A stretch of 64,000 nt of DNA from Neoconidiobolus thromboides FSU 785 (Eukaryota; Fungi; Entomophthoromycota): contig MU626286.1 of the NCBI GenBank assembly GCA_025603075.1, positions 94,239-158,238 of the forward strand, in the 5' to 3' direction. Position numbers and translations under genes: made by a program. Positions 1 to 64,000 of the stretch are shown in pieces; position 1 is the first letter of the stretch, and every line of letters starts with the position of its first letter. The notes below the pieces were generated by a model. It had not been told where the DNA came from. It searched no databases and saw only the letters and a list, made by a program, of their open reading frames with translations.

Positions 1-183
1 CCTCAATTTTTTTTCATTTTTTATTTTAGAACTAAAACTAGAAGTTGATTGGCTCTTACAAAAAAAGTAAAATAGCTATTTTCGAAATATTTTATAAGCA
101 AAGCATAATTTTATAAAATAATAAATAGTAATAAAATTTATATTAAAATCAATTGATTAAGTTTATTAATTAATTTATTTAAC

Positions 184-1773
184 CTAATGCCCACCTACTG
201 TAGGAACAACATTATCTTTTAAAGGAATATGTTTAAGAAATAGAGTAGAGATAAAAGATAATGCAGCATAAGGGATCATAGAGAGATATAAATATTTGAA
301 AGCGAGACAGTAAGCTTCAAAAACTAAATGCTGTTGTTGGTCTGATAATGTACGAATATTTGCAATAGAGCTTAAAATAAATTTAGGGTCAATAGTAGGA
401 ATCAATTCAGTCAATCCAGAAGCTAAACGATTGTTAAATACTGCTCCTTGAATTGCTAATCCAAACAACCCTCCTAATAAATTACTAAAATAAACCATAG
501 AAGTAGAAAGAGCAATGTCTTCTGTTGTTGAAGCTGCTTGTGCAACCATTACATTATTTTGATAGCATAAACCAACACCAATACCATTGATAAGTGCATA
601 TATAATTTCTTCTGCTCGTGTTAAATCTACTCTAAAAAGAGCACCAAATAAACTAGCACCAATAACTTGGATAGCACCAGCAATAATCGAAAGGAAACGA
701 TATTTTCCGGTTTTTGTGGTAATTGCGCCAGTAACAAAATTACAAGCAACAGCACCTAATAATAAAGGTAAAAGTTCTAAACCTGCATTGGTGGCATTTT
801 GACCTTTTACTACTTGATAATAAATTGGTAAATAATAAATTGATACCATAAGTAATGCACCAATAAAAAAGGAAGTGATATAAGCTGAAATAGTATTACG
901 GTTTAAAATCCTACCAGGTACGATGGGTTCTTTAGCTACTTTAACTTCAACATATACGAAAATAATTAAAAATACTACTGCTAATACTAAAGTCACAATA
1001 ACTGGAGCTGAAATCCATTCATATTCGGCACCTCCCCAAGTAAGTCCCAATACCAAACAAATAGTAAAGCAAGTTAAAGTAAAAGCTCCAAGGAAATCAA
1101 TTCGTTTGAGCTTGTCGCTTATTTTTCCTTGTGGAATAGGAAGATCTAAAAAGAAGACTACAACTAAAATAGTTATAGCACAAATTGGGATATTGATATA
1201 AAATGCCCATCTCCAAGTGACATGATCTGTAAATGCACCGCCGATTAAAGGTCCAATAATTGATGCAATAGCAAAAATACCACCAGCTAAAGCTAAAAAC
1301 ATACCTCGTTTTCTTGGTGGAATAATATCGGACATAATAATTACTGATAAAGAATAGAGACCACCACCACCTATCCCACTAATAGCACGAAATATAACCA
1401 AAGTAATCATATCCGGTGCTGCTCCACAGACAATGGAACCAATAGTAAATATTGATAAAGCAAATAAGACAGTATATTTACGACCAAAGATATCAGACAG
1501 TTTACCATACAAAGGTTGAAATGCAGTTGAAGTTAATAAATAAGAAGCCGCTACCCAAGTCACTAAATCTAAAGCTCCAAATTCCGAAACTATACTCGCC
1601 ATAGCAGTTGAAACAATAGTGTTGTCTAATGAAGATATAAAAATAGATAACACTAAACCAAAGATTAAGGCATTTAATTTTAAGCCTGATAGTTTGGGTT
1701 GTTCAATATTATTTCCTGTTTCAGTTGATTTTTCATTTATTGTAAAAGCATCTTCAATATTGGCAGGATCCAT
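184..1773 (-). CDS. MFS drug:H+ antiporter-2 (DHA2, 14-TM) efflux transporter
   Basis: Intact 529-aa ORF with LDNTIVSTA, YGKLSDIFGRK, FRAISGIGGGG, GPLIGGAFTDHVTWRWAFYINIP and DFLG motifs typical of fungal DHA2 pumps. Confidence 0.93.
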   Translation of the reverse strand: MDPANIEDAFTINEKSTETGNNIEQPKLSGLKLNALIFGLVLSIFISSLDNTIVSTAMASIVSEFGALDLVTWVAASYLLTSTAFQPLYGKLSDIFGRKYTVLFALSIFTIGSIVCGAAPDMITLVIFRAISGIGGGGLYSLSVIIMSDIIPPRKRGMFLALAGGIFAIASIIGPLIGGAFTDHVTWRWAFYINIPICAITILVVVFFLDLPIPQGKISDKLKRIDFLGAFTLTCFTICLVLGLTWGGAEYEWISAPVIVTLVLAVVFLIIFVYVEVKVAKEPIVPGRILNRNTISAYITSFFIGALLMVSIYYLPIYYQVVKGQNATNAGLELLPLLLGAVACNFVTGAITTKTGKYRFLSIIAGAIQVIGASLFGALFRVDLTRAEEIIYALINGIGVGLCYQNNVMVAQAASTTEDIALSTSMVYFSNLLGGLFGLAIQGAVFNNRLASGLTELIPTIDPKFILSSIANIRTLSDQQQHLVFEAYCLAFKYLYLSMIPYAALSFISTLFLKHIPLKDNVVPTVGGH

Positions 1774-2769
1774 TTTAGTTTGATGGCTAATTTAAAAGCA
1801 AAAAGTTTACCAGTTTCAAAATCAATCTCTTTTATAGTTTTTTAATTTATATTATTAATTTTATTCTTATTGTTTTTACTTTAACATGTCAAAGGAGTTC
1901 AATTCCTGTAGAATATTTTGCTTAGAATTCCCGATAACAAGCTAATCTTAGTAAGTTTAATTAGTTGTTCTTGATTGGAGAATTTGGGGTATTAAATTAA
2001 TCAAATATCAATAAAAATAAAATAGAGTTCTATTATATTAGGCTTATTATATTTTTATTATGAATTCATTATTAATTCTTTTTATATTAAAATAGGGGAT
2101 TGTATTTTTATGTAGTAATTTAGAATTGCTATTTCCAATGATCTAATATAAATATTTAATTTTTAATTAAGTTTTATCCAAATGAGTTGCGTTAATTAAC
2201 TTATTCCTTAAGTTTATCCCTTTAAATTACCCTTGTATTTCAAATAGTCGCTTTAGATTAACAATAATTTTATGCATCAACTGTGTTTTTTATATTTATT
2301 TATAGTAGGTTGTAATATATTTTATTTAACATAAAAAAGAACATTTTGAGTGATAATTGAATATTTCTAAAAATAAAATATCTCAATACTTTAACCATTT
2401 TTGTCTATTTTCTGAAAACATACTTATTCCTGTGAACAAGTAATGAATTTATCTTAAAGAAAAGCTAAAGAAATTTCATTAATAAGACTCAATTGAAGAT
2501 TTCTAATGAAAACGATAAAATGGCGGCCCATTGGAAGTCGTTGCATTTTTTGGTGGTAACTTTAATCGAATGCTCATCCTCTTATTTAATCAGAGCCATC
2601 CATTTCAAGAAAAGAACCTAAATAGGGATTTTTATGTTTTGTAATTTTATAATCAAGTAAATTATTAAATCAATTATCAGAAAATGTACTATGGCAAAAA
2701 TCTAAGAAAAGAACTACCTTCAATATAATTCCTTCTTTAAGCATTTAGTATATAAGTTGAACAATTTCC

Positions 2770-3423
2770 CTAACATTTAATATTACTAATATGGTCCATG
2801 TATTTACTCAAATTACAATATTCCAATTGACTTTGGCTATTTATAGACAAAAAACATAAAGTTTCTAGACAAAAATAAAGATTGATGTTAGTTGATACAA
2901 TATGATTTCCAACTAGATGGTTTTTATCTTTTAATTCAATATTAAGGTAACTTAATGAAGGTCCGAATAATTCACAAACTTTAGCTTCCATCTTTTATCA
3001 TAGGAATTATACCCAAGATAAGGCATTGAAGTTAGTACAATTATTGGAGAGATGTAAGATTCAGCAAAGAAGAGGTATTAATGAATTTTAGATCTTTCTT
3101 TAGTATTATTACCCAATAATGCGCTATTTTTCTTTTTGTAAGTTGTATGTGATAGTATAGTTGCAGACTCTGTTAACATTATACCATCTTTAGTTTCAAA
3201 AGCTGGAGTTTGGCCCAATGGGGATTTTGTTAAATATTTGGAAGTTATGTTGTTTATACCAAATAAAAAATTGGGGCAAGAATCTATTTCAATTTCATTA
3301 AGTCTAACGATTGCGATAATTTTTCTATTCGAGAATTTTTTAGTTCTTCGTATAAACGCTATAAAGCATTATATGTATAATAACATAAATATAGTGTACT
3401 AAACTTACACCGACTGATACCAT
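2770..3423 (-). pseudogene. eEF1B-gamma-type GST-domain pseudogene, copy 1
   Basis: ATG at 3423, a short intron, then frameshifted segments reading RLY..KNSR and FLFGINN..KYLTKSPLGQTPAFETKDGIMLTESATI, which match the eEF1B-gamma GST-N signature. No C-terminal EF1G domain was seen. Confidence 0.7.
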
Positions 3424-3838
3424 AGCTGATTAATAATTAAAACCTCCATCTAATTAGTTATTTTAACTACTATTTATACTTACTTTATTAATAGTTAATT
3501 CAAGTAAATTAAAGGTATGAAATATTAAAATTGGACTAGGTTGTTTTACTATCCAGTTGTTTTATCAATAAAGATTAAAATGAGGCTTTATTATATCATC
3601 AACATAAAATTCAAAAGGTTGTTCATAATATCGATATAAGTTAACTCATATCTACACTATAAGCCATAGTTCAGTCTAATAATTTAATAAATTTTATTAT
3701 AAGGTTGAATGTTTGAACATATCAAAGCTCCTATTTTTCTTTTTTATCTTAGTTGCTCTTTAATAAATACGGAAAGCATTCGATTTTGTTAGTAAATCCT
3801 TGAATGAAAACATATTTTAAAAAAGTCTTATCAAATAT

Positions 3839-3946
3839 TATATGAGTATGTATTTTTTTTTGTTTAAGAATTTTACTGATAGCCTTTCCACCGAAATAAC
3901 GCTTAAAAATGGAAGAAATAATGAAACTAAAAAAATACCCCCATAT
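3839..3946 (+). mobile_element. MITE-like element family A, copy 1
   Basis: TATATGAGTATGTATTTT...TTAAGAATTTTACT...GCTTAAAAATGGAAG...AAAAATACCCCCATAT matches the family consensus with terminal inverted repeats. Confidence 0.85.
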
Positions 3947-4357
3947 GGTATTTCTTACTATCTAAGTTGCGGTTTTTGTTAAAATCCTTCCCCGGTTCCC
4001 CAACAACTATTTTCTAGATTTTTGTTTTGTATTAGATCTTTTCATATCGTGACTGCCTTTTTTTGTTTCATTTCTTAAACAAAAAGAAATTAGAAAATAT
4101 TGGCTGAATGCTAAGCAAGAAAAGTTGACAATTAGTAAGAAATTATATGTTACGTCCATAGGTTGAGGAATTGGAGATAAACGCACTGTCTCAGGAAACC
4201 AAAAATTGTTTATTTTTCAAGACTGCAACTTTTTAACAATATAGCTTAACAATCAATTAAAAACGGATGGGTTTTTTAAATTATAAACCTGGTAAATAAT
4301 GTGTTCGGATCTTGAGCTTAAAATTAAAAAATTAGTTAAAATTAAAAAACATTTAAT

Positions 4358-4460
4358 TATATGAGGATGTTTTTTTTGATTTCATCACTTTTATATCTTT
4401 TAAGACCTATTTAAGTGGAAAGATTGTTAGTAAAATTCTCAAAAAATACATCCCCATATA
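4358..4460 (-). mobile_element. MITE-like element family A, copy 2
   Basis: Reverse-orientation copy, TATATGAGGATG...TTAGTAAAATTCT...TACATCCCCATATA. Confidence 0.85.
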
Positions 4461-5583
4461 ACGTTTTTAAAGTATATTCTTATAATAAGAATTTTATTAT
4501 TTTTAGAAATTACTTATATATCAGGATAAAATAATAGTTTATTTATTTATGATTTATATCTGCAACTTAATTTAAACTTTTATTTTATTCTGATATATAA
4601 TTTCTAACTCATATAACCCTTTTTCTGTTGGAATTATCGCTTTCCTGCTAACGACTCTGGATTTGCTTCAATCTTACTGTTTATATTGAAGAATTCTTTC
4701 GAATTTTTTGTACTTTTCCACTATCTTTTTTGTGTAGCCAATCCTTTTACATTAATAGTTTCCTTTAACCTCTTTTTTGAGAAATAAACCCCTTAGCAAT
4801 ATTATAAGTAATATAATGTATATAGGTTGTTTTTTCTGTAGACAATCCTTGTTTGATGACCATTACATACAAATACATTTCATCTTATTCTTGAAGACAC
4901 ACTTCTCCAGCTCTTATATTTCCTTTAGTTTTTTTCTCTTGATTAACAATGATTTTTTCGAAACCGCAACTTATAGATAACTCATTATTACCTTCCCTTG
5001 TACTCTTTTTCTATTTAATTAATAGCTTCAATAAACTCCTTTTAGCTTTTTTCTTAATTTTATAATATGACTGTTGATTACTATTGATTTGTTTCTTACT
5101 TACCTTTTTACCCATTAAGATTTAAAATTAAAATGGAATGAAACGTAATTTAAACTAAACACTAATGTTTTAATTTTGACATTAAGTAAAAAAATTTAAA
5201 TATTTTAAACTATGTTTTGCTTCTTACCTGATGGAATACTATGTTATCTTTCCAATTTTATAAAGTCTGAAGTCCTAAGCTTTGTACATTTGCTTTTTTT
5301 GTTAACAATTATAACAAAAACAATAGTAACTTAAGCAATAATCTTAAATCATTGTTAACTATTTTATCTTTACTTCTTTCTAGGAATCTCTCTCTAAATA
5401 GCAATACTTCACTAAATATACTAATAATAAATCGCAACATCCTTTTGTCTTACTATGTCGACGGTCTTTTGTCTATAAGATTAACATCTTATATTATTAA
5501 ATACTGGAACTAGAAAGATATTTCTATATGCAATAAAGCCTAAAAAAATTATAATCATAAAAATCAGACTGTTTCGAAAGCAA

Positions 5584-5689
5584 TATAAGGGGATGTATTT
5601 TTGTGTTTAAGAATTTTACTAATAGTTTTTCCACTCAAATAGCGCTTAAAAGATGGAAAAAGTAATGAAACCAAAAAAACACCCCCATA
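5584..5689 (+). mobile_element. MITE-like element family A, copy 3
   Basis: TATAAGGGGATGTATTTTTGTGTTTAAGAATTTTACT...AATAGCGCTTAAAAGATGG...CACCCCCATA. Confidence 0.88.
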
Positions 5690-5719
5690 AATTAAAATAA
5701 ATCCAATTTTGTTTAATGT

Positions 5720-6442
5720 AAACTCCTCCTTGCTCTTTTTGGATAAATTTAGGATACTTGTCCAAATATTTATTACCCCCTAGTAACTTCTAATCTTTGA
5801 CATATTATCCAGAATGCTCATATACCTACTAAAATCAGGATATTTCTTACGATCCTGTTTACTTAATAGGAATGTAGTATTTCCTAACATAAATAAAGAT
5901 TAATACCCATTATAGTGATCTGATTTCCGATTAAATATGTTTCCCAGTTAATTCATTATTAGGGTAATTTAGTAAATACTCAATTTGCTTATAATTTTTA
6001 GTTTGTAATGCTTCATCATATTCCCTATAACCAACATAAGGTAATAAAATTGGAATGAAAATTTGAGAAATGAGAAATTCAGCAAAAAACAGATATCAAT
6101 GAATTTTGAATGTTTCATTCGCATTTGGACCTAACAATGGGTTGTTTTCTTTTTGGGATGCTATATACAATGGTATTGCTGCTAATTTTGTTAATATCAA
6201 ACTATATTTGGTTTCAAATGCTGAGGTATGGCTTAAAGGAATGTTTTTACATATCCAGGAGTTCTGTTGTTTGTACCAAATAAAAAGTTGGGATCAAAGT
6301 CAATTTCTATTTCACATAGTTTGACAATGACTAAAGATTTGTACACTCGAAAGTTTTTTTAGATCCGTATAAACACTATAAAACTTATTAAATAAAATAC
6401 TATAAATAAAACAATACTATAATTGCCTTCAATTGATATCAT
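5720..6442 (-). pseudogene. eEF1B-gamma-type GST-domain pseudogene, copy 2
   Basis: Reads LKNFRVYKSLVIVKL..FDPNFLFGTNNRTPGY, then a frameshift, then SAFETK..LTK.AAI.LYIASQK..NPLLG, with stops. Colinear with copy 1. The 3' end is approximate. Confidence 0.7.
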
Positions 6443-7518
6443 TGTTACATTAGTAGTTAAAATCAAACTGAATCATAGTATTTTGGTAGATATTTATACT
6501 TATTTGATTATTGGTTGATGTAAATTAAGTATATAACAAAATAAATTTTAACAAGGTCATCATCATCATCTTGTTTTAAAAAGCTCGATGAGGTTTTATC
6601 ATTATTATAAAATGTAGTTAGAAAGTTTATTAAGATATCAACGCAAGTTGACCTGTATCTAAATAGCAAGCTGTAGTTTATACTGACTATTTGATAAAAA
6701 CTAGTCCATGACTAGCTGAATATATCGAAATATCTGTTTTTGTTTCTTTATTTCATGTATTATGAAATATAAAATCTATATTATTGTTAGTTAAATCCTT
6801 AAAACACATCACAAATTATTTTTAAATTGACATACAATTATTATCTACTGTTCAAGTTTTGAGTTGAAAAAACATTGTTCCAGATTTTAAGCAAATATTA
6901 TCAGCTTTGAGAGCTTTGTATAGAACTCCTTGATGTCTTTCAAAATATCATAGTTTGCACTACTGAAATAAAATCTGAGCAAATTATTTACTTTGTCACT
7001 GCTACATTCATTTAATATAAAATGATGAAAAACAAAATGATTAGAATAAAAGTATTAAAAAAAATAGCAAATTACAAAGTTTGCCTACACTTAAGTTATT
7101 TTAGCAATATAAAATAAAAATTAGTGAATAGCTATTAAATTCGGAAATTCAAATTAGAACTTAAATAGAAAATGCTATATTAAAATTGATAAAGTGATGT
7201 TATACTTCTCAATTTTGTGTTCTTCATCTAATAGCTCCATAAATAGATTATTATTTTACCATCATCTCTTCTTGATTGCCTGTATTACCCCTCTTTTTGG
7301 AATCCACCCCTTCAACTAAATTTTCATAACTCCTCTTACTCATTTCATTATGGCTCTCTTATGGAACAAATCGTTACCCGACTTAGGTAAAGATCAAAGA
7401 AAACATAAACCATTGTAGTAAACTACATGTGTTTTCAAACAAAAAGTAAAAGAATCAAAATAATTAATTAAAATATAAGTTTATTAATATACAATAACAA
7501 TTAGATTGAGAGAGAGAA

Positions 7519-9177
7519 TTAATGTTTTTTACTTTCGAGCTTTAACTCACCTTGTAAAATTAAGTTTTCTCCTTCATGCTTGAGCTCTTCTTTATGCAAT
7601 AACTTTCCTAATAATACTTTAGCTTTTCCTTTGAGTTTATCAGTGTGACCACCTGAGTTTCTTTTGTCATTTGGATCATGGCCATCAACATGATGATCCT
7701 TATTACCTATAGCGCTATGATCTTTGGTATTTGTAACTTTGTTTTCAGTTCTTAACACACTGGTTTCTTTGTGATCTAGATTTACATTGTTATTTAATGG
7801 ATTGGCTTTAGCAACATCATCTGGTTTTGTTCCAACATGAATAGGGTCATTAGTGGCAATATCATCTATATTACATTTACCATTATCATTTAAAGCCCCA
7901 TCTTTGGTACCATGTAACTTAGCATCATGAGCTTTGTTATCATGTACTGTAGTATTGTGCAATTTATTATCATGTACTTTAGTAGTATCCGATTCAGGAT
8001 TAGGTACATTTGAGCTAGCAATAAGAGGATTGACGCTAGAAACTGCAGTTCCAGTTCCAGCAATTGCAGCAGATGGGATAACAGAATGCTTTACTTTACT
8101 ATTATGACTCTCTTGATGAATACCATGAGCATGGCTATCATGTCTCAAATCATGACTATCTTTCTCATGCTTTAATGTGTGACCATGTTTGTTATGGGTT
8201 GAATCATGTTGTACCTTTGAAGCATCAGGGTAATGAGTATCAATTATACCAGGCATTGGAGTCGCTGCTAAACCGGTTAACTTTTTTTCACCAGTATGGA
8301 TATGAGGATGAGATTTATGTTCATCATCGTTAACATTATTAGTACCTGTAATTGATACATGATGTTTATTATCAAGATCTCCATTTGAATTAACTGGGTA
8401 ATTAGTATCTCTTACACCGTTATTTAAATGATGATCTTCTGTACTATTATTATGAAATTTGTCACTGATGGTATTGTTTAATGCTGGATTATTATGCTCA
8501 AATGGCTGGTTTTTGAACTCTTCGTTTGTAATATCTTCTGGGATTGGCTTAAAATTATTAGAGGTAACACCGTTATTATTTAAGTTGTCATGATGGCCAG
8601 CAGTGTTAGAAATACTATTTAAATTACCATGAGTATTAGACGTAGCCCCAATGTTGTTTAAATTGTTATGGTTATCAGCAGTAACAAGGTTACTATTTAA
8701 ATTTTTCTGGTTAGAAGTAGTAGAATTACTATTTAAGTTGTCATGGTGATTAATAGTAGAAGGAATGCCGTTTAAATCGCTATTATGATTATTGTTATCA
8801 AGGTTGATATTTAAATTAGTACGGTTATCACCAGTGGTAGTAAAACTATTTGATTTGTTATGTTGATTGCTATTAGTGGTGCTATCTAAATTGATATGAT
8901 GGTTAGTAGGAGAAAGTTTACTATTTAAATTATGATGATTAGTAGTAGCGGTGGTAGGATTGTTACTTAAATCAGCATCTTCATTACCAGTAATACGGTT
9001 ATCACTTAAACTAAGATTATCATTATTTAAAGCTCCATAGTTACCAGTAGTAGTAGTAGTACCATTTAAACCATCGGTATGACCGAATGCAGAATTTGTG
9101 GTGTTAGAAATATTATCTTTAGGATATTCCGAGTTAAGGTGGTGGCTTTGAGTGTTGTTATTTTCTGTAAGATTCAT
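7519..9177 (-). CDS. Asn/His-rich intrinsically disordered hydrophilin-like protein with CsbD-like C-terminal helix
   Basis: Intact 552-aa intronless ORF with H-H-x-N-L-N repeats and the terminus DKLKGKAKVLLGKLLHKEELKHEGE. The function is inferred. Confidence 0.75.
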   Translation of the reverse strand: MNLTENNNTQSHHLNSEYPKDNISNTTNSAFGHTDGLNGTTTTTGNYGALNNDNLSLSDNRITGNEDADLSNNPTTATTNHHNLNSKLSPTNHHINLDSTTNSNQHNKSNSFTTTGDNRTNLNINLDNNNHNSDLNGIPSTINHHDNLNSNSTTSNQKNLNSNLVTADNHNNLNNIGATSNTHGNLNSISNTAGHHDNLNNNGVTSNNFKPIPEDITNEEFKNQPFEHNNPALNNTISDKFHNNSTEDHHLNNGVRDTNYPVNSNGDLDNKHHVSITGTNNVNDDEHKSHPHIHTGEKKLTGLAATPMPGIIDTHYPDASKVQHDSTHNKHGHTLKHEKDSHDLRHDSHAHGIHQESHNSKVKHSVIPSAAIAGTGTAVSSVNPLIASSNVPNPESDTTKVHDNKLHNTTVHDNKAHDAKLHGTKDGALNDNGKCNIDDIATNDPIHVGTKPDDVAKANPLNNNVNLDHKETSVLRTENKVTNTKDHSAIGNKDHHVDGHDPNDKRNSGGHTDKLKGKAKVLLGKLLHKEELKHEGENLILQGELKLESKKH

Positions 9178-9218
9178 TTTGATTATTTATTTTTTATAAA
9201 GTATGCAATGCCCATTTG

Positions 9219-9259
9219 TTTATATACTATAGTTTTAGACATTCAATTTTATGACGTAA
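9219..9259 (-). promoter_or_regulatory. CRE-like site plus TATA box of the 7519-9177 gene
   Basis: TGACGTAA at 9252-9259 and minus-strand TATATAAA at 9226-9219, separated by 25 nt. Confidence 0.6.
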
Positions 9260-10472
9260 CTGAATGCGATCAGAGTTTAGATAGATGTAAAAATGACCTC
9301 ATTTTTTAAAAGATTATTGAGTTTATGTAAGTTGATAATGTTATTTAATGGATGATTATTCTCACTACAATAACTATTACAAAAGTTTGTGATTTTAATT
9401 GATGAATTTGTACCAGTATATTATTTTTATTACAATGCTGTTTTGAATAAAGCTTATTAGTCTAAATTTTATATTATATTATTTTAATATCGAACTACTA
9501 ATATAAAAATAGTAGTAATTAAAGGCCTGTCAATGACAAATATGAGCTTGTCTAAAGATATCAAAATTTTATGCCAGTAAAAAACCTGATATTTACAACT
9601 TATGACTACTTCATTACTTATATTATATCAATCAAAACTTTATATTTTTAATATTTTTGTTTATTTTTAAACTTTAACCTTAAATTTAAAAATTCGGTTT
9701 TATTACCAATTATGAGATCACTTTAATTATTTTGTTAAAAATGTTTTAGATCATTTTAATTTTAAATTTCTAATTTACTATAAATATTTTGTTGTTACAA
9801 AAGGGCTAATATGATTGGTTCTTTCATGATTTTAAATGTTTATTAAAAATAAGAGTATAATATTGTTTTATAAGTAATAATTCTATTTTAATATAAATTT
9901 TTATCTAGAATGTAGCTTCAAAGTGTAAGTCAAAAGTTTTATACTCTTTTTTTTTTCATTGTAAAGTGTTTATAAAGGATACAACATCTGCTTTTATTAA
10001 ATAAACTAGTATACATTAATATTGATTTTTTGTATCCTGCTATAATTTATATTTCCGTTTGATGATTTTTTAGTAAATAAGGTTTTAAAAAAGATTTAGA
10101 GTTCAAATTTACCTCAAATTACATACTTTCTATTAATTTACTGTAGATAAAAACAGTTTTGAGGGTTATTAAGGGGATGAGACAAGATATATCAACTGTT
10201 TAAACAAGGTCAACTTTTTCTAACAAAAAACCGTGTAAATAAAACCTCTGAATACTTCCAAGCTCCAATTTGGTCATTTTTAGTAAATGGTTCTTATTTT
10301 CTTATCGTACGATGTATATTCTAAGTTTTACTAGAAAATTCAAATTGTAGATCTGAAACTATATTTGTATATTTAGGTTTTAAGAACTTGTTAAAAATCC
10401 ATATTACCTGTGTTTTTCTCGAAAAGTTTTCAAATAGAACATTGACACATCATTTCTTTTCGATGAGATCCG

Positions 10473-10513
10473 TGACATCATCATGATGAATCAAAAATAT
10501 TAGAGTATATAAA
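10473..10513 (+). promoter_or_regulatory. CRE-like site plus TATA box of the 10556 gene
   Basis: TGACATCA at 10473-10480 and TATATAAA at 10506-10513, separated by 25 nt. Confidence 0.6.
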
Positions 10514-10555
10514 CAGAATGTAAATGTGTTAGAAGGTAAATAAAATAAAAACAAC

Positions 10556-11641
10556 ATGTATAGTGAAAATCAAGATCAATTAAATTACACTCATAACAAG
10601 GATTCTAATTTGAATAACCTTGACTCCAACCAAGCCCATACCACAGGCCCCACTGTTGTAAAGAATCCCACTTATAATAACAACGTTAACTCATCCAATA
10701 CTACTGGTATAAGTAGTAATCCAACCCACAAACAATACAATGATTTAAATTCGGTGTCATATAATCCTAATAATACCAATGACCTTAATAATCTTAATAC
10801 TGCCACTGCCACTGCCGCGAGTGGTAAACCAAGTAACAACCATCTCAACAATTTGAATTCAGAGACATACAATAGTAATACTGTTAACACCAGTACCACC
10901 AACCATAGTTATACCCCAAGCGAGACCCAGAATAGCACCACGTTTAATAACTCTAGTAATAACCCCGGATTAAGCAATAACCTTGATAATTCCTTTGGCG
11001 CCAATAAGTATAATAGCCAATACAGTAATAACAATGAAGCTTACGATCATGAACGTGTTAATCCTAATACCAATATCCATTCTATCAATAATCAAGCCCA
11101 TGGAAATAATACTTTAGCTGATCCTATTAATGATCATAGTAGAGTCAATAATAATCTTGACCATTCTAATCCTGGCGATAAGCATCATAATAACCACTCT
11201 AATCATGGCAAAACTCATGGAACAGCACTAGGTAGCATGGCTATTGCTATGGGTGCTAATTCGGCAGATATGGCTTGTGTTATGGCATCTCAAGAAGAAA
11301 GCAGACAGCATGAAAATCAACTCAATGATTTTAATCAAACTCATCCAAATCAACAACATAATGATTTGAATCAAACTCATGGTAATACTCATACTACTCA
11401 ATCACATAACATGAACCATAGTAATTTAAATAAACATGACAATAGTTTAAATCAAACTCACAACAATAACCTAAATCAGACTCATCCAAATCAACAATAT
11501 AATGATTTGAATCAAACCCATAGTAACACTCATACTACACAACCACACCACAAGGTAGATCACAGTGATACTAAAGATCATAAGGAGAGCGGTATTAAAG
11601 AAAAAGTGAAGCATGCTATTGATAAAGTATTTCACCATTAA
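10556..11641 (+). CDS. Asn/His-rich hydrophilin/dehydrin-like disordered protein, paralog 1
   Basis: Intact 361-aa ORF with NQTH..Q.NDL repeats and the terminus KESGIKEKVKHAIDKVFHH. Clearly homologous to 12266-13120. Confidence 0.8.
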   Translation: MYSENQDQLNYTHNKDSNLNNLDSNQAHTTGPTVVKNPTYNNNVNSSNTTGISSNPTHKQYNDLNSVSYNPNNTNDLNNLNTATATAASGKPSNNHLNNLNSETYNSNTVNTSTTNHSYTPSETQNSTTFNNSSNNPGLSNNLDNSFGANKYNSQYSNNNEAYDHERVNPNTNIHSINNQAHGNNTLADPINDHSRVNNNLDHSNPGDKHHNNHSNHGKTHGTALGSMAIAMGANSADMACVMASQEESRQHENQLNDFNQTHPNQQHNDLNQTHGNTHTTQSHNMNHSNLNKHDNSLNQTHNNNLNQTHPNQQYNDLNQTHSNTHTTQPHHKVDHSDTKDHKESGIKEKVKHAIDKVFHH

Positions 11642-12177
11642 GTTTAAGTTTTTGTAAATAAATAATTTATGCTGTAATTTTGTTTTTAGTTTTTATTATA
11701 ATTTTAATCATATTTTTATAATTGAAGCAATAATACAACTAAATATTTTGTCTGTGTTCTTTATCAGTTTTTCTACTCAATAGTGCTTAAAATAAGGAAG
11801 AATAAATTAAAATGAAAAAGTTATAGTCCTATTTTTTATTTTAGTTTAAAATGGTCCCTATAAATTTTAAGTTATTGAGACGATAGGTAGCCATTTATCA
11901 GCTGTCTAAACAAGGTACATTTTTAATAATGAAAACTAAAATAACAATATCTTATCATGTTTTCCTCATTAAACCCTCAGTTATCTTTAACTATTCAAGG
12001 TTCTTATCATTTTTATCGTATGATTATTATTTCAATTCTACTGAAAGATAAAAATCCTTGATTTAGAACTCCATATTTTTTGTATTGTTGAGTTTCTTAT
12101 GTTTCATGTATTTTTCATGATAATAAGCTTTTAGAAAAAATAGTGACACATCATTCTCATTTTTTTGAAAAAAATCG

Positions 12178-12218
12178 TGACATCACCATGATAAGATAAG
12201 AAAATCCAAGTATATATA
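12178..12218 (+). promoter_or_regulatory. CRE-like site plus TATA box of the 12266 gene
   Basis: TGACATCA at 12178-12185 and TATATATA at 12211-12218, separated by 25 nt. An upstream TGACACATCAT is shared with the 10556 promoter. Confidence 0.6.
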
Positions 12219-12265
12219 AAATGCAAGAAAATGAGTAAGAAAATGAAAAATAAAATAAAATCAAT

Positions 12266-13120
12266 ATGAATAATCAAAATCAATTAAGCTCTACCCATAA
12301 GAAGGATACTAGTTTAAGTAACCTTGACTCTAACCAAGCTTATTCTACTGGTTCTCAACTTAGCTCTGGCTTAAACTCGGAGATGTACAATGCTAATAAT
12401 AATAGTAATCTTAATGCTACCAATATTTCTACTGCTACTGCTGCAAGTAGTAAACCAAAAAATAGTTATCTCGATAACTTAAATTCTGAGATGTTTAATA
12501 ATAGTAAGGCTAATACTAGTAACACTAATCTTAGCTATATTCCAAGTGAGACCCAAAATAACAGCTCATTGAATAATTCTAATAATAAGACTGGGTTGAA
12601 CAGGAACTCTGATGACCCTTTTAAAGGTAATAAGCACAATAATAATCAATATAGCAATGCCAAATTATCTGGATCAGTAATTGATAATACTGCTGCCATG
12701 AGTGTCAATTCACAAGATATTGCTTCTTCTATAACTGCCCAAGAAAAGGATAACATAAATAATAATCAATATAACAGCAATGAAACTTATAATAGTAACC
12801 AATATAATAATACTAAACCATCTGGATCAGTAATTGATAATACTGCTGCCATGAGTGTTAATTCACAAGATATTGCTTCTTCTATAACTGCTCAAGAAAA
12901 GGATAAAAAGCATAATACCCAATATAATAATAATCAAGCTCATAGTAATGAACGTATTAATGCTGATAGTAATATTCATTCTATTAACAGTCAGACCCAT
13001 ACCAATACTAATACTACTCAATCACATAATGTGGATCATAATAATATAGATAAGCATCATGAGGAAGGTGGTATTAAAGAAAAGGTAAAAAATGTTATCG
13101 ATAAAGTATTCCACAGCTAA
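12266..13120 (+). CDS. Asn-rich hydrophilin/dehydrin-like disordered protein, paralog 2
   Basis: Intact 284-aa ORF sharing N-terminal (NLDSNQA, ATA.SSKP, PSETQN) and C-terminal (GGIKEKVKNVIDKVFHS) blocks with the 10556 gene. Confidence 0.8.
   Translation: MNNQNQLSSTHKKDTSLSNLDSNQAYSTGSQLSSGLNSEMYNANNNSNLNATNISTATAASSKPKNSYLDNLNSEMFNNSKANTSNTNLSYIPSETQNNSSLNNSNNKTGLNRNSDDPFKGNKHNNNQYSNAKLSGSVIDNTAAMSVNSQDIASSITAQEKDNINNNQYNSNETYNSNQYNNTKPSGSVIDNTAAMSVNSQDIASSITAQEKDKKHNTQYNNNQAHSNERINADSNIHSINSQTHTNTNTTQSHNVDHNNIDKHHEEGGIKEKVKNVIDKVFHS
12668..12905 (+). repeat. Near-perfect ~85-bp internal duplication (period 153 bp)
   Basis: The sequence encoding SGSVIDNTAAMSVNSQDIASSITAQEKD starts at 12668 and again at 12821. 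The two differences seen are gtc/gtt and gcc/gct. Confidence 0.92.
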
Positions 13121-13509
13121 TATTTGCAAACAAATAATTTGTATTGTAATTCTATCATAATTTTTATTTAAAGTGATAAAACTTTATAAAGCAATAAATT
13201 AAAAATAAAGGCAATAATAAAAAGGCAATAATTTATTTATATTACAAATAAAGTTAGGTTATAGTTATGTTAAATTTACTTCTAATTTGTATGATAAGTT
13301 AAATAATTTAGACATTACTAATATGATTTTTCCATTTAATAATAATGGCCGTAATACTTGACCAGCTAAGATAATCTTTTGAAGTAAAATATATCAAAGT
13401 AATTAATTATAAATAGCTGTTTTGATCCATAATAAACCAACCTTTATGATTACTAGAGCAACTATTAAATAACCCTTAGATATTGAAGTAAGTAAATATA
13501 AACTGCGAG

Positions 13510-14460
13510 TATAATAATATAATAATAGCTTATTTACCTTTATATCTTTTCTCTAAATTAAATAAGCTCTGATATACATGGGTTTTCACTAAGTACTTTA
13601 ATTCATTAAGATCATTCCATTGAATTTTTCATAAGAAATTAATATCTAAGGGCAAATCTTCTTTATCTGAAGTTCTAAATACATTATATTTAATTAACTT
13701 ATGCCAACTACTCTCCGTAATATCTATTTTATTACCAATTTTATAATAAATCCTACCATTTGCTCCCTATTGTGTTAATTTCAGTATACCATTAGTACCA
13801 TAATTGTTTTTATTGTCATTTCTTCCTCTAGATGGCAATGTTACATAAGCATATAACTCACCTAATTTTTGATCCTAATTTCTTATCTTTCTTTAATTAT
13901 AAATCCGTTTTAATTTCTCAACAACCTTTGGTTTTAACTCTAGTAACAATGAAGCAACAGATTTCTCACTGTGACTGGCATCGCTATCTTCATCATCCGA
14001 ATTTAGTAAAATATCCAATTCCTTAACACTGATGACTACAAGTTTATTTGAACATGAAGAGAAGGGTTGGATTAAATCATAAGATTAATGTCTTTTATTA
14101 GAGTTTAGTTGATATAAATTTAAGATTTATCTATTTGTATTACCATAATCATGGGCCCATTAAGCTTGTTATTTGGGCTTTTATTAAATGATTCACATTC
14201 ATTTTCGTTCCTATTCCCACTCCCAATTGAATAATCATATCCATAAATACTCTGTCTCTCCTCTCTCCTACCAATGTTCTTATATTCTTCACAACCATCT
14301 TGATATTGGCCTATTATAATCCACTTCCGTCTTAATCAATCTCTTACAATATTTCCCTTTATTATCAAAATAAACATAACATCTCATTATATGGTCATTC
14401 TATTCTAAACAGACATACATAGAAACAAAATAAAATATACATCTACCCTGAGGATCTTTT
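13510..14460 (-). mobile_element. Highly decayed coding-like relic, possibly a non-LTR retroelement endonuclease region
   Basis: Purine-rich minus strand with broken frames reading KDPQGRCI, IIIG.N.KMVV and a possible R.(I/D)LKFIS. These resemble APE-domain motifs only weakly. Confidence 0.3.
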
Positions 14461-14498
14461 AAACTTAAATTCATCTCAAAGTGAAGATAGTAAAAAAG

Positions 14499-14608
14499 TA
14501 TATGGGGGTGTTTTTTTTAGTTTCATTACTTTTCTCTATTTTTTAAGCACTATTTGAGTAAAAAAGCTATTAGTAAAATTCTTAAACAAAAAAATACATC
14601 CCCATATA
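14499..14608 (-). mobile_element. MITE-like element family A, copy 4
   Basis: TATATGGGGGTG...TACATCCCCATATA with both TIRs intact. Confidence 0.9.
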
Positions 14609-14919
14609 AATTTGAAAGAATTCTGATTTTAATATTATTCCGGATTATGAAAGATTCATAGTTGTTACATTGATAAGTTAGATTCCTAGTCAATGCATTA
14701 ATATATAATGTTTTTTATGACTATTGATGCTTAAGGCTACTTTAGAGTAATAGTCTCTTCACTTATTTCTTTATCTTTATTTGTTATAACATTATCTTTT
14801 GCACCCTGGTTTTGGTTTACCATTCTTTATTTTTCCTACTTTGTTTATCTAAATTAACTAAATAGCTTAGCTAATAAATAAATAAATAAATACAAACAAT
14901 TCAAATAGAAATAGTTAAC

Positions 14920-15027
14920 ATATGGGGATGTATTTTTGTGTTTAAGAATTTTACTAACAAATTTTCCGCTTAAATAACACTTAAAAAATGGAAAAAATAA
15001 TGAAGTCAAAAAAGACACTCCCATATA
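14920..15027 (+). mobile_element. MITE-like element family A, copy 5
   Basis: ATATGGGGATGTATTTTTGTG...GACACTCCCATATA. Confidence 0.9.
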
Positions 15028-15459
15028 TTAAACTATTTTTTAATATTTTTTAATATTTTTTAGCAATTTCAATACTAACTATAATAGCTAATTCAAAGCC
15101 CAATATTTAAAATAAAATAAATTAAAACTTAATGAAAACAGTTAAATTATCTTTTATTCATAAAAGTATAAGTGTTAAATTGTTTTTATTTTATAATAAA
15201 TTAAAACATTGATTTTTACAAATTTTATCATTGACGCTACCCTCTATTATTAATAATTATAAAATATCAATGACTTTGGAACAAAAAACATAAACTACAT
15301 TAACGTCATAAACTATAGTCTACAAATTATGAAAATTAGTTAGATCTTGTCTATATAATAGCTATAAAATTATTGAACTTTATTGATATAAAACCATTTC
15401 TTGCATCAATCAATTTGCTAGTAATTTTATATATTTTTTGTGTTATTTATTCATAGTAG

Positions 15460-15541
15460 GACACTTTGGCCGAGCGGTTAAGGCGTGAGCCTAGAAAGCT
15501 CATGGGGTTTCCCCGCGCAGGTTCAAATCCTGCAGGTGTCG
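15460..15541 (+). tRNA. tRNA-Ser (anticodon AGA), intronless
   Basis: Acceptor stem GACACTT/AGGTGTC plus G discriminator, D-arm GCCGAGCGGTTAAGGC, anticodon arm TGAGC-CTAGAAA-GCTCA, long variable arm GGGG-TTT-CCCC, T-arm GCAGG-TTCAAAT-CCTGC, and a downstream T6 Pol III terminator. Confidence 0.97.
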
Positions 15542-15810
15542 TCCCTTTTTTAACCTAAGGGGGGGATATAGGTCAGTTACCAATTATTCTTTTTTGGGAT
15601 TTTTAAAAGAGTTTAAATTTACAGCTAAACCCTGATATATTTTTTAAATCTAAGTTTAAATTATTATAATTTTTTGTTTTTAAAACTCCTGATTTGGCTA
15701 TTAAATATAATTTTATTTTTTTATCATTTTATTTTGTTTCTTATTAACAAAGTTTTTTAATACATTAATTTAATAATTATATTATAAAATTATAGCTGTT
15801 GTATTTTTTG

Positions 15811-15919
15811 TATATGAGAGTGTTTTTTTTTACTTCATTATTTCTTCCATTTTTTAAGCGCTATTTAAGCGGAAAATTTATTAGTAAAATTCTTAAACAC
15901 AAAAATACATCCCCATATA
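15811..15919 (-). mobile_element. MITE-like element family A, copy 6
   Basis: TATATGAGAGTG...AAGCGCTATTTAAGCGG...TACATCCCCATATA. Confidence 0.9.
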
Positions 15920-16193
15920 ATACTTTAGTTTAAAAAAACTTTAATATAATAGCTTTTTTTGAAACTTTATTAAACTTAATTTAACAAGCTTTTTTTGTTT
16001 TTTAACTATATTTATTATTATTAATAAAACAAATTATTCTTCCATTTATTTCATATAACCTTTTTGATTACTCTATATTATTTTATTTATTTCTAAGCTT
16101 ATTTTAATTTTTAAACTAAGATTTTATGATTTATTGTAAACAGTTAATTAAAAACAGTATAAATCATCAATTATAAAAATAACTATTAATTAA

Positions 16194-16297
16194 TATAAAA
16201 GTATTTTTTTAGCTTTATCACTTTTTCTATCTTTTAAACATTATTAAGCAGAAAAATTATTAATAAAATTTCAAATAAAGGAATACATCTCTATATA
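16194..16297 (-). mobile_element. MITE-like element family A, copy 7 (degenerate)
   Basis: Colinear but diverged: TTTATCACTTTTTCTATCTTTTAAAC...TAATAAAATT...TACATCTCTATATA. Confidence 0.7.
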
Positions 16298-16313
16298 TTA
16301 GAAAGTATGTTTA

Positions 16314-16416
16314 ATATGAAAATGTATTTTTTTAAAGAATTTCACTAACACTCTTTCTGTTGAAATAGGGCTTAAAAAATGGAAAAAGTGATAAAATTAA
16401 AAAAACATTCATATAT
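16314..16416 (+). mobile_element. MITE-like element family A, copy 8 (degenerate)
   Basis: ATATGAAAATGTATTTT...AAGAATTTCACTAAC...GCTTAAAAAATGGAAAAAGTG...CATTCATATA. Confidence 0.75.
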
Positions 16417-16483
16417 ATCATTTGCTTTAAATAATATGGTTTTTTTAATGCCAGATTTTAAAAAAGTGAGTAATATTAATCTA

Positions 16484-16592
16484 CATAAGGGAGGTGTATT
16501 TTTGTATTTAAGAATTTTACTAAAAATCTTTCGGCTCAAATAGCGCTTAAAAGATAGAGAAAGTAATGAAACCAAAAAAAACATCCCCATAA
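16484..16592 (+). mobile_element. MITE-like element family A, copy 9
   Basis: ATAAGGGAGGTGTATTTTTG...AATAGCGCTTAAAAGATAG...CATCCCCATA. Confidence 0.88.
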
Positions 16593-16793
16593 CCTATTGC
16601 AAAATAACTATAAAGGAACAAGGAATTGGTGAAAGAAAATAGCAAGCTTACCCTCAAGCAATGATGAATTTTATTTATTTAATAAAGTTGATTAATAAAG
16701 TTTGAGCTTAACTTTTTATTTTTTTTTATTTTTTCAATTAAACGAGTACAAATACAACTTTTTTCAGTAAATACCAAACAAGTTATTTCATGA

Positions 16794-16894
16794 TATAGGG
16801 ATGTTTTTTTAACTTCATCACTTTTTCCTTTCAAGCGCTATTTGAGTGGAAAAACTGTTAGTAAAATTCTTAAACACAAAAAAACATCCTCATT
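16794..16894 (-). mobile_element. MITE-like element family A, copy 10
   Basis: TATAGGGATG...AAGCGCTATTTGAGTGG...TTAGTAAAATTCTTAAACAC...CATCCTCAT, with a small internal deletion. Confidence 0.85.
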
Positions 16895-17254
16895 GATACT
16901 ATTTGTTTAAATTTTGTTAATTCTCATATTAACTTCTGGATTTCAGACTTGAGTTTGCAAAATTGGATTTTTGCTAAACTTAGTAAAAATAGTATAGAGT
17001 ATAGATACTAGATAGATTAAATAATACTTTCTATAATTTTGAATATTACTAGTTCTAATCTTAACCTTAAAAATTTAATGCTTACTCTAGACCTCCTCTA
17101 TCTTAACCAAACTTTTATTCAAAATCTAAATTTTCGGATGTTTTTTTCAAATTAATTTTAGACCTTAAAGATTCAAAATCTAATTTGGTTTGTTAAAATT
17201 GAATTGTTAAAATTTATCAATTTATTATTTTCTAATACTCACTTTCACCAACCA

Positions 17255-18229
17255 ATGTTTAAATTGTACCAATCCTTCCAATTACCTTTAAAGGGCATAA
17301 AAAGGAGTTATTTCACCTCCCCAACAACTAAAAGCAGAAGTTTTTATTATGGATTAGGCTTAGGCGCTAGTGCCTTGCTTTATGGTCTTTATCACTTGGT
17401 CAAATCGGATGATAATATTAATGAAATTGATTTTGTTCCATTCACTTTAACTTCTAAAACAAAATTAAACCACAACACTTCCCTATTTCATTTACAGGGT
17501 ACCTCTCCCATCAATTTTCCATTATTAAGTCATATTCAAGTGAAACATCATTTAATGCAAATCATGCGACCATATACTGTACTTCCATTGGAGTTTCAGA
17601 AAACTAAAGACGGATTTTTACAGAAAGATATAGTATTGATGATTAAAGAATACAATGATGGTCCAATGAGTCAATTTTTGTTTCGCAAAAAAGTAGGAGA
17701 TAAAGTAGAAGTAAGAGGACCTTATTATACAATTCGAGAAGAGCTTAAAAAAGAAGGTAAATTAATCATGTTGGCAGCAGGTACTGGTATTGCTCCATTT
17801 TATCAAATATTAAAAGTGGTTTTGAATGGAGAAACAAAACAGAAATTCGAATTGTTTTATTTTAATAGGAATAAAGAAGATATCTTATTAAAAAAAGAGT
17901 TGGATGAAATGAAATTGAAATTTGAAGATCAAGTAAAAGTTTATTATTATTGTGAGGATAATAAAGGGGATGATGAGATAGCTAATGGTATTGTTAATTT
18001 TGAGTTAATAAATAATTATTTGAAAAAGAATCCATTATCAAGTAACGATAAAATATTGATTTGTGGACCTGAAGGGTAATTTAATATTTAATATTTAATA
18101 TTATAATTAATTGTTTTAAGGTTTTTAAGAGCGATAGGTGGAGCTAAATTAAACGATTATGAAGATGGAGAAGTAACCGGAATATTAGGAAAATTAAATA
18201 TTACTAAAGAACAGGTTTATAAATTATAG
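17255..18229 (+). CDS. NADH-cytochrome b5 reductase family protein (FAD/NAD-binding), probably mitochondrial; one intron at ~18077-18120
   Basis: RPYT, G.MS..L, RGPY, MLAAGTGIAPFYQI and ICGPEG motifs. Splicing restores GPEGFLRAIGG...LGKLNITKEQVYKL*. ATG at 17255 precedes a presequence-like segment. Confidence 0.9.
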
Positions 18230-18302
18230 ATAAATAAATATTAAATATTAAATATTAAAGATTAAAAATTAAACCTATTTCTGTTTCTATTTTTATCTTA
18301 TT

Positions 18303-19840
18303 TTAATAACGACAATGGTTGATATATCTAGGATAAGGAGAAGTATCTCTAATATGTTCTTGCCCTGTAATAAATTGTAAGAATCTTTCAATACCTAAAC
18401 CAAAGCCACCATGGGGTACAGAGCCATATCTCCTTAAATCTAAATACCATTGATACTCATTTAACATAGTTGAGTTCATGTTATTTTCTAATATATTAAT
18501 ATCGTCTTCACGTAATGAACCTCCAATTAATTCTCCAATACCTGGTATTAATAAATCAAAACAAGCAACAGTACTGTTATCTTGATTCAATTTCATATAA
18601 AAAGGTTTAATTTGCTTTGGATAATTAGTTATAAAAACTGGAGATTGATAGTAATTTGCTAAATATTTTTCATGCTCTGATTGTAAAGATTTACCAACAA
18701 TAGGCTGAAATTCAAATTTTTGTTTACTATTTTCTAATTCTTTGATTGCTTGTTGATAACTTAATCTATAAAATGGTTGGTTAATTACCATATTTAATTT
18801 ATTTAACAATTGCCCTTTTTCTGTTCCATATTTATCAAAAAATTCTAATTCTTCTTTGCCAACTTGTACTAAATATTTCAAACAATCTTTGATAACTACT
18901 TCAGCTAAATCCATCAATTGGTTTAAATCTTTAAGGAAAGCAAGTTCTAATTCAAACATCCAAAATTCAGCTAAATGTCGTGATGTCATTGAACCTTCCG
19001 CTCTGAATGTGGGACCAATTGTATAAACTCTAGATAAACTATTGGCTAACATTTCCAAATGTAATTGAGCTGAAACAGTTAAATAAGCTGGATTCCCAAA
19101 GAATTCTTCATTATTGCTTTTGATTTTGAATACTTCTCCTCCTCCTTCACAATCATGGGAGGTTATTATAGGAGTATGTACTTGAATAAACTCTTTTTGC
19201 TAACAATTATGTTAATAATAATTTACTTATTTTTTAAGTTCATATTTACATTTAAACTTTGATTAATAGCAGTTAGTAAATGAGATCTAAGTCTTAATAA
19301 AGCGGACATTCCATTAGTACGTGGTCTTAAATGCCCATGTTCTCTTAAAAATTCTAAGCCATGTTTTTTCTTTTGTAATGGATAGCTCTAATTGTATAAA
19401 TAACTAATCTTTGGAGTAAAAAAATTGTTACCTCAGCATCGCTTTTACCCAAAATTTGTAAACTATTTACTTTTAATTCTAAACTTTGATTCTTTCCAGG
19501 ACTCTTTACAAGTTTACCATACGCTTTTAAAGAGCAACCGGTAGTTACACTATATAAATTAATAAATAAAATATTAACCTGATTCTTAATTTGATTACTC
19601 TTTGATTAATTCATTCTTATCTAAATCTTCAAAAACGAGTTGTAATGGTTTTGTATTTGATCCATCCGATAAAGCCACAAAACCAATTGTTTTTTGAATT
19701 CTAGCTGTCTTAACCCATCCACTTACTTCCAACTCTTCACCTTCTTTTCCATTTTCAAGTATCCTTTGTAAATTTCTCGTTAAACATGTGGTATACGGCC
19801 TTTTCAATATAGTTTTCAATGGACTTAACAAGCTTAGCAT
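18303..19840 (-). CDS. NARS2: Mitochondrial asparaginyl-tRNA synthetase (multi-exon)
   Basis: OB-fold GWVKTARIQK..GFVALSDGS, YLTVSAQLHLE, FRAEGSMTSRHLAEFWMFELE and WYLDLRRYGSVPHGGFGLGIER motifs, plus an N-terminal presequence. Confidence 0.92.
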
Positions 19841-20035
19841 TTCAATTTTTTTTAATATTAAAAAAAATCAAAGGATGAAAATTTGGCTATGATTGGTTAT
19901 TAAGGTTTTAGTACAGGTTTAATCAGTTGGAATTTTATTGGCTGCCACTAAAGTCGTTTCATGTTACTTCATTTTAGAATCTAAAGATTAATGTTTATAA
20001 ATTTATTTATTTTTTATTAATTTAACAAAGTGAAG

Positions 20036-20791
20036 ATGAGTTCAACTGCTTTAAAAAGATTAATTACTGAATATAAGGGTAGATTAGTATTGAGTTTTAG
20101 TTTAATATATGTCTTAATTGATTATAGAGTTAACTGTCAATCCCCCAGAAGGCATTACAGCTGGTAAAAATAGGAAATAAATAGTTTCTAAAATGATACT
20201 AAATTCTATAACTTAGGTCCAGTATCTGAAGATAATTTTTTTGAATGGGACGCATTAATAGCGTAATTAATAATATGTTTATTTAAAACTAATTTCATTA
20301 ATCAATATATTTTTAGTGGCCCTGAAGGCACCCCATTTGAAGGTGGTTTATTTTCAGCTACATTAACTTTCCCAAAAGATTACCCATTATCCCCACCAGT
20401 AATGAAGTTTACTTGTCCAATGTTTCATCCAAATAGTAATTACTATAAATGTATTTCTATTTTTAGTTAATATATATAGTTTATCCCAATGGCGAAGTAT
20501 GTATATCAATTTTGCATGCGGCTGGAGATGATCCCAATATGTATGAGTCATCTTCAGAAAGATGGTCTCCAGTACAATCCATTGAAAAAATATTAATATC
20601 GGTAGTTAGTATGTTGGCTGGTAAGTTTAATTTATTATTGTTTATTCCATATTTTGAATTAGAGTATTATTATCATAGATCCAAATGACGAAAGCGGAGC
20701 TAATATTGATGCTTGTAAAGTATGGCGAAACAATCGTGAAGAATATGATCGATTGGTCAAAGAAAACGTTAAGCTTACCCTTGGATTATAA
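20036..20791 (+). CDS. UBC7: E2 ubiquitin-conjugating enzyme Ubc7/UBE2G2 (6 exons)
   Basis: Spliced translation [14 protein letters not shown]...[50 protein letters not shown] contains the Ubc7-type acidic loop. Confidence 0.95.
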
Positions 20792-20890
20792 GAATTGCCT
20801 ATTTTAGTAATAAAATAAAGTTGAGTAAAGTTGAGGGATATTTGTACTTTTTTACTTTTTTACTTTTTTACTTTTTTATTTTTTAATCAG

Positions 20891-21402
20891 ATGAATTCAA
20901 ACACAACCTTTCCAGTAGATACTAAACAAGCTAGTTATTTAATTCATGATATTGATACAGATATTATTTGTTTAAATTTTAATAATAAAATTGTGGCTAT
21001 AGTGACTCAGATTGGTAAAGTTGGTAGCTTGGTAAATTTGTTTTCAATTTATGTCGAAATTTAAATTTAAATCCCTTTTAGTTACAATCTATTGTCACCA
21101 ATCCTGATGGTGGATCAGTGAACTATGATGAATTTAGTGTACGAAGTATTGAAAAAATTGGCGAAAAGTATTTAGTTGATACTAAATTTTTATTGGGTAA
21201 CCAAACTGAAACTGGATCGATTTATGAAATTATTGCTTCTCAATTATGTAACCTTATTGTAGCTGATAATCCTATGGAAAGAAGACCAGTTCTTTTAGCA
21301 CTTGCTTTAGATAAAAGCTTATTTTTAAATGAAAACCAAAGAAAATTAAAGGATGCTATAAGATGTATACCAGAATTAATTCAAGATAATAAAGCTTGGT
21401 GA
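20891..21402 (+). CDS. PSMG3: Proteasome assembly chaperone 3 (PAC3/PSMG3)-like, 2 exons
   Basis: FPVDTKQ...FNNKIVAIVTQIGKVGSL and LLG...IYEIIASQL...RPVLLALAL resemble PAC3. Confidence 0.72.
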
Positions 21403-21964
21403 TAAACTTTATGTCCTCCAGCTGGTAAAAGCCGTATAAGCAAAAAAGTATCGTGTGTTTTATATAATATTTATGCAATTTTAAATATTAAAAATGTCTA
21501 TCAATATTTTAACAGAATATTTTCTTTATAATGTTAGTAAATTTATACAAATACTGCTTTCTGAATTATTTATCGTTTTAGATGATCTATTTGTTACTTC
21601 ATTTAATAAAAAAGGTCCCAACTAATAACTTACATACTAAATGTAATTACATTTAATGTATTATATTTCCTATGGTAAAGTTAAACTGCATTTTATAGTA
21701 AAAAATAACATTTTACTCTTATTATCTCAAAGTCTCATAATGTCAAATATCATTTGTTAGATATATTATATATTATTTTTTATTATCTTAATTTACAATA
21801 CTTCTATAAATTCATGTCAACCATTTTATTAGAAATATAATATACCATTCTCATCAACATTTTAAAAAATCAAGCAAAACCTCAGCTAAATAGTTGATTG
21901 GTTTGTTCAAATCAATATAAGGGATGACGCATCAAAACTCCATTTTAATTTTTCAATTTCAAAA

Positions 21965-22829
<865 letters not shown>

Positions 22830-22874
22830 AATATTAATTTTAATAAAATCAAAGTTAAGTAAAAATATTGTACT

Positions 22875-23826
22875 TTATTTTAAATTTTCTAATAAATAAG
22901 TTAACATTATGGATGAGTTTTGTTCCACTTTCAAATCTGCTAGATCATCTGCTCTAGTTGGTCCAAGGTTTAATATATATACTTGCTTACCATTGTTTTT
23001 AGCTGATAAAGCTAAACGATAAGCTGAAGGAGTGGCCAGTGATGAGCCAATAACCAAAAGTGAGCTAGTATTTTCAATTTGAAATTTGGCTTCTTCCCTA
23101 GCTTTTTGTTTCATATTTTCACCAAAAAAGACCACGGAGGGTTTATAAAACCCATCATTACATTTTAAACAAGAGGGTATATTAAATAAATTAAATGGTG
23201 TATTGTCTGGTAATAAAATATCGCCATCGGGGGTAGTTTGTGGTTGAGTTTTTGAATTTTCAAATTGTTGTAGATAATTATGCCATTTCGGATTCATATC
23301 GGATAGCATTTCTTGAAAACTCTCCCTTTTTATTTGATGTTTGCAACTTAAACATTCCACAAAGCTCAAAGTACCATGTATTTCAGTCACGTTTTTTGTG
23401 CCTGCTTTCTGATGTAAATTATCTACATTTTGTGTTATGACATGTTTAACATACCCTTGCTGTTCTAATGCAGCCAATGCAAAGTGTGACGCGTTAGGTT
23501 TTGATGTTGAAAATTTAGGAAATCCAAAATAAGAACGTGTCCAATACCTCTGTCTTCTTTCATGACTGGATGCAAAATGTTGATACGTTATAGGCTTAAA
23601 CCCTGGGTTAACAACATATGCTCCATTTGGTCCTCGATAATCTGGAATTCCAGAATCTGTGCTTATTCCTAGAATTTGATTAGTCGCCTTCTATCTTGAT
23701 TGATAAGTTTTTACCTGCTCCAGTTAATACTACCATACCACCTTGATTTAGGTTGTTTATAGCTGCTTTTAATAGCTGATCTTTTAGCGATATTTCTTTT
23801 AGTGTTTTTGTAGCAATTGTTGACAT
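22875..23826 (-). CDS. SIRT4: Class II (SIRT4-like) NAD-dependent sirtuin, 2 exons
   Basis: [54 protein letters not shown], C-x2-C zinc motifs and KPSVVFFGEN. Confidence 0.92.
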
Positions 23827-23922
23827 TTTGAATTCTAAAAATCAAGAATAAATTAATTTCAATTTTTACAATTAAATTCAACTTGTAAAGAATTCTAACT
23901 TTATTTTATTTGGATCGAAAAA

Positions 23923-25219
<1,297 letters not shown>

Positions 25220-51605: not shown

Positions 51606-53322
51606 AGGGGATAGGAGGGGTATTTAGTTATTACATATTTTTTAAATCTGAGTAATGAGTATTTATTTATTTGAATTCTATAATAAAAAGGATATTAAAA
51701 AAGTTAATAAATTTAATAGTTTTATTTATGTCCTATATATTATCGATAATGATAATGAAAAACAAACTCATTTGAAAAGCTCATTTACTAAATTTATTTA
51801 AACAGCTATTTATTCAAATAGTTCTTGATTCCGTTTAGCATAAATCAATCTAATAAGACCGAACCACTATGAGTTCACTGTACATTATCTTACCTAAATT
51901 CATAAAAGTAGGTTCCAAAACACTTCTTCAATATGTCTTTTATAATAGTCATACAAAAAAATAGCATTATAGCTTCTAAGTCATAGGGAATTTAGTCTTT
52001 TGTTACAAAATACATTATCACTCTGTTTACCAAAATAATGTAAGTTATAAAATGGGTTTCTATTCTATTAAGTCAACATCGCTCTTCAATTATAATAACA
52101 ATTATTCTATTATTCTAAGCAATTCAGTAATATAAATATGTGTTAGAAGACTATTATTAAACTAAAAAACTTCATCAACATATGTATTATAGTTTTATTA
52201 AAAATTGTATATAATAGGATTTTCAAATTAAGTCGTTATTTAGTAATGAAACAAAAGGATAACATTTGGAAGTATTCATTTCAATCCAGAATCTTATATC
52301 CTTCAAAGTTATATCTTTTTATTCTAGAATGGCAAGTAAAGTTAATCAAGCTTTTTAGTCGTTGGTTATAGATACCTTTTTAGTTGATTCCTCCTTAGTT
52401 AACAAATTATTGTAGCATTTTAATGTTAAGAAAAGTCATTCGATATATAATTTTAATTTAAGTTGTAGCATAAACATGAATTTATAACTGATTTTATTTT
52501 TTTAATTTAGCTTTTATATTGAACTATAATAAACTATAAACCATAGACAGTTATCTATCATTTCTTCAGTTATGCTTGTCCCAACTATCGCTCATAAGAG
52601 CTTAACAGACTCGTATAGTAGTTAACTGGAAGAACCAGACCACTTAATCAATCGTGATCTGAGATGATTCAACATAAAAAATTATAAAACTTCTATAGTT
52701 TTTTACCAAAGCTTTTGAACTTTTAAATTTTAAAACTCTGAAGCAATAAAAAATACACAAATGTATAAATTAAAGATAGTAATCACATACATTTGTTGTC
52801 AAATATATATGATAATTATATATACCATTATCTAACAGTTAAAACTCATTCAATCAAATAGTAATAATACATAAAGCTTCATTCTTAGTTGCTTAAGTTA
52901 GTGGTTTTAAGTTTAATCTTATCCATTATCCAAAGAAACGCGACGGACAACGACTATATCTGAAAATAAGCCCTTGAACGCCATGTTTCAATGAATAATT
53001 CAACAACCAATGAGTCTTTAGACTCATTAAGTAAACTCACCAATGTCTTGATGGGCCCATAAACTAAGAATGTTAGCAGAATGAACTAATAGTAAAAGCC
53101 AATCTAAAAGTTCACAAATTTAAAAATTTAAAGTCAATTTATATACATTGAATTTTGAATGCTTAGATTTAATTTGCTTATAGGATTTTATCCTCCAATC
53201 GTTAGGGTTATATATTTTTTATGCACTTTTATTAAAAATATAGGGCTGTAAGTAGTTCACTATATCAATAAGGATACGATTCTCTCTTTGTGATTCGGCT
53301 ATACTGGACCTATTGATTACAA

Positions 53323-53884
53323 ATGGCTCAAACTACTGAACGTACTGGTATCTTTGTTGGTGCTAACAAAGGCCACAAGACCACTGCTCGCGACCTTAAG
53401 CAAAAACCATCTTACAAAAAAGGAGTAAGTAAAGAACTTTAATTAGATCATAAAGAAACAAGAAAATAAAGGAGCAAAGATAAAATATAATAGAACACAT
53501 CCATCAAATTATCATTTATAAAAATTCAATTTGATGTATTAGGCTAGAAAAAAATAACAACTGAATTAATAAATTTATTGATTTGAATGAAACAAATATT
53601 GACATTTAAAAAATAGAATGCTGGTAAGCGTCCTACTTTTGTTCGTGAATTAATCCGTGAAGTTGCCGGATTTGCTCCATATGAACGTCGTGTTATGGAA
53701 TTACTCAAGAACTCTAAAGATAAGCGTGCCCGTAAGCTCGCTAAAAAGAGAGTATGTTTTAATCTATGAATTCAATTGTGAAATTTATAATAATTATTTT
53801 TAGCTCGGTACTCTTGTTCGTGCCAAGAAGAAGGTTGAAGAACTCAGCAACATCATCGCTGAATCTCGTCGTCAACATCATTAA
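53323..53884 (+). CDS. RPL36: 60S ribosomal protein eL36 (exons 53323-53424, 53617-53751, 53804-53884)
   Basis: [65 protein letters not shown]. Confidence 0.97.
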
Positions 53885-54760
53885 TTTAACATAAACAATT
53901 AAAAGTAATAAATTGACAAGAGTATTTTAATTTAAGTAAGAAACTGAAATAGTGATAAAAAAAATTAAAGTTTTGATTTAATATATAACAGTTAAGGAAG
54001 ATTTAAGGAATAATTCTAGTTTAGATTGTGAAAAGGAATCAATTAACTCTTTAAGTACAGCCTAAAGATAAACAATAATGAAGATCAAAATAGATTTACC
54101 GAGTTATTAGAATGTAGTTAATATTTGGAGTTTGAGTTTAATAAATAGATTGTTCAATTTTAGAGGATTTATCAGTTTTTTCAAAATCCAACTATATTAT
54201 TCAACATATTGGGTCAATATAGTCATACCAATGTTTGTCTATGGGTCGGTAAAAAATTATTATAGGGTTTAAAGCAATCTTTTTAATTGCGATGACTTTA
54301 TATAACAGTATAGTTAAAATTTATTTAAAATTATGAAGTTTTAGTATATTTATCAAAACAAAATATTAAATAGGATGTTTAGATATATAAGATATAATTA
54401 TTTAATGTAAAATGATAACCATTTTTTAGATGACAGTTGAGTTTATAATTAATTATAGTTTTATCTCTCTAATAAAATTTTAGTTTATTCATAATAGATG
54501 TTATAAATTCTTATTTCAAGAGTTAGTTTTCTTGTATAACTATATTTTTAAATTGAAGTTAATTTAATAAAAATTATAATGATGTTGGATCTATTTTAAT
54601 ATAATAGATGTTTAATATTGACTTACTAATCATATCCTATAGCTCATATATGAACAATCTATGATATATAACATATTAAAATAAGTATAAAACCAAAATA
54701 TTTCATTAATATAATATATTATTAATTTATTAAAAGTAAAAATAAGAGAACGAGCGAGGT

Positions 54761-56068
54761 TTAAAACTGAGGTTTATGAGCCATTGGTTTAATGGAACGT
54801 TTTCTAATACGAGGTTGACGACGTTTACGTAATAAAGTACGAAAATGAGGAAGAGAAATACGTTTTTGTTCCATCACAATATTACTAGTAGGGGAATCTC
54901 CAATTTCATTTAATTTAAAATTCGATTGAACCCCATAAGTAATTTTAATATCAAATGGATCTCTTTTTTGTGAGGAAGCTAAACTTGCTTTATCGGTATT
55001 ATTATGGTTCAATTGATCTTCAACAAATTTCACTTCACTTGATTTAGTAACTTTGGAACTAAAGCTTGGCTTACTATGTTTATGAAGAATTTTAGAATCT
55101 TTATAACGTTCCAATATTTGTTTCGTTGCAATTAAAGAAGAATCACGAGGTGGTATAATTATTTTATCAATTTGATTTCTTTTGGCCAAATAATTCATAT
55201 GCCATTCTTTGTCCCTTTTACTAACTTTAGCCTCAATTAAATTAAAACTAGAGGCAGTATTATATACATTCTTATTTTCACTCATTGAATCTTCATTAAC
55301 TGGTTGTTTCCTATGCATTTTTTTAAGAAAGGTAGGTTTAGAACGTGATAGTAATCGATATTTGGAACTATTTCTTTGTATTTTTACTGATGGCTTTGAA
55401 GAACTTTCTTCCATTTCATCTACCCATTCATTGATTATATCTTTTTTACCCTTTTTAATAAAATCTCCACTAATTTCATCTCTATTAAATACTTCTCCAG
55501 GATTAAATGAACTAGTACTTGTTGTTTTTGAATTAAGCCCAATGGAACTGGTTTTCTTGGTTACTTTTTCTTTATCTTCTTTCTTCACTGGATTGACTTT
55601 AGAATCATAAATTTCCATATGTGCAAAATCATTAAATTGTAGTTTATCCGGTATAGGTTCCAAGGGTTGCAGTGTATAAGTAACTGGTGAGGGCAATGAT
55701 TTTTCAATTACTGACTTTCTCCCGAAACAAGACGTATTAATAGATAACCTCTGATTTGGATTTAGATTTGGATTATGATTGACTATACTTGATTTAGCAC
55801 TTAATGGAATGGAATTGATAGACCCTTCATAATCATATTGTGCACTTTCTCTTGGTTTGAAATTAATAAATTCTCCCTTAGAGTCTCGATATTTATCAGT
55901 GTAAATGGATACATTACCTTTTCGTTTAGCAGGTAAATTTTCAGCAGGTATAGATATAGGTTTACTTGAAGGTAAAGCTAACAAAGCTTCTAATCTTGCT
56001 ACAAGATCGTCTTCCGAACTATTAGTAGTAGTAGCTGAATTCTTAATATCTTTTTGATCGCCAAGCAT
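54761..56068 (-). CDS. Hypothetical Ser/Lys-rich, largely disordered protein
   Basis: Intact 435-aa ORF from ATG with no recognisable domain. Confidence 0.7.
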   Translation of the reverse strand: MLGDQKDIKNSATTTNSSEDDLVARLEALLALPSSKPISIPAENLPAKRKGNVSIYTDKYRDSKGEFINFKPRESAQYDYEGSINSIPLSAKSSIVNHNPNLNPNQRLSINTSCFGRKSVIEKSLPSPVTYTLQPLEPIPDKLQFNDFAHMEIYDSKVNPVKKEDKEKVTKKTSSIGLNSKTTSTSSFNPGEVFNRDEISGDFIKKGKKDIINEWVDEMEESSSKPSVKIQRNSSKYRLLSRSKPTFLKKMHRKQPVNEDSMSENKNVYNTASSFNLIEAKVSKRDKEWHMNYLAKRNQIDKIIIPPRDSSLIATKQILERYKDSKILHKHSKPSFSSKVTKSSEVKFVEDQLNHNNTDKASLASSQKRDPFDIKITYGVQSNFKLNEIGDSPTSNIVMEQKRISLPHFRTLLRKRRQPRIRKRSIKPMAHKPQF

Positions 56069-56133
56069 GGAAAAAATGAAATCTTTACATAAGCAAGCAA
56101 ATTAGGTTTAATGCTACTTTGAAGTGAGGCATA

Positions 56134-56343
56134 ATGGAGATTTATTGGTTTAAACAAATGGTTTTGAATTATCTAATGGATGATTTTAAATTGGCCAATA
56201 AAATCAAACTAAGAATAACTGGTGACTTAGGAGCTATTTTTGGTGAAATAATCAATAATTATTTTAAACTTGAATTGTTAAAATCTATTTTATCATATGT
56301 GATATTCTATATGTATATACTAAATATATATAATGGCATTTGA
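56134..56343 (+). pseudogene. Possible N-terminal fragment of another F-box-like gene
   Basis: MEIYWFKQMVLNYL..D.KL has an F-box-like W...L.YL pattern. The frame closes early. Confidence 0.25.
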
Positions 56344-56726
56344 AACATAAAAATGATCAATTTTTTTAATAAAATGGAATAGTTAAATGACTCTATAAAA
56401 TTAATTACAAATATATTAGATTTATTAGTCAGTATAAAGATTGGTTGCTATTTTCGAGTTTTTTTTATAAAGAACGTTTTTTATATCCTTGAAAAAAGAG
56501 TTGTAAGGGCTCCCCCCGAGTGCTTTATTTAACAAAATGATTCAATTTAAAACAAACAAAGAGGATTTAAGAGGTATTTAAGCAAGAGTTCGCGAATACT
56601 CTTGTTCCTGACTAGACCTAACTTTGCCGATTCAAATCCTTTCAACTGAATGGTGTAAATAAGCCACTATTATAGAACTACTTTTTAGGCTACAATACAT
56701 TTTAACACTTGTAAAAAATTTACTGC

Positions 56727-57491
56727 TTAAATATGAAAAAATAAAATGAAAGGTGTTAAGAATGCCAAAGCAATAATAAATACTTCATAAAGTAACATTG
56801 ACCTTTCTTTAAAAATTTTATAGCCTGCAAACACAATCGGTTTCACACCTTTCTTACTTAGACGTAGTACTTTTATATTAACTCGATACTTTACTTGAGT
56901 ATAATATTCACGTACCCATAAACTCAAATTGTAGTCAATACGTGATGTAGAACACGAAAAAGAACTTGAATCTTGTAACTTAGTTTCATCCCACCAATCA
57001 TTGATACGTTTCCATTTTTGATCAAAAGTAAGGTTAACACCAGCTTTTGTCCCAAAAAGTTGAAAATCATCACCACTTTTAATGCTCATTTTACTTTCTA
57101 CTTTATCTATCTGTAATCCTTTATAGAATGTTGTGGTTGTTACCTGATCCTCTTCTACAATAACACCCATACTCTCTTTATTCCATATATTCTCTGCTAC
57201 CATCCAATCATTTCCAATATATTCGTAAATTGTATCCTCATTAAAGTACTTTGTTTTTTTATTCTGCAACTCATGTTTTGTATCTTTATTCAAGTGAGGG
57301 TTATTTTCAACAGTACTGGATATTATGTCAAAAACTTTGTCTTGAACTTGACATCTCCAATCACAATTCATTGCATTATTTAATGATACAGCAGCACCTG
57401 TGGCATTATATTGTTGTCTTTTTTCTATAATGAAATAGTGGCTGTTTAAATAGTGAATAAAACAACCGAAAGTAAGAAAAGTGGAATACAT
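56727..57491 (-). CDS. Hypothetical secreted or membrane-anchored protein
   Basis: ATG at 57491, hydrophobic N-terminus, Kex2-like EKR site, three Cys and a hydrophobic C-terminal segment. Confidence 0.75.
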   Translation of the reverse strand: MYSTFLTFGCFIHYLNSHYFIIEKRQQYNATGAAVSLNNAMNCDWRCQVQDKVFDIISSTVENNPHLNKDTKHELQNKKTKYFNEDTIYEYIGNDWMVAENIWNKESMGVIVEEDQVTTTTFYKGLQIDKVESKMSIKSGDDFQLFGTKAGVNLTFDQKWKRINDWWDETKLQDSSSFSCSTSRIDYNLSLWVREYYTQVKYRVNIKVLRLSKKGVKPIVFAGYKIFKERSMLLYEVFIIALAFLTPFILFFHI

Positions 57492-57892
57492 ATCTTTATA
57501 ATTCAATGCTTATACTTAATATCTTATTTAAAATAGGTTTAAAAAATATGCAAGTAGCTATCCTATATAATAATGAAAAATAATAACAAAATAACTCATA
57601 AAATAAAAATAAGACTACTCCTATTTATGTGGTTGTACAGGTTCTGAAATGACGTTTTTAAATGTTCTGATAATATTCTAAATTTTACACTAGAACTGGT
57701 GTCAAAAAGAATTAATATCAATATGACCATCTTTTTAATTTGGTACTGTGTGATAACTTGTTTTTTATTTCAACTATTTTATTCTAATCAGAACCTATAC
57801 TTGAAGCGAGGCGAAATGGGTTCAAAATGTAATATTGGAAATGGACAAATTCAATAAAAAATGATGTATTGATAGTTCATTAAAAGTAATCC

Positions 57893-57992
57893 ATACGGGC
57901 ACGTGCTTTTGTGTTTGAGAATTTTACTAACAAATTTTCCGCTCAAATAGCGCTTAAAAGATGAAAAAGGTGAAGCCAAAAACACCCCTATA
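57893..57992 (+). mobile_element. MITE-like element family A, copy 15
   Basis: ATACGGGCACGTGCTTTTGTG...AATAGCGCTTAAAAGATG...CACCCCTATA. Confidence 0.85.
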
Positions 57993-58868
57993 TCCTATAT
58001 AAAAAATTAAGAAAACCAGTTCCTAGAATTATATCAAAAGTCTTCAATGTTATCATATTATCTTTTTCTTCAAATAACTTTCTTCGATCAAAAATAAACA
58101 AGCAACATTATATAGTTTCAAATCCGAGTAACCGCTGTCACACTAAACATTGAATACAAGTGACTAGATGAAGGATTGATACAACTTACTAAACTCAATT
58201 GGTTTATTTTTGAAGGGTCTCATTGTTTATAGTTAATCTCAATAAACTGGGGCAATTTAATTTTAATTTTAATTCATATACTCTATCGAACGTGAACAAA
58301 TTAGGACTAAAATACTTGAGCATTTCAAGCTTTAGATAATTATTGAACTTTATACATATTTCTGTTATCTCTTTTACTTCATATGAACTTCCAAAATCTT
58401 CCATATCCACAAAATGAAGGCATGATTTATTTAATTGATAAAGATGTTCATTCAATAGATTTTTTAAAGCTTTATTTCCAAGTAATTTTATACAATTTAA
58501 GCTCCTTTAAGTTATCAAATTTTCATAACAATTTTTTAGGTTTAAGAAATCCATCGTACTATAATTAATAATACTTATTAACAAGGTAATAGTTGATAGC
58601 AAGATAGATATAACTATTTTTGGAAAATAATGATATAAACTGTCAAATGTTATATATTTCAAATTACATTTTTAATGTCAATCCAGTTCTTACTTAAATA
58701 ATTATATGTCAGTATGCCATCAACAAGATTAGTATAAAAAGCACATATCAATAGAATAGAATATACATATTTTATATTTTTCAAATAGTCCTCTAGATAT
58801 AAATATAGTTTTGTAAAATTTGAATACAATGAAGTATAGATTCATAAACTCAAAAAAGGTATAGTCAT

Positions 58869-58977
58869 TATATGGGGATGTATTTTTGTATTTGAGAATT
58901 TTACTAACAAATTTTCGATTTAAATAGCGCTTAAAAGATGGAAAAAATAATGAAGCCAAAAAAAACATCCCCAAATA
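58869..58977 (+). mobile_element. MITE-like element family A, copy 16
   Basis: TATATGGGGATGTATTTTTG...CATCCCCAAATA. Confidence 0.9.
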
Positions 58978-58981
58978 CTTA

Positions 58982-59087
58982 ATATGAGGATGTTTTTTTG
59001 GCTTCATTACTTTTTCCACCCTGCAAGTGCTATTTGAGTGGAAAAATTGCTAGTAGATTCTTAGACACAAAAATACATCCCTATATA
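58982..59087 (-). mobile_element. MITE-like element family A, copy 17 (inverted, abutting copy 16)
   Basis: ATATGAGGATG...TACATCCCTATATA. Confidence 0.88.
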
Positions 59088-59828
59088 ATGACTATACTTT
59101 TTACATAATTCCATCATTTTTCTTCTACCAATAGCACCATGGTTAATGTCAAAACAAACGCCCATTAAGTTGAAATCTTCTTATAAAATAAGCACTATTG
59201 CTTTATTCTATCCTTTATAACATAATAAGAAAGTGAACTTATCTATACTTAAAAAATGGTATAATATATCCTTGATCACAATCTTTTCAAGGTTTTCAAG
59301 TTTAAATAAATTACTCATTTTATAATTAGCTAAAATTATAGAAAATGCCAAAAGAAAAGAAACAAACAAAAAACTATTGCCTTTTCTATGTTGCTCTTAT
59401 ACGACTATGTAGCCTGAATTTAATTTTTGGCGCCCTTTATATTAAAAATTTTAGTTTGGTTCAGGATTATTGATGTCAACTGAGCTTAGAATATTCTTTT
59501 AAAAAACATATATCTATAAGATCAATTAACTCTTTTATTGAAGTGTTTACAATTTTACATTAAAAGATTTGGGTATAATCTAGGATAACTAAAGCTTTTT
59601 AAAATGATTTACATATTTAAAGTATGATTGTTCTGTAGACATTCACATTCATGATATCAAAATCCGAATAAACAATATAAAGTACACCAATAGTAAATTA
59701 TTCCATGGAAAACTAGAGTTTCATTGAAAACCGAGCTAGCTCTATAAAAACTAATATTTAAAATATTGGCAATAAAGTAAATCAGATAAAAATAAAAATA
59801 AAAATTGCAAATGGGAATTCGACTTTAT

Positions 59829-61196
59829 TTATTGCCTTATAAAATAGAATTTAGGATTATTGATATATTTTGCTTTTATAGAACTTTCGCAATCTACAGC
59901 TTCGAATGACGATATATTTTTAAAATGAATCAAGATAAAATCAATCATAGTAATTGAACTAGAACATTGAATATGCTCAAATAATACATGAGTTAAATTG
60001 GAATTGCCTTTGATTTTGAAGTCTAAAAATGGTAGATCAGTATTAAAATGAGAGTATGATATTTCAAGTCTGTATAAAATAGGACATGATGTATAGAGAA
60101 AATGAAAAAACTCAGTTCCTAAAATTGACCCATCAATTTTCAATGTAATAATGTTACTCTTTTTTTTTGGATAAATTTCTTTAACTAAAGACAATGATTT
60201 ATTATGATATGTATCTAAATCTAAGCATGTGATTGTTGGCATGCTAAATATTGAGTATAAGAGGCAAGATGGTATATCACTACAACTCTTCAAACATAAC
60301 TGATTTAATTTTGGAAATGATTTATTACTTATACTTATTTTAGATAGATCAAAACGGTATAGCTTTAATTCTCTTAAATTAGACACTCCATCAAGTATTA
60401 ATGTAGAATAAAAAGATACATGATAAAATGACTCAAGTTTTGGATAATTGTTTAAATCAATGTACGTGTCTTCAAAGCCCAAGGTTCTTACCTCTATAGA
60501 TCCAATATGTAATTTTCTTAATTGCGGAAATTGCTTTTTCCTTAAATATCTATATTCCTCTAGCTCAAGTATGACATTTTCTAATTTAAATATCCTTAAA
60601 TTATCAAATTTGTTTATTACTTTTATAAAATATGGGACCCCTTGATTAGAATTGTTGCTGATATTCAACGAACTTATGGTTGGTGGTAAAATTGGTAATA
60701 TTGATATTGTAAAATAATCCTCAAAATTTCTAAGTTCTAAATATCTTAAATTTTGAAACACCTTTTTAATATTGATCTTATTTAAGTTTATATACTCTTT
60801 AATTGTCATATTACCCACATAATCTGTGTAACAGACACCTTCCAAACAGCTATTGTTTAAATTTTCTCTATTATATAAATAATTATTTAAAAGTAAATAA
60901 AGTTTTGAACAATTTGGATACGTTGAAGGATGGTTTGGGAAACCTTGCCATTTTCCAAGGTTTAGGGATTTAATAAAATGACCATATTTTCTGTATACCT
61001 TCTTCATTTCTCTGTCATATTCATAATGGTAAATATTACTATCTAAGTTGATATTCTCCCATAACATGGGCGTTATTATGAGATTCCATCTTTTGCAACA
61101 TAGGAGTAATTTACACTTATCTTTGTTTGAAAGATGATTTAATACTTCTTTGATCGCCATACTTCCAAGATTCTCAAGTTTAAATATATTACTCAT
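59829..61196 (-). CDS. F-box-like/LRR (RNI-like) protein, the only intact family member in the window
   Basis: Intronless ORF. N-terminal L...VLNHLS.KDK.KLLLCCKRW is F-box-like and is followed by LxxLxL repeats. ATG at 61196 agrees with the paralog starts (MSN.F). Confidence 0.8.
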   Translation of the reverse strand: MSNIFKLENLGSMAIKEVLNHLSNKDKCKLLLCCKRWNLIITPMLWENINLDSNIYHYEYDREMKKVYRKYGHFIKSLNLGKWQGFPNHPSTYPNCSKLYLLLNNYLYNRENLNNSCLEGVCYTDYVGNMTIKEYINLNKINIKKVFQNLRYLELRNFEDYFTISILPILPPTISSLNISNNSNQGVPYFIKVINKFDNLRIFKLENVILELEEYRYLRKKQFPQLRKLHIGSIEVRTLGFEDTYIDLNNYPKLESFYHVSFYSTLILDGVSNLRELKLYRFDLSKISISNKSFPKLNQLCLKSCSDIPSCLLYSIFSMPTITCLDLDTYHNKSLSLVKEIYPKKKSNIITLKIDGSILGTEFFHFLYTSCPILYRLEISYSHFNTDLPFLDFKIKGNSNLTHVLFEHIQCSSSITMIDFILIHFKNISSFEAVDCESSIKAKYINNPKFYFIRQ

Positions 61197-61712
61197 CTTT
61201 AAATTATTCAAGATATGAGCAGAAAATAGAAAGAAAGTTAGATTATTTTGTTGACCATTTTCTGAGTTTTGCTACAAAATGATGTCTAATCATACAAACC
61301 AATAATAATCAACCTTTAACTTTTCATATTAAATTATTTTAGAAACATCTGACTTAAACCTGCTTTAGGTGTTTTTAATAATTTAATATGAAAAGTCATA
61401 AAAAGGTACATCCCTCAGATTCATATAAAAATTAAGCTAAAATTAAAAAGAACGAGAGTCATTTATTTTGTAGCATGTTCTAAGATTTTCAAAATATTTA
61501 CAGTTCTGTGATAGATTATTGATTTCTATTACTGGGTAATTAAAACTTTCTAGATAAAAGGATCTGTTCTTAAAAAGAATCGTTTTGTATACATAAAAAG
61601 CTTTATTAAACATAATATATCTTATACTTTATACTATCATTGTGTCGTTCTAATCATAAGCTATAATATTGATAAAGCCGAAGTTCAAATATGTGAATTA
61701 ATTTTTAAAGTT

Positions 61713-61819
61713 TATATGGGGATGTATTTTTTATTTAAGAACTATACTAACAATCTTTCCTCTCAAATAGCACTTGAAAAATGGAGAAAGCAATGAAACC
61801 AAAAAAATATACCCATATA
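61713..61819 (+). mobile_element. MITE-like element family A, copy 18
   Basis: TATATGGGGATGTATTTT...AATAGCACTTG...TATACCCATATA. Confidence 0.88.
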
Positions 61820-61877
61820 CTTTAAAGTCATAGCTGAAAAAAATCAAATAAAAACACGAATTAGTCTTATAATTTAT

Positions 61878-63241
61878 TTATGTCCTAAAATAATATTCAA
61901 AGTTATTAAAATACTTTACGCGTAAAGACTTGTCACAATAGCTAAAGCTAAATGAGCCTATGCTTTTAAAATGCATTAGAACAAAGCTAATAATAGTAAT
62001 TGAGTTGGGACATCAGTGTACCTGAATAGGACGTTAGCTAAATTAGAATCTATGGCTGTTTCGAAATTCAAGTGTAATAAATCAACATTGAAGTCATATT
62101 ATTCTATTTCAAGATCATATAGCATAAGAGATGGCGTGTACAAAAAATTAAAAGAAATTAACTCTTAAAGTTAACCATTTAATCTTTAATATAATTATAC
62201 TATTTTTCTTTTTTATATAATTCCTTTAATTAGAAATGATGAATTACTTTCACGTAGTGACAAAGCTAAGGAGGTAACTGTTGAAATATTAAAAATTGAA
62301 AACAAGTTTTGATGGAAATTAGCTATAACTTTGTAAACTTAATTGATTTGATTTTGGAAATAATTTGCTACTGATACGTATTTGAAATGTAATCATGTCC
62401 CCAAGTTCAATGCTCTTAAATTAGGAACTCCGCCAAATTTTAAGATAAAACAGTCTTCATAGATAAGTGATTCAAGTTTTGGATAATTGTTTAACTCAAT
62501 ATACATTTCTTCATATTCAAAATCTCTTATCTCTATGCCTTGGATAGGTAACTTTTTTAGCCATGGAAATTGTTTCTTTGTTAAATACCTGTACTCTTCT
62601 AATTTAAACCTAACATCAACTATCATAAGTTTCTTTAGGCTATCAACTATTTTTAGCAAATCATCAAAACATGTCAACACCCTGTTGGAATTACGATTGG
62701 TACTTAGTGGGTTAATACTTGACGACAACTTTGGAATTACTAATGTTTTAAAGCAATCGCTAGTATAACCAAGTTTAAATACTTCAAATTTTGGATACTT
62801 TCTTAATATCAATCTCATTTTTGATTATATATAATATATAATTCTTACCTGTTAAATAGTCATCACAATAAACACCTAACAATGTAACACTCATCAAATT
62901 CTCATTGTTTTCCAAATATGTATCTAGAGATAAACTGAGCTTTATGCATTTTGGATATATTAGAGGATCAAATGTGAAATAATGATAAAACCTAACATAT
63001 AAATGTTTAATATAACAGCTATATTTTTTAATTGCTTCCTTCATATTTGTCTGACATTGGAAATTGCTAAAGTCTCTATTCATATCTTCCTACAGTATAC
63101 CTCCTACAGTGTAGGAATTACTGTTTTATTCCATTCTTTACAGCATGAAAGTAGATAATGTTTATTTTTACTTAAAAGATGACATAATGCTTGTTTGATT
63201 ATAGTCTTTCCAAGGTTTTTGGATTGAAATGGATTGCTCAT
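61878..63241 (-). pseudogene. F-box/LRR-like family pseudogene
   Basis: MSNPFQSKNLGKTIIKQALCHL start. ORF pieces 62784-63083 and 62393-62818 (LEEYRYLTKKQFP, ELNNYPKLES) align to the intact gene. Contains stops, frameshifts and a 14-bp duplication. Confidence 0.82.
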
Positions 63242-64000
63242 TGTAAGATTAATTGAATTACAAACATTCAAAAAATGAAAAAAGTTTGTAATTTATTTAT
63301 AAATCTTATTTTTTGAGATGTTCTTACAAAAATACTTAGTATGTTGTTGGATTTTTATAGTCTTTGTATCAAAAGTTAGTAAATAAAATTGATAACGTAA
63401 TTGTCATACCCATATTACATTCTAAAAACAAAGGTGACTTTAACGTAGCTAGAGTCATTTACTTTTTACAACAGACAACATGATAATATCCAAACCTATT
63501 TTGTTTCTCATGACTAATATTTTAATTGAGTTCAATAACTTACGTCTATTCTATATATATCAAGTTTTTAGTTCTTTGTAAAGACTTCTCCTAACTATCT
63601 ATAGTCTTAGTCTATTTGACCAGATTTTATTGTATTGCAGTTAGCTCCCAATCCTGCACAATAGACTATATTAACCCCATATTTTTCACAATTTAATGCA
63701 TAGCATTCTCATACAAGATTGATATAGTCTTCCCTTCACTTTTTACTCATATAATGTGTAATAATCATAAACACACTTCCTACTATTTCAGAAGCTATCC
63801 ATTGATAGACAGCATCTCTTATATCAGCTATTTAAGCATCACAATTTTTATTCTAAATAAAATACTTAGGGTTAATGACTTTTAGGAAAAAGAAAAGAAT
63901 ATGACCGAATGTTATACTTTATTTTATAGATGTATATTGAATAAGTTGTAAGAAATTAACAGCTTAGAAATGCAGCTTAATATTTGTAAAAAAGGATTCA

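Follow-up and report, generated by a model that had tools for sequence, protein, structure and literature searches.

We find that three genes in a segment of the genome of Neoconidiobolus thromboides, an insect-associated fungus, fall into two unrelated kinds, both encoding hydrophilic proteins with predicted disorder. Judged by sequence similarity, the last ~45 residues of the first, ORF1, are a diverged CsbD-like (PF05532) module, and ORF1 belongs to a genome-expanded family in which a C-terminal module of this size is carried on long low-complexity regions of varied composition. The second kind, ORF2 and ORF3, are old tandem duplicates under purifying selection; in each, the N-terminal half is conserved, small residues form an island, and the C-terminus bears a single Lys-rich amphipathic helix. 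Since ORF1 is a diverged CsbD-like member and ORF2/ORF3 are a separate old tandem pair without detectable relatives, the three genes do not form one new three-gene system; a stress role is plausible. Entomophthoralean fungi rely on discharged conidia that do not live long and on resting spores that do; to our knowledge, very little of their stress biology has been worked out in molecular terms.

Three genes for hydrophilic, predicted-disordered proteins

The window (the whole 64-kb stretch of DNA that was analysed) contains three intronless ORFs, one divergent and two tandem, at the positions given by an earlier sequence-only reading, and BLASTP bears out its view of ORF2 and ORF3 as paralogs (5e-37).

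7519..9177, minus strand: ORF1, 552 aa, Asn/His/Thr-rich, predicted disordered, CsbD-like module at its end
10556..11641, plus strand: ORF2, 361 aa, Asn/His/Ser/Thr-rich, predicted disordered, paralog of ORF3
12266..13120, plus strand: ORF3, 284 aa, Asn/Ser-rich, low in His, predicted disordered, paralog of ORF2

All three are real genes. Their open frames far exceed the length expected by chance for the base composition (in DNA of 26.6% GC, an open run has a chance of ~1e-11 at 284 codons and ~4e-22 at 552 codons), and the sequence of ORF1 is identical to a public gene model. The dN/dS of ORF2 and ORF3 is low, and the core of a duplicated island has accumulated synonymous changes only. Lastly, each ORF is flanked by a TATA box ~50 nt 5' of the ATG and an AATAAA 3' of the stop codon.

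As first described, Asn, His, Ser, Thr, and Asp dominate all three proteins (54-58% of residues combined), and aromatic residues (10-15 F+Y+W per protein) and Cys (1, 1, and 0 in ORF1, ORF2, and ORF3) are few. Asn makes up 17.8%, 22.7%, and 21.8% of ORF1, ORF2, and ORF3, respectively; His reaches 9.6% and 9.4% in ORF1 and ORF2 but only 3.9% in ORF3, to which the description as His-rich does not extend. The proteins are strongly hydrophilic (GRAVY of -1.18, -1.49, and -1.25) and all are predicted to be disordered. AlphaFold2 models ORF1, from the single sequence, without secondary structure at a mean pLDDT of 37 (0.39 in the Atlas model of ORF1), and ORF2 at a mean pLDDT of 38; look-alikes in the ESM Atlas all scored <0.8, which is the noise level.

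The least hydrophilic stretch of ORF1 is a short patch of small residues:

8038..8082, minus strand: Ala/Gly/Ser/Val patch, ORF1 residues 366-380, Kyte-Doolittle mean 1.28 over 15 aa

One hydrophobic patch per protein is a loose description, because ORF1 has two (residues 300-314 and 366-380) and the island of ORF3 is present twice. A membrane span in the small-residue patches was considered and ruled out at a Kyte-Doolittle maximum of 1.28 over 15 aa; patch 366-380 is too short and too weakly hydrophobic to be one. The charged amphipathic C-terminal helix attributed to each protein is upheld in ORF2 and ORF3, where it has the top hydrophobic moment. The ORF1 tail is indeed charged (42% K/R/D/E), but it is absent from that protein's top hydrophobic-moment windows, and single-sequence AlphaFold2 of the whole protein gives it neither helix nor other secondary structure (pLDDT 40-46).

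The tail of ORF1 is a diverged CsbD-like module

7534..7653, minus strand: diverged CsbD-like (PF05532) module, putatively helical, ORF1 residues 509-548, from Pfam, hhalign, and BLASTP

CsbD is the sole family that Pfam lists for the ORF1 tail alone (E 0.0019, 18.5 bits) and for whole ORF1 (12.9 bits), in both cases below the curated cut-off of 40 bits, as are in-genome relatives of the same architecture (24-34 bits). A CsbD profile built from the fungus's own genome scores ORF1 at 12.7 bits (E 6e-6 for one sequence), and hhalign of the tail against 16 in-genome CsbD domains gives E 1e-4 at a probability of 57%. By BLASTP, the tail matches the C-terminal module of L012, a low-complexity protein of 568 aa encoded elsewhere in the genome, at 7e-7, and the tail of a second protein, L013, at 8e-5. 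A canonical five-repeat CsbD protein (170 bits) in turn recruits the tails of L012 (4e-23) and a third protein, L014 (4e-21), in jackhmmer. Membership of ORF1 thus runs over a two-step chain, from canonical CsbD to the L012/L014 tails and from the ORF1 tail to the L012/L013 tails. The family signature in our alignment A3, G-x2-K-x3-G-x11-G-x6-G, recurs with the same spacing in residues 509-548, which keep the invariant G16, K19, G23, and G35 and the near-invariant G42 (A3 columns). A PDB sequence search with the tail was empty. Because Pfam, profile, hhalign, and BLASTP agree, and place the match at the very C-terminus, just where the relatives have it, we assign the tail to this family.

Across the genome there are 27 CsbD matches, among them further proteins in which a low-complexity region is followed by a C-terminal CsbD module (568, 165, and 407 aa; Pfam CsbD 3e-8, 4.5e-8, and 3e-5). 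In ORF1, Asn, His, and Thr abound in the low-complexity region. The undescribed system that had been suggested is not supported for ORF1, which belongs to a known family and has an architecture that recurs in this genome.

ORF1 is not demonstrably related to ORF2 and ORF3

The same reading had proposed one co-regulated family of three, which we replace with two unrelated lineages, the promoter footprints being common to the duplicates ORF2 and ORF3 only. BLASTP of ORF1 against ORF2 and ORF3 gives E 0.53, with no similarity beyond composition, and 293 of 1000 locally shuffled decoys score as well as ORF1 against an ORF2/ORF3 profile. The ORF1 patch aligned with the ORF2/ORF3 island is not significant (p 0.027 for the islands alone, 0.24 against the whole protein). 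On these three comparisons we reject homology as unproven.

Relatives of the pair were sought more widely. An HMMER profile of ORF2 and ORF3 had no match at E<=0.001 among 1.84 billion representative proteins; the exact sequences of both are missing from the 15-billion-protein collection and there was no self-hit, so this blank speaks to relatives only. Word searches of 5.8 billion protein clusters with ORF2 and with ORF1 residues 300-552 returned only ORF1 itself. The CsbD tail of L012 matched no long protein in the same clusters, which is uninformative on the architecture elsewhere because a 64-aa region is rarely significant in that database.

ORF2 and ORF3 are old duplicates with a constrained island and tail

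12638..12927, plus strand: internal 153-bp tandem duplication in ORF3, carrying the 28-aa small/hydrophobic island twice
11594..11632, plus strand: C-terminal Lys-rich amphipathic helix, ORF2 residues 347-359, from AlphaFold2 and hydrophobic moment
13073..13114, plus strand: C-terminal amphipathic helix, ORF3 residues 270-283, top hydrophobic moment in the protein (0.57)

Across the pair, dS is 1.19 and dN 0.36 (omega 0.30). The N-terminal half has a lower omega of 0.12-0.16, and pN in the tail is 0.12 versus a pS of 0.77. The repeat in ORF3 (1.9 copies with 88% matches in Tandem Repeats Finder) shows constraint of its own. Its copies differ by 0 non-synonymous and 2 synonymous changes in the 28-codon core, as compared to 8 non-synonymous and 1 synonymous in 17 flanking codons (Fisher p 1.1e-4).

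Helix 347-359 is the only one that AlphaFold2 predicts in ORF2 (pLDDT 63-76) and has that protein's top hydrophobic moment (0.53); the ORF3 tail is near-identical. The ORF2/ORF3 tail does not match CsbD significantly (hhalign E 0.025, probability 2%; BLASTP 0.42), the own-genome CsbD profile scores ~0 on both proteins, and the CsbD Gly signature is not kept. The best ungapped match of the tail is helix 1 of ORF1 and L012 (shuffle p 0.002-0.035). This likeness to CsbD helix 1, seen in sequence, is suggestive only, and no other CsbD helix could be present; a remnant of the second, sought downstream of both stop codons, was not found.

Promoters

9219..9257, minus strand: ORF1 promoter, CRE-like TTACGTCA and, 24 nt downstream, TATATAAA (start 49 nt 5' of the ATG)
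10443..10513, plus strand: ORF2 promoter footprints TGACACATCATT, CGTGACATCAtCATGAT, and TATATAAA, conserved with the ORF3 upstream region
12144..12220, plus strand: ORF3 promoter footprints, the same blocks as in ORF2, conserved with the ORF2 upstream region

The upstream blocks of ORF2 and ORF3 are still conserved despite a coding dS of ~1.2; CGTGACATCAtCATGAT of the ORF2 promoter includes a 12-nt palindrome, and both promoters have TGACATCA instead of a canonical CRE. ACGTCA occurs only 5 times in the window. Of 11 distinct CsbD-family promoters, 5, that of ORF1 among them, have it upstream and in one and the same orientation, against an expectation of 0.02 per promoter (P 1.4e-6, or 6e-4 with the C108 trio counted as a single event). 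Dehydrin-like genes in dormant conidia of Aspergillus are under the control of the bZIP factor AtfA (PMC4869263), and together with the ACGTCA sites this control points to a link with stress. We also considered a CRE-25 nt-TATA geometry as the signature of a stress regulon and rejected it. ACRTCA-N20-30-TATATAAA is not enriched genome-wide (50 versus 46 for the control), and other ACGTCA-TATA sites precede unrelated desaturase-like, ATP-citrate-lyase-like, and signal-peptide-like ORFs, whose housekeeping look was judged by eye and without a Pfam scan.

Proposed function and alternatives

The bacterial founders of the CsbD-like family, CsbD/YjbJ, are general-stress proteins, and a fungal member is U. 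maydis Hmp1. CsbD-like proteins are widespread, and as far as we know their molecular mechanism is obscure, bacteria included. The general-stress role of the founders makes a stress role plausible for ORF1, which carries the module. So does the CsbD-like MaCsbD of Metarhizium acridum, whose knock-out lowers conidial tolerance to heat and UV-B, as reported in 2025 in the first functional study of a fungal CsbD-like protein (PMC12733939).

We infer a stress or spore role for all three proteins and propose that, in addition to forming the two gene kinds described above, they act as protective or buffering proteins of the cytosol in stressed or dormant cells (conidia, resting spores), a reading to which we give an even chance. 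The long hydrophilic region would remain unfolded and retain water or ions, with metals as possible ligands of the His pairs in ORF1 and ORF2. The C-terminal helix of ORF2/ORF3, or a helical hairpin in ORF1, would fold on demand and could serve self-association or attachment to membranes or client proteins, as has been suggested for dehydrin K-segments and CsbD-type proteins. Transcription of ORF1 probably runs via an ATF/CREB-type bZIP site, as that of several canonical CsbD genes here apparently does. A bolder version, which we regard as doubtful, is a lineage-specific N. thromboides toolkit that places a CsbD-derived C-terminal helix module on interchangeable low-complexity regions (Asn/His, Thr/Gly/His, or Ser/Lys). 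ORF2/ORF3 would be its minimal end-point, with helix 1 surviving alone as an amphipathic anchor that converged functionally on the plant dehydrin K-segment, and bZIP sites would drive joint expression in spores.

Windows of 60 aa in which N+Q reaches 35-45% and charged residues only 5-8%, in proteins with disorder predicted throughout, would also suit prion-like or condensate-forming Asn-rich scaffolds, such as RNA-protein granule components or regulators, whose low-complexity region drives phase separation rather than shielding. We consider this unlikely: the high His, Asp, Ser, and Thr and the scattered charges are unlike classical yeast prion domains, Pfam finds no RNA-binding or other partner domain, and ORF1 carries a module from a stress family. 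Zn, Ni, or Cu buffers or metallochaperones, with HH and NQTH motifs binding the ions and the helix merely aiding solubility or oligomerisation, would fit the His of ORF1 (8 HH pairs) and ORF2 (3 HH pairs) and the GHHTTG-type repeats of CsbD-tailed relatives on another contig (C12). ORF3, however, is low in His though its N-terminal half and tail are kept; constraint on the pair thus does not bear on His-richness, and a metal role as the main one seems quite unlikely.

Could these instead be fast-evolving orphan genes, shaped mainly by an AT-rich genome and of little or no specific function? The absence of detected relatives, a composition that is extreme in a 26% GC genome, and the absence of exact ORF2 and ORF3 sequences among public protein models argue for this, but omega is 0.30 at nearly saturated synonymous sites and lower still in conserved blocks, the promoter footprints are conserved, the island core changes only synonymously, and an AT bias gives no advantage to His codons, all of which makes it improbable in our view. 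Secreted or cell-wall mucin-like proteins share the Ser/Thr/Asn-rich composition and nothing else. The N-termini are polar without a hydrophobic signal sequence, the C-termini are charged helices rather than GPI signals, and Cys is almost absent, so we give this explanation hardly any weight.

These findings are not surprising enough to overturn current views. The expanded CsbD module, fused to diverse disordered regions, is natural domain-swap material that could reveal both the module's role and what the disordered part contributes. ORF2/ORF3 are a clean orphan disordered pair in which segment-specific constraint could show which parts matter.

Comparison with known protective proteins

Plant dehydrins (group 2 LEA proteins), which are defined by the K-segment, resemble the three proteins in that they are disordered and hydrophilic, are in many cases rich in His, and carry a Lys-rich amphipathic helix. 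Counted by hand, 4 positions of the ORF2/ORF3 tail are identical to the 15-residue K-segment consensus and 3 are conservative. However, ORF2 and ORF3 lack Y and S segments and have a single helix, at the terminus, Pfam finds no dehydrin (PF00257) or LEA family match at E<=1 in any of the three ORFs, and the tail fits the K-segment no better than CsbD helix 1, resembling both about equally and neither significantly. Hydrophilins, for example yeast Hsp12, Sip18, and Stf2, are defined by Gly >6% and a hydrophilicity index >1. All three proteins are strongly hydrophilic (GRAVY -1.2 to -1.5), but only ORF1 passes on Gly, and marginally (6.2%); at 3.6% and 2.8%, ORF2 and ORF3 do not merit the hydrophilin label they had been given, and all three are much longer than typical hydrophilins. 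The fungal dehydrin-like DPR proteins, DprA/B/C of Aspergillus fumigatus (PMC3103405) and AbDhn1-3 of Alternaria brassicicola (PMC3788798), are likewise disordered and associated with stress and spores, and DprA and DprC depend on AtfA (PMC4869263). Their defining repeat is missing here, as had been noted (zero DPR tripeptides across the three ORFs), and no sequence similarity to them was detected. Lastly, typical CsbD-like proteins have 60-180 aa, whereas ~500 residues of Asn/His-rich low complexity precede the module of ORF1, and ORF2 and ORF3 are not demonstrable members. ORF1 nevertheless aligns with the family over its last ~45 residues and keeps the conserved Gly and Lys of proteins with links to stress tolerance, that of fungal conidia among them.

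Gene content and predicted disorder

Neoconidiobolus thromboides is an entomophthoralean fungus of the Zoopagomycota, and its assembly comprises 799 contigs (24.6 Mb, GC ~26%), of which C29 (bases 94239-158238) supplies the window. An orotate phosphoribosyltransferase gene from another of these contigs is identical to NCBI KAI9298174.1 of strain FSU 785. The neighbors of the cluster in the window resemble fungal genes (MFS/TRI12, OPT, class-3 lipase and F-box), and the interval around it runs from an MFS transporter gene to an FAD/NAD oxidoreductase exon. The three low-complexity ORFs lie exactly where the sequence-only reading had placed them:

7519-9177 (-), ORF1, 552 aa
10556-11641 (+), ORF2, 361 aa
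12266-13120 (+), ORF3, 284 aa

At the window's base composition a codon is a stop with probability 0.085, which gives random open frames of 284-552 codons a probability of 1e-11 to 4e-22; frames of this length are not chance. AATAAA follows the stop codon of each gene. The 552-aa ORF1 product is a public gene model, and a 15-billion-protein collection includes it, as it does one gene from another contig of the same genome. The exact ORF2 and ORF3 products were not found in that collection; the ESM Atlas does contain the ORF2 sequence. ORF2 and ORF3 may be absent from public annotation, or modelled otherwise there. Elsewhere in the window, positions 28536-30190 (+, second reading frame) form a purine-rich stretch (GC 39%, AT skew 0.31). 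The long low-complexity protein encoded there is rich in Ser, Asp, Glu and Lys, has SSSDSDSSS and EEDKKE runs and resembles acidic serine-rich proteins of the SRP40/Nopp140 type; the opposite strand (519 aa) and a different plus-strand frame are open as well, as spurious ORFs.

All three products have the composition first described for them (Asn 18-23%, N+H+S+T+D 54-58%), with 10-15 aromatic residues, 0-1 Cys and a GRAVY of -1.2 to -1.5. Their reported lack of the DPR repeat is confirmed, with zero copies in each, while the reported His-richness holds for ORF1 (9.6%) and ORF2 (9.4%) but not for ORF3 (only 3.9%). Structure predictions agree in describing disordered proteins. The ESM Atlas models have pLDDT 0.35-0.39, and AlphaFold2 gives ORF1 a mean pLDDT of 37 with no secondary structure and ORF2 a mean of 38 with one helix only (residues 347-359, pLDDT 63-76). 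It corresponds to the terminal IKEKVKxxIDKVF motif, the stretch with the top hydrophobic moment in both ORF2 and ORF3.

Two gene lineages in one cluster

The three genes had been proposed to form a single undescribed system of related proteins. ORF2 and ORF3 are indeed paralogs (BLASTP 5e-37), the sole such pair in the genome. ORF1, however, matches them with an E of only 0.53, an ORF2/3 profile scores on ORF1 no better than on 293 of 1000 decoys shuffled within 20-residue windows, and the similarity between its patch of small and hydrophobic residues (island) and theirs is within the expectation from composition. By these comparisons, two gene lineages that are not detectably related make up the cluster, which is itself real and mildly interesting but does not amount to one undescribed system of three genes.

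Over 276 aligned codons, a Nei-Gojobori count for ORF2 versus ORF3 gives dN 0.36, dS 1.19 and omega 0.30. The three most constrained places are the N-terminal 31 residues (omega 0.16), residues 64-160 (omega 0.12) and the C-terminal tail (pN 0.12, pS 0.77). By these values, the duplication is old and both copies have been retained as coding genes. ORF3 additionally holds a 153-bp internal tandem duplication, whose 28-codon core carries 2 synonymous changes and nothing else, versus 8 non-synonymous changes in the 17 flanking codons (Fisher p 1e-4). Such a contrast suggests constraint, or else gene conversion, restricted to the small-residue island of ORF3. A family scan, a word search and a full HMMER search of 1.84 billion representatives returned zero relatives of either protein. 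ORF2 and ORF3 are orphan, lineage-restricted proteins, predicted to be disordered and with constrained segments.

ORF1 carries a diverged CsbD-like module

The only Pfam match on ORF1 is CsbD-like (PF05532, residues 510-546). Over the whole protein the match is weak (E 0.11); the tail alone strengthens it to E 0.0019 and 18.5 bits, still below the curated cut-off of 40 bits. The genome has 27 CsbD matches, in small canonical one- or two-domain genes, one protein with five tandem domains, and several long low-complexity proteins that carry the module at the extreme C-terminus. Selected loci, with positions within each locus, are:

L015:671-1462 (G000:C278:2170-2961 in this assembly), 263 aa, five tandem CsbD-like domains, Pfam 170 bits
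L012:648-2354 (contig C12), 568 aa, GHHTTGN-type repeats, C-terminal CsbD-like module
L014:1015-1512 (-) (contig C12), 165 aa, same repeat type as the 568-aa protein, C-terminal CsbD-like module
L013:799-2022 (contig C12), 407 aa, Ser/Asn/Lys-rich, C-terminal CsbD-like module

The three C12 proteins share the architecture of ORF1, and the 568- and 165-aa proteins have GHHTTG-type His/Thr/Gly repeats. A run of N, either present in the assembly or standing for withheld data, at L013 ~850-1300 (G000:C12 ~64350-64800) interrupts the 407-aa ORF and makes its N-terminal half unreadable. A profile seeded on a canonical domain recruits the 568-aa tail at 4e-23 and the 165-aa tail at 4e-21. The ORF1 tail in turn matches that of the 568-aa protein over 60 residues, HHxDGH lead-in included (BLASTP 7e-7), and that of the 407-aa protein at 8e-5. 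The in-genome CsbD profile scores 12.7 bits on ORF1 (E 6e-6 for one sequence), and hhalign of the tail against CsbD gives E 1e-4 (probability 57%). In a 16-domain alignment, ORF1 keeps, at identical spacing, all four invariant columns (G, K, G, G) and the single near-invariant one (G). Based on the profile, BLASTP, hhalign and conserved columns, we place ORF1 in this low-complexity, CsbD-tailed architecture as its most diverged member known, though it falls under the Pfam threshold.

Could the terminal helix of ORF2 and ORF3 derive from the same module? Its best ungapped match within the whole of ORF1 is exactly helix 1 of the CsbD module (scores 23 and 26 versus 16-17 for the runner-up; composition-preserving shuffle p 0.035 and 0.004), and among 166 ORFs of CsbD loci it best matches helix 1 of the 568-aa protein. 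Aligned to a profile from four tails of the low-complexity type, it takes the same register, with 5/500 and 1/500 shuffles reaching the score. Direct comparison of the tail with CsbD is not significant by hhalign (E 0.025, probability 2%) or BLASTP (0.42). The tail has lost the Gly signature, and downstream of ORF2 and ORF3 no second CsbD helix survives. By hand count, the 15 residues compared resemble the plant K-segment consensus about as well as CsbD helix 1. A generic Lys-rich amphipathic helix, possibly derived from CsbD, is the best description of the tail.

Promoter architecture

A TATA box, TATATAAA, lies ~50 nt upstream of each ATG. The duplicated ORF2/ORF3 unit took in the promoter: the upstream regions align, with blocks conserved far beyond the expectation from a dS of 1.2:

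ATCArCTGTyTAAACAAGGT
TTATCGTAyGAT
TGACACATCATT
CGTGACATCAyCATGAT
TATATAAA

The likeness of these two promoters was inherited with the duplication. In ORF1, TTACGTCA sits 24 nt 5' of the TATA box, and in ORF2 and ORF3 TGACATCA sits 25 nt 5' of it, a similar geometry with non-identical motifs. A perfect 12-nt palindrome, TCATCATGATGA (10477-10488), overlaps the TGACATCA site of ORF2 and is imperfect in the ORF3 copy.

Genome-wide, the loose motif-TATA pattern is not enriched (50 versus 46 for the reversed control), and other ACGTCA-TATA sites precede ORFs resembling, by eye, a fatty-acid desaturase, an ATP-citrate lyase and a signal-peptide-bearing protein; the pattern alone is therefore no stress signature. 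ACGTCA itself is rare (5 per 64 kb, both strands counted), and it occurs within 260 nt upstream, in constant orientation, in 5 of 11 distinct CsbD-family genes including ORF1 (P 1.4e-6, or 6e-4 with three clustered paralogs as one event). This lends modest support to a shared control, in which an ATF/CREB-type factor would act on ORF1 as on the canonical CsbD genes. An analogous case would be Aspergillus conidia, where AtfA controls dormancy-associated dehydrin-like genes (PMC4869263). Three small CsbD-like genes (L004, L005 and L009; G000:C108:52019-56894) are clustered, two as an inverted pair; each has an upstream ACGTCA oriented as the gene, and one copy has ACGTCATAAAA...TATATAAA at a spacing equal to that of ORF1.

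Possible functions and known systems

The bacterial founders of the CsbD family are sigma-B general-stress proteins. The one fungal member that has been studied is required for conidia to withstand heat and UV-B (PMC12733939). Given the CsbD membership of ORF1, the hydrophilic disorder of all three proteins, the folding-competent amphipathic tails and the promoter sites, we read a stress role as plausible for ORF1-3. Less likely readings are prion-like or condensate behavior, with N+Q reaching 35-45% in 60-aa windows, and metal binding through His. What the ORF2/ORF3 pair conserves is not its His content.

Compared with known systems, ORF1-3 lack the repeat that defines DPR dehydrin-like proteins and have neither the defining feature of plant dehydrins nor those of the LEA families; among the three, only ORF1 would pass as a hydrophilin, and marginally. 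What is new in ORF1 is its architecture and divergence, in a family that is itself known.
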